Assembly (NCBI RefSeq): GCF_020860705.1
Contig: NZ_JAJBTT010000044.1
Coordinates: forward strand, 9,204 to 73,203
Direction: 5' to 3'
From: Akkermansia sp.
Lineage (GTDB): Bacteria; Verrucomicrobiota; Verrucomicrobiia; Verrucomicrobiales; Akkermansiaceae
DNA: 64,000 nucleotides
In this document: positions 1 to 64,000 of the stretch, piece after piece
Layout of the letters: every line of letters begins with the position of its first letter
How positions within the stretch are numbered: position 1 is the first letter of the stretch
The notes under the pieces: model-generated
Told to the model about the DNA's origin: nothing
Seen by the model: the letters and a program-made list of their open reading frames with translations, nothing else
The model's database searches: none
Program-made: the position numbers and the translations under genes

Positions 1-191
1 TTTCCGTATCCCCTAATAGGAACAATTTTTTCATTGGAGGGTTGACACATTTAGACTCTTCAATCATAATCCCGATGTCTAGAGAGTGTTCCTCTCTTTC
101 TTATGTACTCACTTAATTGTTACAGTTCAATTATCCTTTATAGGTGTTTGAATTAGATAATAGTTATTTGTGGTACTTATAGATGAACGAT

Positions 192-222
192 GTCGCATCC
201 TTACGGATGTGTGGATTGAAAC
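192..222 (+). repeat. Solitary, slightly degenerate copy of the CRISPR repeat used in the array at 54580-55781
   Basis: gtcgcatccTtacggatgTgtggattgaaac matches the array consensus gtcgcatcctcacggatgcgtggattgaaac at 29/31. One change is in the hairpin loop and the other turns a G:C pair into G:U, so the stem-loop is kept. No intact partner repeat at -65 or +65 nt. Confidence 0.85.
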
Positions 223-256
223 CTATTGGGGGAAACGGATAAAAGAGAAAGATGCT

Positions 257-293
257 CTGCCCAGCTGAATTAGTGTCAGCTGGGCAGTTCTTT
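257..293 (+). terminator. Rho-independent terminator-like hairpin downstream of the solitary repeat
   Basis: Perfect 12-bp stem ctgcccagctga / tcagctgggcag (257-268 / 276-287), 7-nt loop, then ttctttat. Confidence 0.6.
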
Positions 294-651
294 ATGTCGG
301 AATTATATTATTTTCCAATAGTCCAGTTGACGAAGTAGAACTGACAAGATCATAGAGAATTAGTAGGCTTGACAGAAGTACGGATAAAGAGCATCGTTTA
401 ATCCGTTCTGCCCATTCAGGGCGGAACTACGGTAAAAATAAGCAAGATGAATCCCCTGTTCCTGCAAGGTCGTCTATTGCTACTTCTCGGACGGTAGTCC
501 GTGAAGATATCTTGATATGCGCCGGTGAGCCGTTCCGGCGCGAGGGAAGTAAACGGCTGGTCTTGATTTTGCGTCAAAGGAATGATTCCGGAAGAGGAAC
601 GTATTCCGTGCGCAGTTTCCAAAGGAATGAACCTTTAACATTTTTACTGTA

Positions 652-1812
652 ATGAAAGAACATATACACATTTTTGATACGACACTGAGAGACGGAGAAC
701 AATGCCCCGGCGCGGCGATGACCGTGGAGCAGAAAATACAGGTGGCCATGCAGCTGGAAGCCCTGGGAGCGGACATTATTGAGGCGGGCTTTCCCGTCAT
801 CTCGGAAGGTGACTTTCTGGCCGTCCGGACCGTGGCGGAACGCACGGAAAAAAGCCGCATCTGTGGGCTGGCACGCTGCGTGGAAAAGGACATTGTAGCC
901 GCTCATGAAGCGCTGAAGGCTGCCGGAGACCGGGAACGCATCCATCTGGTGGTGGCTACTTCCCCTATCCACCGGAAGTACAAGCTGGGAAAAAGCCGTG
1001 GGCAAATCAGGGACATGGCCGTCAAGGCCGTCACCATGGCCGCCGGATTATGCGGGGAAGTGCAATTCTCCGCAGAGGACGCGTCCCGCACAGAACCGGA
1101 GTTCCTGGCGGAAGTGGTGGAGGCCGTGATTGATGCGGGCGCTGCCGTCGTCAATATTCCGGATACGGTAGGGTACACGATGCCTGAGGAATACTACCAA
1201 CTGATTTCCTACCTGAAATCCAACGTTCCCAACGTGAACCGCGCCAGGCTGTCCGTCCATTGCCATGATGATATGGGGATGGCCGTAGCCAATTCCCTGG
1301 CGGCCATCCGCGCGGGAGCGCAGCAGGTGGAGGGAACCATCAACGGCATCGGGGAACGGGCGGGAAACACCGCTCTGGAGGAAGTCGTCATGGCGCTGCA
1401 TTCCCGCCCGGACTTCTTTTCCGGCGTGCAGACCGGAATCCGTACGAAGGAGCTGGTGCGCACCAGCCGCATGGTGGCAGCCATGAGTGGCATGCCTGTC
1501 TCACGTTCCAAGGCCGTGGTGGGGGCAAACGCCTTTGCCCACGGTTCCGGCATTCATCAGGACGGCGTTCTGAAAAACCGGAGCACGTACGAGGTCATGG
1601 ATCCGGAGGAAATCGGGTGGGGAAGGACGGAATTGCCCCTGACCAAGCATTCCGGAAGGCACGCCGTAAAAATGCGCCTGGATGCCTTGGGCCACTCTGT
1701 TCCGGAGACGGACATGGGGCGCCTGTTTGAACTGTTCAAGCAGCGGGGAGACCAGTGCAAGTTCGTGTACGATGAGGACTTGTCCGCCATGGTGGCCTCC
1801 ATCCAGGCGTGA
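652..1812 (+). CDS. 2-isopropylmalate synthase / citramalate synthase / homocitrate synthase family enzyme, short form (386 aa)
   Basis: N-terminus IFDTTLRDGEQCPGAAMT...IEAGFPV and HCHDDMGMAVANSLAA...GERAGN are hallmark HMGL-like/LeuA motifs. The ORF ends about where the C-terminal LeuA regulatory domain would start. Confidence 0.85.
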   Translation: MKEHIHIFDTTLRDGEQCPGAAMTVEQKIQVAMQLEALGADIIEAGFPVISEGDFLAVRTVAERTEKSRICGLARCVEKDIVAAHEALKAAGDRERIHLVVATSPIHRKYKLGKSRGQIRDMAVKAVTMAAGLCGEVQFSAEDASRTEPEFLAEVVEAVIDAGAAVVNIPDTVGYTMPEEYYQLISYLKSNVPNVNRARLSVHCHDDMGMAVANSLAAIRAGAQQVEGTINGIGERAGNTALEEVVMALHSRPDFFSGVQTGIRTKELVRTSRMVAAMSGMPVSRSKAVVGANAFAHGSGIHQDGVLKNRSTYEVMDPEEIGWGRTELPLTKHSGRHAVKMRLDALGHSVPETDMGRLFELFKQRGDQCKFVYDEDLSAMVASIQA

Positions 1813-1819
1813 GCCTCCG

Positions 1820-1853
1820 CCGTCCGGGAATTCAGCGGAGAATTCCCGGACGG
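1820..1853 (+). terminator. Stem-loop after the leuA-like gene (possible terminator, no clear U-tract)
   Basis: Perfect 14-bp stem ccgtccgggaattc / gaattcccggacgg with 6-nt loop, 8 nt after the stop codon. Confidence 0.45.
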
Positions 1854-2312
1854 CCCATTCCGGAAGGAAAGGGCGGATTCCGGTGGTTTTGCTGGGCCAA
1901 GTACAATCGTATGTGCCTGGAATTCTTGTTTCTCTTTTATCTGAAGCTGTCTGTTCAAGGCATTACGTTTTAAGCAGGAAGAGGCCTGCGGAGCAGGTTT
2001 GTGGAGAGAAGTGCCGTATTGATAAAGAAGCTTGGGAGTAGGAAATGAGACGGCCGGAAATACGGAATCCTTTTCTTCGTTATGCCATGCATCTCGTTTT
2101 TCCTATCCATGAGACGGTTCTTGTTTCTTGTTAAAAGAACCGGCACATTGCCCTTGAGCTTTCTTTTTCCACGTGGGAGTACCATATCCACGTCAGGGAA
2201 TTGTTTCTTGGAAACAAGTGCAAAAAATTATCCATAAGAGTGTTACGAGTCAATTAAACGAAAGACGGATTTGGAATCCGAAGTCAAAGGAAAAATCTGT
2301 GGAAAAGTTGGT

Positions 2313-2405
2313 TAGGGGTAATAGGGAACATAAGGATGATAGGAATAATAGGGGGCGGCAAAATTGCCCTATTGCCCCTATTATCCTTATATTCCCTATC
2401 ATAGG
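2313..2405. repeat. Convergent arrays of 9-bp-periodic TAGGG repeats forming a long imperfect palindrome
   Basis: Plus-strand TAGG/TAAGG starts at 2313, 2322, 2331, 2340, 2349, exactly 9 nt apart. Minus-strand copies (CCTA/CCTTA) end at 2371, 2380, 2389, 2398, also 9 nt apart. Units are TAGGGGTAA, TAGGGAACA, TAAGGATGA, TAGGAATAA, TAGGGGGCG versus TAGGGAATA, TAAGGATAA, TAGGGGCAA, TAGGGCAAT. Confidence 0.8.
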
Positions 2406-2480
2406 CATCTTTGACGGCGGCTCTGACTGCTCACGGATTCCAAATTCGTTAAGAACCAGCCGTACGGTATTTCTGTACTT

Positions 2481-3371
2481 TTGTTCATTCTAACGAAAGT
2501 TAAAACTATAAGAAAAACATTATTAATATGTACCTGCGGTGTAATGATAGGTTCCGCATCTGCGGCCTCACTTGTCTGGAATGGGGGAGAATCCGGTGCA
2601 TGGGGCACGGCCGGAAACTGGATTGATAGCGGTACGGGCAGCGCACCGGCCTCCGTCCCATCCGGCAATATAAGTGCTGCCGCTGCCAATACGTATACTC
2701 TGAACGGGCATGTGAATATTACCGAAGGCAGTATGTTCAATAACGGCAATCAGACTATTGTCATCACCAATGGTTCCTCCGTGACGCTGTCCGATGCGAC
2801 GGCCAACGGTACGGCCAGGAGGTTTGACGGCGTATTCCATATTGAGGAAGGATCTACTCTTACCGTGGGCACCTCCTATTTCTACGGAGCTTCTCAAATT
2901 TACGGGACTCTGATCGTTTGTACCCAATTCGCCCCCCAGGAGGGGTCCTCCCTGGACTTTGGCTTCTCCGGCATTATGAAGCTTTCTACCTCCAATACCT
3001 ATCACGGAATGGAGGGGAACGGACGCACTACGAGCATCAGCGCCACGCTGGATCTTGGTACGGGTTCCAATTACGAAGTGGTTCGGCGCCAATTGTTTGA
3101 TTTGAACGGCGTTACGGATTTCGATCTGAACAAATGGGGTAATCCGTGGCAAGTTACTGCCGGAACGATCCAGGGCACAAATGGAGAGGCGCTGACGGCT
3201 GCGGATGGAGACCTTGTAGCCGGAGCCGATACGCTGGGCCAGTACAAACTGGTGCTGGATGCGAAAGACGGGTTGTACATTGATTACGTGGCGGCAGTTC
3301 CGGAACCAGCCACCGCCTCTCTGAGCCTGCTGGGAATGGCCGTTTTAATGATGCGCCGCCGCAGGGCCTGA
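2481..3371 (+). CDS. Secreted PEP-CTERM-anchored protein
   Basis: N-terminal signal-like segment. LVWNGGESGAWGTAGNW resembles autotransporter-associated beta-strand repeats. C-terminus VPEPATASLSLLGMAVLMMRRRRA is PEP motif + TM helix + Arg cluster. Confidence 0.8.
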   Translation: MFILTKVKTIRKTLLICTCGVMIGSASAASLVWNGGESGAWGTAGNWIDSGTGSAPASVPSGNISAAAANTYTLNGHVNITEGSMFNNGNQTIVITNGSSVTLSDATANGTARRFDGVFHIEEGSTLTVGTSYFYGASQIYGTLIVCTQFAPQEGSSLDFGFSGIMKLSTSNTYHGMEGNGRTTSISATLDLGTGSNYEVVRRQLFDLNGVTDFDLNKWGNPWQVTAGTIQGTNGEALTAADGDLVAGADTLGQYKLVLDAKDGLYIDYVAAVPEPATASLSLLGMAVLMMRRRRA

Positions 3372-3403
3372 TTCGTTTATTTGCCTGTTGAAATAATCTG
3401 CCG

Positions 3404-3445
3404 GCCGTTTCCCTGCATTTGCCTTTTAGGGAAACGGCTGTTTTC
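3404..3445 (+). terminator. Rho-independent terminator after the first PEP-CTERM gene
   Basis: 11-bp stem gccgtttccct / agggaaacggc (3404-3414 / 3428-3438) followed by tgttttcc. Confidence 0.6.
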
Positions 3446-3493
3446 CTGCCGGTTTTTTACGAACCGGGAATAATCCGATCCTGTTGTTCATTC

Positions 3494-4324
3494 ATGAAGA
3501 CCGCTCTCTTTTACCTTTCCTGCGCTGCGGCGTTTGGCGTTTTTCCGGCGGGCGCCGCATCGTACTGCATTGACTTCGGTCCCTTGAGTTCGGCAGCGTC
3601 TTACAAATATATTTCCACGACCAAGTTGCAGGGGTGGAACAATGTGGCTTTTTCCTCAGACCAGACAAAGACGGGGGATATTACTTTTTCGTCCAATTAT
3701 TACGGAGGGGACAAGGACAAGACGCATGAAAATGCATCCGGGAAGGAGATCATTGTTTACAGTACGGAGGGAGCCGGGCAGAGCATTACCATGTCCGGCG
3801 TTAAAAACGGCTCCAGCGGAAATCTGTCCATGATTGGCGGGAGCGGTTTCGCCTACGCCCCGGATTCCCTGTACAAGAAATTTGATCCGGCAGCGGATCT
3901 GACGGTCATGCCTTCCACGGCCTATCAGGATTTCGTCACGGCCGACCATGGAGCCAGCTTTACGCTGACTTTTTCCGGACTGGCCGCGGGCGTGTATCAT
4001 ATCTCTCTGGCGGCAGGGCGCACTTACGCCTCCGGAGGAACGGCTCCGGGAGCCTCCTATTCGTTAAACGGAGTGAACCGTACCATTGCCGGGAATGACG
4101 GCGCGGCCGGCCAGTATGCAGGCATGCTGGAATGGCAGGAAATGGAAATAGGGGAGGATGGGACGCTGACACTCACGGTGAGCGGCCTGTATGATGAAAG
4201 CAAGGGAGAATGGAGCAGCGCCGCCCTGAACGGTCTGGTCATGATGCAGGTTCCCGAACCCTCTGCGGCCTTCCTGAACCTGCTGGGAATGGCCGGTCTG
4301 GCGTTCCGGCGCAGAAGGGGGTGA
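3494..4324 (+). CDS. Secreted PEP-CTERM-anchored protein (second, tandem)
   Basis: Signal peptide MKTALFYLSCAAAFGVFPAGAAS. C-terminus VPEPSAAFLNLLGMAGLAFRRRRG. Start chosen at the Met preceding the signal peptide (ORF opens at 3419). Confidence 0.8.
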   Translation: MKTALFYLSCAAAFGVFPAGAASYCIDFGPLSSAASYKYISTTKLQGWNNVAFSSDQTKTGDITFSSNYYGGDKDKTHENASGKEIIVYSTEGAGQSITMSGVKNGSSGNLSMIGGSGFAYAPDSLYKKFDPAADLTVMPSTAYQDFVTADHGASFTLTFSGLAAGVYHISLAAGRTYASGGTAPGASYSLNGVNRTIAGNDGAAGQYAGMLEWQEMEIGEDGTLTLTVSGLYDESKGEWSSAALNGLVMMQVPEPSAAFLNLLGMAGLAFRRRRG

Positions 4325-4388
4325 GACCCCGTATTTTCCGTAGCCGCCCGGCAAAGCACGCTTTCCGGGGTTCCCTTTCTGCTTTCCG

Positions 4389-6248
4389 TTAAAGCGATTT
4401 TCCGTTGGGCCACATCAGCATTTTCTTCAGGAACCGTTCATCGTTGACGGTCACTTTCGGGAAGATGCGTCTGCTGGACGCCTTGAGGGCATTGATGGCG
4501 TCTTCTCCCTGGAGCGGGGTGCGGTCAGAGCCGTCAATGACGGTGCGCAGCCATGCCGTCTGGGGCATGTTACAAGCTTCCACCGCCTTGAAGGGCATGC
4601 GTTCCCTCCAGTTGGTTCCTCCCGTGGTGCCGGGGATGTTCAGGCGCTTGTTGACGTCAAAGAGGGCGGGCCAGAGAATGGCCGCATAACGGGAGTTGGA
4701 CCGGAACAGGGCATCGTACATGGCCGTCTTGATTTCCAGGTTCCAGTAGGAGAGCCATGTGTCCGGCTGCATGCCGGAAAAGTCCGCAAACCATTTGAGC
4801 AGACGCGCTCCGTCTTCCGCCTGGCGGACAATGTTTTCCTGCTCCGGGTTGGAAGGCGTTTTGGGGGAGCTTCCCTTCCACAACCCCAGCTTCCGGGCGC
4901 GCTCAATTTTGGCGTAGCTGTCGTTCCAGGTCTGTATGATGGTTTCAAAATCATGCGTGCCGAACGCCGCAAAGGAACATTCGTGATATTCCTTTCCAGG
5001 GGTGATGGTGCCATCCGTCCTGATTTCCCAGTGGGGGATCTTGAAGCCGGGGATGTCCAGCTGCCGCATGTTCGGGCGCACGTAATCCGGCACACAGCCC
5101 AGGTCTTCCCCCACCACGCTGACTCCGGGAGCGGCGGACAGCAGAAGGCGCAGATACAGGTCTCCGTCCGCCAGGTTCAGGTTGCGGTCCACGGCGTTGT
5201 CATCCGTGCGCGGCTTGAAGCCGGGGAGTCTGCCTCCCGTTCTCTGGGCCGCCTGTTCAAGGGTAAGCGGCAGAAAAACCTCGTTTTCCGTGGGTTTCCA
5301 CGGGAAGGAGTAAATGCGGTAAAAGCCCAGGATGTGGTCAATCCTGTACATGCTGAAAATCTTGGTGCAATACTTCACCCGGCGGCGCCACCAGGCGAAG
5401 TTGTCCTGGGCCATGACCTCCCATTTGTACAGGGGAATGCCCCAGTTCTGCCCCCATTTGGCCGTGAAGGGATCCTCCGCGTAATTACCTTCCGCCGGAG
5501 CTCCTCCGCACCAGTCCGTATCAAACAGGTAGCGTTCAAAAAAGACGTCAGCGCTGGAGAGGGAGACGCCGATGGGGATGTCCCCCATCAGTTTCACGTT
5601 GCGTTCGTCCGCATAAATCCGGATAAACTCCCACTGTTTTTCACAGAGCCATTGAAGCCAGCGGCCGAAGTCCTTTTCTTCCTCGTAATCGGCGGCGATG
5701 GCCTTCGCCCGTGCAGGGTCCTGCTCCGGCCAGTGCCACCAGATTTCCGTGCCGAACAGGTCGCAGAGGACCTGAAAACACACAAAGTCTTCCAGCCAGC
5801 TGCCCTGTTCTTTCACCCATTCCCGGAACTTGGGCATGATGCCCTCGTACTCCGGCTTGGTTTTGAAGTTGTTCCATGCGCCCCGCAGAATCCACATCTT
5901 CCAGAATCTCACCTTGGGGTAGTCCACCAGGTCCGGACCGGAGGGCTGTTCCCATGGCAGGGTGTCTCCGGTTTCATTGAATACGCGTTCTTCCAGGCCG
6001 GGAATGGTCCAGGGTTCCAGGGAAAGGTACAGGGGCTCCAGCGCCACGGAGCTGATGGCGGAATAAGGGGATGGGCATTCGTCCCGGCCCAGGGCGTTGA
6101 CAGGCAGTAATTGAAGGAATCCCACGTGGGCGTCCGCCGCCCAGTCAATCCACTGGCGCAGAGCCGTCAGGTCCCCAATGCCGTGATCGTTGTTACGGCG
6201 AAGGGAGAACAATGGCAGAACCACTCCGGCTAATCTCTTTTCATTCAT
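4389..6248 (-). CDS. malQ: 4-alpha-glucanotransferase (amylomaltase, GH77)
   Basis: GVVLPLFSLRRNNDHGIGDLTALRQWIDWAADAHVGFLQLLPVN and YRIDHILGFYRIY are typical MalQ motifs. Start placed at MNEKRLAG (ORF opens at 6368). Confidence 0.9.
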   Translation of the reverse strand: MNEKRLAGVVLPLFSLRRNNDHGIGDLTALRQWIDWAADAHVGFLQLLPVNALGRDECPSPYSAISSVALEPLYLSLEPWTIPGLEERVFNETGDTLPWEQPSGPDLVDYPKVRFWKMWILRGAWNNFKTKPEYEGIMPKFREWVKEQGSWLEDFVCFQVLCDLFGTEIWWHWPEQDPARAKAIAADYEEEKDFGRWLQWLCEKQWEFIRIYADERNVKLMGDIPIGVSLSSADVFFERYLFDTDWCGGAPAEGNYAEDPFTAKWGQNWGIPLYKWEVMAQDNFAWWRRRVKYCTKIFSMYRIDHILGFYRIYSFPWKPTENEVFLPLTLEQAAQRTGGRLPGFKPRTDDNAVDRNLNLADGDLYLRLLLSAAPGVSVVGEDLGCVPDYVRPNMRQLDIPGFKIPHWEIRTDGTITPGKEYHECSFAAFGTHDFETIIQTWNDSYAKIERARKLGLWKGSSPKTPSNPEQENIVRQAEDGARLLKWFADFSGMQPDTWLSYWNLEIKTAMYDALFRSNSRYAAILWPALFDVNKRLNIPGTTGGTNWRERMPFKAVEACNMPQTAWLRTVIDGSDRTPLQGEDAINALKASSRRIFPKVTVNDERFLKKMLMWPNGKSL

Positions 6249-6452
6249 ATCAGAACCCATGCTTGAACGGTTCCCCGGATGGACCTGTGCCAGCCGTGGG
6301 AACCGTAGGTGGCACCATAGCATTCCCGGAAGGAATGCGGCAAGCCTAATACGTTGCCTTTGCGCCATGATTTGCGGCGTCCGCGTGAAGAGAACATGGG
6401 AGGGAGTCCGGGAGGAACGCCTGTTTTTTCCTGCCGGGAGAATCGCTCCCTT

Positions 6453-6839
6453 TTAAAAAGGCAGGATGTCCGCTTTTTCCATGTGGCCGGATGTGAGGGG
6501 AAAGGCATGAGGTCCGGCTGCGGGAAACAACATGATGACCCATTCTCCCTGTTTGTTGATGGAAAGCCCCGTTTTCTGCCTTTCTCCATCCTTCTTCCAT
6601 GAAGTGAAGGGGCGACGGTATTGTTCAAGCATGACTTCTTCCGTCCGTGGAACTTTGTATTTGCAGAGCGCCGTGGAGAAGTAATCAAAGGAGGCATCGG
6701 AACCATGGTAGGACAAGGGAGGGGGAGCCGTCTGGACCATCAGGGGATGCATAAGCTGGCGGCCATGGACTTCCTTTGCTTTCATCATGCAGCATGATGG
6801 AACAATAAGTAAAAGTGCCGGAAAACACATCTTGATCAT
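6453..6839 (-). CDS. Small hypothetical secreted/lipoprotein-like protein
   Basis: ORF with hydrophobic N-terminus MIKMCFPALLLIVPSCC. No recognisable domain. Confidence 0.4.
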   Translation of the reverse strand: MIKMCFPALLLIVPSCCMMKAKEVHGRQLMHPLMVQTAPPPLSYHGSDASFDYFSTALCKYKVPRTEEVMLEQYRRPFTSWKKDGERQKTGLSINKQGEWVIMLFPAAGPHAFPLTSGHMEKADILPF

Positions 6840-7013
6840 TTGGAAATGAAACTGGTACGTTTTACCACTATCCGGAAAGTTTTCCGATTGTCCAGCATGA
6901 AGAAGGCGGGGACTGGCAGGAAAGCGGGAATTTTTCCTTGGAAGTGAAATCCTGCGGAACAGGCGCAAATTCTACTTCCCTCCGCCATTTTCAATGGTTA
7001 GTATAACAGGCAA

Positions 7014-7634
7014 ATGAAATTGGCACTTCTCCCTTACGCCCTGCTGGTGCTGCTGGCCTCCTGCGGCACGAACAAGCATGTGAATGCCTGGGACCGTCAG
7101 AGTTCGGCGCTGGATCCCGTAGGCATCACTTCCAAGAAAATGGCGGCCAAAAACAAGGCGGACCAGGCGATGTACAAGCCGGGAGAATCCGTGACGTTCA
7201 AGAAGGAAAAAATGATGGTGTTCCAGCAGAACCCGGAGAGCAATTTTTCCACAAGCGGAACCGTCAGGGGGGACGTGAAGAACGCCAAAGTACTGGTTTG
7301 CGGAGATTTGTTCGCCAAGGTTGAATTTGAAGACGGCAGCCAGGGATACGTGAGCCTGTCCGAGATCGTCAATCCACAGGAAATGATGGGCTTTTATCCT
7401 GTCTCCACCCCCGATATGATAGGGCCGGACGGAATGCTGCTTCCGCTGCCTGCCAATATGGGCGCCGTCAGTCCTGAAGCCGCTTCCGCTTCCCGTGAAC
7501 TGGATTTGTCCCGGATGAACACCTCCCTGAGTCCCGTGCCGCCGTCCGCTTCTTCTTCCCCGGCTGCGGGTGCCGCACCTCAGGCGCCTCCCCCCGTCAA
7601 CATGCCTCTTCCCGCATCCAGCGTGAAACAATAA
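7014..7634 (+). CDS. Hypothetical lipoprotein with Pro/Ser-rich C-terminus
   Basis: Lipobox-like MKLALLPYALLVLLASCG. Central GDLFAKVEFEDGSQGYVSLSEIV is SH3-like. No firm family assignment. Confidence 0.55.
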   Translation: MKLALLPYALLVLLASCGTNKHVNAWDRQSSALDPVGITSKKMAAKNKADQAMYKPGESVTFKKEKMMVFQQNPESNFSTSGTVRGDVKNAKVLVCGDLFAKVEFEDGSQGYVSLSEIVNPQEMMGFYPVSTPDMIGPDGMLLPLPANMGAVSPEAASASRELDLSRMNTSLSPVPPSASSSPAAGAAPQAPPPVNMPLPASSVKQ

Positions 7635-7754
7635 GAGCCTGTGGCGCAAATACCAGGAACGAAAGGTCAGGGCAGGGAAAAATGGGCGGTTTAATCACCT
7701 GCCGCTTTTATCGTTGCACCTTCGCGTGTTGTCTTTGAAACCGCCTGTGGCGGT

Positions 7755-9113
7755 TCATTCCGCCGTCAATTCATACGCCATGGCGTCCGTTACGGTGACT
7801 GTGGCGAATTCGCCTACGGGCAGCGTGAGGGGAACGGAAACAGTTCCGTCAATGTCCGGGGCGTCCCATTCCGTTCTGGCAACGCCGGGAGCGTCCACCA
7901 GGACGCGGATGTTTTTGCCGATCTGTTCCTGGCCCGTTTCCGAGGCAATGCGCGTCAGCAGCAGGGTGGCCTCATTATACCGTCGCGCCTTGGTGCGGTG
8001 GTGCACCTGGTTGGGCATCTTGTAGGCTTTGGTGCCTTCCTCCCGGGAGAAGGTGAAAATGCCGGCCCGTTCAAAGCGGAACTCCTCAATGAATTCCATC
8101 AGTTCCTGATGGTCGTCTTCCGTTTCTCCGGGGAACCCGGTGATGAAGGTGGTGCGGATGGCTATTCCCGGAACGGCCTTCCGGATGCTTCTGAGCAGGT
8201 TGCGGATGTAGTCCCCGTCCGTGACGCGCTGCATGGCGCTGAGCATGTTGTCGGAAATGTGCTGGAGGGGGATGTCCACATAGCGGGCCACCTTGGGGCT
8301 TTCCGCAATGGCGGCGGTCAATTCATCGCTCCAGTGGGCGGGGTGGGTATAAAGAAGCCGGATCCAGAATTCCCCTTCAATGGCGTTCAGGGCGCGGATC
8401 AGGGAGGCCAGGGACTCCCCGCGGGAAGAATCCACCGCGCTGCGGCGGTTAGGGCGCGCGTCCGTCCATTTGTCCATGCCGTAATAGGTAATGTCCTGGG
8501 CGATGAGGCAGATTTCCTTTACTCCGGACCGGATGAGGGCTTCCGCTTCATTCACCACGTCCTGCTGGGAGCGGCTGCGGTGGCGTCCCCGGATCATGGG
8601 GATGATGCAGTAGGCGCAGCCGTGGTTGCAGCCTTCCGCTATCTTGATGTAGGCCGTGTGCGGCGGGGTGAGGCGGTAGCGCGGCGTTTCCCAGTCCGGC
8701 ACGTACTTGCACTTGCCTTCAATAAAGTTCCGCTCCGGCGCGGTGCGGTTCATCACCTCCGTGATGATTTCCGGCAGCCTGGTGATCTGGTCCGGGCCGA
8801 TGAAGGCGTCCACCTCCGGCAGCAGGGCGGGCAGTTCCTTCTGGAAACGCTGGGACAGGCAGCCCGCCACAATCAGCTTCTGGTTTTCCGGATAGGCGCC
8901 GCTCTCCCGGGCGCGCACGACGTCCAGAATGGCATCAATGGCTTCCTGCTTGGCCTGGTCAATGAAGGCGCAGGTGTTGACCACCATCACATCCGCCAGT
9001 TCCGGCTCCGGGGTCATGGTCATGCCGGCCTTCTGCAGGTGGCCGATCATGATTTCAGAATCGATCAGGTTCTTGGGACAGCCCAGGGAAATGAGTCCAA
9101 CGGTGAGAGGCAT
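7755..9113 (-). CDS. rimO: Ribosomal protein S12 methylthiotransferase (radical SAM, MiaB family)
   Basis: VGLISLGCPKNLIDSE N-terminus, radical-SAM CNHGCAYC motif, C-terminal TRAM-like segment; 452 aa. Confidence 0.9.
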   Translation of the reverse strand: MPLTVGLISLGCPKNLIDSEIMIGHLQKAGMTMTPEPELADVMVVNTCAFIDQAKQEAIDAILDVVRARESGAYPENQKLIVAGCLSQRFQKELPALLPEVDAFIGPDQITRLPEIITEVMNRTAPERNFIEGKCKYVPDWETPRYRLTPPHTAYIKIAEGCNHGCAYCIIPMIRGRHRSRSQQDVVNEAEALIRSGVKEICLIAQDITYYGMDKWTDARPNRRSAVDSSRGESLASLIRALNAIEGEFWIRLLYTHPAHWSDELTAAIAESPKVARYVDIPLQHISDNMLSAMQRVTDGDYIRNLLRSIRKAVPGIAIRTTFITGFPGETEDDHQELMEFIEEFRFERAGIFTFSREEGTKAYKMPNQVHHRTKARRYNEATLLLTRIASETGQEQIGKNIRVLVDAPGVARTEWDAPDIDGTVSVPLTLPVGEFATVTVTDAMAYELTAE

Positions 9114-9139
9114 GGCAGTGAATGGAAAGCGTGATGAGG

Positions 9140-10576
9140 TCAGTCCCCGGAGGGGGATTCGTCCTTGACGACGACGAGGTCGAACGGGCGGATATCCACG
9201 ACGCGCACAGGGGTACCCTTAATGAGTATGCCTTGTCGAGAGAAAACCTCGCATATTTCGCCATGGATCATGGCCTTGCCGTTGGGCTTCAGTTCCGTGA
9301 CGGCGTTCCCGCGGTCGCCTATCTGCACGCGTGCAATGCTCACCGCTTCCCCGGGGGCGCCTCCGCTGACCGTGGCGTTGGTGACGCGGCGCATCAGGAT
9401 GGAATCCGGCAGGTACTTCATCAGCACGGCAATCAGGATGGCTCCTCCCGTCAGGCCCAGGGCCAGTTTCAGCAGGGGAACGCCCAGGACCACCGCCAGC
9501 GTGTTGACGTCCTCCCATTGTCCGTCCCGGATGATATGATCCCATTCCCAGGAGCTGATCATGCCGCCGAACAGGGCCAGGAAGATGCAGATGCCGCCCG
9601 CAATGGCCGCAATGAAGGTGCCGGGGATGACGAAGAATTCCACGCACAGCAGGATGACGCCCAGAATGAGCAGGGCCGCCGTTTCATACCCGGCCAGGTT
9701 CCCCGCAATGTTGTTGCCGAAGAAGAACAGGGCGAACGCGGCAATCGCCACGATACCGCCGATGCCGAACCCCGGCGTCTTGAATTCCATGTAAATGCCG
9801 CCGATGCCCAGCAGGATCAGAATGGGGGAGGCCCAGGCGATCCAGAGGCCGATGCGTTCAAAGGCGGTGGGCTCCGCCGTGACCACGGGGGCGTCCACCT
9901 TCTCCTGGGCCAGCAGGTCCGTGACGGAGGTGGCCGTTCCCTGCGCCAGCAGGGGCCTGCCGTCATCCAGCCGCGTGGCAGCCTCCTTCCCGGTCAGGGT
10001 CAGCAGGGCGCCTTTTTCCAGTTTGACGGGGCCGAACTGCTGGTCCACGTCAGACGGAATCATCATGGCCTTCACCACTTCCGGGCGGTATCCTTTTTCC
10101 GTAACCACGGAGCGGGTGAAAGCCCAGAAGGCGCTTTCCGCCTTCTTGCGCATGACGGGGTCCATTTCCTCCCCGGAGGAGGTGATGATGCCCGCCGCGC
10201 CGATGGAGGAGACGGGCGCCATGTAAATCTTGTCGCACGCCGCGGAGATGAGGGCTCCCGCGGACATGGCCTTGGGGTTCACGTAGGCATAGGTGGGGAT
10301 GGTCAGCGGCTGGATGCTTTTCATCATCATCTCGCTGGTTTCCCAGGCCAGGCCTCCGGGCGTGTTCAGGTCAAACACCACGGCGCGCGCCTGTTCCTCC
10401 TGCGCCCGCTTCAGGATGCGGTTCATGAAACCGAAGCTCTGCTTGCTGGTCAGGGAATCCTCCCCCACGGGGATGACGACTACCTGGCCACGGAAGGTTT
10501 CCTCCGCGGCCGCCCGGAACGGGGACCCGGCAAACAGGGCCAGCAGAGCCAGCAACAGAAGGTGGATGTGCTTCAT
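9140..10576 (-). CDS. NfeD-family membrane-bound ClpP-class serine protease
   Basis: Signal peptide, ClpP-like domain (VVFDLNTPGG...MSAGALISAACDKIYM), multi-TM middle, C-terminal OB-like NfeD segment (GNAVTELKPNGKAMIHGEICEV). Confidence 0.8.
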   Translation of the reverse strand: MKHIHLLLLALLALFAGSPFRAAAEETFRGQVVVIPVGEDSLTSKQSFGFMNRILKRAQEEQARAVVFDLNTPGGLAWETSEMMMKSIQPLTIPTYAYVNPKAMSAGALISAACDKIYMAPVSSIGAAGIITSSGEEMDPVMRKKAESAFWAFTRSVVTEKGYRPEVVKAMMIPSDVDQQFGPVKLEKGALLTLTGKEAATRLDDGRPLLAQGTATSVTDLLAQEKVDAPVVTAEPTAFERIGLWIAWASPILILLGIGGIYMEFKTPGFGIGGIVAIAAFALFFFGNNIAGNLAGYETAALLILGVILLCVEFFVIPGTFIAAIAGGICIFLALFGGMISSWEWDHIIRDGQWEDVNTLAVVLGVPLLKLALGLTGGAILIAVLMKYLPDSILMRRVTNATVSGGAPGEAVSIARVQIGDRGNAVTELKPNGKAMIHGEICEVFSRQGILIKGTPVRVVDIRPFDLVVVKDESPSGD

Positions 10577-10654
10577 GCCGGAAGGCTAACATGTTCCGCC
10601 TGCACGCTCAATGGAGAAGTATGTTTCCTGGGGGCAGCCCCAGTGGAGACCGCC

Positions 10655-11692
10655 TTAAACGGCTTCAGACCAGAAGAGGGCTGCATCCTTGGAGGTGATG
10701 CCTTCCATATTCAAATAACGCGTTTTCAGCAGGGACAGGCAGGAGTGGCCCATTTCATACTGCAATTCAGGATAGTTGCGGAACCTTTTGGCATGATAGC
10801 TGGCGTAGCAGTGCCTCAGCACGTCCTGAATCCAGGGAATCCCATTCCGGCCCCAGCCCGCTTTTTCCCTGATTTCCTTCCATTTCCGGTTCCAGTTTTC
10901 CGGACAGATGGGGGCATTCTTCCCCGGCATGGCTTCCATCAGCCATTTTCTCAGCACGGGCCGGATGCTCACCTGCCTGCCTCCTCCCGTCTTGCTGTGT
11001 CGCGCGGGAAGGCTGACGACGTTTTCCTCCAGGTCCACCATGCCCCAGGTCAGCCTCTCCACTTCCGCCGGGCGGATGCCGGCATACAGCATCAGGCCGA
11101 AGGCCGCCCGGCATTCTCCATGGTGCAGATTCCTGACTGTATGTTTCAATTTTTCTATTTCCGGTATGGAGAGCACCCTGATGGTTTGTTCCGCGGGGGG
11201 AGGAATATCAATCGCGTTGCCGGCTGTCGGATTGCGCTGGCACCATCCCCTTTTCCGGGCTATGGAAAAAACTCCGCTTAAAATCAGCCTGGCCTTGTAG
11301 CGCTGGCGGGGGGTGGAAAAGGCGCAGTGGATCCAGGCGCGGCATTCTTCCGGACGCATGGAGCGCACGGGGTGTCCGGAAAGGCCGGGGCACTTTCGCA
11401 TCAGCCTGTCACAGATATATCTGATTTCCGATACAGTGCGGTGGCGGCGGTGTTTTTTTGCCAGAAGCGTTTCCCGCACCGCTTCACGAAAAGGAACCGT
11501 TTTTTCCCTCCGTACCATTTCCTGCCTTCCCAGTTCCATGCATTTTCTGGCTCTGGCCAGTCTGGGGCCGCGGCCGGGAAGCGCCGCAAACATTTGCTGG
11601 ATGAGCTCCGCGGCCTCCATGATGGAAATGCCGTATTGCCTGATGAGTTGGAGGGCGGTCCGTTCCGTGGTCTGGGTGTGTTTTCTTCTCAT
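10655..11692 (-). CDS. Tyrosine site-specific recombinase (phage integrase family), stand-alone
   Basis: Catalytic signature present: LMLYAGIRPAEV (Arg I), HSKTGGGRQVSI (Lys), DVLRHCYASY (His-x-x-Arg), EMGHS...KTRYLN (His/Tyr nucleophile). No tRNA and no phage genes nearby. Confidence 0.85.
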   Translation of the reverse strand: MRRKHTQTTERTALQLIRQYGISIMEAAELIQQMFAALPGRGPRLARARKCMELGRQEMVRREKTVPFREAVRETLLAKKHRRHRTVSEIRYICDRLMRKCPGLSGHPVRSMRPEECRAWIHCAFSTPRQRYKARLILSGVFSIARKRGWCQRNPTAGNAIDIPPPAEQTIRVLSIPEIEKLKHTVRNLHHGECRAAFGLMLYAGIRPAEVERLTWGMVDLEENVVSLPARHSKTGGGRQVSIRPVLRKWLMEAMPGKNAPICPENWNRKWKEIREKAGWGRNGIPWIQDVLRHCYASYHAKRFRNYPELQYEMGHSCLSLLKTRYLNMEGITSKDAALFWSEAV

Positions 11693-11720
11693 GGTAAATT
11701 TGTTGGGGGGTTAGTACCTT

Positions 11721-11735
11721 CGGATTAGTTATCCG
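11721..11735. repeat. Left inverted repeat (IR-L) of the candidate invertible segment
   Basis: cggattagttatccg is the perfect reverse complement of 11889-11903. It has internal symmetric arms CGGAT/ATCCG around an asymmetric core TAGTT. Confidence 0.9.
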
Positions 11736-11771
11736 GCATCAAGACAAAAATAAATAATGATGTAAATGTTA

Positions 11772-11800
11772 AATATGAATATATTATGAGAATTTTTCAA
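11772..11800 (-). promoter_or_regulatory. Candidate sigma70-like promoter inside the invertible segment, facing the recombinase in this assembly
   Basis: Minus strand reads TTGAAA-17 nt-CATATT. An overlapping alternative is TTCCCA-17 nt-TAATAT. No comparably good -35/-10 pair was found on the plus strand of the segment. The promoter consensus for this phylum is assumed, not known. Confidence 0.25.
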
Positions 11801-11888
11801 TGATGGGAAATAGTTTGTTACCGAAGTTTTTTGAGAAAAATTCTCAGAAATGGATGTTTCGGAAATCAGAAGTTTGCCTGTTTTTGAA

Positions 11889-11903
11889 CGGATAACTAAT
11901 CCG
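11889..11903. repeat. Right inverted repeat (IR-R) of the candidate invertible segment
   Basis: cggataactaatccg has the same arms as IR-L with the core inverted (AACTA). Confidence 0.9.
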
Positions 11904-12072
11904 GTATTAATAGGGCATCACGAGTCACGGACGGAGGAGCTTGTTGATTATTCCGGCGCCTGAAGGAATGCGGGTACGGGAATATGGGGAGTCCCGGAAG
12001 ATTCCCGCTATCCGGAATCATGTTCCGTCATTCCAGGCACAGGAAGGACTCAACCGGAAAATTCCCATCACC

Positions 12073-12873
12073 ATGGCAGTATCCCAGCCCTCTTTGTTAT
12101 ATTTGGCCGTTCATCTGGAGCGCGCGGAGCACCGCCTTTCCTCCCTTTTACGGCAGGCGGAACGTTTCGGAATCCCCATTCAACTTGTTCCCGCCATAGA
12201 TGGCGGAGATTTGACGGACAAGGACCTGTGGAGATATGACCAAAAACGGCGCCATGCCGAATTTACCTCAGACTTGCTGCCCAATGAACACGCCTGCATC
12301 CTGAGCCATTGCAAGGCCCTGGAGGTATTTTTGAGATCCGGCGCGGATTACGGCATCATCCTTGAAGACGATATGGCCCTGCATCCCCTTTTCAATGAGG
12401 GAATCGCATGGCTGACCCGGCATACTTCTGGATGGGAATGCATCAAGCTGTTCAATGAGCATGGCCGTCTGTCTTCCCTGACCCCTCTGATGCCGGATGC
12501 CCCCGTTCAATTGGTATTCCCCAGAAAAGTGACCTGCGTGGCCGTTGGCAACCTTTATACAAGGGAAGGGGCTCTCCGTGTACTTGAAGGTTTTGATTAT
12601 TATTGGAAGGCGTATGACACCTGGTGGGGTGAACTTGTCATCCGCCGCAGGATTCCCGTCTGTGGCGTATTTCCCAGCCTGGTCTATACTCTTGATCCTG
12701 AGAACAAGCACAGCACCATAGATGAAGACTGCGTCCGCTCCTGCATGGTCCGGAATGGAAAACAGGGAAGGACGATGCGTCAATGGCTGATGCACAGGGC
12801 GTGCTCCTGGCGGTTATCATGGGGGAAATGGCGCATGCGGACATGGATGAAAAGAAGGCTGTGCATTCATTGA
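12073..12873 (+). CDS. Glycosyltransferase family 25 (LPS/LOS biosynthesis type)
   Basis: LLYLAVHLERAEHRLSSLLRQAERFGIPIQLVPAIDG...NEHACILSHCKAL...GIILEDDM matches the GT25 (Lic2/LgtB-like) pattern. ORF opens at TTG 11941; ATG 12073 preferred. Confidence 0.75.
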   Translation: MAVSQPSLLYLAVHLERAEHRLSSLLRQAERFGIPIQLVPAIDGGDLTDKDLWRYDQKRRHAEFTSDLLPNEHACILSHCKALEVFLRSGADYGIILEDDMALHPLFNEGIAWLTRHTSGWECIKLFNEHGRLSSLTPLMPDAPVQLVFPRKVTCVAVGNLYTREGALRVLEGFDYYWKAYDTWWGELVIRRRIPVCGVFPSLVYTLDPENKHSTIDEDCVRSCMVRNGKQGRTMRQWLMHRACSWRLSWGKWRMRTWMKRRLCIH

Positions 12874-12940
12874 CTCCCATGGCGGCTTCTTTCCTGTTAC
12901 GGAGGCCGCGGATTTTTTCAATTTGACCAATAAAGATAAC

Positions 12941-13750
12941 ATGAAACGCTTATCCATTATTACCGTATGCCTGAATGAACGGCATGGCATTGAAAAAACA
13001 TGTAAAAGCATCGTCTCCCAAACCTGGATGGATTTTGAATGGATCGTGATTGACGGAGCCTCTACCGATGGCACGCTGGATGTCCTGTCCCGGTATCCCG
13101 TGACGCGGCTCGTTTCCGAACCGGATGGAGGCATTTACGAGGCCATGAACAAGGGGATCCGGCTGGCACAGGGGGAATTCGTCATTTTTCTGAACGGAGG
13201 GGATTATTTCCACCATCCGGAAGTCCTGTCGGAAGTTTTTGAAAAACAGAATTATCAGGAAGATATTCTGTGCGGTAACGTTCTATTGGCCAATAGTCTG
13301 GATAAAATCAACAGGCCCCCGCGGAACGTGTCTTCTCCCCTCGTGTTCATCGGGGAGAGTATACCGCACCAGGCGGCTTTTATCAGGAGACGCCTGTTCA
13401 CGGACTATGGATTTTACGATGAAAAACTGCGCATTGTCAGTGACTGGAAGCAATGGATTGTCTTTGCGTTCAACAAATGCAGGTTCAGGAACCTGAACCT
13501 GCTGATTTCCGTTTTTGATGATAAGGGGATTTCTTCAGTCAGGCCGGACCTGCTTCAGCAGGAATATATCCAGGTGGTGAATTCCTTCTTTCTTCATGGG
13601 GAGAATTACAGAAGCGTCAAAAGCATCCGGTGGGTGAAGCTGCTGGGTTTCCTTCCCATCCTAAAAATCCGCCGTTCACGGAATAAAAGGAAAATTCTGT
13701 TATTCGGCATCTTGCCTTTGTTTTCCGTGGGAGACCAGGCCTGGACATGA
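12941..13750 (+). CDS. Glycosyltransferase family 2
   Basis: LSIITVCLNERHGIEKTCKSIVSQTWMDFEWIVIDGASTDGT...FLNGGD is a classic GT2 N-terminal domain. Confidence 0.85.
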   Translation: MKRLSIITVCLNERHGIEKTCKSIVSQTWMDFEWIVIDGASTDGTLDVLSRYPVTRLVSEPDGGIYEAMNKGIRLAQGEFVIFLNGGDYFHHPEVLSEVFEKQNYQEDILCGNVLLANSLDKINRPPRNVSSPLVFIGESIPHQAAFIRRRLFTDYGFYDEKLRIVSDWKQWIVFAFNKCRFRNLNLLISVFDDKGISSVRPDLLQQEYIQVVNSFFLHGENYRSVKSIRWVKLLGFLPILKIRRSRNKRKILLFGILPLFSVGDQAWT

Positions 13751-14850
13751 AGCGGATGCCGCCCCCGGAAATTGTTGCAAACAGAAAACGGTCCGCCGTG
13801 ATGAAAGCAGTAGAAAGGTTGAATGATATGGAACAGTCCTCCAAGGAAGCGGTGCACGTGGTATTTTCCACGGATGATGAGTATGCGCCTTATTGCGGCG
13901 TAGCCGTCAGTTCCCTGATACGGCACGCCTCCCCCGACCGGAATTATGAGATCTTCATTCTTGCGGACGGATTGTCTGAGGAATACCAGACCCTCCTGAC
14001 AGGACTGGCCGGGGGCCGGAGCCGTGTGTCCGTTCGTCTGTTTTCCGTTTCCGCCCATTTAAGCCAGCTCAGGAACAGTGTTTTATCCCGCCTGCCGCTC
14101 GCCGCGTATTACAGGCTTCTGCTTGCTACGCTGTTTCCACGTCTGGACAGAATCGTTTACTGCGACTGCGACGTTCTTGTCTGCCATGATATTGCCGAAC
14201 TTTACGATACGGAACTGGGCGACAGTCTGGCGGCAGCCGTTCCGGACCGGGCAGTCGGCATGATCGGCGGGGAATGGCTGGACCGGGCCAGGGAGATGCT
14301 TCCCGGATTGGGACTTTCCGCGGACCATTTTTTCAATTCGGGAGTGTTGCTCATGAATCTTGGCCTGTGCAGAAAGGAACAGCTGGAGTCGGCCATGATT
14401 GAGCTGTCCAAACTTCCCGGCCGCATGTGGCATGACCAGGACGTTCTCAACATGGCATTCAAGAACAGGTGGGTGCGCCTTGACGATTCATGGAACCTGA
14501 CCCTCCATATGTATGGGAAGGAAGAATTTCTGCCGGGCATGGAGGCTGGGCCGTTTTCCGGCGGAGAACCGCCCCGGGTGATTCACTTCGCCCGTTCTTC
14601 CAGAAAACCGTGGGATGGCTATGACAGCCCTTATGTGTCTTTATGGTGGAGGGAGGCCAACCGTTCGCCCTTCCGCCGGGAAATCCATGCTCGCTATAAC
14701 AGGAAATTCCTTACTTTGAAAAAAAGGATCAAACTTTTCCTATCCATGCTGGCGTTTTTCCTTTGTCCGCTTCCTTCCCTGAAAAGGAAGGTCCGGAAAC
14801 GGCGCGTGCGGTTTGATTTGCCCCGGGGTATTTCCCGGTTCAATGTTTAG
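13747..14850 (+). CDS. Glycosyltransferase family 8 (RfaJ/LgtC-like)
   Basis: VHVVFSTDDEYAPYCGVAVSSLI, YCDCDVLVCHDIAELY (DxD) and FNSGVLLMNL are GT8 motifs. The start overlaps the upstream stop (ATGA), suggesting an operon. Confidence 0.85.
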   Translation: MKRMPPPEIVANRKRSAVMKAVERLNDMEQSSKEAVHVVFSTDDEYAPYCGVAVSSLIRHASPDRNYEIFILADGLSEEYQTLLTGLAGGRSRVSVRLFSVSAHLSQLRNSVLSRLPLAAYYRLLLATLFPRLDRIVYCDCDVLVCHDIAELYDTELGDSLAAAVPDRAVGMIGGEWLDRAREMLPGLGLSADHFFNSGVLLMNLGLCRKEQLESAMIELSKLPGRMWHDQDVLNMAFKNRWVRLDDSWNLTLHMYGKEEFLPGMEAGPFSGGEPPRVIHFARSSRKPWDGYDSPYVSLWWREANRSPFRREIHARYNRKFLTLKKRIKLFLSMLAFFLCPLPSLKRKVRKRRVRFDLPRGISRFNV

Positions 14851-15011
14851 CGTGGAGAGTTTTTCCCGCCGCGGACGGGGCAGGGAATGGCGTCTTCATT
14901 CATGGGAGCGGCTGCGGAAGAAATGTTTTCCGTGATTCCGGGGCGACGGCTCCGCATCCGATTCTGTCTTCTTGAGCATCCGCCGGCGCTGTGATAGAGT
15001 GGCTGCGCCTT

Positions 15012-16820
15012 ATGGGAAGGATTGATGAAGACAGCATCCGGCGCGTTCTGGAAGCCACTGACATTGTGGATGTGGTGGGATCCTATCTTTCCCTGAAAAG
15101 GGCCGGGTCCCGGTGGAAGGCGTGCTGTCCGTTCCACAATGAAAAAACGCCTTCCTTCATCGTGGACCAGAGCCGGCAGAACTTTAAATGCTTCGGTTGC
15201 GGGGAAGGGGGGTCCGCCATCACCTTCGTAATGAAGATGGAGAACCTGGGCTTTGCGGATACCGTCCGGAGGCTGGCGGAAAAAGCGGGGATCTCCATTG
15301 TGGAGGAGGTGTATGACGCTGCGGAGGAAAAGCGGCGCAAGGCGCGCACGGCTTTGCTGGTGGCCCACAAGAAGGCGGCAGATTTTTTTCACCGGCTTCT
15401 TCTCCGCTCCCCGAAAGCGGCGGAGGCCAGGGCCTACCTGAATTCCCGCGGCTACGGGGCGGCCATGGCCAAGCGCTGGCAGGTAGGCTGGGCTCCGGAA
15501 TCCTCACGGGAGTTCCTGGCCTGGGCGCGTGCGGAGGGCCTTCCGGACCAGGTTTTGATTGATTCCGGCCTGGCCAACCGCGGGGAGCGCGGCGATTTGT
15601 ACGCCCGGTTCCGGGACAGGCTGATGTTCCCCATCAACAACGTGTACGGGGAATGCGTGGCGTTTTCCGGCCGCATTCTGCGGCCCCAGGAAAACGTGGG
15701 CAAGTACGTCAATTCTCCGGAAACGTCCATTTTCAAGAAGGGGGACGTGGTGTTTGCGCTGGACAGAGCGCGCGGCCCCATGGGGAAGAGCGGAAAGGCG
15801 CTGTTGTGCGAAGGGCAGATTGACGTCATCGCCTGCCATGAAGCGGGGCTTTCCTTTGCCGTGGCTCCGCTGGGAACGGCGTTCACGCCGGAACACGCCA
15901 GGATTCTGTCACGCTACGCTTCCCGGATTGTGCTGTGTTTTGACGCGGACAAGGCGGGCATGGCGGCGGCGGACCGCGCCTTCCGGGAGCTGGCTCCTTT
16001 CGGCAAGGATGTTTACCTGGTGAACCTTCCTGCGGGGGACGATCCGGACTCCTTCATGAAGAGGGAGGGGAGGGAAGCGTTCTCGGAGATGGTGGATCAG
16101 GCCCGCCCTTTCTTTGAAGTCCGCATTGAACGCGCCAAGGAACGCGGCCTGCTGAATGACGCCGCCGCCAGCGCCGCGTTTGCCCGTGAGATGACGGCCC
16201 TGCTGGCCTGCATGAGCGATCCCGTGGCCCGTGACCTGGCTACGGCGGATGTCGCCACCAGGATGCGCACGACCGTGAATGGCCTGCGGAGCGCCGTGAG
16301 AACGGCCGGCCGCCGCAAGGGGAAGGAGCAGGCCCAGTCCGCGGACCGCACGGCCGCCATGGAGATGGAGGACGCCCAGGCGCTTCCTCCCGTGAAGATG
16401 GACCGCGCAGTAGCCGTACTCTGTGAATTATCCCTCCAGAACGCCCGTGCGCAAGGACTTATTGCGGACCGCATTGAGGAGTTGCTGGAACCGATGCGGA
16501 TGCTGCAAGGGGGCGGAATTCTGAAAAAAATCCTGGCCCGGCTGCCTTCCCCGGACAGTCCTGCGGCCATCCAGGCCTTTCTGGCGTCCCTGCCCCAGCC
16601 GGAACGGGACGCCCTGGACTTGCTGAATCTGGACCCGGTACCCATTCCGGACGTGGACAGGAGCGTTCAGGAAGCCTGCTCCGGCATTGCGAAGGCCGCT
16701 CTGGAGAGGCACATCGCCTCCCTGATGGCAGAACTTGCGGACCCCTCCACGGATGCCGCCAGAAGGCTTGAATTATCGAAACTTAGTGTTGACTTGAAAC
16801 GTTTACTGGGTACAATGTAG
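15012..16820 (+). CDS. dnaG: DNA primase
   Basis: Zinc-ribbon CPFHNEKTPSFIV...FKCFGCGEGG and TOPRIM LCEGQIDVIA...VLCFDADKAG. Confidence 0.9.
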   Translation: MGRIDEDSIRRVLEATDIVDVVGSYLSLKRAGSRWKACCPFHNEKTPSFIVDQSRQNFKCFGCGEGGSAITFVMKMENLGFADTVRRLAEKAGISIVEEVYDAAEEKRRKARTALLVAHKKAADFFHRLLLRSPKAAEARAYLNSRGYGAAMAKRWQVGWAPESSREFLAWARAEGLPDQVLIDSGLANRGERGDLYARFRDRLMFPINNVYGECVAFSGRILRPQENVGKYVNSPETSIFKKGDVVFALDRARGPMGKSGKALLCEGQIDVIACHEAGLSFAVAPLGTAFTPEHARILSRYASRIVLCFDADKAGMAAADRAFRELAPFGKDVYLVNLPAGDDPDSFMKREGREAFSEMVDQARPFFEVRIERAKERGLLNDAAASAAFAREMTALLACMSDPVARDLATADVATRMRTTVNGLRSAVRTAGRRKGKEQAQSADRTAAMEMEDAQALPPVKMDRAVAVLCELSLQNARAQGLIADRIEELLEPMRMLQGGGILKKILARLPSPDSPAAIQAFLASLPQPERDALDLLNLDPVPIPDVDRSVQEACSGIAKAALERHIASLMAELADPSTDAARRLELSKLSVDLKRLLGTM

Positions 16821-16879
16821 TGCCTCGATACCTCCGGGTATTGATATAATGGTGAATTGCGCCCTGTTCTTTTCAAGAT

Positions 16880-18964
16880 ATGTCCAAATCCGGTGACCCA
16901 TCCTCCTCTTCTCCCAAGAAGACTCCCTCCAGCAAGAAAGCTTCTGAATCCAAGGAAAAAGTAGCGGCCAAACCTGCTGCAAAAAATTCCAAAACCGCTT
17001 CCGCCCCCAAGGCGGCTCCTGCCAAGAAAGCCCCCGCCAAGGCTGCCGCTCCGGCGGCCAAAAAACCTGCGCCCGCCAAACCCGCTGCGGAAAAGAAGGC
17101 CCCGGTGAAAAAGGCATCTCCGGCTCCCGCCCCCAAAAAGGCGGCGGCCCCGTCCAAGAAGTCTGCCGCTGCTCCCAAAAAAGCTCCCGCGCCCGCCGCG
17201 GACAAAAAGGCCCCTGCCAGGCCGGTGGAGAAAAAGCCCGCCGAGAAGAAGGCCGCGAAATCTTCCTCCAAGGGGGAAACTCCCAAGAAGTTGAGTGAAA
17301 TTCTGGAAGAGGAACGCAAAAAGGCCGCCAGCCGTAAAATCACGAATCCGATTGACGCCCCGGAAATCCAGGAGAAAATCCGTGAACTGATCAAGCTGGC
17401 CAAGGAGCAGGGCTACCTGACCTTTGACGACATTAATGACTCCCTTCCCAACGACATCGTTGACCAGCAGGATTACGAGGCCATCATGGACCGACTGCGC
17501 AGCATGGCGTTTGACATCATTGACGCGTCCGACGTGGACAGCTACACGGACCGCACCCGCATCAACACGGAGGAAGAGGACGAAGAGGAAAAGCTGGAAG
17601 CCAAGATGGACATTCTGGACGATCCCGTCCGCATGTACCTCAAGCAGATGGGCCAGGTGTCCCTCCTTACCCGTGAAGAGGAAGTAGCCATTTCCAAGAG
17701 GATTGAGGATGCGGAACAGAACGTCCAGCGCTGCGTGCACCGGTTCGGCTTCATTGCGAATGCCTATCTGGACGTGGCCTACCGCCTGCTTGACAACGAG
17801 GAACGTTTTGACCGCGTCATTCTTGACAAGAAGATCGACTCCCGCGAACGCTACATGAAGGGGCTGGCCCAGCTTTGCGCCCAGATCCAGCAGACCCATC
17901 AGGACGCCTCCGCCGCCTTCCGCAAGCTGTACCGCAGCAAGGAGGTTGCCAAATCCGTGAAAGCCCGCCAGGCCGAATTCGACAAGATTACCGGCGTCCT
18001 GGTGAAGCTCTTCGGCCGCCTGTATTTCAAGCACAAGGTGATTGAGGATTTCTGCTCCATGATTGACGAAGCCCGCGACCGCGTGCTCCGCATGCAGAAA
18101 AAGATTGCCCAGAACCCGGAAAACAAGGAGCTCAAGGAACACCTTGCGGAACTGGAACTGCGCATGTGGATGACCGCGGATGAAATGGGAGAGGCCTACC
18201 AGGAACTCCGGAAGTGGCTCCGCGAAGCCCGCAGGGCCAAGGATGAAATGGTGGAAGCCAACCTTCGACTGGTCATCTCCATTGCGAAGAAATACACCAA
18301 CCGCGGCCTTTCCTTCCTGGACCTGATTCAGGAGGGCAACATGGGCCTGATGAAGGCGGTGGAAAAATTCGAATACCGCCGCGGCTACAAGTTCTCTACG
18401 TACGCCACCTGGTGGATCCGCCAGGCCATTACCCGTTCCATTGCGGACCAGGCCCGCACCATCCGCATTCCCGTGCACATGATTGAAACCATCAATAAAT
18501 TGATGCGCGTTCAGAAGCAGCTGGTGCAGGAATACGGCCGCGAACCCACGCCGGAAGAAATCGCGGAGGAAATCCACCTGCCCGTGGAACGCGTGCGTTC
18601 CGTGCTGAAGATGGCCCAGCAGCCCATTTCCCTGCAGGCTCCCGTGGGGGATTCCGATGATACCTCCTTCGGTGACTTCATTGAAGACAAGGCGGCGGAA
18701 AATCCCATGGAAGAAGCCTCCTTCTCCTTCCTGAAAGAAAAAATCAAGGACGTGCTGGACACCCTCACGGACCGTGAGCGCGAGGTCATTGAACAGCGCT
18801 TCGGCCTCCGGGACGGCAGCCCCCGCACCCTGGAGGAAGTGGGCCGCCAGTTCAGCGTCACCCGCGAACGCATCCGCCAGATTGAGGCCAAGGCCCTCCG
18901 GAAGCTGCGCCACCCCACGCGCATCAGCAAGATCAAGGGATTCCTGGAAATGACGGAATCCTGA
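16880..18964 (+). CDS. rpoD: Primary RNA polymerase sigma factor with long Lys/Ala/Pro-rich N-terminal extension
   Basis: Regions 1.2-4 present ([85 protein letters not shown]). The first ~135 aa are AKKAP-type repeats. Confidence 0.92.
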
Positions 18965-18984
18965 CCGGATTTGCGCCGCATGCC

Positions 18985-19734
18985 ATGCTACGCTCCATGG
19001 TCATGAAGACCTGCGTGGCCGCGGCATGCGGCATTCTTGTTTTACTGGCTTCCTGTTCCGGCAGCGGCGAATTCAAGCCGTCGTTCAACCAGCCTCTCCA
19101 GCCCGTGATGCAGCCGGGCTTTGTCTATGTGGACCAGGTGGCCCCGCTGGTGAAGACCAATCTGAAGTATGCCGGGTATGACAACTTTGTGGGGCGGCCG
19201 CTGGACGGCTACCATGGCAAAAGGGCCATCCTGCGCACTCCGGCGGCGAACGCCCTGAAAAAAGTTTCCGAAGACCTGTACAGGCAGGGCTACCTGCTGG
19301 AGATTTATGACGCCTACCGTCCGCACACCGCCGTGCTGGACATCTGCCAATGGGGCGCTGATGCCGCCGACCAGAAGATGAAGGCCCGGTATTATCCGAA
19401 CATTGACAAGGCCAAGGTCTTTGGAGACCACTATGTGCGCGATTTTTCGGAACATTCCCGCGGCGTGGCCGTGGACGTCTCCCTGCTGCATGCCAACACC
19501 GGAAAGCCCGTGGACATGGGCGGCCACCATGACCTGCTGGACCCCAGCTCCGCCACGGACTCCACGCTGGTGACCCCCGCCCAGCACCGGAACCGGATGA
19601 TTCTGAAGAAGGCTTTTGAAAAACAGGGGTTTGCCAACTACTCTCCGGAATGGTGGCATTACCGCCTGCTGAATGAACCGGCCCCCACCCTGCATTATTA
19701 TTTCCCGGTATGGGACGGCATGGCTGCGCGGTAG
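18985..19734 (+). CDS. D-alanyl-D-alanine dipeptidase (VanX/DdpX, peptidase M15D) with lipoprotein-type signal
   Basis: LEIYDAYRPHTAV, SEHSRGVAVDVSL and SPEWWHY motifs. N-terminal LVLLASCSG lipobox. Confidence 0.8.
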   Translation: MLRSMVMKTCVAAACGILVLLASCSGSGEFKPSFNQPLQPVMQPGFVYVDQVAPLVKTNLKYAGYDNFVGRPLDGYHGKRAILRTPAANALKKVSEDLYRQGYLLEIYDAYRPHTAVLDICQWGADAADQKMKARYYPNIDKAKVFGDHYVRDFSEHSRGVAVDVSLLHANTGKPVDMGGHHDLLDPSSATDSTLVTPAQHRNRMILKKAFEKQGFANYSPEWWHYRLLNEPAPTLHYYFPVWDGMAAR

Positions 19735-19823
19735 CGCATCGGATGACAAGGACGGGTTAAAGCCGGGTATTTTATCCTTTGATTTTTTGCATCGCGCGAA
19801 TAGGATAGCGGAACCTTAAAGAA

Positions 19824-20885
19824 TTGGACCAGATGAAAGAGGAACCTTCCCATCATTCCGTGTTGCAGCCGGACGCCTTCCGTTGGGCGGCTGTGATAGC
19901 GCTCCCCCTCCGCCTGGTAGTGGGCTGGACGTATTTCTCCGCCTTCTGGCGCCGCCTGGTGCTGGAAAACAAGCTGATTCCGGATGATCCGGGGTACATC
20001 GGCGTCAAATTCAACCATTTCCTGCCCAATGCGCTGGGAATCAAGCCGGCCATTGAGTATCTGGTGACGCACCCGTCCGAACTCTGGTGGTTCATGGTGG
20101 TCTTTACCGTCATTGAATGCCTGGTCGGGTTGATGCTCATGCTGGGGCTGCTGACGCGCCTGGTGAGCGTGGGCGTTTTTTTCCTGGCGCTGGGGATTCT
20201 GCTGGGTTCCGGCTGGCTGGGCACCACCTGCCTGGATGAATGGCAGATAGGTATTCTGGGCATGTGCGCGGGGCTTCTTCTTTTCCTGACGGGGGGAGGC
20301 TCCTGCTCCCTGGACAGCAAGCTGGTGCGGCTTTCCTGCTGTGAGCGCCGTTCCTCCCTGTTTGCCTGGGTGGCGTCCGGTCCGCTGCCGCTGGGCTACC
20401 GGAAGATGGCCCGGATTTCCATCTGGGGAGCCGTATTCATGATGCTGGTCACGCTGGGGACCAACCAGTTCTTTCATGGCGGCGTCTGGGGGCCGCTTCA
20501 CAACAAATCCGTGAACCCCCTGCTGGAAGTCAGCGGGGCTTCCCTGTCCGGGCAGGAACTGCGCTTCAACGTATTCCGCACGGAAGGCGTGGATACCTAC
20601 GGCTCTTTTCTCGTCCGCATCCGGCTGACGGACGGCCAGGGAAACACCCTGTGGAAGATGGAAGCGGACGAGCTTTCCTCCCTCCCTCCATCCGCCATTG
20701 AGAACGATTATCTGGCGCGGATCAAGCCGGGAGCCTTCGGGCTGGTCGTTCCGCTGGGGGCCAAAGCCGGCGTGACGCTTCCTGCGGCTCTGCCCGTGAT
20801 TCCGGAAGGCCCGGTTTCCGTGGTGCTGACGGATGTAAGCGGCAAGGAATGGTCCGCCCCGGTTCGGAAAGACGGGGGTGTATGA
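19824..20885 (+). CDS. DoxX/DoxD-family membrane protein with C-terminal extracytoplasmic domain (possible DoxD-DoxA-like fusion)
   Basis: Four or more predicted TM helices in the first ~220 aa with DoxD-like spacing, then a soluble beta-rich ~130 aa tail. Assignment from memory of the family only. Confidence 0.45.
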
Positions 20886-21064
20886 CCAAGGCCCGGAAGG
20901 GAGGGGCAGGACGGGGGAAGGGATCGGTTTTCCGGCAGGAGGACTTCCTCCTGCCGCCTACTCTCTTCCGCAACAATTTTCTTTGCCGTAATTTTTTCTT
21001 TTTTCAGGCTTATACGTCAATTTCCATCTTGACGAGGCTGCCGGGAAGGGTAAAAGGAGGATTA

Positions 21065-21469
21065 ATGAAAACTACCCTTTGTATTCTCTGTCTTGCCTTC
21101 CTTTCTTCCATCTCTCCGGCGCAGGAAACGCTGAAATCCCTTCTCAAGGAAAGGGAGCAGCTTTTAACCAGCATGGCTGAACTGGCGCAGCAACAGTACA
21201 AATCCGGTATTGTTCCCTGGGAGGAAGCGACTCAAGCCAAGTTGAAACTGCTGGAATTCCGCCGTGATAACGCTGAATCCCTGAAAGAAGGCGTTGCCGT
21301 TCAGAAGGAACTGGTCAAGTTTCTGGAGCAGGCCTCCCGGGATGCGGAAAAGGCTCTCGCTTCCAGTGTGGGCGATCAAATGATGGTTCTCAAGGCTCGT
21401 GAAGCGTGGATTGCGGCCAAATATACCTTGCTCTCCATGGAAAGTCGTTTGGCCGGGGAAGGGAAATAG
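21065..21469 (+). CDS. Small secreted coiled-coil protein (hypothetical)
   Basis: AGGAGG 6 nt upstream of ATG. Signal peptide [21 protein letters not shown], rest helical and charged. Confidence 0.6.
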
Positions 21470-21695
21470 CCGGAGGCTGCGGTCGCACGGGTGACCGTGC
21501 AAACGGCATTTGTTCATGCCGGGTTTCTCCATGCCGCTGAAAGGCGCGCATGGCTGTTGTGCATGATGGTTCCCCCTGTTGGGAAAGCCCCTGTTTTCTT
21601 TCTGATGGCATGGGGCCAGGGTATTCATGCAGCGTTTGCCGTTGGACGCATCTCTTCCGGATGCGGCGGCAGACCGCAACCCATGTTGAAACATC

Positions 21696-22109
21696 ATGTC
21701 CGACGAGAAAAACAATGATTCATCCTTCCGTTTTCCGGAATCGGATGAACAGCGGTTCCTGGATAAAATGGAACGGCTGGAAGGCAAGCTGGATGATCTG
21801 GAGCAGCAAGTGCTCCAGGCTCTGGCTGAAGTGGAAATCCCGAACACCTGGCTGAAGGAATGGGAAAAATTCACGGACTCCGTGTCCGAACCTGACGAAC
21901 GGAAAATCCGGGAGTGGGTGGAAACCCAGCTGCGCAAATTGAAGGGGTTTGAAGTTCTGGACCGGCTGGAACAGGACCAGATCGCATCCCTGTATCAGGA
22001 CGCCCTCCTGTTTTCACGGGAGATCTTGTCCAGAAAAGAGAAACTCAGCGGCGTGCTCACGGAGGAAGAACGTGATGTGCTGAACTATATTCAAAATTCA
22101 GTCCGATAA
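21696..22109 (+). CDS. Acidic coiled-coil hypothetical protein
   Basis: 137-aa ORF rich in E/D/L with no signal peptide. It stops 5 nt before the next gene. Confidence 0.5.
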   Translation: MSDEKNNDSSFRFPESDEQRFLDKMERLEGKLDDLEQQVLQALAEVEIPNTWLKEWEKFTDSVSEPDERKIREWVETQLRKLKGFEVLDRLEQDQIASLYQDALLFSREILSRKEKLSGVLTEEERDVLNYIQNSVR

Positions 22110-22114
22110 ATACC

Positions 22115-23128
22115 ATGACTCCATTACTTCATCTCAGACACCTGTTTGACTTTATTGCTACCAGGTATTTTTCCCACCGGGACGGGGGACGCAGACTGGA
22201 TGCCTTTCTTGTTCAGGAAGGCCATGCGGCGCTTCCTCATTATAATTATATCATGGAAAGGCTTTTGGGGCTGCCCCTGACCCTGCATTCCGCTTTAGTT
22301 CAAATATTGGCCGGCATTGTGACGGCCAGGATAAGTTGCCACATTCATTACAGGAACAATACGCATTATCCTGCCTCCATTCCCACTTGGATCACTTTTT
22401 CCCGGTATGCCTACCTTAATCCGGGAGGCGGAGGGTATCTGATGGGAATGGCGCCGCATCCTGACGCGGCCCTTCTGCCAGGGGTTCCATTGGCCTCCCT
22501 GAATCCTGCTTTCTCTCCTTTTGGCGGAGCAACCGGTTACGATCCCGCCAGCGGACATGTTCATGTGCGCCATGGGTTTAATGCCTACATCAAGCAGGAG
22601 GTTGACGAGAACGGTGATTGCAACGTGTATGTGGCGTTTCGCGGAACGGATATGGGGCATGGGAATGTTTTTGTTCCCAATGTACTGACGGATTTTTTCC
22701 AGTTGTATTCCTGTGACATTTGCTACATCCGGGCGGCGGGATTGATTCGCCATTTGTTGAATCATGTTCCGGGAATAGTATCCGTGCGGGCTACCGGGCA
22801 TTCCCTGGGCGGCGGCATGGCCCAATTCGGAGTGGCGGCCAATGTGCCGTTTCCTCTCCCGGTCAGCGGCGTTGCGGTCAATGCCGCGGGATTGTCCAAC
22901 GCTTCCCTGCAGGCGCTGGGTACAGCCCATTTGACCGCCGCTGCCGGCGTATTGGACCATATAACCACTTATTGTGATCCGGTCAGCACGTATGGCGGAG
23001 GATTGGTGGGAGGCCGGTACCGCATTCCCAGGCAGAATGCGCCTCTTTCCAACGGCCATGGCATTGCCGATGCAGCCGCCTGTTATATGGCGGCAGGGGG
23101 AGGAATCATTCCGGCAGATCCCCGCTAG
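22115..23128 (+). CDS. Lipase class 3-like alpha/beta hydrolase, no signal peptide
   Basis: VYVAFRGTD, nucleophile elbow ATGHSLGGGMA, downstream YCDPV and NGHGI candidates for Asp/His of the triad. Confidence 0.65.
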   Translation: MTPLLHLRHLFDFIATRYFSHRDGGRRLDAFLVQEGHAALPHYNYIMERLLGLPLTLHSALVQILAGIVTARISCHIHYRNNTHYPASIPTWITFSRYAYLNPGGGGYLMGMAPHPDAALLPGVPLASLNPAFSPFGGATGYDPASGHVHVRHGFNAYIKQEVDENGDCNVYVAFRGTDMGHGNVFVPNVLTDFFQLYSCDICYIRAAGLIRHLLNHVPGIVSVRATGHSLGGGMAQFGVAANVPFPLPVSGVAVNAAGLSNASLQALGTAHLTAAAGVLDHITTYCDPVSTYGGGLVGGRYRIPRQNAPLSNGHGIADAAACYMAAGGGIIPADPR

Positions 23129-23207
23129 GGGGCCGGAGGAAGTGGGATGCCGGAAGGAATGCCTTGAAGTGCTTCCCGGCAGTTCTCATGCTTCCCATCA
23201 AGAGCGC

Positions 23208-23239
23208 AAGCCGTCCCATTGCTGGCAATGGGACGGCTT
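23208..23239. terminator. Hairpin between convergent genes (lipase-like + / rpiB-glyA -)
   Basis: aagccgtcccattgc / gcaatgggacggctt near-perfect 14-15 bp stem. Confidence 0.5.
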
Positions 23240-23260
23240 GAACGTGAAAAGGCAATTTGA

Positions 23261-24961
<1,701 letters not shown>

Positions 24962-25061
24962 TGCTGACGGGCAAGGATACTGCCTTATTTCCCTGCGGCT
25001 GGCAAGTCCCGGATTCATGCCGGAGCGTTCCGGGAGGCGCTGCGCCCCGTTTTCCGCCGGG

Positions 25062-25099
25062 AAAAAAAGCGCCCCGGTTCCTGAAGGAGACCGGGGCGC
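25062..25099 (-). terminator. Rho-independent terminator of the prc-like gene
   Basis: On the minus strand: gcgccccggt / accggggcgc 10-bp stem followed by TTTTTTT. Confidence 0.65.
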
Positions 25100-25124
25100 A
25101 TGGTGGAGAATGGGAAAGGAGCCT

Positions 25125-27344
25125 TTATCTTCCGGAGGATTCCAGCTTCAGCATATCCTGGACAATGTTGATTCCTTCCCGGAGTTCGGGATCCAGGCCG
25201 GAGGGATATTCCGGGGAATCATCCAGTTCCGCCGTGGGATCTTCCGCCAGGTGCATGAATTGTTCATTATCCTTGTCCGGGTCCGCCAGGGGGAGTTCCT
25301 TGGCGTTGACGTCGTCCAGCGTCAGGCGGTAAATCTTATACTTGGTGGAGTCTTCCTTGGCCATTTCCGCGAAGCGGCCCTTGCGTTCCTTGTTGATGGA
25401 TTTGCGGCGTTCTTCCAGGGTGGAGTTTTCCTGTTCACGGGCCTTCTTGTTCAGGGAGAGCTTGTTTTCCTTGATGCGCTGCTTCATCATGGCGATGTCT
25501 TCCTTGGCCAGCTGAAGGTCGCGGTCTTTTTCCACGCGTTTGGCGCTGGCTTCCTTCAATGCGGGCAGCATGGCCGCGATGGAAGAGTCCTTCTTGTAAT
25601 TGGTGCAGGGAGAGATCTGGTCATAGGGCATCGCGTAGTCCAGGATTTCTTCCCCCAGTTCAAACGCGGCCGTAGCCGTGGGCAGTTGGATGTCGCTCTC
25701 CACCCCTTTCAGCTGGGTGGAGCCGCCCGCCACGCGGTAGAACTTCTGGGTAGTGACTTTCAGCAGGCCGGCGCGGTCACGGGCCGCAAAGAAGGGCAGG
25801 TACTGGCCGATGTCCACCGGCTGTTGCACGGAACCCTTCCCGAAGGTGGAGCTGTCGCCCACAATCACGGCGCGGCCATAGTCCTGGAGGGCCGCGGCCA
25901 GAATTTCAGAGGCGGAGGCGCTGAGCTTGTTGATGAGCACTACAATGGGTCCGTTGAAGAGCTTCTGGCGGTTGTGGGCGGATTTGATGTCCACGTTGCC
26001 GCGGGTGTCCTTAATCTGCACCACGGGGCCGTTTCCGGTAAAGAAGCCCGTCATCAGGCGCACTTCCTCCAGGGAGCCGCCGCCGTTGTTGCGGAGGTCA
26101 ATGACCAGGCCGTCCACCTTTTCCCTGTTCATCCGTTCCAGGATTCTTTTAACGTCCTTGGCGCAGCGGCGGTCGCCGCCTTCCATGTCCGCATAGAAGG
26201 AGGGAAGGCTCAGGATGCCGATGCGGTTCTGCCCTTCCGGCGCTCCGGTGAGCTCAATGATTTCTCCTTTGGCCAGCTCATCCTTCAACGGCACCTTGGA
26301 CCGGGTCAGCGTGACGATCTTGGCCTGTCCGGGCGCGTCCGCCGGTTCCACCTTCAGGCGCATCTGGGTATTTTCAGCTCCGCGGATCATGTCCACCACC
26401 TTGTCCAGCTTCAGGAACAGGATGTCCACCATTTCTCCGGAGTTATTGGAGTCAATGGCTACGATGCGGTCGTTCAGCTTGAGCTCTCCGGATTTGTCCG
26501 CCGGACCGCCCACGACGATGCCGGTGATCTTGGTGGAGCCGTCGTCCTCACTGCCCAGCAAAGCGCCGATGCCGGTGAGTTCCGTGCCCATGGAAATCTT
26601 GAACCGGTCCACCTGGCGGGCGCCCATGTAGTCCGTATGGGGGTCATAGGTCAGGGCTACGGCGCTGAGCAGGGTTTCCGCCACGTCTTCAAGGTCCGTT
26701 TCCTGAATGTTGCGCTGGATGCGTTCATAGCGCATGAGCAGTTTTTCCTCCGCAGGCTTTTCATTAGCCAGGGGATCGGGCTTGTTCTGTTCCTTCGCCA
26801 GGCGCGCCACGGTTTCACGGCGCAGGATTTCAGACAGGAGCTGTTCCTCCACCATGTCTTTCCAGACCTGCTGCATTTCCTCCTCATCCTTAGGCCATGT
26901 GGCGGTTTTGCGGCGGGAGCGTTCAATGGACCTGTCCTTGTCAAAAGTAAAGCCGCCCTTCTTCAGCAGGTCCCGGGCATAGGCGATGCGCTGCATGGCG
27001 CGCTGGCGGTACAGGGCGTGCATGGCCTGGGCCGCGTCCATCATCTGGCCGGACATCAGGTAGTCGTCCAGTTCCTTGCCGTATTTCTTCTTGAGGGCGT
27101 CCACATCCTGCTGGGTGAAGAAAATCTTGTTGGGATCCACCTTGCGCAGGTAAGTTTCCAGGAATTTACCGGACAGTTCGTCACTGAATTCCTTGCGGGA
27201 GAAGTGGAAGTTCTGGAGCAGGAGGGACATTTGCTTGCCCACCTGGTTGAAATCCGTAGCCGCAGAGGCGCAGGAAGTGATGGCGGCTGCGGCCAGGGCC
27301 GAGAGTGCTGTAAGTCGAATCCAACGGAATGAGTGCATGTTCAT
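25125..27344 (-). CDS. prc: Carboxy-terminal processing (tail-specific) protease, peptidase S41
   Basis: Signal peptide, PDZ segment, S41 core ([12 protein letters not shown]...[26 protein letters not shown]); 739 aa, Prc/Tsp-like size. Confidence 0.85.
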
Positions 27345-27937
27345 AACGGAAAATGGTGCAGTTTTCTCCCCGGGCGGAGAAAAGCCGGTGCTGGGATGTG
27401 AGTGTTACTGATTTGCATGTGATTGTCTATCTTATAAAATGTCCACATGACGCTATTTTTCCCTTGCCCATGGCCTCGGGCAAAGAGCGCCGGGAACCAG
27501 GGCGGAAAGCCGGGGCATGCGGATGGGAGTGGTGCGGATAACGCAGTACCGGGAAGCTGCTGCCGTTCTTTTCCGTCAGCGTTTTCCGGAAAAATAAACG
27601 TTTTCTTCAGGATGTTTACGGCCCTCATGAGGGCATTCCTCTGATCGCTGGTAATTCACCCTATCAACTATAAGAAGAATGTGAATCACGGATCTTGGTT
27701 AGAGGAATGGAAGAAGGCACGATGAAAATAGACCAGGATGGTTTTTTCTCCTGTCAATGGTTTCATGTGGCGTTTGTCCCGGAATCTGGGGAAGGGGCGG
27801 TGCAAGGGAAATATTCATGCGTTTCTTGATGATGGCGGCGTTGGCCCGGGGCGCAATTTGAGGCATTCCCAGCCACGGTGATGCAGAATCATCAATTCGG
27901 GATTGAGGTCATGGAGGTTTTTTGTACACTTCGCGTG

Positions 27938-28903
27938 ATGATGAGAGCACCGAACCAGGACAGGAACTCTTCCGGAAGCAAGGTGGGCATCCTGCTGCAG
28001 CGTTCGTTCAGCACGGTGGTGCTGCTGGGTTTGCTGGCCGCCGCCCTGTGGTGGAACAGTGAAGCGGGGTATTACGGCCTGGTTTGCGTTTTTTGTATTC
28101 TGTCCGCCTGGGAATGGCGGCACATGCTGCGGCGCTCCAGAAAGGCCTCCCAGCCGAATTTGAGCTTTTTGTTCGGCGCGGCGTATCCGGTGGTGCTGTC
28201 CCTGGCGTGCTGCATGACCAAGTTCCGGGAAACCGCTCCCACGCAGGAAACGCCGTTCCTGATTCCTTTCCCCCTTCTGCTGGCCCTTGCCGCTCCCGTT
28301 CTTCTGGTGATCGTGTCCTTCATCCGGGAGATGAAGAATCCGGTGGTGGGGAGCCGTGCCCTCCGTTCCGTGGGGACCACGCTGCTCTCCTTTATTTACC
28401 CCGGCTGGCTGTTCGCTTTTTCCATCCTGGCCCTGCATCTGGCTTATATGAAGGAGGGTTCTGTTCATCCGGCCGTCGTCATGTGCGTGCTGTGGGTCAT
28501 TCTGGTGACGAAGATGGCTGACATTTTTGCCTATGTCAGCGGGTTCCTGCTGGGAGGGCGCCTTTTTTCCCGCAAGCTCATTCCCCACATCAGCCCCAAG
28601 AAAACGTGGGAAGGAATCCTCGGGTCCTGGGTATTGACGAATGCGGCGGCCATCGGACTGATTTTCCCGATGTTCGGCGTGTCCGTCCTGTCCATGCCCC
28701 AGATACTGGTGCTGGTGGGCTGCATCTCCTTCATTTTCCTACTGTCCGTTTACGGGGACCTGGCGGGTTCCCTGGTCAAGCGCAGCCTGGATGTCAAGGA
28801 TTCCGGCGCCCTGCTGCCGGGAATAGGCGGCATTTTTGATCTGATTGACAGCCCTTCCTTTACGGTGCCGTTCTTATGGTTTCTCCTGGCCTTCATCGGC
28901 TGA
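27938..28903 (+). CDS. cdsA: Phosphatidate cytidylyltransferase
   Basis: Polytopic membrane protein with SPKKTWEGILGS and GDLAGSLVKRSLDVKDSGALLPGIGGIFDLIDS signature. Start uncertain (ORF opens at 27878). Confidence 0.85.
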   Translation: MMRAPNQDRNSSGSKVGILLQRSFSTVVLLGLLAAALWWNSEAGYYGLVCVFCILSAWEWRHMLRRSRKASQPNLSFLFGAAYPVVLSLACCMTKFRETAPTQETPFLIPFPLLLALAAPVLLVIVSFIREMKNPVVGSRALRSVGTTLLSFIYPGWLFAFSILALHLAYMKEGSVHPAVVMCVLWVILVTKMADIFAYVSGFLLGGRLFSRKLIPHISPKKTWEGILGSWVLTNAAAIGLIFPMFGVSVLSMPQILVLVGCISFIFLLSVYGDLAGSLVKRSLDVKDSGALLPGIGGIFDLIDSPSFTVPFLWFLLAFIG

Positions 28904-28918
28904 ACCTTCCGGGCGTGA

Positions 28919-31528
28919 ATGGATTCCCCCTGTAAGACCGGTATGGTTTCCCCCTCCCTGCCCATTGAGGAAATCCGCGGAGCATTGCTGGATGCGCTCC
29001 AGGGCGTTTCTCCGCGCATTCTGCTGAAAGCTCCTACGGGTTCCGGCAAATCCACCGGCGTTCCTCCCATGATGGATGACGCCGGGCTGGGGGAGCGCGG
29101 TCTCATCGTCGTCGTTCAGCCCCGCCGGATGGCCGCGCGCCTGCTGGCGCGCCATGTGGCCCGTTTGCGCGGAGCGGAGCTGGGGAAGGAAGTAGGGTAT
29201 GTGGTGCGCTTTGAACGGCACATTTCCTCCCGCACCCGCATTGCCTATGTGACGGACGGCGTGCTGGAGCGCTGGCTGACGGAACGGCCCGCCCTGGACG
29301 GGGTGAGCGCCGTGGTGTTTGATGAATTCCATGAACGGAGCCTCTCCGGGGATTTGTCCCTGGGGCGCGTGCTGGATTTGCAGGAAGGGCCTCGCCGGGA
29401 TTTGGCTGTCGTGGTGATGTCCGCCACGCTGGAAATATCCGGCCTGCGGGAATACATGGGGGACTGCTGCCGGGTGCTGGAGGCGCACGGAAGGCAATAT
29501 CCCGTGGAAACCGTTTACCGGGCTCCCCGGCTGGTCAGCGACGGCCGCGGCAGGGTGGCCCCCCCTCCCGTGTGGGAGCAGGCGGCGGACGTGGTGCGGG
29601 AGGCGGTGAAGGAAGAAGACTGCGGGGACGTGCTGGTTTTCATGCCGGGCGTGTATGAAATCCGGAAAACGGCAGAATTGCTGGCGGGCAGGCCGTGGAT
29701 GAAGGGCAGGGACGTTTTCCCCCTTTACGGGGCCCTGAGCGCGGAACAGCAGAACAGCGCCGTGGAGCAGGGGGAGGTTCCCCGCGTGATCGTCTCCACC
29801 AATGTGGCGGAAACCTCCCTGACGATTGAGGGCGTGCGCACCGTGGTTGATTCCGGATTGGTGCGCCGGTCCGGCTGGGATCCGTACCGGGGCATGGATA
29901 CGCTGCACTTGGCGAAGATTTCCAAGGCTTCCGCCGCCCAGCGCGCGGGCCGTGCCGGGCGCGTGGCTCCGGGCCGCTGCTTCCGGCTGTGGAGCGAGGC
30001 GGAACAGGCCCGGAAAGCGGATTTTGACCCGCCCGAATGTTTCCGGGTGGACCTGGCCGGGGCCGTGTTGAACCTGGCCGCATGGGGCGTCACCGCGCCG
30101 GAGGAATTCCGCTGGCTGGATACGCCGGATGCCCTGGTGATGCAGCGGGCCGTGCACCTGCTGTCCGCCCTGGGCGCTACGAATGAGGACGGAAGCCTGA
30201 CGGAGGTGGGAAGAAGGATGACGGCTTTTCCCCTGCCGCCCCGGCTGGCGCGCCTGATCGTGGCCGGGCAGGATGAACAATGTGTGGTGGAGCTGGCCGC
30301 CATTGCGGCCCTGATGCAGGGGGAGGGCGTGGCGATGAAGGGCGGATTGAACGATGACTTGCGGGATTCCTCCGATTATACGGATTTCCAGGCGGAGTGG
30401 CGCGCGGTGGAAAAGGCTGTGGACGCTGGGTTTGATGCCGGGACGTGCACCCGCTGGGGCGTTTCCGCCCGCGGGGCGCGGGAGGTGTGGATGGCGTACC
30501 GTCAGCTTTTGTCCATCGGCAGCCGTGGAAAGTTCCGGGACGTGCCGGAGCCTGATTTTACGGCGGCGCGGCCTGCCGTGGTCCGGGCGATGATTGAGAG
30601 CTTTGCGGACCATGTGGGCGTCCGGAACGGCGTGGCCGTCAATACGTGCCGCATGGGCGGCGGCGTGGGCGGCAGGCTGGCGGAGGGCAGCGTGGTTTTC
30701 CACGGAGAGCATTTTGTGGCTGCGGAAGTGGCGGAACTGTCCGGAAAAGCGGTGGAAACCCGCGTGGGCCGCTGCACGCTCATGGAGCCGGAGGAGCTGC
30801 GCGCCGTCTGGCCGGAACGTTTTTCCGGAGGAGAGGAGGCCGTTTTTGACGCCGTGCTGCGCCGCGTGCGGTTGCGCCGGAGGCTGATGTACGGAGACCT
30901 GGTGCTGGAAGACCGGGACCGCGGGGACGCCCCTCCGGAACTGGCCGCGCCCATTCTGGCGGAGAAGGTGGTGGACGGAACCCTGAAGCTGGTGAAATGG
31001 GATGATGCCGTGGAGCAGTGGATACGCCGCTTGAACGGCCTGAGCGTCTGGATGCCGGAACTGGAGCTGCCCCGCTTTTCCGGGGAAGACAAGCTGGTGG
31101 CCGTCTCCCTGGTCTGTGAAGGGGCCGTGGGCTATAAGGACATCAAGGAACGGGAGATTCTTCCCGTGCTCCGGGACTGGCTTTCCGGCTGGCAGGCGAA
31201 GGCGCTGGACGACTACGCTCCGGTAAGCATCACGCTGCTCAACGGACAGCACGCCAAAGTCAGGTACGGGGAGGATTCCACGCCGGTGATCGCTCTGACG
31301 GTGCAGAGGCTGTTCGGCGTGGCGGAATCCCCGCGCATTGCCGGCGGGGCCGCGACCGTGAAGGTGGAAGTGCTGGCCCCCAGCCAGAGGCCGTGGCAGG
31401 TGACGGCCTCTCTGGAAAGCTTCTGGCGGAACGGCTACGGGCAGATGAAAAAAGAGCTGGCGGGGCGTTATCCCCGGCACCGCTGGCCCGATCCTGCGGA
31501 GCTGGATTTCCTCCCCCGTTCCCGTTGA
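28919..31528 (+). CDS. hrpB: ATP-dependent DEAH-box helicase HrpB
   Basis: LLKAPTGSGKST (Walker A), FDEFHERS (DEFH box), VSTNVAETSLTIEGV, QRAGRAGR, and a long HrpB-type C-terminal domain. Confidence 0.88.
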   Translation: MDSPCKTGMVSPSLPIEEIRGALLDALQGVSPRILLKAPTGSGKSTGVPPMMDDAGLGERGLIVVVQPRRMAARLLARHVARLRGAELGKEVGYVVRFERHISSRTRIAYVTDGVLERWLTERPALDGVSAVVFDEFHERSLSGDLSLGRVLDLQEGPRRDLAVVVMSATLEISGLREYMGDCCRVLEAHGRQYPVETVYRAPRLVSDGRGRVAPPPVWEQAADVVREAVKEEDCGDVLVFMPGVYEIRKTAELLAGRPWMKGRDVFPLYGALSAEQQNSAVEQGEVPRVIVSTNVAETSLTIEGVRTVVDSGLVRRSGWDPYRGMDTLHLAKISKASAAQRAGRAGRVAPGRCFRLWSEAEQARKADFDPPECFRVDLAGAVLNLAAWGVTAPEEFRWLDTPDALVMQRAVHLLSALGATNEDGSLTEVGRRMTAFPLPPRLARLIVAGQDEQCVVELAAIAALMQGEGVAMKGGLNDDLRDSSDYTDFQAEWRAVEKAVDAGFDAGTCTRWGVSARGAREVWMAYRQLLSIGSRGKFRDVPEPDFTAARPAVVRAMIESFADHVGVRNGVAVNTCRMGGGVGGRLAEGSVVFHGEHFVAAEVAELSGKAVETRVGRCTLMEPEELRAVWPERFSGGEEAVFDAVLRRVRLRRRLMYGDLVLEDRDRGDAPPELAAPILAEKVVDGTLKLVKWDDAVEQWIRRLNGLSVWMPELELPRFSGEDKLVAVSLVCEGAVGYKDIKEREILPVLRDWLSGWQAKALDDYAPVSITLLNGQHAKVRYGEDSTPVIALTVQRLFGVAESPRIAGGAATVKVEVLAPSQRPWQVTASLESFWRNGYGQMKKELAGRYPRHRWPDPAELDFLPRSR

Positions 31529-31642
31529 GGAGGCGAAAGGATTTTTCTGTAACAAAACAGTAGCAAAATCGTCCGTTTCCGTGTAAAGAGGCGGTGGTGC
31601 AGCTCGCGGACGCCCTCCGCCCACCATTCACAAGAGACAGTT

Positions 31643-33883
31643 ATGGACTCAATTTACTGGATTATTATCGTGGCCCTGCTGCTTCTGGCGGCATTTGACT
31701 TGATTAACGGCGTAGCGAATGACGCCGTCAACTTCCTTAACTCCGCCATCGGCTCCAAGGCCGCCCCCGTGAGGGTGATCCTGACCGTGGCTTCCATCGG
31801 CGTGCTGGTGGGCGCCTGCTTCTCCGGCGGCATGATGGAAGTGGCCCGCAACGGCATTTTCCACCCGAACATGTTCAGCTATCACGAGGTGATGCTGCTC
31901 TTCCTGGGGGTGATGATCAGCGAGGTGATACTCCTGGATACCTTCAATACGTTCGGTCTCCCCACGTCCACCACCGTTTCCCTGGTGTTCGGCATTCTGG
32001 GTTCCGCCGTAGCCACCGCCCTGTTCAAGATTTCCAAGCTCCACCTTGCGCAATCCGTGTGGGACTTCATCAATACGGACAAGGCGTTTGAGATCGTCAC
32101 CGGCATTCTTCTTTCTGTAGCCATCGCCTTCACGGTGGGCACCATCGTCATGTGGATTTCCCGCCTGGCGTTTACGTTTAAATACCAGGCCCGGTTCAAG
32201 TGGTTCGGCTGCTTCTGGTGCGGCATTGCCATGACCGCAGTGGCCTACTTTGCGGTGTTCAAGGGCTTGAAGGAGTCCACCCTGATGGATCCCCAGTTCA
32301 TCCAGTACATCGACCAGAATCTGGGCATGGCCCTTCTGGCGTCCTTCGGCGGCTTTTCCGTGCTCATGTTCCTGCTCCAGCACCTCTTCATGACGAACAT
32401 CCTGCGCCTGACCGTGCTGGCCGGCACCTTCTCCCTGGCCCTGGCCTTTGCGGGGAACGACCTGGTGAACTTCATCGGCGTGTTCATGGGGGGCCTGGAC
32501 TCCTTCCAGTATGCCAGCGGCGTAGTGGCTGCCGGCGGTTCCACATCATCCATCACTGCCATGGAATGCCTGATGCCCGGACAGGGCGCTCCGGTGAACC
32601 ATTACATCCTTTTTGCCGCGGGCTGCATGATGATCTTTGCGCTGTGGTTCTCCAAGAAGGCCAAGACGGTCATCGCCACCGGCGTGGAACTTTCCCGCCA
32701 GGGTGAAGGCGGCATTGAACGCTTCGGCTCCGTTCCCCCGGCCCGCGCCATCGTGCGCAGCGCCATCGCGCTGGGGCGCGGGGTGAAAAGACTTATTCCC
32801 GCCCGTATGCTGGTGCGCATGAACCACCAGTGGGATCCGGCCCCCCAGCCCCTGAATCCCAAGGACCGGGTGGCGTTTGACTTGATTCGCGCCACGGTGA
32901 ACCTGACGGTGGCCTCCCTGCTGATTGCATGGGCCACCGGCAAGCAGCTCCCCCTTTCCACCACGTATGTAACGTTCATGGTAGCCATGGGGTCTTCCCT
33001 GGCGGACAAGGCGTGGGGCAGGGAAAGCGCGGTTTACCGTGTGACCGGCGTGCTGACGGTGATTTCCGGCTGGTTCATGACCGGCCTGGCCGCCTTCACC
33101 CTGGCCGCCATCATGGCCACCGTGCTTCACTACGGGCAGGTGTATGCCATCTTCGGCCTTCTGGCCCTGGTGATCCTCATTCTGGTGAAATCCACCGTCA
33201 TGCACCGCAAGCGGGAGCACAAGCTTTCCGTGGAGCGTTTTGACCAGATCACGGAAGAAAACATTCTGGACGTGTGCAGCCACCAGATTGTGGACAGCAC
33301 GCTCAAGCTGCGGGAAATTTACAATGATACCGTGGAAAACTTCTTCCAGGGGGACCGGAAGTCTCTGAAGGAACTGGCGGATGCCGCGGAACGCCTGGCC
33401 CTCACCAGCAGCGAGCATCACAAATACGACATTCTTCCCATCTTGTACAAGATGCAGTCCCGTTCCCTGGACATGGGGTACCACTTTGTGCAGGCCCTGG
33501 AACATTTGAACGAAGCCACGCAGAGCCTGGCGCAGTTCTCCGAGTCCATCTTCACTTACGTGGACAACAACCATACGCCCTTCACCATTGACCAGGTGGA
33601 CGACCTGAAGGAGGTGCATGCGGCCCTGATCAAGCTGCTGGATGAATACTGCAAGATGCTCCAGACGGGAACGTACATCCAGTTTGATTATACGATGGTG
33701 TCCCAGGAACAGCTGCTTCAACTGGTGGCGAAGGCTACCAAGCGCCAGATCAAGCGAGCCCAGCGCAACCAGACCCGCACCCGTTCCTCCCTGCTTTATT
33801 TGAACATGCTGAATGAAATGAGGTTCATGGCCGTGCAGGTGCGGGCCCTGACTAATGACGAACGGAACTTTGTGGCGGCGTGA
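31643..33883 (+). CDS. Inorganic phosphate transporter, PiT (PHO4) family, with long C-terminal cytoplasmic domain
   Basis: GVANDAVNFLNSAIGSKA and a second GNDLVNFIGV motif (duplicated PiT signature). More than 10 TM segments, then ~230 aa helical tail. Confidence 0.8.
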   Translation: MDSIYWIIIVALLLLAAFDLINGVANDAVNFLNSAIGSKAAPVRVILTVASIGVLVGACFSGGMMEVARNGIFHPNMFSYHEVMLLFLGVMISEVILLDTFNTFGLPTSTTVSLVFGILGSAVATALFKISKLHLAQSVWDFINTDKAFEIVTGILLSVAIAFTVGTIVMWISRLAFTFKYQARFKWFGCFWCGIAMTAVAYFAVFKGLKESTLMDPQFIQYIDQNLGMALLASFGGFSVLMFLLQHLFMTNILRLTVLAGTFSLALAFAGNDLVNFIGVFMGGLDSFQYASGVVAAGGSTSSITAMECLMPGQGAPVNHYILFAAGCMMIFALWFSKKAKTVIATGVELSRQGEGGIERFGSVPPARAIVRSAIALGRGVKRLIPARMLVRMNHQWDPAPQPLNPKDRVAFDLIRATVNLTVASLLIAWATGKQLPLSTTYVTFMVAMGSSLADKAWGRESAVYRVTGVLTVISGWFMTGLAAFTLAAIMATVLHYGQVYAIFGLLALVILILVKSTVMHRKREHKLSVERFDQITEENILDVCSHQIVDSTLKLREIYNDTVENFFQGDRKSLKELADAAERLALTSSEHHKYDILPILYKMQSRSLDMGYHFVQALEHLNEATQSLAQFSESIFTYVDNNHTPFTIDQVDDLKEVHAALIKLLDEYCKMLQTGTYIQFDYTMVSQEQLLQLVAKATKRQIKRAQRNQTRTRSSLLYLNMLNEMRFMAVQVRALTNDERNFVAA

Positions 33884-34004
33884 TGCTGCGAAAATCCGGA
33901 ATTGCTGCATGTAAAATCAGAAAAAATACGGAACGTTCGATCATGGAAGGAAAAGAGCCTCTGGATCAATGGTAATGTTATTGATTTTCAAGTAGTTCAT
34001 TGGA

Positions 34005-34035
34005 GCGGTTGCGGAGATGTCCGCAGCCGCTTTTT
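34005..34035 (+). terminator. Rho-independent terminator downstream of the PiT gene
   Basis: gcggttgcgga / tccgcagccgc stem (one G:U), loop gatg, then TTTTTC. Confidence 0.65.
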
Positions 34036-34209
34036 CGTGCCCCGCGGAGGCGTTCCGGACTTTGTGTCATACAAATGAAAAGATATTTGAACGTATTTCC
34101 CGGAAGGGTGTCTCACCCATAACGGTTATGATCCGGATGCAGTGAAAGAGAGAGCACTTCATCCACTTAAGGACTCAACCGTCTTCATAGGTAGTTAGTT
34201 GAACAGCAG

Positions 34210-34240
34210 CCCCGGCGAAGGGATTCGCCGGGGTTTGTTC
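34210..34240 (+). terminator. Second terminator-like hairpin in the 33884-34362 intergenic region
   Basis: ccccggcgaa / ttcgccgggg perfect 10-bp stem, loop ggga, then tttgttcg. Confidence 0.5.
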
Positions 34241-34362
34241 GTCTCCGGATGATGCGTGTTGCACCGTAAATGGCTGGAAGGAAGAGGGAAAGGAAGATTG
34301 TTTGATGTTTTGCCGCGGGGTTTGATTGACGAGTAGGGCGTGTCAGGGCATAGTGGCAGCGT

Positions 34363-35664
34363 ATGAAGAGAGCGTTTTGCGTGATAGCCGGTGCATGCAG
34401 CCTGCTTGGATGGGCTCCGGCGGACGAGGCCGGCATGAAGAATGTGCTGGCGGACTGGCACATGAGGCAGTCCGACTGGGAATCTGCATTCAAAACGGCT
34501 GAAAGCGATGAAAAAAGAGCGGACCTGATGAAAAGCCGTCCGGACGCCGTTCCGGTGGCGCGGGAATTGTGGAGGCAGGTAGGGCGTGATCTTCAACGGT
34601 CCGAGACCCAAAAACCTTATCTTCTCCCGGCTGTGGTCTGGTTTCTGGATCATCCGCAGGCCGTAGCGCAGGCGTTCCCACAGGGGGACACCGCCAGAAA
34701 AGTAGTCGTGCTTTGCCTGGACTCCCTGGAAAACACCCTGTTCCGGGAACAAGGGGCCGGAAAGGCGGCGTATGCGCTGAGCAACTCCCGTGACCTGCGC
34801 TGCCGCGTTATTCTGGAACAGATCAAGGATTACAACCCGTTCCAGGAAGACCAGGGGCTGGCAGCCCTGGGACTCTCCATAGTGATGAAGGAAACGACGG
34901 GAATGCTTCAGGATGACATCAGGCTGGTGGCTGCCCGCGGAAAACTGCTGAAAGACGCCATCATCAAATGCTATGATTCCAATTTCGGTCCCGTTCCGGT
35001 CCAGAAGCTGGTGAAGGAGGAACTGTATGAAATACGCAACCTCAACATCGGGCAGACCGGGCCCAAGATCATTCTGCCTTCCTCTGCTACGGGGGAAGAA
35101 GTAACGCTCCCCACCGGTGACAAGCCCGTTCTGGTGGTCTTCTGGGATCCGGGGGATGTGCGTTCCGTCCAGTTTCTGGAAAAGGCCGCTTCCCTCCGGA
35201 AGGAATTTCCGGGCCTGATGGTGATGCCGGTGGCCCCGGGAAGCAGTGAGAACGTGAAAAGGGCTCTCTTGAACTTGAAGAAGGATATTCCTTCCCTGGT
35301 GGATGAAAAAGCGGTAGCGTTCAAGGATTACCGCGTGATGATCACGCCGCGGGTGTACCTCCTGGACCCCAAGGGGAAAATCCTGATGCGCGGTGCACCG
35401 GACATGCTGTTTGACGCGCACCTGTACGCGGTCATGGGCAAGCTGGAAGGGAAGAAGAATGGAAAGCCGGACGGGGAAAAAGCTCCCGCTGCGCCTTCCG
35501 CCGCCCGGCCGGAGCCGCTGCCGGCCAGGATCAATTCCCCGGATACGCGCGTTCCGGTGGTTCCGGCTCCTGCCGTTCCCCGGCGCGCCGCTCCCCCTGT
35601 TTCTTCCGGTGCGGAAAAGTCTTCCACCCTTTCCGCTCCTCCCCTGCGGCCCATGCCTGAATAG
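34363..35664 (+). CDS. Secreted TlpA/redoxin-like thioredoxin-fold protein lacking the CxxC active site, Pro-rich tail
   Basis: KPVLVVFWDPGDVRSVQFLEKAASLRKEF...ITPRVYLLDPKGKILMRG aligns with the TlpA/ResA pattern, but WCxxC is WDPGD (35143-35157). Confidence 0.6.
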   Translation: MKRAFCVIAGACSLLGWAPADEAGMKNVLADWHMRQSDWESAFKTAESDEKRADLMKSRPDAVPVARELWRQVGRDLQRSETQKPYLLPAVVWFLDHPQAVAQAFPQGDTARKVVVLCLDSLENTLFREQGAGKAAYALSNSRDLRCRVILEQIKDYNPFQEDQGLAALGLSIVMKETTGMLQDDIRLVAARGKLLKDAIIKCYDSNFGPVPVQKLVKEELYEIRNLNIGQTGPKIILPSSATGEEVTLPTGDKPVLVVFWDPGDVRSVQFLEKAASLRKEFPGLMVMPVAPGSSENVKRALLNLKKDIPSLVDEKAVAFKDYRVMITPRVYLLDPKGKILMRGAPDMLFDAHLYAVMGKLEGKKNGKPDGEKAPAAPSAARPEPLPARINSPDTRVPVVPAPAVPRRAAPPVSSGAEKSSTLSAPPLRPMPE

Positions 35665-35672
35665 AGTGTCTC

Positions 35673-37055
35673 ATGGAGAATCTTCCGTTGAGAAAAGCTG
35701 CGGAGGCTGTGGCGCGCGCGCTGGCCGGAGCAGGGCATACGGTATACTTTGTAGGGGGCTGTGTCCGGGACCGGCTGCTGGGGTATCCCGTGAAGGACAT
35801 TGACATCGCTACGTCCGCCCGTCCGGAGGAAGTGCTGCGCCTGTTTCCGGATTCCTGGGAAGTGGGTGCCGCCTTCGGCGTGGTGCTGGTCCGCCATGAC
35901 GGTTTTTCCTTTGAAGTGGCTACATTCCGCAGGGATGGCTGCTACAGGGACGGAAGGCGTCCGGAATCCGTTTGTTTTACGGACGCGGAGGAAGACGCGC
36001 GGCGCCGTGATTTTACCATGAACGGCCTGTTTGAAGATCCTTTTTCCGTTCCTCCGGGCCGTGTGGTGGATTATGTGGGCGGCGTGGCGGACATTCAGGC
36101 CGGCGTGCTGAGGTGCATCGGGGATCCGGATCTGCGTTTTGAAGAGGATTCCCTCCGTCTGATGCGCGCCGTCCGTTTCGCCGTGACCAGGGAAGTGCAG
36201 GTGGAGGCGGAAACCTTCTCTGCCCTTTGCAGGAACGCCCCCCTGCTGGCGCGCATTGCGCCGGAGCGCATCCGTGAGGAACTGGACAGGATTCTACTGT
36301 CTCCCGAAAGGAAAAGAGGCGTGGAAATGCTGGTGGAAACAGGGCTGATGAAGCATGTCATTCCGGAAATGTACGGCATGATCGGCTGCACGCAGCCGCC
36401 GCAGTGGCATCCGGAGGGGGATGTGTACACCCACACGCTGATGATGCTGGATGCGCTGGGGAAGGACGGGGCCGCCGTGTCTCTGGAACTGGCCCTGGGC
36501 GTGCTGCTGCATGACATCGGGAAACCCTCCTGCCGCCAGGTGGATGAAACGGGCCGCATCCGTTTCTCCGGCCATGACAAGGAAGGCTGCGTCATCGCCC
36601 GGGATATTTTAAGAAGGTTGAAGTATTCTAATGCCGTGGTGGATACGGTGTGCGCCATGGTGGAGCGCCACATGCGTTTCATGAACGTGCGGCAGATGAA
36701 GAAGTCCACCCTGCGGATGTTCATGAGCGCCCCCCGTTTCCGGGATGAACTGGAGCTTCACCGTCTGGACTGCCTTTCCTCCAATGGATTGATGGACAAT
36801 TGGCAATTTGTCAGGGACGCCATGGATTCCTACCGTGACGCCCCTCTCGTGCCCCCCCCTCTGGTGACCGGGCGTGATCTGGTGGATCTGGGGCTTTCGC
36901 CGGGACCTGACTTCGGGAAATGGCTGTCCTGCTTGAAGGAGCTTCAGCTGGAAGGAACGCTCCGCACCAGAAAGGAAGCCCTGCTGATGCTGGGGCAAAT
37001 TGCCCCGGTGAACCAGAATACACTTGCAGAATACCTGGAAAAGTTATCATTATAG
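35673..37055 (+). CDS. cca: CCA-adding tRNA nucleotidyltransferase with HD domain
   Basis: VYFVGGCVRDRLLGYPVKDIDIATSARPEEV, RRDFTMNGL, and HD motif LLHDIGKP. Confidence 0.88.
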   Translation: MENLPLRKAAEAVARALAGAGHTVYFVGGCVRDRLLGYPVKDIDIATSARPEEVLRLFPDSWEVGAAFGVVLVRHDGFSFEVATFRRDGCYRDGRRPESVCFTDAEEDARRRDFTMNGLFEDPFSVPPGRVVDYVGGVADIQAGVLRCIGDPDLRFEEDSLRLMRAVRFAVTREVQVEAETFSALCRNAPLLARIAPERIREELDRILLSPERKRGVEMLVETGLMKHVIPEMYGMIGCTQPPQWHPEGDVYTHTLMMLDALGKDGAAVSLELALGVLLHDIGKPSCRQVDETGRIRFSGHDKEGCVIARDILRRLKYSNAVVDTVCAMVERHMRFMNVRQMKKSTLRMFMSAPRFRDELELHRLDCLSSNGLMDNWQFVRDAMDSYRDAPLVPPPLVTGRDLVDLGLSPGPDFGKWLSCLKELQLEGTLRTRKEALLMLGQIAPVNQNTLAEYLEKLSL

Positions 37056-37081
37056 TCTGCAAGACTTCATCCTTTCAGTTC

Positions 37082-38851
37082 ATGCGCCCGGTCATTTACC
37101 AATTATTTGTTCGCCATTTTTCCAACATGGAGACCCATGGAGTGGACTGGGGAACCAGGGAGGCGAATGGGAGCGGCACATTTAACGGCGTAACAGACAA
37201 GGCCCTGCGGGAGATAGCCCGGATGGGGTGTACCCATATCTGGCTGACCGGGGTGCTGAGGCATGCCACGCAGACGTCCTATCCCGGGCTGGACGCCCAG
37301 CCGGAATCCATCGTGAAAGGGCTGGCCGGCAGCCCTTACGCGGTGATGGATTATTTTGACGTGGACCCGGATCTGGCTTCCGTGCCGGAAAAGAGGATGG
37401 AGGAATTCAAGGCCCTGGTGAAGCGCTGCCGTACCGTGGGGCTGGTGCCGCTGATCGATTTTATCCCCAACCATGTTTCCCGCGCCTACCTGGCGGACTG
37501 GGACGGCCATGACGATTTTGGGGAGGGGGACGACCACCATACGTTTTTCTCTCCGGAGCAGGGATACTTTTACCTGACCTCCAACAGTCCGGGGGACGGC
37601 CCCCCCCTGCGCCTGCCGGACGGCCTGTTCGAGGGGGAAACGACATTCGGCCGCGTAACGGGCAATAACGCCGTTACGTGGGAGCCCAGCCCGTATGACT
37701 GGTATGAGACGGTCAAACTCAACTACGGCTATAACTTCCTGGCCGGCTTGCCGGCCCTGCGCCTGCTGCCGGACTGGACCAGCCCCAAGCAGCGCGTGCC
37801 CAAGACCTGGCGCATCATGGACGACATCCTTTCCTTCTGGCAGGGGCTGGGCATCGGCGGCTTCAGGTGCGACATGGCCCACATGATCCCCATGGCTTTC
37901 TGGAAATGGGCCATTTCCCGATCCCGCGTGCGCCTGCCGGACGTGTTTTTCATGGCGGAGGCGTACAATGACCACATGAAAACCACTCCCGGAGATCCCT
38001 GCGCTGCGCTTCTAGAGTCCGGGTTCAACGCCGTTTATGATTCCGCCTGCTACCATCTGGCGCTTCATGTTTATACGGAGAAGAACTGGGCCAACGACTT
38101 CGACCGCCTTTTCCGCAGCGATCCCAAGTACATGGCCAGCGGCGTCCGCTACGTGGAAAACCATGATGAAACGCGCGTATGCTCCCCGCTCTCCTGGGGC
38201 GGGGTGGGGCGCATCATCCTGCCGGCGATCATGACGCTGGTTTATGCGTCCGGCCGCGGTCCCGTGCTGGTGTACAACGGGCAGGAAGTGGGGGAACGGG
38301 GAGAGGGCCCCGGCGGCTATAGCGGCCATGACGGCCGCACCAGCATTTTTGATTACACCTGCCTTCCCCAGCTCCAGCCCTGGGTGGCGGACGGCCGGTT
38401 TGACGCCTCCCTGCTGCCGGAAGATTCCGCGGAGCTGAGGAAGTTTCATCAGCGGCTGCTTCCCCTGATGCAGCATCCTGCGCTGGACCACGGGGATTTT
38501 TACGGTTTGAACTGGGCCAACATGAAAAACACCACCTTCGGCAGGGAGCCTGCGGAAGATACCTCCGGCCACTGGGTGTACGCCATGCTTCGGCATGATG
38601 CCCATTCCAAATCCACCGTCCTCATCGTCGGGAACCTGTCTCCGGACATCAACTTCTACAACCTCCGCATTTCCATTCCCCAGCATGCCTTCGGGTGGTG
38701 CGGCATCCAGACGGACCGGGTGCGTGTCAGGGACCTGCTGGACGGGCAGGAGGAAGACAGGTTTTTTGACCGGAAGGAACTGATGGACCGCGGGCTTCCC
38801 CATCCCCTGAAACCCGGGCATGTGGGCGTGCTGGAACTGTCTGCCGTTTAA
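37082..38851 (+). CDS. Alpha-amylase family (GH13) glycoside hydrolase
   Basis: DFIPNHVS, GIGGFRCDMAHM (nucleophile region), FMAEAY (acid/base), YVENHDE. Start at ATG 37082 (ORF opens at 36920 inside cca). Confidence 0.85.
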   Translation: MRPVIYQLFVRHFSNMETHGVDWGTREANGSGTFNGVTDKALREIARMGCTHIWLTGVLRHATQTSYPGLDAQPESIVKGLAGSPYAVMDYFDVDPDLASVPEKRMEEFKALVKRCRTVGLVPLIDFIPNHVSRAYLADWDGHDDFGEGDDHHTFFSPEQGYFYLTSNSPGDGPPLRLPDGLFEGETTFGRVTGNNAVTWEPSPYDWYETVKLNYGYNFLAGLPALRLLPDWTSPKQRVPKTWRIMDDILSFWQGLGIGGFRCDMAHMIPMAFWKWAISRSRVRLPDVFFMAEAYNDHMKTTPGDPCAALLESGFNAVYDSACYHLALHVYTEKNWANDFDRLFRSDPKYMASGVRYVENHDETRVCSPLSWGGVGRIILPAIMTLVYASGRGPVLVYNGQEVGERGEGPGGYSGHDGRTSIFDYTCLPQLQPWVADGRFDASLLPEDSAELRKFHQRLLPLMQHPALDHGDFYGLNWANMKNTTFGREPAEDTSGHWVYAMLRHDAHSKSTVLIVGNLSPDINFYNLRISIPQHAFGWCGIQTDRVRVRDLLDGQEEDRFFDRKELMDRGLPHPLKPGHVGVLELSAV

Positions 38852-38962
38852 AGAGGCACTCCCATGGAACGGGGGCGGCTGCCTTTTCCGATATTTTTTG
38901 CTCCGCTGGGCGTTTTTATAATGACGGGCGGTTTTTAATTCGGTATAGTCCCGGAAATTCCT

Positions 38963-41506
38963 ATGACTAGACGTTTCCCTCACTCCATGTCTGCCATTCA
39001 GCAAATTGCTCTGGCGCTTGCCGTTGCCGGCATTGGCGCCGGACAGGGGCTGGCCCAGGAAGGAGCAGGGGCCGCCCGCCGGGCCGCCGCCCGGATGGAA
39101 GAGCAGGCCCAGGCTTCCATGATGCTCCTGGGACAGGCGCGTCAGCAGTATTCCGAAGGCAAGTATCAGGAAGCCCTGGAAAATTACCGCAAGAGCCTGG
39201 CCGCACTGCCCGAGTCTCCCAGCATGGAGAAGCGCCGCCGTTTTCTGGAAACCAGCATTGCGGACGCCAGCGTGGCCGTGGCGCAGGAATACATCAAGGT
39301 GGGGCGTTATGATGAGGCCGACAAGCTGTTGCAGGATGCCTTGAAAGCCGCTCCGGACCATGCCCTGGCCAAGCGTACGCTGGAAATAGCCCGGGATCCG
39401 GAGCGCACGAATCCGGCCCTTTCCCCGGAACATGTCAAGAATGTGGAGGAAGTCAACCGCCTTCTTCATCTGGCTTACGGCTATTATGAACTGGGCCAGT
39501 ATGATGCGGCCCTGAAGGAATTTACCTCCGTCCTCCAGACGGACCCTTACAATACGGCGGCGCGGCGCGGCATGGAGCTGGTCAACCGGGCTAGAAGCGC
39601 CTACTTTGACGCAGCCAGGGATGAAACCCGCAGCAGCGCCCTGGCGGACGTCTCCAGGCAGTGGGAGCAGCCTGCCCCTGTCACGGAAACTCCTGAGGAA
39701 CCTTCCTCCTTCTCCCGCCCGCTGGACAACCCGGTGGTGAATGTGGACCAGAAGCTGGGCATGATCCGGCTGCCCCGCGTGCAGCTGGACGGCGCTACGC
39801 TGGAGGAAGCCGTGGATTATCTGCGCAATCAGGCCAGGGAGCATGATACCACGGCCCTGACTGCGGCGGAACGCGGCGTGAACATCTCTGTGGATCCCGG
39901 TCCTGCGGACAGCGTTTCCGCCAAGGATGCCGCCGCCAAGAAAATTACGCTGAATCTTCAAAACGTGCCGCTTCGCGATGCCCTGGGATATGTGGCTCGC
40001 GCCGCCGGCCTCATCCTGCGTACAAATGCCTTTGGAGCGGAACTGGTATCCAGTTCAGACGGCACCTCTTACATGGTGACCAAATCCATTACCCTTCCTC
40101 CGGGCTTTTTCTCCGGCTTGTCGGAATCCTCCGATACCGGGGATTCCGATCCCTTCAGTTCCGGGGACTCCGGTTCTTCCGGCATGACCCTGAAGCGGGT
40201 GGATCCGCAGAAGGCCCTGGCCTCCCTGGGGGTGAAATTCCCGGAAGGCAGCTTCATCAAATACAATTCAGGCAACTCCACCCTCCTTTTCCATGGCACG
40301 CCCAAGGACCTGAGCATGCTGGAAGAGCTGGTGGCTTCCAAGACTGCGGAACAACCCTTGCAAGTGGTTGTCAGCGCGACGTTCCTGGAAGTCAATCAGA
40401 CGGACTTGGAGGAATTGGGCTTCAACTGGATCGTGAACCTGAATCTGGACCCGACCAAATGGTTTATGGGCGGCGCCGGAACCAACAAGAACGACTACAA
40501 CAACACCGTGCTGGACAGTGCCGCCAGCGTGGCCGGAGCCGCCGCCCCGGCTGGAGTGGTGGGTGGACTGAGGTCCGGCAACCAGGTCTTTACGGAAGAC
40601 AGCATCACCGGCATGATTGAGCGCGGTTCCTCCGCCAGAAGCACCGGGGTGGCCTACGTTCCCGGCGGCGCGCCCAGCATCGTCACCATGCGCGGCATGT
40701 GGAGCCAGGCGGACATCACGATGATCATGCGCGGGTTGAGCCAGAAAAAGGGCACGGACATCATGCAGCATCCTTCCGTGATTGTGCGGCCCGGTGAAAA
40801 AGCCACGTTCTTCAGCGGCAAGGAACTGATTTATCCCACGGAATATGATCCGCCCGAAGTGCCCAACAGCACGGGCAACAACAATAATAACAATAATGGG
40901 GACTACTGGGATGACTATGACAATGGCGGGGACCGCCTTCCGGTCATGCCCATGACTCCCGCCCACCCCTCCGCCTATGAAACCAGGCAGCTCGGCACCG
41001 TATTCAACGTGGAGGTAACCGGCATCAGCGATGACAAGTCCATTGTGGAAATGACGGTAGTGCCGGAAATCGTGGACTTTGACGGCTTCATCAACTACGG
41101 CACGCCGCTCTTCGTTCCCGTGGCTTCCCAGGAAAAGAACGCGAAGGAAGACATCGTCATGGTGAAAGCCTCTGACAACTTCATTCTTCAGCCCGTGTTC
41201 TCCACGCGCCGCCTGACCGCTCCGGTGCGTATTGCTACGGGCAGCACGCTTGTCATCGGCGCCTTGAAAAAATCCACGTCCATTACGTATGAGGATAAAA
41301 TTCCCATTCTGGGGGATATTCCCTGGGTGGGGCGCCTGTTTCGTTCCCAGGGATCCAAGGAAGAGCGCAAGGCCATTATCATCATGGTAAAGGCGGAAGT
41401 AGTGGATCCGGGCGGCAAGCAGCTTTACACGCCAAGTACTTCCGTTCCGGATGCGGATGCTCCCGCAGGGCCGGCGCCCCTTCCCGCACTCAGCAATGCC
41501 AGATAA
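38963..41506 (+). CDS. Outer-membrane secretin (type II/III secretion / type IV pilus family) with N-terminal TPR region
   Basis: C-terminal secretin core ...VIGALKKSTSITYEDKIPILGDIPWVGRLFRSQGSKEERKAIIIMVKAEVV. N-terminal TPR-like helices (YQEALENYRKSL..., YDAALKEFTSVLQTDPYN). Confidence 0.8.
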   Translation: MTRRFPHSMSAIQQIALALAVAGIGAGQGLAQEGAGAARRAAARMEEQAQASMMLLGQARQQYSEGKYQEALENYRKSLAALPESPSMEKRRRFLETSIADASVAVAQEYIKVGRYDEADKLLQDALKAAPDHALAKRTLEIARDPERTNPALSPEHVKNVEEVNRLLHLAYGYYELGQYDAALKEFTSVLQTDPYNTAARRGMELVNRARSAYFDAARDETRSSALADVSRQWEQPAPVTETPEEPSSFSRPLDNPVVNVDQKLGMIRLPRVQLDGATLEEAVDYLRNQAREHDTTALTAAERGVNISVDPGPADSVSAKDAAAKKITLNLQNVPLRDALGYVARAAGLILRTNAFGAELVSSSDGTSYMVTKSITLPPGFFSGLSESSDTGDSDPFSSGDSGSSGMTLKRVDPQKALASLGVKFPEGSFIKYNSGNSTLLFHGTPKDLSMLEELVASKTAEQPLQVVVSATFLEVNQTDLEELGFNWIVNLNLDPTKWFMGGAGTNKNDYNNTVLDSAASVAGAAAPAGVVGGLRSGNQVFTEDSITGMIERGSSARSTGVAYVPGGAPSIVTMRGMWSQADITMIMRGLSQKKGTDIMQHPSVIVRPGEKATFFSGKELIYPTEYDPPEVPNSTGNNNNNNNGDYWDDYDNGGDRLPVMPMTPAHPSAYETRQLGTVFNVEVTGISDDKSIVEMTVVPEIVDFDGFINYGTPLFVPVASQEKNAKEDIVMVKASDNFILQPVFSTRRLTAPVRIATGSTLVIGALKKSTSITYEDKIPILGDIPWVGRLFRSQGSKEERKAIIIMVKAEVVDPGGKQLYTPSTSVPDADAPAGPAPLPALSNAR

Positions 41507-41527
41507 CCTTTAACCGGAGTATAAACA

Positions 41528-43171
41528 TTGAAGAACAGCGATTCCAATCCTGAGTCCTTTTCTTCCTCCCAGGGGGCCGACAATATCATGCGCCAGCTGC
41601 ATGCCTCGGATTCCCGCGGAGTGGAACGAAGAAGGGAAGTGGTGGTGCGCCCGGACGGCAGCAAGGTCATCCGGGTGGAAAAACGCCGCCGCACTTATAA
41701 TGACGACCACAGGGATGCGAAGCAGACCGTACTGAAAAACAAGCGTTTTTTAATTTCCATTTGCATCCTGGTCCTGCTGGCCGTGGGTGCTTTGGCGGGA
41801 ACGTACATGTACCGGCTGACGTCATTCAATACGGAAGAATTTGCCGGGCGTCTCCAGTCCGACCTCTCCGCCGCCTGGGGCGGCAAGGTGGAAATTTCCG
41901 GAATGGCGATGGACGGCCTTTCCCTGAAAGCCTCCCGCATCAAGGTCTCCTTCCCGGAAGATTCCTGCCTGTCCTTCGTGGCGATGGAAGGCGTTTCCGG
42001 GGAAATCTCCGCCGCATCCCTGTTCATGGGAAAAATCAAGGGGGAAAGCCTGAACATGAGCAAGGTCATGATTGGCCTGCGCCCCGGATTTGTCAAATTT
42101 ACCGCCCCGAAGGCGGAACGGGGATTGCCGTTCACCTTCCGGCGTTATACCGCGCCGCGCCTGGAAGTGGGTTATGCCCATCAGACGGAGGAATTCACCC
42201 TGGAACGGAATGACGGCCCCTTCTACATGACGGCGGAAGCCTACATCCGTACGTCCGGAACCGGTACGGAAGCGGAATACGTGCTGGATCTGTCTCAGCA
42301 AAAGCTGAAAATCAAAGGCTGGCCGCTGATGGGCGTGGATTCCGGCTCCATCATTTTAAATGGAAACGGCGTCAAGCAGCTCACGTTCTCCGGCTTTCTG
42401 GACAAGGGAAGCCTGCTCAACAAACCTACGGATTTAAGCCCCTTCATGATTACGGGGAGTTTCGGGCTGGGCACTGATTTTCGTCACCAGGCCTGGACTC
42501 TGACGGGAAGGAATTTTGACCTTCTTTCCCTCGTAGGGGATGACTTCGCTTCCTTCCTCAAGGTGCAGATGGGGGAACAGGAAGTGGATGAAAAGCATGA
42601 ATTGAAGCTGAACTTTGCGCTGCCCGTGCTGGCCGAACAAAAAAGGCCTTCCGTGAAGGGGTACAGCGGTTCCGTCATCAAGGCGACCATGCTCAGGCTG
42701 CCCGTCTTCCGCCTGCTGGCGGCCATGACCGCCCGGAGCACGGAAGTAAAGCTCCCGTACTCTTCACCCGTCTTTACGTCCGGCTCCTTCCTTCTGGAAA
42801 GCGATGGAACGGACAATTCCGTATCCCTGAAGGAGATTTCCCTGTTTGAACAGAGCTTCCTGGGGGTGACCGGAACCTTGTACAGCAACGGCTCCTCCGT
42901 GACGGGGGAACTGGTCTTCAAAATCCCTTCCTACATGGTGAACGGAACCCGCATTCCGTCCGGCCTTACGCAGGAAGGGCATGAAATCATTCTCCCTGTA
43001 AAAATTTCCGGTACGCCGGCATCCCCGCAGGACAACTCCGCCGGGATGCTCCGGGAAGCGGAGTCGCGAAGGGAACGTCCGGAAATGCAGGCTGCCCCTT
43101 TACGCGGGACGGATCTTCCCGCTCCCTCAAGCTCCTCCCCCTCCCGGATTACGGTGGACGGGTTCATGTGA
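41528..43171 (+). CDS. Hypothetical single-pass membrane protein (large periplasmic domain)
   Basis: One TM helix (FLISICILVLLAVGALAGTYMY) after a charged N-terminus, 22 nt downstream of the secretin. TTG start uncertain. Confidence 0.5.
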   Translation: MKNSDSNPESFSSSQGADNIMRQLHASDSRGVERRREVVVRPDGSKVIRVEKRRRTYNDDHRDAKQTVLKNKRFLISICILVLLAVGALAGTYMYRLTSFNTEEFAGRLQSDLSAAWGGKVEISGMAMDGLSLKASRIKVSFPEDSCLSFVAMEGVSGEISAASLFMGKIKGESLNMSKVMIGLRPGFVKFTAPKAERGLPFTFRRYTAPRLEVGYAHQTEEFTLERNDGPFYMTAEAYIRTSGTGTEAEYVLDLSQQKLKIKGWPLMGVDSGSIILNGNGVKQLTFSGFLDKGSLLNKPTDLSPFMITGSFGLGTDFRHQAWTLTGRNFDLLSLVGDDFASFLKVQMGEQEVDEKHELKLNFALPVLAEQKRPSVKGYSGSVIKATMLRLPVFRLLAAMTARSTEVKLPYSSPVFTSGSFLLESDGTDNSVSLKEISLFEQSFLGVTGTLYSNGSSVTGELVFKIPSYMVNGTRIPSGLTQEGHEIILPVKISGTPASPQDNSAGMLREAESRRERPEMQAAPLRGTDLPAPSSSSPSRITVDGFM

Positions 43172-43187
43172 TATTTGCCGAGGATTC

Positions 43188-43916
43188 ATGCTGTTACTTA
43201 ACCCTGTTGTCCATAAAACGTCGGAAAAGCGTTCCCGCTGGTGGACCAAGCTGGCCGGTTTCGGCCTGTGGTCCGTGCTCCAGCCCATTTGCATGAGCCT
43301 GAATATCCGTTCCGTCAAGGAAGAGCATGACGACGTTTATACGACGCCCTTTCTTGTGGCGCTCTGGCACAACCGCACGGCCGTGCCGGGCTATGCATGG
43401 TCTCTGGCCCAGAAACCGCTCAAAATGTGCGTGCTTACCAGCGCCAGCAAGGACGGCGCGCTGGTGGAAGCCGTTTGCAGCCACTTCGGCCTGGATGCCG
43501 TGCGCGGTTCCTCCGGGCGGCGGGGCGCCCTGGCCTATATGGAAATGATGCGGAAGATCAAGGAAGGGAACGTCTGTTTCTGCCTTACTCCGGATGGCCC
43601 CCGGGGCCCTATCTACGAGGTGCATCAGGGCATCATCAAACTGGCCTCCCAGTCCGGACTGCCCATCGTTCCCGTATGCATTGAGTATGAAAGCTGCTGG
43701 CGACTGAAAAAATCCTGGGACCGTTACGCCATTCCCAAGCCGTGCTCCAACGTGAACATTTTATGGAAAAAGCGCCTGTTCATTCCCTCGGATGTAACGA
43801 ATGAACAGGTGGAGGACTATGCCCGCCTTCTGACCGGGCTGATGCAGGAAGGCCTTCCGGATTTTCCACCACTTAATCAATCATTATCATGCAAATCATC
43901 GACGGAAAACAAGTAG
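43188..43916 (+). CDS. DUF374 / lysophospholipid-acyltransferase-like protein
   Basis: ALWHNR...[10 protein letters not shown]...[32 protein letters not shown] recalls the DUF374 family often linked to Kdo/lipid A genes. Assignment from memory. Confidence 0.6.
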
Positions 43917-44764
43917 CCTCCCAGGTGCTGGAAGAGGTTGGAAAGGACATCGCCCGGCTCAGGAACCAGGGAATAACGCCCGGCCTGGCCGTGGTGCTGG
44001 TGGGGGAAGACCCCGCCTCCCAGGTATACGTTAACTCCAAGGTGAAAAAATGCGCGGAACTGGGGATGAACTCCAGGAAGATCGTTCTTCCTTCCGACGC
44101 CTCCCAGGAAGAACTGCTGCAAGTCGTCCGCGACTTGAATGCGGATGCTTCCATCCATGGCATTCTGGTGCAGAGCCCGCCTCCTCCCCATATTGACGAG
44201 GCCGCCGTGGTTCTGGAAATTGATCCGGCCAAGGATGTGGACGGGTTCCATCCGGAAAACGTCGCCAAGCTGGTGCTGGAGGATGAAACCGGTTTTGTGC
44301 CCTGTACTCCGCTGGGCTGCATGAGGCTGTTGAAGGCTGCCGGCATTGAAACGGCCGGGGCGAATGCCGTGGTCATCGGCCGCAGCATGATCGTGGGCAA
44401 GCCGATGGCCCATCTGCTGATGTCCAAGCAGGCGAACGCCACCGTGACCGTGGCCCATTCCCGCACGAAAAACCTGCCGGAGCTTTGCCGCTCTGCGGAC
44501 ATCATCGTGGCGGCCATAGGCAGGCCCGCTTTTGTGACGGCTGATTTCGTGAAGGACGGCGCCGTGGTGGTGGATGTGGGCATCAACCGCGTGGAAGACG
44601 CTTCCGCCAAGCGCGGCTACCGGATTGTGGGAGACGTGGCGTATGATGAAGTGGCTCCCAAATGCCGCGCCATTACTCCCGTGCCCGGCGGCGTGGGACC
44701 GATGACCATTGCCATGCTGATGGCCAACACGGTCAAGGCCTGTCGCCAGCAGACGGGAGCCTGA
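43889..44764 (+). CDS. folD: Bifunctional methylenetetrahydrofolate dehydrogenase / methenyl-THF cyclohydrolase
   Basis: [10 protein letters not shown]...[18 protein letters not shown]...GILVQSPPP...[12 protein letters not shown]...[12 protein letters not shown]. Confidence 0.92.
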
Positions 44765-44831
44765 CGAAGCTCCGGTGACGTCCGTTTTTCTTGTCAAGGA
44801 GGAGAAAGTAGGGCAGTATTCATTCACCATT

Positions 44832-45614
44832 ATGTCAAGTAAATTACTCGAAGGCAAAGTTGGTGTCGTAGTCGGCGTGGCGAACAAGCGCAGTATCGCG
44901 TTCGCGATTGCCAAGGCATGGCATGAAGCAGGTGCAAAGCTCATCTTCAATTATCAAGGTGAACGTCTCAAGGACGGCGTGCTCAAACTCATCCATGAAA
45001 ACTTCGGTGAAGATGTCCCCGTCTACGATCTGGATGTCAGCAATGACGAATCCATCAATGCATTCTTTGAAAATGTCCGGAAGCATACGGACAAGGTGGA
45101 CTGCATGCTGCATTCCGTGGCTTTTGCCCCGAAGGAAGCCCTTGGCGGCAGTTTTCTGGAAACGGGCCGTGAGGCATTCAAGATTTCCCTGGATATTTCC
45201 GCCTACTCCCTGGTGGCCCTTTCCCGTGCCGTGGAACCCATGATGTCCGACAACGGCAGCATTCTGGCGATGACCTACCTGGGTTCTGAAAAGGTGGTTC
45301 CGAACTACAACCTGATGGGCGTTTCCAAGGCCGCCCTGGAAGCCTGCACCCGTTATCTGGCATATGACCTGGGCCGTGCCCGCGGCATCCGCGTCAACTG
45401 CATCAGTGCGGGGCCCATGCAGACGCTTGCGGCCCGCGGCGTTTCCGGCTTCAACACCATGTTCAAGGTATATGAAGAACATGCCCCGCTGGGACGTTCC
45501 TGCACGGGTGAGGAACTGGGTGCCACCGGTGTTTTCCTGGCCAGCGATGGCGCGGCCTCCATCACCGGACAGGTGATTTACGTGGACGGCGGCTATCAGA
45601 TCATGGGCATGTAA
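44832..45614 (+). CDS. fabI: Enoyl-[acyl-carrier-protein] reductase (NADH)
   Basis: LLEGKVGVVVGVANKRSIAFAIAK...YNLMGVSKAALEA...RVNCISAGP are the FabI SDR motifs. Confidence 0.9.
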   Translation: MSSKLLEGKVGVVVGVANKRSIAFAIAKAWHEAGAKLIFNYQGERLKDGVLKLIHENFGEDVPVYDLDVSNDESINAFFENVRKHTDKVDCMLHSVAFAPKEALGGSFLETGREAFKISLDISAYSLVALSRAVEPMMSDNGSILAMTYLGSEKVVPNYNLMGVSKAALEACTRYLAYDLGRARGIRVNCISAGPMQTLAARGVSGFNTMFKVYEEHAPLGRSCTGEELGATGVFLASDGAASITGQVIYVDGGYQIMGM

Positions 45615-45647
45615 ATCCTTCCTTCCGGAACATGTTTTCCTTTTTTC

Positions 45648-45679
45648 AGGCCGTACCGCTTGCCGGTACGGCCTTTTTA
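45648..45679 (+). terminator. Rho-independent terminator after fabI
   Basis: aggccgtaccg / cggtacggcct 11-bp stem, then TTTTT. Confidence 0.7.
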
Positions 45680-45766
45680 CGATGCCGCTGCAGTTATGAC
45701 AGGGATGTTCCTTAGCTTTTGCCAAAAAACCTTGTGTTTCGGAACCTCGTTTTTATAAATAAAAAA

Positions 45767-46219
45767 ATGACAATCTCCCATCGTTATCTGTTTAACGGAG
45801 AAACGTGTGGCAGCTTGAATGAAATGCTTCTCCGCAACGGAGAAGCTTCTCATAACGCCCATATCTGCCTCGTTAGAGAGGACGGGATGTACATGCAATC
45901 CGTTCCGGTGGGTAACGGCTTGTTTTATTGCGAGGTGGGGGATGCCTCCCATGGCTATGTTTGTCCCCGTGAAATGATGGTTGAGGAATTGGAGGAACAA
46001 TTCCGCCGTTTTGATTCAGGGGAAGACTTTTCCTTTGTGAAGGAAGAGTGGGGTATTTATGATTCTTCCCCGTCTCCGTTGCCGGCTATCGTCAAATGGA
46101 TTGCCGTTGCCGCCGTGATGGATGTGGCCATTATCCTGGCTTTTACGGGACTTCCGGAGAATCAGACCGTCCATCTTTCCTGCATTGTGGATACGTTTAC
46201 CCGCTTCCTTTTTAGCTGA
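45767..46219 (+). CDS. Hypothetical protein with C-terminal TM helix
   Basis: ORF in a locally AT-richer stretch. IVKWIAVAAVMDVAIILAFTGL is a TM segment. No recognised domain. Confidence 0.4.
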   Translation: MTISHRYLFNGETCGSLNEMLLRNGEASHNAHICLVREDGMYMQSVPVGNGLFYCEVGDASHGYVCPREMMVEELEEQFRRFDSGEDFSFVKEEWGIYDSSPSPLPAIVKWIAVAAVMDVAIILAFTGLPENQTVHLSCIVDTFTRFLFS

Positions 46220-46263
46220 GGGGGGGACGGCGTCTTGAAAGGAATCTTTCCGACGGAGCCTTT

Positions 46264-47121
46264 TCAGGGGACGAGTACCTTCAGCGTGCCGTGGCGTGTG
46301 ATGCGGACCGGAGCGGTTCCCGCATAATCGCCGTCCAGTTCACAGGCGGCCTGTCCTACGGAGGTGACGGTTCCGCCTGTCATCTGTATATATTCAAAGC
46401 GCCCGTTTCTCCGGGAGTGGAACCCGCCGTGGACGGCGGCCAGCAGGCATTCCCCAATGATGGAAGAAATGGAATGCTGAAACACCACTGCATCCAGAAG
46501 GCCGTCGTCATTGCCCGCTTCCGCAAAGAAGTTCAGCGGACCGCCATACCTGCGCCCGTTGCCGAAAAGGATGGAACCGCCTTCCAGCACCCGCCCGTCA
46601 TCTGTAGTCAGGGTCAGCCGGGGCTGGCGTTCCACGCAAACCCTGGCGCCGGCGATCACGTAGGCGAAGGCCTTCCATTTCTTCTTCATTTCCCAGGTGG
46701 TCAGTTCCACGGCGCGGGCGTCTGCGCCGATGCCCGCCATCTGGAGAAAAGGTTGCCCGTTGAAGGCGAACAGATCCACCTCTCTGGAGCGTCCCGTATT
46801 CAGAACATGCAGGGCGTGGTCAAAATCCTGCCGGATTCCTATTTCCCGGGAGAAGACGTTCATGGTCCCGGCAGGGAAGGAGGCCAGGACCGTTTCCGTA
46901 TTGCAAAGGGCGCGCGCCGCGACACCCAGCGTACCGTCGCCGCCGGCCACGGCTACGACGGGCTGTCCGGCATCCGCCTGGGCGGCCAGGTGGTGCAGCA
47001 TGTCTTTCCGGCTCTCAGGTTCAATAACGTTAAAAAGCTCCCGGTGACTGTCCAGCCAGCGGCGGAAACGGTCGACTCTGGCGCTGCGCGCCGTGTTGTT
47101 GAAAAACAGGGGAATTCTCAT
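46264..47121 (-). CDS. Diacylglycerol-kinase-catalytic-domain lipid kinase (YegS/LCB5 family)
   Basis: VVAVAGGDGTLGVAARAL and the overall ~285 aa two-domain layout. Confidence 0.75.
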   Translation of the reverse strand: MRIPLFFNNTARSARVDRFRRWLDSHRELFNVIEPESRKDMLHHLAAQADAGQPVVAVAGGDGTLGVAARALCNTETVLASFPAGTMNVFSREIGIRQDFDHALHVLNTGRSREVDLFAFNGQPFLQMAGIGADARAVELTTWEMKKKWKAFAYVIAGARVCVERQPRLTLTTDDGRVLEGGSILFGNGRRYGGPLNFFAEAGNDDGLLDAVVFQHSISSIIGECLLAAVHGGFHSRRNGRFEYIQMTGGTVTSVGQAACELDGDYAGTAPVRITRHGTLKVLVP

Positions 47122-48257
47122 CGGGAGGTCGCGGAGAAATTCAAAATTTGCACCGGAGCTTCCGTGTGGGCTACAGGTTCGTTGCGTACGGTTCCATCCG
47201 GCAGCATGAATTCCAGAATGCCGCGGGAGACGTTGTCCGGAAGGCGTATTTCCAGGAATTTTCTCATATCGTCTGATGGTCCGGGGGTGGTTCCTTCCGC
47301 CAGGATTTTACCTTCTTCCGACTTGAGGACGACGCGCAGGGGCAGCCGCCTGATTTTACCTTCGTTCCTTTCCGTAATGTCCAGCATCAGTTTGCTGCCC
47401 GGCAGGTATTCCGGTTGCGCCGCCACCCAGTCCGCCGCCAGTTTCATGTAGCGGTCCGTAACTTTCACGGCGGGAACGGTCCGGCTTTCCGGCGGGAACG
47501 TCAGGGCGTGCCGTTTTTCGTCGTAACGGGCTTCCCAGATCAGCGGGAAGAAATCTCCTGAAGGCTCCTTCTTCCAGGAAGTGGCATAAATGGCGTTTTC
47601 CGGCTTGCGGGGATCCAGCATGCTGATGGCGGACATCACCCACGGGGTGTTGAAATCCTTCTCGTTATATTCCAGCATCCGCCATTCCCCGTCGCACCAG
47701 GCTTCCACCCAGTTATGGTTGCCGCGCACATGGTTCCAGGTAAGGAGGCCGGCCATGCGGGCCGGAATGCCTACGGAACGGAGCGCGCAGATGAGCAGGA
47801 TGCTCTGGCCCGTGCAGGAAACCTTGCCGGATTGCAGGGACTCCTTCACGCCCTGGTGGGGCACCCTCCTTTCCGTGGAATAACGGACGTTCAGGGTCTT
47901 CTGGATGCAGGAGGCAATGGTGAGAGCGGCTTCCCGGCCTGTTTTGCATGCGGCAACCAGCGGGGAGAACAAGTTGTGGAACTGCTCCCTCCATTCGTCG
48001 CGCGGTTCGTTGACCACGGCATAAGGGAGCACGTTATTTTCATAAAGCTCCCACGGAACCTTTCCGGCCCAGGGAAACTGCTTGCGGGCCTCCATCGCCA
48101 GCCGAACTTCCCGGTCCAGCCGGTCTTCCGTAATCGTTTCCCTGTCCTGCGCGGGCATGTAGGATCGCAGAAAAGCCACCCCGTCCGGAATAGCGTCATG
48201 GGCGGCGCAGAGGGCGGCGGTCAATCCCAGGAGAAGGGCGGAAGGCAGCAAATTCAT
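47118..48257 (-). CDS. Secreted transglutaminase-like domain protein
   Basis: Signal peptide. GKVSCTGQSILLICALRSVGIPAR...NHNWVE is a transglutaminase-core Cys/His pattern. The stop overlaps the downstream start by 4 nt. Confidence 0.7.
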   Translation of the reverse strand: MNLLPSALLLGLTAALCAAHDAIPDGVAFLRSYMPAQDRETITEDRLDREVRLAMEARKQFPWAGKVPWELYENNVLPYAVVNEPRDEWREQFHNLFSPLVAACKTGREAALTIASCIQKTLNVRYSTERRVPHQGVKESLQSGKVSCTGQSILLICALRSVGIPARMAGLLTWNHVRGNHNWVEAWCDGEWRMLEYNEKDFNTPWVMSAISMLDPRKPENAIYATSWKKEPSGDFFPLIWEARYDEKRHALTFPPESRTVPAVKVTDRYMKLAADWVAAQPEYLPGSKLMLDITERNEGKIRRLPLRVVLKSEEGKILAEGTTPGPSDDMRKFLEIRLPDNVSRGILEFMLPDGTVRNEPVAHTEAPVQILNFSATSR

Positions 48258-48269
48258 GAACGCCGATAT

Positions 48270-49328
48270 TCATACCTGAATTCCGGGCGGCAGACAAGCT
48301 TCGTCTTGGGTAAGAAGGGTATTGAAATGGGCGAACAGGTGGGTGTCTTCCGGCGGCGTGAGGGAAAAGGGGGTGTCGTTATCCAGCATGTCCTCGCAAA
48401 GGTGCATGAAATCGCGGGAGGTTCTGGCCCTCTTCATCTGGTGGTCAAATCCATCCGGAAGGCCCCGAGCGGTATAAACCAGGTATTTTTTCATGTGGTG
48501 GATGTGTTTCTCCTCCTCGTAATGTTCCTGCATTTCCAGCGTGCGTTCATGAAGGCGGCGGATGTAGTGCAGCACGTCCCGGAAGGTGGGCGCAGCAGTA
48601 GGGAGGCCCTGGAAACGCGCGTGAAGCTGGGAAAATATCCATGGATTGCGCAGGGCCGCGCGCCCGATCATCAAGCCCGCTGGCCGGGACAGCCGCACCC
48701 AGGCGTCCGCCGTGGCCGCATCCACGATATTGCCGTTGGCGACTACGGGGCAGTCCAGGACTTCCGCGGCCCATTTTACCCACTCCGGGTGGACTGGGGA
48801 TCGGTAGCCTTCCCGGACGGTGCGGGCGTGGATGCACACCCTGTCCGGAGAATGGGCGGCGATCACGGGAAGAATGCGTTCAAACTCATCCGGAATCTCG
48901 TACCCCAGGCGGCACTTGACCGTGAAAGCTCCGGCGGGAAGTGCGTCACGGAGCGCCCCCAGGGCTGCGTCCATGGCTTTCAGGGAGCGCAGCATGCCTC
49001 CGCCGGCATTCCTCCTGCACACCATGGGGGCGGGACAGCCCATGTTCAGGTTCACCCCTGCGCAGGCGTGCTTCATCAGATTCAGCGCGTCCCTCACCAG
49101 GTATTCCGGCTCATGCCCCACCAGCTGGCCGTAAATGGGGCGCTCCGTGGGATTCTCATCAATGGAACGCATGATATGGGGCGACATCTTTTTATGATGG
49201 GCCACCGTCCTGAAATACTCCGTGATGAAATAATCCGGCAGGGAATTCAAGTCCTTCAACGTCTTGAGAAAGGCCAGATCCGTCACATCTTTCATGGGGG
49301 CCAGCGCCAGCAGCATGGGCCTGTGCAT
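48270..49328 (-). CDS. tRNA-dihydrouridine synthase family protein
   Basis: LALAPMKDVTDLAF...VNLNMGCP...IHARTV...VVANGNI are Dus motifs. Confidence 0.8.
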   Translation of the reverse strand: MHRPMLLALAPMKDVTDLAFLKTLKDLNSLPDYFITEYFRTVAHHKKMSPHIMRSIDENPTERPIYGQLVGHEPEYLVRDALNLMKHACAGVNLNMGCPAPMVCRRNAGGGMLRSLKAMDAALGALRDALPAGAFTVKCRLGYEIPDEFERILPVIAAHSPDRVCIHARTVREGYRSPVHPEWVKWAAEVLDCPVVANGNIVDAATADAWVRLSRPAGLMIGRAALRNPWIFSQLHARFQGLPTAAPTFRDVLHYIRRLHERTLEMQEHYEEEKHIHHMKKYLVYTARGLPDGFDHQMKRARTSRDFMHLCEDMLDNDTPFSLTPPEDTHLFAHFNTLLTQDEACLPPGIQV

Positions 49329-49398
49329 ACCGTGAAAAGCCGCGGAAGGCAAGCTGTGATTGTCTTGACGAAAGAAGGAAAGTGTGGAAGCTGGGAGC

Positions 49399-50598
49399 AT
49401 GAATCAGGACTCAACCCGCAAAGCCAGAGTGAATGTGAGACGAGCCGAGGTAATGGAGCAGGTGGAAAAGGAAATCCAGCAGCATTACCAGAGTGAATTG
49501 ATTTCCCATATACGGTCTGCAGGCAATGTGTACAACCTGGGCCATACGGAATTTTTCCTGGCCCGGGAGTTTGGATTCTGCAACGGCGTGCGGCGTGCCA
49601 TTGACATAGCATATGCAGCCCGCAGGGTATTCCCTGACCGGAGGATTTACCTGATCGGGGACATCATTCACAATCCGGAAGTGAACCGGCAGCTGGAGGA
49701 GATGGGCATTCAAAAGCTCCCCTGGAAGCAGCTGGATTCCTCCTATGACCGGATTGCCGCGGACGACGTGGTGATCATCCCCGCCTTTGGCGTTCCCACC
49801 CCCTTCATGGATGCGCTGGAAGAAAAGGGGGTGCAAATTGTGGATACTACCTGCGGGGACGTGATGAAGGTCTGGAAAAGGGTGAAAAACTACGCCGCCA
49901 TGGGGATTACCTCCATCATTCACGGCAAGGCCACCCATGAGGAAACCAGCGCGACGGCTTCCCGGGCCCTGGGGGAACGCGGGAAGGGAAAATACCTGGT
50001 GGTTTATGACCTGGAGGATGTCCGCATCCTGTGTGACTATATTCTGGGCTGCGGAGACCGGGAGGCGTTCCTGAAACGGTTTGAAGGCTCCCATTCCCCC
50101 GGCTTTGACCCGGACCGGGACCTGGAGGAAGTAGGCATCGCCAACCAGACCACCATGCTGAAGACGGAGACGCAGACGCTCCAGAAAATGGTGAAGGATG
50201 CCATTGTCCAGAGGGATGGGGACGATGATAATTTCTATGTATTCGATACCATTTGCGGCGCCACCCAGGACCGTCAGGACGCTCTGTACGAGCTGTTGAA
50301 AAACCCCCTGGACGTCATGTTCGTGGTGGGCGGCTACAACAGTTCCAACACCACGCACCTAGTGGACATTGCCAAGGAGCATGTACCCACGTATTTCATT
50401 GAATCCGCGGAATGCATCCAATCCATCCAGTATGTGGACGCGTTTGACACGAAGACGCGGGAAGTCCGCCGAATGACCACGGAACCCGTGGTTCAGAATC
50501 TGGGCAAATCCCTGAAAGTGGGGATAACAGCGGGTGCTTCATGCCCGGCCAACCTGATTGAGGCGACCATCCTGCGGATTGCGGATCTGCGCAAGTAG
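49399..50598 (+). CDS. ispH: 4-hydroxy-3-methylbut-2-enyl diphosphate reductase (long form)
   Basis: FGFCNGVRRAIDIA...PAFG...TTCGDVMKVW...IHGKATHEET...ANQTT...DTICGATQDRQ...VVGGYNSSNT. Confidence 0.88.
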   Translation: MNQDSTRKARVNVRRAEVMEQVEKEIQQHYQSELISHIRSAGNVYNLGHTEFFLAREFGFCNGVRRAIDIAYAARRVFPDRRIYLIGDIIHNPEVNRQLEEMGIQKLPWKQLDSSYDRIAADDVVIIPAFGVPTPFMDALEEKGVQIVDTTCGDVMKVWKRVKNYAAMGITSIIHGKATHEETSATASRALGERGKGKYLVVYDLEDVRILCDYILGCGDREAFLKRFEGSHSPGFDPDRDLEEVGIANQTTMLKTETQTLQKMVKDAIVQRDGDDDNFYVFDTICGATQDRQDALYELLKNPLDVMFVVGGYNSSNTTHLVDIAKEHVPTYFIESAECIQSIQYVDAFDTKTREVRRMTTEPVVQNLGKSLKVGITAGASCPANLIEATILRIADLRK

Positions 50599-50750
50599 CA
50601 GTGTGCCTGCTGTCCAGCCAGTGCGGGAAAAGGGGTTGCTCCTTCCAGACCTTCCAGATCGGAAAGCGTCCGCCGCTTTTTGTGGGAACGGAGTGGAGGA
50701 TAAGACCGTGGAAAGAGGGAGGCAGCGCGGGGCCGCCCGGCCGGGGTTCC

Positions 50751-50972
50751 CTAACTTTCCAGATCTTCCGGAGTAACGGAACGCTGTTCCCGGGAGGCGA
50801 GCAACACGGCTTGTTCCACCACGTACTCCGTATTGGAATCAAAACGGTAGGCGTTGCAGTTGGGGCATACCGCGGTAGTCAGGGATACGATGGAGCCGCA
50901 GGCTTCGCAAACCTTGAAGTCGCCGGGGCGGTCAATGATCAGTTTGGCTTTATCCAGGCGGGATTGCTGCAT
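50751..50972 (-). CDS. Small zinc-ribbon protein (hypothetical)
   Basis: CEAC...CPNC pair in a 73-aa ORF, 80 nt downstream of rpsT on the same strand. Confidence 0.45.
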   Translation of the reverse strand: MQQSRLDKAKLIIDRPGDFKVCEACGSIVSLTTAVCPNCNAYRFDSNTEYVVEQAVLLASREQRSVTPEDLES

Positions 50973-51052
50973 GGGAGGGGGAAAATAAAACAAGCCGCTC
51001 AGCAGAACAGAGCGGCTTGCCATAAAGATCGTCAGAAAACCGAAGTTAAAAC

Positions 51053-51316
51053 TTAGGCGATTTTTGCGATGGCCTTGGCGGCCTTGCTCTTGTAGTTGGC
51101 AGCGCGGTTGGCGGGAATGGTGCCCACCTTGGCGGCCTTGTCAACGGCGGAGGAGAAAGTGTTGTAGGCAGCGGTAGCGGCTTCCTTGTCAGACGTTTCC
51201 ACCGCAGTGGCAATCTTCTTGCGGAGGGTTTTCAGCTTGGAGGACACCGCGCGGTTGCGGGCGGTGCGGGTTGCGGTCTGGCGGATGCGCTTGAGTGCGG
51301 ATTTGGTATTGGCCAT
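51053..51316 (-). CDS. rpsT: 30S ribosomal protein S20
   Basis: MANTKSALKRIRQTATRTARNRA...; 87 aa, basic. Confidence 0.92.
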   Translation of the reverse strand: MANTKSALKRIRQTATRTARNRAVSSKLKTLRKKIATAVETSDKEAATAAYNTFSSAVDKAAKVGTIPANRAANYKSKAAKAIAKIA

Positions 51317-51461
51317 GTTCTAAAAAAGGTTCGGTTTCCGTTTCGAGGTGGCAAAAACATTAGAATAACAGGACAAAATGTCAAGCTCTGGATATATTTT
51401 TTAAGGCATTCCTCCTAAGTGCGGGCAGACTGCGGGCTTTACCGGAAAAAAGGTTTGTGGC

Positions 51462-52085
51462 ATGAATGCCGCCGTTATGAAGAAACGCGTGGATTTGCCT
51501 GAAAAAAAATATGAAGGATATATTTTTGATCTGGACGGGACCCTGGTGGACAGCATGCCTCTCCATTACAGGGCATGGCGGAAAGCCCTGAGCCGCGCAG
51601 GCGCTCCGGAATCCGTATTTGGTGAAGAGGAATTCTATTCCTGCGGCGGCAAATCCGCCAACGACGTAGTGCACTTTTTGAACGGCCGCTATGGTCTGGT
51701 GATGGATGCTGCGGCGACGGCCGCGGACAAGCGCCGCATTTATCTGGAAATGCTGGAGGAGGAAGGCATGCAGCCCATCCGGGAAGTAGTGGAATTCGTC
51801 CATTCCCTGGGAGACGCCCCCAAGGCCATCGCCACGGGAAGCGCTATTCCCGGAGCCTCCCGGACGCTGTCCGCCGCCGGCCTTTCGGACCTTTTTGACG
51901 TGATTCTGACGCCGGAAGACGTGGAGCATGGAAAGCCCGCGCCGGACATGTTCCTGAAAGCGGCGGAACTGCTGGGGGCGGCTCCCGGCCGCTGCGTGGT
52001 TTTTGAAGATGCTGTGCCCGGCATCAAGGCCGCCGCCGCCGCCGGAATGGACTGCGTGCAGGTCCGCCGGGCGTCTTTGGAATGA
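51462..52085 (+). CDS. HAD-superfamily hydrolase (beta-phosphoglucomutase-like subfamily IA)
   Basis: YIFDLDGTLVDS (motif I), ATGS (II), GKPAPDMFL...VVFEDAVPGIKAAAAAGM (III/IV). Confidence 0.8.
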   Translation: MNAAVMKKRVDLPEKKYEGYIFDLDGTLVDSMPLHYRAWRKALSRAGAPESVFGEEEFYSCGGKSANDVVHFLNGRYGLVMDAAATAADKRRIYLEMLEEEGMQPIREVVEFVHSLGDAPKAIATGSAIPGASRTLSAAGLSDLFDVILTPEDVEHGKPAPDMFLKAAELLGAAPGRCVVFEDAVPGIKAAAAAGMDCVQVRRASLE

Positions 52086-52232
52086 TTCCCTGCCGGGGTT
52101 TTTGCACGGGGCCCGCTTTCCGGGCCTTCCTCCTGCCAGGATACGCCCTGTATTCGATGAAAAGGCTTCACATTGCGCGCGGAATGCGCTAGAACCTTTT
52201 CTCCTATTGAACAAATAAAATATTATTTGCAC

Positions 52233-54086
52233 ATGAGCACAAACGACAAAACATCATCCGCCCCGACGAAAACCCGCATGACAGGAGCCGAAGTGCTCGT
52301 GGAATGCCTCGTGCGTGAAGGTGTAGACGTCGTCTTTGCCTATCCCGGCGGCGCCAGTATGCCGATTCACCAGGCCCTGAGCCATCAGCCCAAAATCCGG
52401 ACCATCCTGCCCCGCCATGAACAGGGCGGCGCGTTCGGCGCGGAAGGCTACGGCCGTGTCACGGGCAAGGTGGGCGTCTGTATCTCCACTTCCGGCCCCG
52501 GCGCCACCAACATGATCACCTCCATTGCGGACGCCTATCTGGACTCCACCCCGCTGGTGGCGATTACGGCGCAGGTCATGCGTTCCCTGATCGGCCGCGG
52601 CGCATTCCAGGAAACGGACGTGTTCGGCATGACCGCCCCCATCGTGAAGCACAGCTATCTGGTGACGGAACCGGAAGAACTGCCCCGCATCATCAAGGAA
52701 GCCTTTTACATCGCCTCCACCGGCCGTCCCGGTCCGGTGGTGATTGACATGCCCAAGGACGTGCAGGAAGCCGTGTTCACCCCGGACTTCGAGATGGAAA
52801 TGGATCTCCCCGGCTACAATCCGGTGCTGCCCGTTCCCACGGAAAAGCTGGAAGAACTTATTCCGCTGATTGAAAACGCCAGCCGTCCCGTCATTTACGC
52901 AGGTGGCGGCATCATCTCTGCGGAAGCCTCCGCGGACCTGCTGGAATTTGCGGAACGCTCCCAGATTCCCGTGGCGACCACCCTGATGGGCATTGGCGCC
53001 ATGCCGGAAACCCACCCCCTCTCCCTGCGCTGGCTGGGCATGCACGGAGCCGTGTTTGCCAACAACGCCGTGAATGAGGCTGATCTGGTGATCGCCCTGG
53101 GCGCCCGGTTTGACGACCGCGTGACTGGAGCCGTCAACATGTTCTGCCCGGACGCCACCATCGTCCACATTGACATTGACGCCAGTGAAATCAACAAAAA
53201 TAAAAAGGTGGCGCATCCCATCCGCGCGAACGTGAAAGACGCTCTGAAGGTTCTTAACGCCGCCCTGGCCGCGAAAGGCTGGGACCGCAAATCCTCCGGC
53301 TTCACCCGCACTCCGGAATGGTTTGGCGTGATTGAAGGCTGGAAGGCGCAGTATCCCTTCTCCTATGAAGACCGCAAGGGGTACATCTCCCCGCAGGCCG
53401 TCATTGAGGAACTCTACCGCCAGACGGCGGACAAGGACCCCATCATTTGCACGGGCGTGGGCCAGCACCAGATGTTCGCCGCCCAATTCTTCAAATTTGA
53501 CAAGCCCAGGCGTTTGGCTACCTCCGGTGGGCTGGGAACCATGGGCTACGGCCTTCCCGCCGCCATGGGCGTATGCCTGGCCTGTCCGGACAAGCTGGTG
53601 GTGAACATTGACGGGGACGGCTCCATGCTCATGAACATTCAGGAGCTGGCTACCATTCACGTGGAGCGCCTGCCCGTCAAATGCATTATTCTGAACAACC
53701 AGCACCTGGGCATGGTGGTGCAGTGGGAAGACCTGAAATATGACTCCAACCGGGCCCAGACCTTCCTGGCGGACCCGCACGACCACTATGATCCAACCCA
53801 TAAGACGGAAGACGTTATTTACCCGAACTACCCGCTCATCTGCGCCGGATTCGGCGTCAAATGTGAGCGTGTGCTCCGCATAGAAGAACTCCCGGAGGCG
53901 ATCACCCGCATGATTGAATCCCCGGAAGCGTACGTGCTGGACGTGATGGTTCCCCATGACGTGCACGTGCTGCCGATCATTCTGGGCGGCATGAGCTACA
54001 AGGACGTGATTCTGGAACGTATTGCCGGGGACGGCTCCGCCAAAAAGGCGTCCGAACTGGGCAAGGAAATCCCGACGGCCCTGTAA
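52233..54086 (+). CDS. ilvB: Acetolactate synthase, large (catalytic) subunit
   Basis: MTGAEVLVECLVREGVDVVFAYPGGA..., GPGATN, TPP motif GGLGTMGYGLPAAMG...DGDGSMLMNIQEL...NNQHLGMV. Confidence 0.92.
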   Translation: MSTNDKTSSAPTKTRMTGAEVLVECLVREGVDVVFAYPGGASMPIHQALSHQPKIRTILPRHEQGGAFGAEGYGRVTGKVGVCISTSGPGATNMITSIADAYLDSTPLVAITAQVMRSLIGRGAFQETDVFGMTAPIVKHSYLVTEPEELPRIIKEAFYIASTGRPGPVVIDMPKDVQEAVFTPDFEMEMDLPGYNPVLPVPTEKLEELIPLIENASRPVIYAGGGIISAEASADLLEFAERSQIPVATTLMGIGAMPETHPLSLRWLGMHGAVFANNAVNEADLVIALGARFDDRVTGAVNMFCPDATIVHIDIDASEINKNKKVAHPIRANVKDALKVLNAALAAKGWDRKSSGFTRTPEWFGVIEGWKAQYPFSYEDRKGYISPQAVIEELYRQTADKDPIICTGVGQHQMFAAQFFKFDKPRRLATSGGLGTMGYGLPAAMGVCLACPDKLVVNIDGDGSMLMNIQELATIHVERLPVKCIILNNQHLGMVVQWEDLKYDSNRAQTFLADPHDHYDPTHKTEDVIYPNYPLICAGFGVKCERVLRIEELPEAITRMIESPEAYVLDVMVPHDVHVLPIILGGMSYKDVILERIAGDGSAKKASELGKEIPTAL

Positions 54087-54120
54087 GGGAGACAGGATTT
54101 CGGTTATTCACCTATTGATT

Positions 54121-54148
54121 GGAGCCGTCCGTAAGGGCGGCTCCTTTT
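54121..54148 (+). terminator. Rho-independent terminator after ilvB
   Basis: ggagccgtcc / gggcggctcc 10-bp stem (one G:U), loop gtaa, then TTTT. Confidence 0.7.
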
Positions 54149-54579
54149 GCATGGGAGAGGGAGAACGGGCCCGGGACGGTTTGCATCAATAAGGGAATGT
54201 CTATCCTCCCGAAAGGGCGTCTTTTCACAGGCCCCGGTTTTACCGGAGTCATATGGGGCGGCATCATTTGGGGAACGGTGAAGATGTTGCTGGACGCAAC
54301 GGGGAGGAACGGCTAGCATCAATGAATAAGTTGGGTGCAAGCCGGACGGAACACGGGAAAGAGGAGGATGCCCTGGAAAGTTGCTGTGTCTGATGCCGCC
54401 TTGCGCCAACCCCAGGCTCACAGGAAATTCCCGGGAGATCGGCGCTTCTTGTAAGCTATTGGGAAACGCATATTGACAAAAAATTACCCATGATTGGGCC
54501 TGACAGTATCCGGCTTTTGAAACAGGTTGGCGCAAAACCCTTGTTACACGCTTGATACTCAATCCGTATGCTTCAGGCC

Positions 54580-55781
54580 GTCGCATCCTCACGGATGCGT
54601 GGATTGAAACAATCCTTTTGCCAGGTTTTCCAAGTCAGGATAGAGTCGCATCCTCACGGATGCGTGGATTGAAACGCCTCAATCTTCAGGGTGGCTTTAG
54701 GCTTAATTTGTCGCATCCTCACGGATGCGTGGATTGAAACCACAGTCATCAAACGGAAGCGCGTTGGCTGTGAGGTCGCATCCTCACGGATGCGTGGATT
54801 GAAACCAGCGCAGGCTCAAGGTAGGTCGTGGCAAATGCTGTCGCATCCTCACGGATGCGTGGATTGAAACCTTAAAGAAAAGGTGGGCGCCCGTGAAGAG
54901 ATTGGTCGCATCCTCACGGATGCGTGGATTGAAACATCTAAAAAAACAGTTGATGGATGGCTGTCTGCTGTCGCATCCTCACGGATGCGTGGATTGAAAC
55001 AATCATATCCAGTCCTGCGCGGTTTTCCGGCGCGGTCGCATCCTCACGGATGCGTGGATTGAAACAACGGCCTTTAATACGGCTTGGGAGTGTTTAATTG
55101 TCGCATCCTCACGGATGCGTGGATTGAAACGACGATGAAGTTATAGGTGAATTTGTAGTGCGCTGTCGCATCCTCACGGATGCGTGGATTGAAACCGGGA
55201 AAACCCGAACGCACTGCCCGGCACCACGGGTCGCATCCTCACGGATGCGTGGATTGAAACGCAAACTGGCTCGTGGAAGTCCCCAGCATGCTCTGTCGCA
55301 TCCTCACGGATGCGTGGATTGAAACCCATAATCAAAAGCGTGTAATGGTATGGTCAAACCGTCGCATCCTCACGGATGCGTGGATTGAAACAAGGCATCC
55401 ATCACCAGCACGGCCAGGGCGCTCAGTCGCATCCTCACGGATGCGTGGATTGAAACTGTACCACGACATGCGCGCCTACATGGATGCACAGTCGCATCCT
55501 CACGGATGCGTGGATTGAAACAACCTTGATGCCGACCCGGAGCCAGACCCTCAGGTCGCATCCTCACGGATGCGTGGATTGAAACGCTCCAACACAAGAT
55601 GGACCAATGTATTATTGCAAGTCGCATCCTCACGGATGCGTGGATTGAAACGGCGAAATTGTACTGGGCGCTGTCCACTCCATCCGTCGCATCCTCACGG
55701 ATGCGTGGATTGAAACCAACGGGGTTGCAACGGGGGTTCCCAGCTCTTGCGTCGCATCCTCACGGATGCGTAGGATGGATG
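54580..55781 (+). CRISPR. CRISPR array, type I-C-like repeat; 19 repeats, 18 spacers
   Basis: 31-nt repeat gtcgcatcctcacggatgcgtggattgaaac, 18 identical copies plus a 3'-degenerate terminal copy at 55751-55781 (..gcgtaggatggatg). Spacers are 33-35 nt and all different. The repeat has a 7-bp stem (cgcatcc/ggatgcg) and the GTGGATTGAAAC tail typical of I-C repeats. Orientation follows from the tail and the degenerate distal repeat. Confidence 0.97.
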
Positions 55782-55994
55782 ATTCAGTTGTCTTTTCTGG
55801 TTTGGGGATGGTGAGGGTTTTTCTGTTGATGAATCATGGTGTTAAATGTTTTTTAAGATGAGAGTTGAGTTGTTTACCGGGTAGTGTAGTCAAGAAAGGG
55901 AAGCTGTATACGGATGTTTCCTGTGGCATGGTGCATTTTTCCGTGTTCACAGTTGGTGTTGGAGGAGGTTGAGGTGATCCAATATAAAGATAAC

Positions 55995-56657
55995 ATGCAC
56001 ATAGACTGGTTGAATGATTTTTTGGAGTGGGCTCCTATTTTGCTGATGGTGCTGGTGGCGGTTATTTTTCTGGTGGCGTTGAAGTGGAAAAGCGAGAGGT
56101 TGAAAAAGTCTCTGGAGAAATGGAAGCGGCGAATAGCCCGGGAGGCGAAAGCCGGCCATCCCGAAGCCCAGTTCCGCCTGGGACGCATTTACCAGGAGGG
56201 GAACGACGTGAAGAAGGATCCTGACCGGGCGAAGGAGTGGTTCCATAAGGCACTACCCGGCTTGAAGCAGGAGGCGGAGGAAGGGAGCAGTGTTGCCGCC
56301 TTTTATCTGTACCAGTGTTTTCATGAAGGCCTGGGCGTGGAGAGGGAGGACACTCAAGCTCTGCATTGGCTGCAGTGTGCGGCGGAACTGGGCAGTCCTG
56401 AGGCCATGTTTGACCTGGCGCTGGAGTACCGGGAGGGAGGACTGGTGGAGAAGAACGGGGATTTGTTCATGCATTGGCTGCGGAAGGCGGCGGAAGAGGA
56501 TGAAAAGGATGCCCAGTATCTGCTGGCCGCCTCCTATGAACACGGCAACGGAGTTCCCCAGGATGCCAATCTGGCACGGGTATGGTATGACCGTGCAGCG
56601 GCAGGAGCACCTCCCTCCGTGGATGATGATGCACGGGGGCGCAGGAAAGGGAGATAG
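55995..56657 (+). CDS. Sel1-like (SLR/TPR) repeat protein with N-terminal TM anchor
   Basis: Repeated A-x-x-x-L-G-x-x-Y-x-x-G-x-G-V-x-x-D units (AQFRLGRIYQEGNDVKKDPDRAKEWF; AMFDLALEYREGGLVEKNGDLFMHWL; AQYLLAASYEHGNGVPQDANLARVWY). Confidence 0.8.
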   Translation: MHIDWLNDFLEWAPILLMVLVAVIFLVALKWKSERLKKSLEKWKRRIAREAKAGHPEAQFRLGRIYQEGNDVKKDPDRAKEWFHKALPGLKQEAEEGSSVAAFYLYQCFHEGLGVEREDTQALHWLQCAAELGSPEAMFDLALEYREGGLVEKNGDLFMHWLRKAAEEDEKDAQYLLAASYEHGNGVPQDANLARVWYDRAAAGAPPSVDDDARGRRKGR

Positions 56658-56718
56658 GATAGCAGAGAGCGTCTTTCGGCTGGACAAAATGGGAAGCGGA
56701 CGACACTCTAGGCGCTTC

Positions 56719-57612
56719 ATGGAGGGTATACGCTATTACAACCGCTACACGGGCAGGGAAGAACGGGAGCAGGTGCTGGGAGAAAAGTACCTGCAATGGA
56801 TTTACGGCACTTCCACGGGAAGGGCTGCTCTGCATGTCCTGATCAAGCGCGGCGTGTTTTCCTCCCTGCTGGGGTGGCTGAAGAACCGGCCTTCCAGTGC
56901 GCGGTCCATTCCCGCCTTTGTGGAAGAGTACGGGATCAATATGGAGGAGTCCCTCAAGGGGATGGGTGAATTCAAGCATTTCAACGATTTTTTCTACCGA
57001 CGCCTGAAGCCGGGCGCACGCCCCCTCGCCGGAGGGGAGGAAACGGCTGTTTTCCCGGCGGATGCCCGGCACATGGGCTGGGAGCGCGCCGACCGCATCA
57101 GCGGCGTTTTTGTGAAAGGGCAGAGCTTTGACCTGCCGACTCTTCTGGGCAGCGTGGAGTTGGCTGAACGGTATGCGGAAGGGGCGGTGGTCTTGTCGCG
57201 CCTGTGCCCTACGGATTACCACCGTTTTCATTTTCCCGTTTCCGGTATTCCCGGCAGGTGGAGGAGAATGGGAGGTCCTTTGGCCAGCGTATCCCCTTAT
57301 TGTTTGAGCAGGACACTTTCATGGCTTTGGACAAACAAGCGGAATCTGACGCTTATCCAGTCGGATTCCTGGGGACAGGTCGCCATGCTGGAGGTGGGCG
57401 CCACCGGCGTGGGTTTTATTGAAGAGACGTATGTTCCGGGAGAATTTGCCCCAAGAGGGGCGGAGAAGGGATATTTTGCGTTCGGCGGTTCCACCGTGAT
57501 GTGCTTCTTTGAACCGGGCAGAATCAAGCTCGCTTCCGATCTGTTGGAAAAAACGGAAGAAGGTATGGAAATGTTTGCCCGTCAGGGAGATATGATGGGT
57601 AAAGTTGTTTAG
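56719..57612 (+). CDS. psd: Phosphatidylserine decarboxylase proenzyme
   Basis: FNDFFYRRLKPGARP...LCPTDYHRFHFPVSG...GYFAFGGSTV (GST self-cleavage motif). Alternative start at 56689. Confidence 0.85.
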   Translation: MEGIRYYNRYTGREEREQVLGEKYLQWIYGTSTGRAALHVLIKRGVFSSLLGWLKNRPSSARSIPAFVEEYGINMEESLKGMGEFKHFNDFFYRRLKPGARPLAGGEETAVFPADARHMGWERADRISGVFVKGQSFDLPTLLGSVELAERYAEGAVVLSRLCPTDYHRFHFPVSGIPGRWRRMGGPLASVSPYCLSRTLSWLWTNKRNLTLIQSDSWGQVAMLEVGATGVGFIEETYVPGEFAPRGAEKGYFAFGGSTVMCFFEPGRIKLASDLLEKTEEGMEMFARQGDMMGKVV

Positions 57613-57775
57613 TGCAGATATCCCGGGAGTGTAAATGGCATGGTCGCCAGATTATAAATCCGTTGACAGGTTGATATTCAGCTAGGCAACTGATGGCGTA
57701 GATATGGGGGATGTGTATAAAAATGCAGGCTTCACCGCCGCCGCAGAGCCTGAGCACGGTTTGACGAGTGAAAAA

Positions 57776-57809
57776 ATCCGGCACTCCTTCGGGAATGCCG
57801 GATTTTTTA
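57776..57809. terminator. Bidirectional terminator between psd (+) and rpe (-)
   Basis: atccggcactcc / ggaatgccggat stem (one mismatch), loop ttcg, flanked by A6 upstream and T6 downstream. Confidence 0.7.
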
Positions 57810-57856
57810 ATGTTTCGGGATAACTAACCGGGCAGACGTTGGCGCTGCCGGCAAGG

Positions 57857-58510
57857 TTATTTCATTTCCGCAATGGCGCGGGCCATATCCGGCGCCTTGA
57901 AGGTGGAGGAGCCTGCCACCAGCACGTCCGCCCCGGCCAGGGCGCATTGGGCGGCATTGTCCCTGCCTATTCCCCCGTCCATCTGGATCAGGAAAGGGGC
58001 CTGGTATTCCGCACGCCATTCCGCCGCTTTTTCTACCTTCTCCAGCACGGAGGGCATGAAAGATTGCCCTCCAAAGCCCGGCACCACGGACATGACCAGC
58101 AGCAGATCTATGTTTCTCAGGAAGGGAACGACCGCCTCAAAAGGGGTGGCCGGATTGAGGGCCAGGCCGTTTTTCACCCCGGCTTTCCGGATGCGCCTGA
58201 GGGTCTCGGTTATGTAGTAGGGGTCTCCCAGTTCCACATGAAAGCAGATGAGGTCCACTCCGGCTTTTACGAAGCGATCAAAGTAGTGGTCCGGCCGCTC
58301 GATCATCAGGTGAGCATCCAGAAAGCGGTCCGGTCCCACCGCTTTTCTGACGGCGGCGCAGATTTCCGGACCAAAGGAGATGTTGTCCACAAAATGGCCG
58401 TCCATGATGTCCAGGTGCAGCCAGTCGGCACCGGAGTCAAAAGCGCGGCGCGCTTCCTCCCCAATGCGGGTGAAATCTGCTGCCAGCAGGGACGGGGCAA
58501 TCATGGTCAT
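57857..58510 (-). CDS. rpe: Ribulose-phosphate 3-epimerase
   Basis: IAPSLLAADF...DWLHLDIMDGHFV...HLM...VMSVVPGFGGQSF...MDGGI. Confidence 0.92.
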   Translation of the reverse strand: MTMIAPSLLAADFTRIGEEARRAFDSGADWLHLDIMDGHFVDNISFGPEICAAVRKAVGPDRFLDAHLMIERPDHYFDRFVKAGVDLICFHVELGDPYYITETLRRIRKAGVKNGLALNPATPFEAVVPFLRNIDLLLVMSVVPGFGGQSFMPSVLEKVEKAAEWRAEYQAPFLIQMDGGIGRDNAAQCALAGADVLVAGSSTFKAPDMARAIAEMK

Positions 58511-58535
58511 GGGCTTGTGTTCCTTTCCGGGGATT

Positions 58536-61109
58536 TTAGTTGGCGACGATGTTGACCAGGCGGCCGGGCACGACGATGACCTTCCGCACGGTAACGCCGT
58601 CCAGGAAGACTTTCACCTTTGCAGAGGCCAGGGCCAGTTTTTCCAGTTCTTCACGGGAGATGTCCTTGGGCACTTCCAGTTTGTCCCTCAGTTTGCCGTT
58701 TACCTGGATGACGATGGGAACCGTGTTTTCCACCAGCAGGGCTTCATCACAGACAGGCCAGTTTTTCTGGCAGAGCTGCGTTTCCGCCAGGGAGGGGAAG
58801 CGTTCCTGCAGGCGGCTGTGGATTTCTTCCGTGATGTGCGGGGCAAAGGGATTCAACAGCGTCAGGAAGGTGTCGTAATCCTGCACGTCCACTACGTCTG
58901 CAGAGGTCATGGCGTTGGTGCATTCCATCATTTTGGCGATGGCGGTATTGAAGGACATGTCGTTGATGTCGTCCGTCACCTTCCTGATGGTCTTGTGCAG
59001 TTCCTTGCGCACGGGCAGCACGACGGCTTCCGGTACGTCCGCCGCAAGCTTGGGATTGATTTCCCATTCGCCTTCCTGGTTTTCCCGGAAGGCCACGCGC
59101 CAGACGCGGGCCAGGAAGCGGGAGATGCCTTCCACCCCCTTGGTGGCCCAGGGTTTTACGTCCTTGAGGGGGCCCATGAACATTTCATACATGCGCAGGG
59201 CGTCCGCGCCGTATTCGCGGACGATGTCGTCCGGGTTGACGACGTTGCCGCGGGATTTGGACATTTTCTGCCCGTCTTCTCCCAGGATCAGCCCTTGGTT
59301 GATGAGCTTCTGGAACGGCTCGTTCGTGGTGAGGAGGCCCAGGTCAAAGAGGACCTTGTGCCAGAAACGGGCATAAAGCAGGTGGAGCACAGCGTGTTCC
59401 GTGCCGCCCACGTATAGGTCCACGCCGCCGGGGTTGCCGGTGGAGCCCATCCAGTATTGTTCCGCGTCACGGCTGACGAAGCGCTGGGTGTTTTTCGGGT
59501 CCAGGTAGCGCAGGTAGTACCAGCAGGAGCCGGCCCACTGGGGCATTGTGTTCGTTTCACGGTGGGCCGTGGGCGTATAGGCAATCCATTCCGTGGCCTT
59601 GACCAGTGGGCCGCGGGGGTCCCCGGTGGGGGCAAAGTCGTCCAGGTCCGGCTGGAGCAGGGGGAGTTCTTCTTCCGGCAGGGCGCGGTGGCGGCCGTCT
59701 TCCCAGACGATGGGGAAGGGTTCCCCCCAGTAACGCTGGCGGGAGAAGAGCCAGTCGCGCAGCTTGTAGTTGACCTTGCGGCGGCCTTTGCCGTTTTCTT
59801 CCAGCCAGAGGATCATTTTTTCCTTGGCTTCCGGGGTAGGCAGGCCGGTCAGGAAGCCGGAGTTCACGCTGGTTCCCTCATAGCCGCAGAATCCGCGCCA
59901 GTCCATGTCTTCACTGGGAGGCTGAACCACCTGCAGGACAGGGAGTTTAAAGACCTGGGCAAAGGCGAAGTCGCGTTCGTCGTGGGCAGGAACGGCCATG
60001 ATGGCTCCGGTTCCGTAGCCCATCAGCACGTAATCTGCAATCCAGACGGGTACCTGTTCTCCGTTGACGGGATTGACGGCATGGGCGCCGGTGAAAACGC
60101 CCGTTTTTTCCTTGGACAGGTCCGTGCGTTCCAGGTCGCTCTTGGTGGCGCACTGGCTGCGGTATTGTTCCACGGCTTCCTTCTGTTCCGGCGTGGTGAT
60201 GGAGTCCACCAGCGGGTGTTCCGGGGAGAGAACCATGTACGTGGCTCCAAAGAGGGTGTCCGGGCGCGTGGTGTAAACGGTGATGGTTTCACCGCCCAGG
60301 GTGAAGTCCACCTCGGCCCCTTCCGATTTGCCTATCCAGTTGCGTTGAAGCAGCTTGATGGATTCCGGCCAGTCCAGGGGCTCCAGTTCGTCAATCAGGC
60401 GTTCCGCGTAATCCGTGATGCGCAGCATCCACTGGCGCAGGGGGCGGCGTTCCACATGGTGCCCCTTGGATTTCCATTCCTCCACTTCCTCATTGGCAAG
60501 CACGGTGCCCAGGTCCGGGGACCAGTTGACGGCCGCCTCCGCCACGTAGGCCAGGCGGCGCTGGTCGATTTCCTCCCGGCTCATTCCCTGGGCTTCCAGT
60601 TCGGAGACGGGGCGCGCCTTTTTCAGTTCCTTGTTATAATAGGAGTTGTAAAGCCGCAGAAAGATCCATTGAGTCCAGCGCACGTATTCGTGGTCCGTCG
60701 TGGCGATTTCACGGTCCCAGTCATAGGAAAAGCCCAGCATCTTGAGCTGGCGGCGGAAGTTGTCAATGTTCCTGAACGTGGTCACGGACGGATGCTGCCC
60801 GGTCTTAATGGCGTATTGCTCCGCCGGGAGGCCGAAGGAGTCCCAGCCCATGGGGTGAAGCACGTTGAAGCCGTTCATACGCTTGAAACGCGCTACGATG
60901 TCCGTGGCGGTGTACCCTTCCGGATGGCCCACGTGCAGCCCTGCGCCGCTGGGGTAGGGGAACATGTCCAGCACATAGTACTTGGGTTTGGACGCGTCAA
61001 AGCCCTCATCCCCGGGGTTGTTTACTTTAAAGGTCTTCCTTTCGTCCCAGATCTGCTGCCACTTGGGTTCAAAAACGTCAAAGGGATATGGTTTCTTGCG
61101 CTCGGACAT
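58536..61109 (-). CDS. leuS: Leucyl-tRNA synthetase
   Basis: [23 protein letters not shown] (HIGH), KMSKSRGN (KMSKS), CP1 editing region; ~857 aa. Confidence 0.95.
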
Positions 61110-61282
61110 GATGGGGAGGAATGTATACTCCACCCGCAGGCCAATCAAGCCTAAACCCGGCGGCGGACAGGTGCTTTCAGCGCTTCCCGGGGCAGGAAGT
61201 CATTTTATGGAAAAAAGGGGAAAGACCAGAGATTGTCTGGGCGTATTTTTAGGTTGAAAGGATTTTACTGACCATATAAATA

Positions 61283-62974
61283 ATGATGACCATGAAGTTC
61301 ACTGCCTGCCTTTTGGCCGCCGCGTGCGGCTTCCTCTCCCTGCCGGGCGTTTCTCATGCCCGGCCTGACGCCCAGCCCTCTTCCGGCGCAAAACCCAATA
61401 TCATTGTGTTCCTGGTGGATGACATGGGCTGGCAGGATACGTCCCTGCCGTTCTGGACGGATGAACAGGGCAAGCCCATAAAGACTTTCCTGAACAAGCG
61501 TTACCGTACGCCGAACATGGAGAAGCTGGCCTCCCAGGGCATGATGTTTACGGATGCCTATGCACACCCCCTCTGCACGCCGTCGCGCGTGAGCCTGATG
61601 TCCGGCATGAATCCGGCACGGCATCGCGTGACCAACTGGGTCAGGCTGCAAAACCAGACGACAGACCAGAATAACAAGAATCTCCAGCCGCCTGACTGGG
61701 CCCTCAACGGCCTTCAACCGCTCGGAACGCCCGCCAAGGGAGTGACGAAGCGCCCCATTTCCGGGGAGGACATGCACTACAACATGACCCGTCCCTTTGC
61801 CACGGCGGCCACGCTGCCCCAGCTGCTGAAAAAGTGCGGCTACGTGACGGTTCACTGCGGAAAGGCCCATTTCGGCACGCAGGGAACGCCGGGCTCCAAC
61901 CCGCTGAACATGGGGTTTGACTACAATATTGCCGGTACGGAAATCGGGCATCCGGCGGATTACCGCGGAGCCAAGCATTATGGAACCGGATTCAACCATG
62001 TGCGCGGACTGGATGAAAACAACTATTACCAGGATGATGTGTTCCTGACGGAAGCACTGACCCAGGAGGCCATCAAGAGGCTGGACGCCATCAGAAACAA
62101 TCCCAAGGAAGCGGGCAAGCCCTTCTACCTCTACCTGGCCCAGTATGCCCTTCATTCCCCGCTGGATGAACGTGCCTATGACAAGAGGTTTGCGGATGCC
62201 TACAAGGACCCGCAGGACGGCCACCCGTGGTCCCAGAAGGAAAAACATTACTCCGGTCTGATCGAAGGAATGGACAAGAGTCTGGGAGACGTTCTGAAGT
62301 ACCTGAAGGACAACAATCTGGATAAAAATACGGTGTTGGTGTTCATGTCTGACAACGGGGGACTGGCCCTCTCCGGAAGGCTTGGCAACGTGGATTCCAA
62401 TTACCCGCTTGCCTTTGGCAAGGGAGGCTGCATGGAGGGCGGCATCCGCGAGCCGATGATCGTTTCCTGGCCGGGCGTCACCAAGGGAGGTTCCCGGTGC
62501 TCCGTGCCGGTCATCATTGATGATTTTCTGCCCACGCTGCTGGATATGGCGGGATGCAGGAATTTGAAAACGCCGCAGAAGCTGGACGGCCTCAGCCTGG
62601 TACCCCTGCTGAAAGGGGCGCACTTCCCCGCCGACCGCCCTCTTCTGTTCCACCAGCCCAACAACTGGGGGGAAGGCAGTCGTGAGGCGCGGCAGTACGG
62701 CTCTTCCACCGCACTGCGCCGGGGAGACTGGAAGTTGATTTACCGCCACGGGGACCAGAGTTTTGAATTGTACAATCTGCGGAAGGATATCAGCGAAAAG
62801 AAGAATCTGGCTTCCGCGGAACCGAAGAAAGTGAAGGAAATGGCTTCCATGATGGGCAAGCTGCTCCGGGAGAGGAAGGCCCTGATGCCTACTTATAAGA
62901 AGGATAATGAGCTGGGCGCCCCTGCGGGCAGTATGGTCCCCTGGCCTGATGAGGTAAAAGGCGCCAAAAAGTAA
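61283..62974 (+). CDS. Secreted sulfatase (formylglycine-dependent, S1 family)
   Basis: Signal peptide. PNIIVFLVDDMGWQD and CTPSRVSLMSG (C-x-P-x-R FGly motif), GKAHFG, VFMSDNGG. Confidence 0.88.
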   Translation: MMTMKFTACLLAAACGFLSLPGVSHARPDAQPSSGAKPNIIVFLVDDMGWQDTSLPFWTDEQGKPIKTFLNKRYRTPNMEKLASQGMMFTDAYAHPLCTPSRVSLMSGMNPARHRVTNWVRLQNQTTDQNNKNLQPPDWALNGLQPLGTPAKGVTKRPISGEDMHYNMTRPFATAATLPQLLKKCGYVTVHCGKAHFGTQGTPGSNPLNMGFDYNIAGTEIGHPADYRGAKHYGTGFNHVRGLDENNYYQDDVFLTEALTQEAIKRLDAIRNNPKEAGKPFYLYLAQYALHSPLDERAYDKRFADAYKDPQDGHPWSQKEKHYSGLIEGMDKSLGDVLKYLKDNNLDKNTVLVFMSDNGGLALSGRLGNVDSNYPLAFGKGGCMEGGIREPMIVSWPGVTKGGSRCSVPVIIDDFLPTLLDMAGCRNLKTPQKLDGLSLVPLLKGAHFPADRPLLFHQPNNWGEGSREARQYGSSTALRRGDWKLIYRHGDQSFELYNLRKDISEKKNLASAEPKKVKEMASMMGKLLRERKALMPTYKKDNELGAPAGSMVPWPDEVKGAKK

Positions 62975-63007
62975 TTTCCCTCAGCGGCGTTTTTTCATTT
63001 GGCTGTG

Positions 63008-63054
63008 GGCATGCCTCCCGGTTCCCGGATATGGGGAGGGAGGCATGCCTTTTT
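63008..63054 (+). terminator. Rho-independent terminator after the sulfatase gene
   Basis: ggcatgcctccc / gggaggcatgcc perfect 12-bp stem, then TTTTT. Confidence 0.7.
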
Positions 63055-63330
63055 CCTGCAGGCGCGGCGTGTATTTTAGCCCGTGTTCCGGAAGTTCCGT
63101 TTCTGCCGGGAAGGGAAGCGTGCCCGGCTGGATGGGGCCGCTGTCGTTTGTTTGAAGAGAGAGGTGTGACGAGGGGGTATTCCCGCCTGTCCGGGGCATG
63201 AGGACGTTTTTTCAAGGGAAGCCGTTTTCCTACCCCCCTCCTCCGTGAAAGGAACGCGGGGTAAATGACTTTTCCCCTCCCTCCTTTGAGGTCCGGGGTA
63301 TTCCCTGAAACGGGGCGCCCGGGAAGCATG

Positions 63331-63367
63331 AAAAAAACCGTCCCGCAGGATTTTTCCTGCGGGACGG
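63331..63367 (-). terminator. Rho-independent terminator of the minus-strand gene at 63417+
   Basis: ccgtcccgcagga / tcctgcgggacgg perfect 13-bp stem, followed on the minus strand by TTTTTTT. Confidence 0.7.
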
Positions 63368-63416
63368 TCCTGGTTTGACGTGTTGTCAGATCCTATCCCC
63401 GGAAGGGGAGGGTATT

Positions 63417-64000
63417 TTAAAAGTCGTCGGAAGCGGCGCTGTCCGTTGCCGTGGCGTCTTCCCCGCCTTCCGTGGTGGTGTCCGCGGCGGGCGTTTCATC
63501 CGTACCGGTGGCGTCTGCGTCGTCAGCAGGCGTTTCATCGGTAGCCTCAGGTTTCGGTGAAGGAGCGGCTGCGGGCTTGGCGGCGCCGGCTGCCGGGGCG
63601 GCTTCCTTGGGAGGAACGACCACCTTCACCGCCGGAGGTACCGGAACGGGCGTGCTCAGGCCGTCAGCCTTGCGGGTGCTGACGCGGAGGCCGTCCGCAT
63701 AAGCCAGATTTTTCAGGATGGCATAGCCCAGGGCGGGAGCCCGGTCCGTCGTGTTGACCAGCATCTTGAAGTGGTTGTTGACGGACATCTTGCGTGCGTC
63801 TCTGCCGTTGCGGAAGGGAATAATGCCCACCAGGTTGCCGTCATTGTCAATGCAGAGCGCCCAGAAGGAGCGGTCCACCTGGATGAAGTATTGCGGACGG
63901 ATGTAGTCCATGGTTTTCCATTCTGCCCCCTTGATGTATTCCTCCATGGCGCGGCGCGCATTGGCCGGCATGACGCCCCAGTCGGCGTAAACCCTGCTGG
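63417..64000 (-). CDS. Hypothetical protein with acidic low-complexity C-terminus (5' end possibly outside the window)
   Basis: The frame stays open from 63971 (first Met) to the window edge. The C-terminal ~90 aa are P/A/T/D/E-rich. No recognised domain. Confidence 0.5.
   Translation of the reverse strand, partial: SRVYADWGVMPANARRAMEEYIKGAEWKTMDYIRPQYFIQVDRSFWALCIDNDGNLVGIIPFRNGRDARKMSVNNHFKMLVNTTDRAPALGYAILKNLAYADGLRVSTRKADGLSTPVPVPPAVKVVVPPKEAAPAAGAAKPAAAPSPKPEATDETPADDADATGTDETPAADTTTEGGEDATATDSAASDDF

Follow-up and report, generated by a model that had tools for sequence, protein, structure and literature searches.

What does a single CRISPR repeat do when it stands on its own in a chromosome, followed by one spacer-sized segment and a hairpin instead of a second repeat? 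The question is raised by the left end of the window, the 64,000-nucleotide stretch of Akkermansia DNA analysed here (C16:9204-73203 of an assembly of 3.07 Mb in 54 contigs; this genome is referred to as G000). A preliminary description of the window had left two answers standing, namely a minimal or collapsed array next to cas genes that might lie just beyond the left edge, and a crRNA-like regulatory RNA. The second is strongly supported by a TTC-flanked target of the guide and by guide/target pairs that co-vary between species. With a probability of roughly 0.85, we read the solo repeat as part of a gene for a crRNA-like regulatory RNA (crlRNA) that represses a divergent DUF3892 gene via Cascade. 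The crlRNA gene appears to be part of a self-contained cassette of ~1 kb between recJ and leuA, the features of which are collected in Table 1.

Table 1. Features of the cassette and of the related array. Positions are those of the window unless the contig (C16) is named.
Feature	Position	Strand	Remarks
Right part of the 981-bp low-G+C islet	1..410	.	whole islet C16 8633-9613, 39% G+C
Left part of the islet, outside the window			contains the DUF3892 ORF, its promoter-like element and the antisense small-RNA candidate
DUF3892 ORF	C16 8719-9090; conserved ATG at 9000 (9000-8719)	-	Pfam E = 1.6e-8
Antisense small-RNA candidate	promoter C16 9032-9060, hairpin 9120-9153	+	50-170 bases left of the window
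DUF3892 promoter-like element	-35 C16 9196-9191, -10 9173-9168	-	read by eye
Target (protospacer) nt 1-19	19 down to 1	-	nt 20 at C16 9203, one base left
PAM 5'-TTC-3'	20..22	-	GAA on the plus strand
Putative crlRNA promoter	42..70	+	TTGACA, 17 nt, CATAAT; 11/12 consensus matches (consensus scan)
Small hairpin in the predicted precursor leader	81..97	+	terminator-like in the scan
Repeat-like element (PsiR)	192..222	+	stem-loop 194-211, handle TGGATTGAAAC 212-222
Predicted Cas5c cut	between 211 and 212	+	inferred from type I-C processing (10.1101/2024.12.27.630466)
Pseudo-spacer (PsiS)	223..256	+	34 nt; target pairing restricted to nt 1-20
3' hairpin with T-tract	257..295	+	terminator; substitutes for the stem-loop of a second repeat
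Orphan CRISPR array	54580..55781	+	repeat closest to the solo repeat; cas genes not adjacent

The solo repeat (window 192-222, plus strand) has the sequence GTCGCATCCTTACGGATGTGTGGATTGAAAC and agrees at 29 of 31 positions with the array repeat of window 54580-55781. One substitution, C11>T, falls in the loop and the other, C19>T, turns a G-C pair into a G-U pair; the 7-bp stem folds despite both, and the 11-nt 3' part, TGGATTGAAAC, is unchanged. The pseudo-spacer that follows (window 223-256) is 34 nt long, which is also the modal spacer length of this array, and runs into a hairpin (window 257-287) with a perfect 12-bp stem and a 7-nt loop, then TTCTTTAT. These features bear out the preliminary description, which had noted the 29/31 match, two differences that spare the hairpin and the handle, and a 34-nt tail before a perfect 12-bp terminator hairpin. 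Its remark that window 1-191 is AT-rich, like a CRISPR leader, holds for the composition (33% G+C vs 56% for the genome) and fails for the likeness: the segment forms the right half of an islet of 981 bp with low G+C, and was rejected as a leader. Outside arrays, window 192-222 is the sole copy of the repeat in the whole 3.07-Mb assembly, and no second repeat with six or fewer substitutions occurs near it. An Rfam search over C16 8600-9900 gave no match close to the gathering score. The TTGACA of the predicted crlRNA promoter is also found in G007. The crlRNA precursor is predicted to start just before a small hairpin with a T-rich tail (window 81-97), perhaps a 5' structure, perhaps an attenuator; hairpins resembling it were seen by eye in G066 and G125.

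A collapsed array beside left-hand cas genes is excluded by the surroundings of the repeat. The 9.2 kb to the left of the window contain a GH84 glycosidase gene, recJ and the minus-strand DUF3892 gene, and the gene to the right of the solo repeat encodes an HMGL-type synthase (leuA-like). Neither the cas1 and cas2 genes suspected beyond the left edge nor any other cas gene is present in C16 1-9203 (~9 kb to the left) or in the 54 kb to the right. The locus was also rejected as a canonical minimal array, given its single repeat and the lack of adjacent cas genes. The one type I-C cas operon of the genome is located on another contig, C40, with all genes intact, and comprises cas3-cas5c-cas8c-cas7c on one strand and cas4-cas1-cas2 on the other, a divergent layout already described for Akkermansia (PMC8278651). 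Its cas3 and cas5c genes are contiguous, 11 bp apart.

All other copies of the repeat are in arrays, on C16, C24, C27 and both flanks of the C40 cas cassette. These five arrays represent four repeat variants, which keep TGGATTGAAAC and have stems that differ by compensatory changes (ATCC/GGAT, ACCC/GGGT, TCCC/GGGA and ACTCC/GGAGT). The orphan array in the window consists of 18 perfect repeats, one near-copy and one degenerate terminal copy; because the last repeat is the degenerate one, the leader is expected on the left. Its neighbours are a TPP-enzyme (acetolactate-synthase-like) gene and a Sel1-repeat gene. Further solitary repeat units with a nearby target were not found in this genome: a loose scan for a hairpin followed by ATTGAAAC returned 95 sites, mostly spurious, and the eight best had matches at background level. 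Elsewhere in the window, two neighbouring ORFs (3297-3371 and 4250-4324) have similar tails of the form VPEP...hydrophobic...RRR, which resemble sorting signals of the PEP-CTERM type.

The pseudo-spacer has a target at the very edge of the window, 204 nt upstream of it and on the opposite strand. The target reads 5'-TTC-CTATTAGGGGATACGGAAAA on the minus strand, and the pseudo-spacer begins with CTATTGGGGGAAACGGATAA. Over guide nt 1-20, mismatches are confined to positions 6, 12 and 18, so that 17 of the 17 pairing positions match, and the pairing stops past position 20. It is established that type I Cascade leaves every sixth position (6, 12, 18) unpaired (10.1101/2024.12.27.630466), and PAM reconstruction for Akkermansia type I-C has yielded TTC (PMC8278651). 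The TTC-flanked target is unique in the 3.07-Mb genome, where the runner-up site has 10 pairing positions and no PAM. By chance, TTC with 17 matches is expected ~6e-6 times per genome and ~4e-9 times within 1 kb on either side. A PAM-flanked partial match, especially in the promoters of cas genes or of small ORFs, had been named in the preliminary description as a sign of a regulatory RNA. The match found lies in the promoter region of the small adjacent ORF; a search of the whole genome revealed no further guide targets, cas promoters included. A TTGACA hexamer occupies protospacer positions 27-32 and is followed 17 nt on by TAATAA, both pointing into the DUF3892 ORF. This promoter is absent from the consensus-scan list because its -10 element (TAATAA) is weak.

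Conservation of the arrangement was surveyed by a DUF3892 profile search over 154 Akkermansia species genomes. DUF3892 copies, intact or broken, were detected in eight genomes (8/154), and the full module layout, in which a DUF3892 gene and the target are accompanied on the opposite strand by a repeat-like element, a pseudo-spacer and a GC-rich hairpin, in seven (7/154). Across the module copies, the pseudo-spacer measures 28-38 nt and the repeat unit lies 126-229 nt from the target. A metagenome scan added the module on 3 contigs, including a relative with 90% identity and one further lineage. By contrast with Akkermansia, no repeat unit was found beside the DUF3892 genes in 80 loci of other species.

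Five distinct guides are represented, one shared by the G000/G066/G125/L114 group and the others found in G007, G026 (A. glycaniphila), G149 and L116. At its own locus, each guide agrees with the target at 14-15 of 15 pairing positions, compared with at most 12-13/15 for shuffled guides and 10-12/15 for non-cognate guide-locus pairs. The guide of G028 scored 11/15 in ungapped scoring, which is not above background, and was left out of the support. Conservation of the pseudo-spacer across strains had been raised as a further check; five guide/target pairs co-vary across species. Mismatches in the seven genome copies affect 12 of 14 cells at positions 6 and 12, as against 8 of 105 cells at pairing positions, and the target of the 90%-identical relative departs from that of G000 at positions 6 and 18 and nowhere else. 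All three metagenome copies (3/3) and 6/7 genome copies have a TTC PAM, with TTT in G007. A TTGACA -35 element is located 24-29 nt past protospacer position 1 in 5/7 copies, in agreement with the spacing published for the targets of type I-C crlRNAs (10.1101/2024.12.27.630466); in G026 the hexamer is ~64 nt away from the PAM. The 3' hairpin is present in all module copies, its form kept in three unrelated sequences.

This mismatch pattern is what selection for Cascade pairing would predict, and not what decay would. If the locus were a decay product, the solo repeat would be the functionless last repeat of a collapsed array and the promoter match either fortuitous or a relic. Such an origin would suit a single repeat with two substitutions and without adjacent cas genes, in a genome with several arrays of which one is an orphan, as well as the DUF3892 genes already broken in G066 and G125. 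It is nevertheless very unlikely in view of the chance expectation of ~4e-9 matches within 1 kb on either side, the maintenance of five distinct guide/target pairs across species and insertion sites, the limitation of drift to positions 6, 12 and 18 and the PAM-distal part, and the retention of a 3' hairpin though its sequences are wholly different.

The islet that carries the cassette is an indel, with 981 bp in G000 corresponding to ~103 bp in G035, the closest relative searched, where the DNA flanking the site is 92-93% identical to that of G000. The cassette is found between recJ and leuA in G000, G007, G066 and G125, four species whose RecJ C-termini are 97-98% identical and whose DUF3892 proteins are 34-61% identical. 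The sites in G026 and G028/G149 differ from recJ-leuA (tblastn with the recJ and leuA of G000), which makes at least three insertion sites; the G026 cassette is flanked by what look by eye like housekeeping genes. The type I-C gene cas8c is present in 7/7 module genomes vs 40/154 across the genus, a count that overstates independence and is not a formal test because the carrier genomes are kin. In the complete genomes (G007, G028 and G066), 0.7-2.3 Mb separate the module from cas8c. No integrase or other mobility gene was found in the islet.

A low-G+C, indel-type islet at variable sites, with a cargo gene that has phage relatives (phrog_8224), also brings to mind an RNA anti-CRISPR or decoy of the Racr/Cracr type, particularly as viral crlRNAs and arrays directed against type I-C loci are described in the literature. 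In that case the repeat on the islet would titrate Cas5c or Cas7c or re-direct Cascade, and repression of DUF3892 would be secondary. A decoy of this kind is quite unlikely, however, for a guide whose sole target lies within its own cassette, with no match in a cas promoter, on an islet that lacks mobility genes and has kept one chromosomal position in four species whose RecJ flanks are 97-98% identical. The restriction of the module to genomes that keep cas8c likewise speaks against a decoy.

The product of the cargo gene, counted from the start at C16 9000, has 92 aa and matches its orthologues in length; this start is ~220 bp downstream of the target. DUF3892 proteins (~92 aa) share an invariant C-terminal motif, GEKYVRSEPND..DNLL.LP. 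Their phage relatives form phrog_8224, the sole PHROGs match, to which no function is assigned. PADLOC gave no credible match for DUF3892, and a PDB sequence search gave none. The AF2 model has a pLDDT of 90; Foldseek of the model against the PDB returned no match at E<=0.001 and a wide VIA-align search reached a best Z of only 3.1, so the fold offers no functional lead. A dsRBD/HPF likeness has been proposed for DUF3892 in the literature. In addition, a report on CapH/CapP (10.1101/2022.04.27.489752, citing Burroughs & Aravind 2020) ties DUF3892 to defence by comparative genomics and places it in operons under CapH/CapP-like regulators. Judged by genomic context, a growth-arresting or defence effector is the likeliest role of DUF3892, to which we give about even odds. 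A second DUF3892 paralogue, which has an orthologue in G070, is located at C21:49020-49289 (L113 1501-1770) without a repeat unit, between a DUF2513 gene and a Fic/DOC-family gene.

A divergent pair of HTH_3 and Peptidase_M78 genes stands directly upstream of DUF3892 in 18/80 of the closest non-Akkermansia loci. These 18 loci (L026-L057 and L082) belong to Clostridia and Christensenellales, and their pairs, an HTH_3 protein of ~116-138 aa and a Peptidase_M78/IrrE-like protein of ~211 aa, lie ~300-1300 bases upstream of DUF3892. Since the Akkermansia repeat unit occupies the slot of the Firmicutes HTH + M78 pair, an RNA-guided repressor would replace the protein pair there.

The DUF3892 frame is broken by stop codons in G066 (L111) and G125 (L112), where the repeat unit, the hairpin and the TTC-flanked target are intact, as is cas8c elsewhere in the genome. 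These module copies may be decaying. As the gene is a pseudogene in both genomes, it would seem dispensable; the pseudogenes are compatible with either a dispensable or a costly gene and prove neither.

The doubt about a toxic or defensive role of DUF3892, which is putative, leaves room for another explanation, in which the loaded RNA mainly regulates itself or insulates the divergent promoters and leuA, with DUF3892 as a harmless passenger. With the PAM only 20 bp upstream of the -35 element of the crlRNA promoter (window 42-47), both promoters could come under the influence of Cascade, and the terminator would protect leuA against read-through. Yet the R-loop would run from the crlRNA promoter toward the DUF3892 -35 element in 5/7 copies, the repeat unit is invariably accompanied by DUF3892 across three sites, and in Firmicutes DUF3892 is under CapH/CapP-like repressors, which are typical guards of defence operons. 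Self-regulation as the main role is thus very unlikely.

The DUF3892 gene may be subject to a second layer of control. All seven module copies have, in the interval from the DUF3892 promoter to its start codon, a promoter-like motif on the opposite strand, consisting of an invariant TTGACATCATC, 17 nt and a TATAAG-like hexamer. About 60 nt past it there is a hairpin with a T-run, the stem of which varies by lineage but is kept. RNAalifold returned weak covariation terms for this region because indels shift the stems, and the conservation of the hairpin was judged mainly by reading each sequence. Among the DUF3892 loci compared, the motif was found solely in those of Akkermansia. These features are a candidate for an antisense small RNA of ~85 nt directed at the 5' UTR of the DUF3892 mRNA, in a layout that resembles type I toxin-antitoxin pairs.

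Taken as a circuit, the cassette could operate as follows. The crlRNA would be transcribed from its own promoter (42-70) and end at the hairpin terminator (257-295). Cas5c of the single type I-C system would cut at the 3' base of the repeat hairpin and leave an 11-nt handle (212-222) on the 34-nt pseudo-spacer. Cascade loaded with this crlRNA would read the 5'-TTC PAM (window 22-20, minus strand) and pair over ~20 nt except at positions 6, 12 and 18, a length probably too short to license cutting by Cas3. Bound in this way, Cascade would mask the divergent -35 element (protospacer positions 27-32) and keep the gene for the 92-aa DUF3892 protein silent. Loss of Cascade, or its inhibition by an anti-CRISPR for instance, would lift the repression of DUF3892.

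A wider picture can be drawn tentatively, which we rate at somewhat less than an even chance. The type I-C Cascade of Akkermansia would have a regulon beyond its own locus, in which a portable 1-kb cassette with a crlRNA gene of its own plugs a DUF3892 effector into Cascade surveillance, whatever its position in the chromosome. The RNA guide would take the place of the HTH + M78 pair, the antisense RNA would add the second layer, and loss of Cascade would lead to growth arrest or defence.

The published CRISPR-repressed modules (CreTA, CrePA, CRISIS) were all found by searches inside cas loci. Because earlier searches were confined in this way, the regulatory reach of Cascade is not delimited by them, and future searches for crlRNAs would better not be limited to cas neighbourhoods. 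The co-variation lends good support to the cassette as a candidate for an independent crlRNA circuit that is unlinked to cas, in a gut genus under medical study. The cassette also offers a handle on DUF3892, a family already suspected of a role in conflict or defence. De-repression of DUF3892 is to be expected upon cas deletion or anti-CRISPR expression in Akkermansia. If the reading is true, inhibition of CRISPR would be costly even where the safeguard is unlinked to cas.

The closest known counterparts are the type I-C solitary-repeat crlRNAs, which repress Nezha, Gabija and eight 'CRISIS' systems (Shu et al., bioRxiv 10.1101/2024.12.27.630466). They carry an 11-nt handle and a 3' hairpin and pair over 16-20 nt beside a TTC (or TTA) PAM, with positions 6 and 12 mismatched; transcription starts 37-46 bp past the target, and reporter repression is 5- to 60-fold (10.1101/2024.12.27.630466). 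The Akkermansia unit is alike in its one repeat-like element with a stem and the conserved 3' handle, in the partial pairing (~16-20 nt) at a promoter-proximal 5'-TTC site abutting the -35 element, in the mismatches at 6, 12 and PAM-distal positions, and in the 3' hairpin that takes the second repeat's place. The mechanism thus appears, by this comparison, to match that of the published crlRNAs, and would not in itself be new. In the published cases the unit fills the cas3-cas5c gap immediately ahead of cas5c and follows its cargo in tandem, whereas the Akkermansia cassette is unlinked to cas, on another contig, and divergent from its cargo. This cargo, the 92-aa DUF3892, is outside the published systems, and the host belongs to Verrucomicrobiota as opposed to mainly Neisseria. 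The preliminary description had held that nothing of the kind was known for type I-C systems in this phylum; for type I-C itself this is superseded (10.1101/2024.12.27.630466). Our literature search for such crlRNAs found no Verrucomicrobiota report and no cas-unlinked locus. New are the location away from cas, the divergent DUF3892 cargo, the phylum and the conserved antisense small-RNA candidate.

CrePA, of the type I-F system of Acinetobacter, pairs a 103-aa toxin that has phage relatives with a PAM-flanked partial match of 19 nt to a CreA guide in the toxin promoter (bioRxiv 10.1101/2024.01.05.574328), and is a precedent for such control of a small protein toxin. A small protein with phage relatives is common to both, and the CrePA ORF begins ~120 bp past the target, compared with ~220 bp for DUF3892. 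CrePA differs in belonging to type I-F, in its CC PAM, in having two repeat-like elements and in its position between cas3 and csy1; the toxin contains a KilAC domain and is proven to be toxic, whereas DUF3892 is a candidate effector. The pair of repeat-like elements of the creA type is not found in the Akkermansia unit, which has one such element and then a non-repeat hairpin.

CreTA and CreR mini-CRISPRs (types I-B, I-E, I-F and V-A) use a degenerate guide with limited pairing, which does not lead to cleavage, and create addiction to Cas. The proposed Akkermansia circuit would share with them a mini-CRISPR whose limited pairing brings the effector to a promoter. In those systems, which are embedded in cas loci, CreT is itself a small RNA and CreR acts on cas promoters, whereas the Akkermansia target is a protein-coding gene unlinked to cas. 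Racr elements, reportedly described by Camara-Wilpert and colleagues in 2023, are said to be RNA anti-CRISPRs. Racr and Cracr resemble the unit studied here as solitary repeat units beyond the CRISPR-cas locus on horizontally moving DNA. They are borne by viruses or plasmids and serve as decoys or hit the cas or creT promoters of the host, while the Akkermansia unit is chromosomal, targets its own neighbour and is found in type I-C-positive hosts.

The comparison with CapH/CapP (an HTH protein with an M78 peptidase; 10.1101/2022.04.27.489752) concerns the cargo: in both cases a divergent repressor module stands directly upstream of DUF3892. CapH/CapP represses as a pair of proteins and reacts to DNA damage, whereas the slot in Akkermansia would be filled by a Cascade-dependent RNA guide. 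Finding one cargo with a protein repressor in Firmicutes and with an RNA guide here suggests that repressor modules are interchangeable.

Follow-up and report, generated by a model that had tools for sequence, protein, structure and literature searches.

The window, by which we mean the whole 64-kb stretch of DNA that was analysed, contains a 153-bp invertible segment that is best read, at a probability of roughly 70%, as an Akkermansia-type inverton. On this reading, the segment would switch a GT25-GT2-GT8 glycosyltransferase operon ON and OFF by means of a promoter split across one of its inverted repeats, and the tyrosine recombinase encoded next to it would most likely do the flipping; recombinase, switch and operon together form a 4.3-kb accessory island (Table 1). 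A recombinase-associated ON/OFF switch upstream of a glycosyltransferase operon had been proposed from the sequence beforehand (the original prediction); the proposal is supported by the inverted state of the segment in a public contig (L005), by conservation of the repeats in an ortholog (L102) and by dozens of paralogous loci, five of which are flipped.

Table 1. Features of the switch locus and of a second inverton, in window coordinates.
Feature	Position	Strand	Evidence
Second inverton, same type, upstream of a PEP-CTERM protein gene (2481-3371)	2266..2448		IR arms
Accessory island, ~4.3 kb: recombinase, switch and GT operon, between nfeD and dnaG	~10640..14945		flank alignments
Tyrosine recombinase, 345 aa, candidate invertase, divergent from the GT operon	10655..11692	-	PF00589
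IR-L, recombinase-proximal inversion site, CGGAT-TAGTT-ATCCG	11721..11735		repeat finder, copy count, ortholog L102
Invertible segment, 153 bp, GC ~0.25	11736..11888		exactly reverse-complemented in L005
-35-like hexamer TTGATG after a T-rich tract, at the segment edge, pointing toward the recombinase	11737..11742	-	family alignment
IR-R, cargo-proximal inversion site, CGGAT-AACTA-ATCCG; most of the putative 17-nt promoter spacer	11889..11903		
Fixed -10-like hexamer TATTAA just outside IR-R	11905..11910	+	family TAnnnT pattern; predicted TSS ~11917
GT25 glycosyltransferase, first operon gene; alternative starts TTG 11941, ATG 12073	11968..12873	+	PF01755, E = 3.6e-11
GT2 glycosyltransferase	12923..13750	+	PF00535, E = 1.3e-22
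GT8 glycosyltransferase	13747..14850	+	PF01501, E = 1.5e-40

Inverted repeats and inversion in public contigs

Sequence reading together with a repeat finder identified CGGATTAGTTATCCG at IR-L and its exact reverse complement, CGGATAACTAATCCG, at IR-R, with 153 nt between them. With up to two mismatches allowed, the 15-mer was found at these two places only in the 64 kb, against an expectation of 0.06, and none of 100 shuffled sequences reached two copies. The looser pattern CGGAT-N5-ATCCG gave three matches in the window, where 0.10 would be expected. The perfect 15-bp inverted repeats around 153 bp described in the original prediction are thus confirmed and lie far beyond chance. The same holds for the finer structure that had been described: each site is composed of symmetric 5-bp arms and an asymmetric 5-nt core, the cores of the two sites being exact reverse complements, and the interior is AT-rich, with a GC content of 0.22-0.33 as compared with 0.5-0.65 in the flanks. 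An Rfam search of positions 10000-13500 returned no match, neither a riboswitch nor another known RNA being found in the leader.

Public assemblies were looked up with the exact recombinase protein of the window, yielding several contigs. In L005 (ENA ERZ28602349, recorded in two samples), the 153 bp are exactly inverted between unchanged repeats and flanks; the contig reads, in order, identical recombinase, left flank, IR-L, reverse-complemented interior, IR-R and right flank, and IR-L is the junction in both orientations. Five other contigs (L001, L002, L098, L099 and L101) carry the orientation of the window. The comparison across assemblies that had been suggested earlier therefore uncovered the opposite state, at this locus in one contig from two samples, and the 153-bp segment flips between two orientations in nature. 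A switch that is present in both orientations leads assemblers to break contigs at or inside it. Breaks within the segment were seen at the ends of L003 and L100, and L004 stops 3 nt short of IR-L; at related loci, L103 begins 4 nt ahead of the distal repeat and L106 1 nt ahead of the proximal one. At a further locus (L050, positions 1-241), the contig end carries a perfect fold-back of 59 nt that takes in the repeat of the inverton and some of the recombinase start and is probably an assembly artefact from mixed orientations.

The repeats were also compared with those of L102 (P0002), an ortholog whose recombinase has 76% protein identity to that of the window. Both repeats are identical at 15 of 15 positions, and the interior and the cargo-side flank show 78% and 68% identity, respectively. 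The context of the ortholog matches the window, with nfeD, recombinase, switch, GT25-GT2-GT8 and dnaG in this order. The original prediction had tied its fate to conservation of the repeats in relatives that keep the recombinase, and this is what the ortholog exhibits.

The adjacent recombinase and its family

The gene adjoining the segment matched PF00589 (Phage_integrase) with a score of 38.7 bits, the gathering cutoff being 27.1, and its ATG is located 28 nt from IR-L, in line with the ~29 bp given earlier. Assignment to the tyrosine recombinases by Pfam rejects a serine invertase of the Hin/Gin or Mpi type as the adjacent enzyme. Profile alignment to XerD, XerC and XerA placed the catalytic residues at R207, K234, D290-x-x-R293, H316 and Y326. 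The complete R-K-HxxR-H-Y signature attributed to this protein at the outset does not hold in these alignments: the histidine of HxxR is replaced by aspartate (D290, codon 10823-10825), and this aspartate is kept in at least 90% of 37 homologs. R207, K234, R293, H316 and Y326 are invariant, and five of the six catalytic positions are canonical. A phmmer search of the PDB with the single protein produced no match; a profile search of the PDB returned XerC, XerA and XerD as the best matches, all distant (E ~1e-7). A tRNA scan of the window detected none, and the survey of ORFs and Pfam domains identified no phage genes near the recombinase, both as initially described; att-like direct repeats were likewise not found. 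An integrative mobile element, that is, a phage or ICE integrase with its att sites, was rejected because the repeats are inverted and not direct and because neither a tRNA nor nearby phage genes are present.

A scan of genome contigs with the single recombinase protein detected no relatives, whereas an alignment-based scan of species-representative genomes detected at least 536 in Akkermansiaceae. Essentially every one of the best 80 derives from Akkermansia or from Akkermansiaceae MAGs, and a genome holds several of them. In about 55 of the 80 best loci, an inverted-repeat pair is situated 0-50 bp upstream of the recombinase start and encloses 110-160 bp; eight further contigs among the 80, one of them L050, end within 170 bp upstream of the recombinase gene. 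The typical form of the repeats is (CGC)TTTCGGAATCCGTAA / TTACGGATTCCGAAA(GCG), and repeats of paralogous invertons in one genome are often near-identical. Family recombinases with an inverton always diverge from their cargo. In A. muciniphila, the members nearest to the window protein (~50% identity) are placed upstream of, and divergent from, the genes for a TRL protein and a large autotransporter. A 58%-identical paralog from the same sample as the window strain is found upstream of a polysaccharide-type operon and has the repeats CGGATTCACAATCCG / CGGATTGTGAATCCG. In L082, L083, L049, L029, L026 and other paralogs, the recombinase ATG follows the repeat by 6-15 nt, and a transcript running toward the recombinase would be nearly leaderless; judging from this spacing, orientation-dependent expression of the recombinase is possible in paralogs such as L082 and L083. 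One typical Akkermansia recombinase-inverton cassette is carried by a 3.2-kb contig binned as 'Faecousia sp.' (L047, JAZUMW010000134.1), a placement that is probably a binning error.

The gene arrangement makes the adjacent tyrosine recombinase the most likely catalyst of the inversion. The binding sites would be the symmetric CGGAT/ATCCG arms, with strand exchange in the asymmetric core, and we favour this enzyme on account of the tight and consistent adjacency of family members to invertons. The segment might instead be inverted by a recombinase acting in trans from elsewhere in the genome, the adjacent gene being only the integrase that delivered the island or a regulator of something else, which we consider unlikely. 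This alternative draws on the presence in the window of another inverton of this type, which has no recombinase beside it. Its arms, ATTTGGAATCCG (2269-2280) and CGGATTCCAAAT (2434-2445), flank 153 nt; a TTGACT at its left edge points left, and inversion would produce TTGACT-17-TAAGAA (2450-2455). It draws as well on the hCom2 study, where a test for association of invertons with nearby invertases gave no significant result for the Akkermansia group, in which 32 A. muciniphila invertons share one IR motif (PMC11892184). These 32 invertons presumably outnumber the recombinases of the family in A. muciniphila. The near-identical repeats of paralogs in the same genome make cross-reactivity plausible, and the module of recombinase, switch and operon is an accessory island. 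Opposed to a trans-acting enzyme are the position of the recombinase beside the inverton in about 55 of the 80 best loci, always within 0-50 bp and always divergent from the cargo, and the ortholog, in which recombinase, repeats and cargo have stayed together; a role as integrase is further contradicted by the lack of att-like direct repeats, tRNA genes and phage genes noted above. Comparison of recombinase identity with site similarity gave a rho of -0.50 (permutation p = 0.001). We rejected this covariation as evidence of specificity, since co-inheritance by common descent alone explains it.

A putative promoter split across the repeat

Invertons of the family were aligned by their recombinase-proximal edge. 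The alignment revealed a conserved T-rich tract followed by GCTTGACT, which adjoins the repeat and in which TTG is invariant. The corresponding hexamer of the window, TTGATG, would move to 11882-11887 on the plus strand upon inversion. On the cargo side, after a spacing of exactly 17 nt from the -35, T, A and T are present at -10 positions 1, 2 and 6 in 94%, 92% and 83% of 49 loci, respectively, typical hexamers being TAGAAT, TAGACT and TATAAT. The pattern TAnnnT occurs on the cargo side in 42 of the 49 loci and on the recombinase side in none, and the mean number of matches to TATAAT (out of six) is 4.27 on the cargo side versus 1.82 on the recombinase side. Past the hexamer, the cargo flanks are unconserved, which argues that conservation of the -10 is not residual duplication. 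The one-sided occurrence of TAnnnT points to the repeat as a promoter spacer and to a sigma-70-type promoter that is present in one orientation only.

We propose that the flipping DNA would carry the T-rich tract and the -35 (TTGATG) at one edge, that the 17-nt spacer would consist of the 15-bp repeat and one further base at either end, and that the -10 (TATTAA) would stay fixed outside the repeat on the operon side. The flipped orientation, as in L005, would assemble TTGATG-17-TATTAA firing toward the operon. The window copy has its -35 directed toward the recombinase side, which lacks a -10, the would-be hexamer there being AGGTAC; it is therefore predicted to be OFF and L005 to be ON. The -10 of the window keeps T1 and A2 and is without T6, which is present in 83% of the family; the ortholog has TATTGA, and only TA at positions 1 and 2 is consistently kept in the sub-clade of the window (5/5 loci). 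The combination of TTGATG and TATTAA scores 8/12, under the threshold of the scan, and from its sequence the promoter at this locus may be weak or factor-dependent. In a sigma-70 scan of the locus in the state of the window, no promoter was seen on the plus strand ahead of the glycosyltransferase operon. The sole site returned by the scan, TTGAAA-17-CATATT on the minus strand inside the segment (11800-11772), is no more than shuffles are expected to give and was not relied on.

The direction of the -35 raises an improbable alternative, namely that the recombinase is the main target of the switch, which would act by autoregulation or as an orientation-biased 'lock', while the glycosyltransferase operon is transcribed from another promoter. 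As assembled, 49 of 54 loci have the -35 motif facing the recombinase, and the remaining five have it facing the cargo; in the flipped paralogous loci (L030, L039, L065, L079 and L095) the motif is reverse-complemented at the other end. The ATG only 6-15 nt past the repeat in many paralogs would also allow a leaderless transcript. Against this stand the recombinase side itself, with TAnnnT in 0 of 49 loci and a mean of 1.8 of 6 matches, and the strongly conserved cargo side; in the window, moreover, the ATG is 28 nt away from the repeat and the would-be -10 is AGGTAC. Control of the recombinase is in any case compatible with control of the cargo as well.

It is very improbable that the repeats are static palindromic operators for a dimeric regulator, or a chance repeat, with L005 as an assembly artefact. 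Each 15-mer is itself nearly palindromic with its 5-bp arms, but operators have no need of 5-nt cores that are exact reverse complements; the flipped state also occurs at five paralogous loci, and flipping of this class has been demonstrated experimentally (PMC13343947). The flipped state of the window locus is seen in a single contig, and two scans of JGI metagenomes, for the flipped junction and for the native cargo-side junction, gave no match. The lack of the native junction as well indicates a collection without the organism and makes the scans uninformative. As the 15-bp repeat is shorter than usual assembly k-mers, the novel junctions of L005 must, we infer, stem from real reads, and both the operator-site and the chance-repeat readings were rejected on the inversion in L005.

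Known switches, the accessory island and family cargo

Switching of surface structures by short invertible elements has an example in fimS of E. coli, an element of 314 bp with 9-bp inverted repeats that holds the whole promoter and next to which the tyrosine recombinases FimB and FimE are encoded. The switch of the window resembles fimS in its short invertible element, short inverted repeats, adjacent tyrosine recombinase and ON/OFF control of a surface structure. It differs in flipping only the -35 and the tract upstream of it and in having one recombinase, not two, which belongs to an only distantly related family with DxxR in place of HxxR. In Bacteroides, polysaccharide promoters (of the TAnnTTTG type) are located wholly inside the invertible region, and their inversion involves the global serine recombinase Mpi; the Tsr enzymes are tyrosine recombinases. 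Bacteroides and Akkermansia have in common that these gut commensals hold many invertons per genome, with common repeat motifs, upstream of surface glycan or protein genes, and that some have local tyrosine recombinases. The promoter elements described here differ in that they look sigma-70-like (TTGACT-17-TAnnnT) and are apparently split across the repeat. The analogy with fimS and Bacteroides drawn in the original prediction is therefore valid for an invertible ON/OFF element and fails for the promoter, which is not wholly inside the segment: a complete fimS-type promoter was rejected, as the segment contains only the -35, whereas the conserved -10 is found beyond the repeat, toward the cargo. 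The GT25 and GT8 genes for LOS in Haemophilus and Neisseria (lic2A, lgtC) undergo phase variation by slipped-strand mispairing at simple repeats within the genes. They belong to the same CAZy families under stochastic ON/OFF control as the genes in the window, and the mechanism differs, being DNA inversion here.

Within the genus itself, Akkermansia is rich in intergenic invertons (PMC10028968). The hCom2 study (PMC11892184, 2025) assigned 32 A. muciniphila invertons with a common IR and promoter motif to "group 138"; its example has 17-bp repeats, a 157-bp interior and a location near autotransporters, and PEP-CTERM proteins are enriched nearby. A 2026 paper on the cps1 capsule switch documented flipping in culture, in mice and in humans, and its methods section gives CGGATT..AATCCG as the Akkermansia IR motif, attributed to Jiang et al. 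2019 (PMC13343947). The window copy shares with these invertons the genus, the CGGAT(T)...(A)ATCCG arms, an interior of ~150 bp and an intergenic position upstream of surface or glycan genes. IR-L starts with CGGATT and IR-R ends with AATCCG; each site is CGGAT-N5-ATCCG with TATCCG at one end, so the literal 14-mer CGGATT-NN-AATCCG is unmatched. The 153-bp interior contains the conserved T-rich tract and TTGAC element common to more than 50 related invertons. As the repeat is a close variant of the published motif with the same geometry, this kind of element is already known.

The window copy differs from the published invertons in its 5-nt core, in its GT25-GT2-GT8 cargo within a 4.3-kb island and in coming from an uncultured lineage. 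It also has an adjacent tyrosine recombinase, whereas the cps1 paper mentions no recombinase (PMC13343947). No mention of a split -35/-10 arrangement was found in the accessible parts of the published Akkermansia accounts consulted. The original prediction was aware of no characterisation of this particular switch or its regulon. This still holds for the window copy and its regulon, of which we found no record, and does not apply to the class, which has been characterised in Akkermansia (PMC13343947, PMC11892184). Found to go beyond the searchable literature were the recombinase family with its own invertons, the split promoter and the GT25-GT2-GT8 accessory island.

The GT25-GT2-GT8 cluster predicted beyond the segment was verified by Pfam. 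GT8 overlaps GT2 by 4 nt, and GT25 has 301 aa in the gene call of L001. In comparisons that stayed under the curated cutoffs, GT2 is WcaE-like (NCBIfam) and GT8 resembles LPS 3-alpha-galactosyltransferase. In L107-L110, contigs of the A. muciniphila type, dnaG and nfeD adjoin each other divergently at a distance of ~210 bp; recombinase, switch and operon, which lie between these genes in the window and which those contigs lack, thus constitute an accessory island of 4.3 kb. No duplication of a target site was found.

Akkermansia ranks among the leading candidates for a next-generation probiotic, and how it interacts with mucus and the immune system is shaped by its surface glycans. The island suggests that some lineages stochastically vary an LOS-type or other surface glycan through accessory, phase-variable glycosyltransferases. 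If so, heterogeneity would arise both between strains and within a strain, which would be relevant to colonisation and to product consistency. The analysis also links the known class of Akkermansia invertons to a specific recombinase family. The proposed split-promoter logic predicts ON and OFF states from sequence alone, which makes it possible to interpret the orientations called from metagenomes and to design strains locked ON or OFF.

First cargo genes across the family were surveyed by their products. In 23 of 53 cases the product is a giant "MKLHLP..." surface protein with autotransporter, PMP-repeat, PATR or PEP-CTERM features; other first cargo genes encode GtrA, a PMT_2-like transferase, an AT3-SGNH acyltransferase, and SIR2-like, AAA-ATPase or dynamin-like GTPase proteins. 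The GT25-GT2-GT8 operon fits the glycan-modifying subset of this cargo. We tentatively propose, at somewhat less than even odds, that Akkermansiaceae hold a large, undescribed family of self-contained phase-variation cassettes. Each would combine a DxxR recombinase with an inverton of its own directly beside it. In a split sigma-70 promoter, the recombination site would at the same time be the 17-nt spacer between a -35 on the flipping DNA and a -10 fixed on the cargo side; the cargo would comprise giant adhesins, glycan enzymes and defence-like proteins (SIR2, AAA-ATPase), and the cassettes would be able to land as islands, as the GT25-GT2-GT8 copy would have done between nfeD and dnaG.

Defence-like cargo was observed at L044, L045, L060, L064, L071, L072, L018 and L104, consisting of SIR2_2 proteins, AAA_15/AAA_21 ATPases, a dynamin-like GTPase, and an AAA ATPase with small ORFs, which suggests phase-variable phage defence.

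Follow-up and report, generated by a model that had tools for sequence, protein, structure and literature searches.

Remote CRISPR arrays that are used in trans are known from Escherichia coli K-12 (its second type I-E array) and from Haloferax volcanii (its multiple type I-B arrays). In both organisms one cas operon is combined with dispersed arrays that have a common repeat and a homologous leader. The array analyzed here (array A), from the genome of an Akkermansia gut bacterium, is part of the same kind of organization. It differs from these two cases in its subtype, I-C, in which Cas5c and not Cas6 is responsible for crRNA processing, and in being one of five arrays with four stem variants and a single cas locus. 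The archetypal type I-C arrays, those of Nitratidesulfovibrio (Desulfovibrio) vulgaris and other bacteria, have the repeat architecture and the repeat 3' end (GTGGATTGAAAC) of array A. However, the repeat of array A is 31 nt long, where 32 nt is usual, and array A is not adjacent to cas2.

The type I-C system of Akkermansia has itself been described. The sections of Karcher et al. (2021, Genome Biol, PMC8278651) that deal with it give cas3-cas5-cas8c-cas7 and cas4-cas1-cas2 as two divergent groups flanked on either side by an array, a TTC PAM, and spacers whose only matches are to newly assembled gut phages, which are absent from reference phage collections; orphan arrays of the genus were already used in that analysis. 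The cas layout and the PAM are the same in the genome studied here, as is the targeting of Akkermansia phages that reference phage collections lack. The general situation of a remote I-C array in Akkermansia is already known, and array A has little value as a discovery because remote arrays used in trans are textbook material and orphan I-C arrays of Akkermansia have been published. The same sections of that paper do not describe the positions of the remote arrays, their common leader, or their conservation at fixed sites; here, the site between ilvB and a Sel1-repeat gene is found to be occupied in six species.

The stretch of DNA that was analyzed (the window, 64,000 nt) spans positions 9204-73203 of a 101-kb contig, C16, in a genome of 54 contigs and 3.07 Mb. 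Array A and its surroundings comprise the following features, all on the forward strand:

54121..54149, forward strand: intrinsic terminator of the upstream ilvB-like gene, marking the left edge of the array-bearing intergenic region
54401..54579, forward strand: CRISPR leader of array A, about 180 nt, delimited by alignment of five leaders and then of 25 across the genus
54401..54411, forward strand: left arm (TTGCGCCAACC) of an 11-bp inverted repeat, where homology among paralogous leaders starts
54473..54478, forward strand: conserved TTGACA, candidate -35 box for pre-crRNA transcription (leader alignment)
54525..54535, forward strand: right arm (GGTTGGCGCAA) of the inverted repeat, 44 nt 5' of the first repeat (leader alignment)
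54580..55716, forward strand: repeats of array A, in 18 identical copies of 31 nt, with spacers A01-A17
55717..55781, forward strand: spacer A18, the oldest (55717-55750), and the decayed terminal repeat (55751-55781), which set the polarity of the array
55914..56657, forward strand: Sel1-repeat gene 3' of array A, followed by psd (Pfam)

The repeat, GTCGCATCCTCACGGATGCGTGGATTGAAAC, recurs with a period of 64-66 nt from the first copy (54580-54610) to the eighteenth (55686-55716). The first 21 nt of the terminal repeat are intact and the remainder is decayed. All 18 spacers are unique, and 15 of them are 34 nt long; of the other three, two measure 35 nt and one 33 nt. The sequence agrees in this with the first-pass annotation, which had counted 18 identical 31-nt repeats, a decayed terminal one and 18 unique spacers of 33-35 nt. 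The setting given there, an ilvB terminator about 430 nt upstream and a Sel1-repeat gene and psd downstream, was confirmed by a hairpin scan and by Pfam. The ilvB-like ORF (52173-54086) has three TPP-enzyme domains of the acetolactate-synthase type, its terminator hairpin (54121-54144) has a 10-bp stem with eight G-C pairs followed by a T-run, and psd encodes phosphatidylserine decarboxylase. The further hint that array A had taken the place of ilvN was rejected, an intact ilvN being present elsewhere in the genome (C22:40013-40477).

In the repeat, a hairpin with 7 bp in the stem and 4 nt in the loop (-11.2 kcal/mol) precedes the 11-nt handle TGGATTGAAAC. It has the short G+C-rich hairpin and the 11-nt handle ending in ATTGAAAC that are expected of I-C repeats. 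The class assignment of the first-pass annotation stands on this structure and on array-to-array alignment with I-C-type arrays, among them arrays on plasmids of N. vulgaris, Zymomonas, Treponema and Tistrella. The sole match of the repeat in an Rfam search was a sub-threshold one to CRISPR-DR9.

A scan of the genome for this repeat family recovered five arrays:

Array A, window 54580-55781 on C16: 18 repeats and a decayed terminal repeat; remote from cas genes
Array B, C27:9342-10736: 22 repeats; remote
Array C, C40:78637-79321: 11 repeats; just beyond cas7
Array D, C40 at about 69.86-70.06 kb: three repeats and a decayed terminal repeat, of a 33-nt variant; directly after cas2
Array E, C24:65234-65687: at least six repeats (scaffold gap); remote

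The five arrays use four repeat variants, which have the last 12 nt, the 3' end GTGGATTGAAAC and the 11-nt 3' handle in common. Differences between variants are confined to the stem, and the hairpin is kept in every one of them; relative to the majority variant, array A has a single compensatory pair change, C-G to U-A. Arrays A and B together hold 39 of the approximately 57 spacers of the genome. In array E, a run of Ns (C24, about 65400-65520) is flanked by a duplicated spacer, a scaffolding artefact that leaves the spacer count uncertain.

A single complete type I-C cas locus was found in the genome, on the 141-kb contig C40. The genes cas3 (HD and helicase), cas5c, cas8c and cas7 lie on one strand and diverge from cas4, cas1c and cas2 on the opposite strand. 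All seven proteins are full-length and score above the NCBIfam I-C cut-offs, and each has one tblastn match in the genome, every one on C40, with the only Cas1 at C40:70.6-71.6 kb. The same search found no cas gene in the window, as had been claimed for it, nor anywhere on contig C16. That array A belongs to a cas operon just outside the window, from which only the window cut separates it, has a negligible probability given this distribution, and the distance speaks against it as well: array A would lie at least about 98 kb from the cas locus even with C16 and C40 abutting, and about 245 kb separate the orthologous array (at 562 kb) from cas1 (at 808 kb) in G035, a complete genome. The first-pass annotation had allowed both for a cas operon just past the window and for an absence of cas genes from the whole genome; what we found is the complete cognate set, cas3-cas5c-cas8c-cas7-cas4-cas1-cas2, in the same genome but not adjacent to array A. 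Its description of the array as stranded is accurate in that array A is remote from any cas gene, but array A is not an oddity, being one of five dispersed arrays that share a leader. Since matching cas genes are present, array A does not qualify as a strict orphan, a term that demands their absence genome-wide; it is an orphan only positionally, in the sense used by array-finding software.

On the strength of sequence comparison, we consider array A to be probably (at a probability of about 0.8) a working remote I-C array that is used in trans, both for the supply of crRNAs and for the acquisition of spacers. The repeat, handle, leader, spacer length, PAM signature and target class all match the I-C system, and the array has been fully renewed at a fixed remote site, which together argue for use in trans.

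Array A shares its I-C repeat family with the arrays on either side of the cas genes, and its leader is homologous to theirs. In the alignment, a homologous leader of about 180 nt precedes all five arrays, the cas2-adjacent array D included, and it is kept in 24 of 25 leaders compared across the genus (five from this genome and 20 from other Akkermansia genomes). TTGACA is conserved in most of the 25, and the leader also has a conserved CCCGGGAGATCGGCG block. The arms of the inverted repeat bracket TTGACA; they are fully complementary in 17 of the 25 leaders and spaced 113-115 nt apart in 24, with divergent sequence between them. In the divergent leader of G028, two positions have changed on both arms and complementarity is preserved. 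The inverted repeat is a candidate for a pair of protein-binding half-sites or for a structural element.

A simple sigma-70 scan called no canonical promoter in the leader of array A and recognized no good -10 box. This would fit a relic, that is, an array that was once built by the I-C system, is now without transcription, processing or extension, and has merely not been deleted. We regard such a history as unlikely, given that the leader of array A is conserved at the level of the cas2-adjacent leader, all 18 of its repeats are identical, and the cas set on C40 is intact.

The comparison of species bears on the same alternative. The site between ilvB and the Sel1 gene is also occupied by an array in five other species-level genomes (G035, G007, G064, G066 and MAG11749); in Akkermansia sp. 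MAG11749 the leader motif is present, the region is syntenic with the window, and ilvB identity is 92.6%. The ilvB-Sel1 arrays of other species carry the majority repeat. All 18 repeats of array A and its terminal repeat are of a variant unique to this genome, and the presence of this private variant in every repeat indicates that the whole array was rebuilt from a mutated repeat since species divergence. Leaders cluster by chromosomal site across species, which implies that the array paralogues are older than the species; leader alignment and site comparison give three to four paralogous array lineages that predate speciation. Among 877 spacers compared, including those of the ilvB-Sel1 arrays of other species, none was common to different loci. 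Furthermore, on a contig from another sample, a leader with 97% identity to that of array A is followed by the first repeat and then by a different first spacer. Both the full turnover of spacers at a conserved site and the different first spacer of this near relative are at odds with a relic. In its favor, G007 has kept its arrays despite a truncated cas1, which shows that arrays of this family can outlive adaptation genes.

In G007 at least five arrays are kept, and Cas1 is matched only by a C-terminal fragment of 136 aa (G007:C1:3069049-3069438), so that the adaptation module has apparently decayed. A strain with the spacers of array A was not found in two sets of DNA contigs, which cover small shares of the region and returned only flanks and leader from relatives. 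The exact repeat variant of array A had no match in JGI metagenomes.

Protospacers were searched for in related Akkermansia genomes, five at a time, and matches were obtained for four of the 18 spacers of array A:

A11: 34/34 in G066 and 32/34 in G035; PAM TTC in both; target in an element that encodes a CI-like S24 repressor
A18: 33/34 in G035 and 32/34 in G067; PAM TTG; target in the Mu-type portal gene of a prophage that also has terminase and major head genes
A07: 30/34 in G035; PAM TTC; the prophage also matched by A18; mismatches spaced by multiples of three
A14: 30/34 in G064; PAM TCC, with TTC one base upstream; mismatches spaced by multiples of three

The element matched by A11 also encodes a ParB-like domain, within a very long ORF (2,180 aa), and it is matched by B21, a spacer of the remote array B, with PAM TTT. 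The 5'-TTC PAM of type I-C is thus found exactly with A11 and A07; A18 and A14 have TTG and TCC in its place, which counts against use by the I-C system. TTC makes up only 1.4-2.2% of trinucleotides at the matched loci, and against this low background an exact TTC at two of four matched spacers is unlikely by chance.

Other searches with array A returned no protospacers. The whole array had no blastn match in a phage collection, and in a plasmid collection it matched other I-C arrays only. Pattern scans of IMG/VR with A01, A02, A03, A05, A08 and A09, allowing any base at every sixth position, gave no match for any of them. A genus-wide pattern search with A01 at up to three mismatches recovered only array A itself, and a genus-wide DNA search with the whole array gave array-to-array alignments only among the best two candidates per genome. 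The scarcity of known targets for most spacers would be in keeping with a relic. The spacer comparison proposed by the first-pass annotation gave protospacers in relatives for four spacers, three of which (A07, A11 and A18) match prophage or mobile-element DNA; it gave none in phage and plasmid collections, and self-targeting by array A was not seen.

Within the genome itself no spacer of array A had a significant match; a partial match of A13 (25/26) was judged incidental. This result bears on a possible non-immune role of array A, either by read-through into the Sel1 and psd genes or by guidance of Cascade to regulatory targets on the chromosome. No terminator was predicted in the stretch between array A and the Sel1 gene, as read-through would have it, and a solo repeat in the same genome is an apparent regulatory guide for Cascade (see below). 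We nevertheless hold a non-immune role to be very improbable, because, besides the absence of significant matches to its own genome, the spacers that do find matches target prophage and mobile-element genes of relatives with an interference PAM, and because the spacer content of array A is not conserved between species, unlike what would be expected of a regulatory guide.

Spacers of other Akkermansia species match the genome studied here perfectly in two regions, C37:5.9-18.6 kb and C23:72-75 kb. The first (C37:5867-18554) has three perfect matches to spacers from Akkermansia species G121 and is probably a prophage or other mobile element. The second is matched by spacers from two other species and also by spacer 3 of array C (35/36 at C23:72514-72548). 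This spacer has two extra 5' bases that shift its register: the canonical 34-nt protospacer has TTC, and in the register of the spacer the PAM is TAT and position 1 is mismatched. The shifted register may explain why the self-match of array C is tolerated.

Solitary repeat units are known to yield crRNA-like regulatory RNAs, as in CreA/CreTA (PMC8501985, PMC9458426) and in the type I-C crlRNAs (bioRxiv 10.1101/2024.12.27.630466). A solo repeat is located at positions 192-222 of the window, with hairpin and handle intact and followed by a pseudo-spacer, between two predicted elements:

window 42-70: conserved TTGACA-17-CATAAT promoter, candidate for transcription of the solo-repeat RNA
about window 257-287: terminator hairpin, predicted end of the solo-repeat RNA

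Upstream of the solo repeat by about 170 nt, on the opposite strand, is a TTC-flanked site that the pseudo-spacer matches; the PAM is at window 20-22, and the target extends beyond the first position of the window. The match comprises positions 1-5, 7-11, 13-17 and 19-20, and the mismatches at 6, 12 and 18 are at the bases that type I Cascade leaves unpaired. In the orthologous solo units of G125, G066 and G007 the pseudo-spacers differ and the targets have changed in step, at position 1 in G125, at positions 14-15 in G066, and at no fewer than seven positions in G007, which has TTT as its PAM; mismatches at positions 6 and 12 occur in each of the four species. Directly beside the target is the -35 box of a divergent promoter, and this promoter faces a DUF3892 gene (C16:8719-9090). 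The gene is intact in this genome and in G007 and broken in G066 and G125.

From this pairing and covariation, the solo repeat looks like a Cascade-guiding regulatory RNA, and such a guide on C16 would mean that remote sites in these genomes are within the reach of Cascade. As in CreA/CreTA and the I-C crlRNAs, an intact hairpin and handle are joined to a pseudo-spacer that pairs in part with a PAM-flanked site at a neighboring divergent promoter. In contrast to them, the unit is far from the cas genes, on another contig, and faces a DUF3892 gene instead of a cas-embedded toxin or defence system.

The private stem of array A (GCATCC...GGATGC) is also the stem of the solo-repeat orthologue in G066 and is one G:U pair away from that of the solo repeat in its own genome (GGATGT); orthologous ilvB-Sel1 arrays of other species have the stem GCACCC...GGGTGC. 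The likeness of array A and the solo repeat could be a coincidence or could reflect sequence exchange, the two loci being 54 kb apart in direct orientation.

Use of array A in trans, as the first-pass annotation had proposed, gains support from the intact cas set, the leader homology, the identity of the repeats and the TTC-flanked targets, and transcription, processing, interference and acquisition probably take place at array A at the present day. The leader would drive a pre-crRNA, which Cas5c encoded on C40 would cut at the 3' base of each repeat hairpin, leaving the 11-nt 5' handle common to the five arrays. Cas5c, Cas8c and Cas7 would then assemble on the crRNAs, and Cas3 would degrade TTC-flanked targets. 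Cas4-Cas1-Cas2 would recognize the conserved leader-repeat junction and add spacers to array A as they would at the cas-adjacent arrays.

For annotation, spacer-based linking of phages to hosts and strain typing in Akkermansia should take in the remote arrays, and the conserved leader motif makes it simple to locate these arrays and to determine their orientation. More interest attaches to the leader inverted repeat and to the solo-repeat guide that co-varies with its target, since they bear on how type I-C systems recognize arrays and regulate host genes. It is possible, if still doubtful, that the I-C system of Akkermansia is a network distributed over the whole genome, in which the leader inverted repeat with its 113-115-bp spacing lets the integration or transcription machinery recognize arrays anywhere, and in which Cascade is also recruited by the solo-repeat RNA to repress the DUF3892 gene. 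If true, this would explain how three to four array lineages older than the species could remain active at fixed sites among housekeeping genes.
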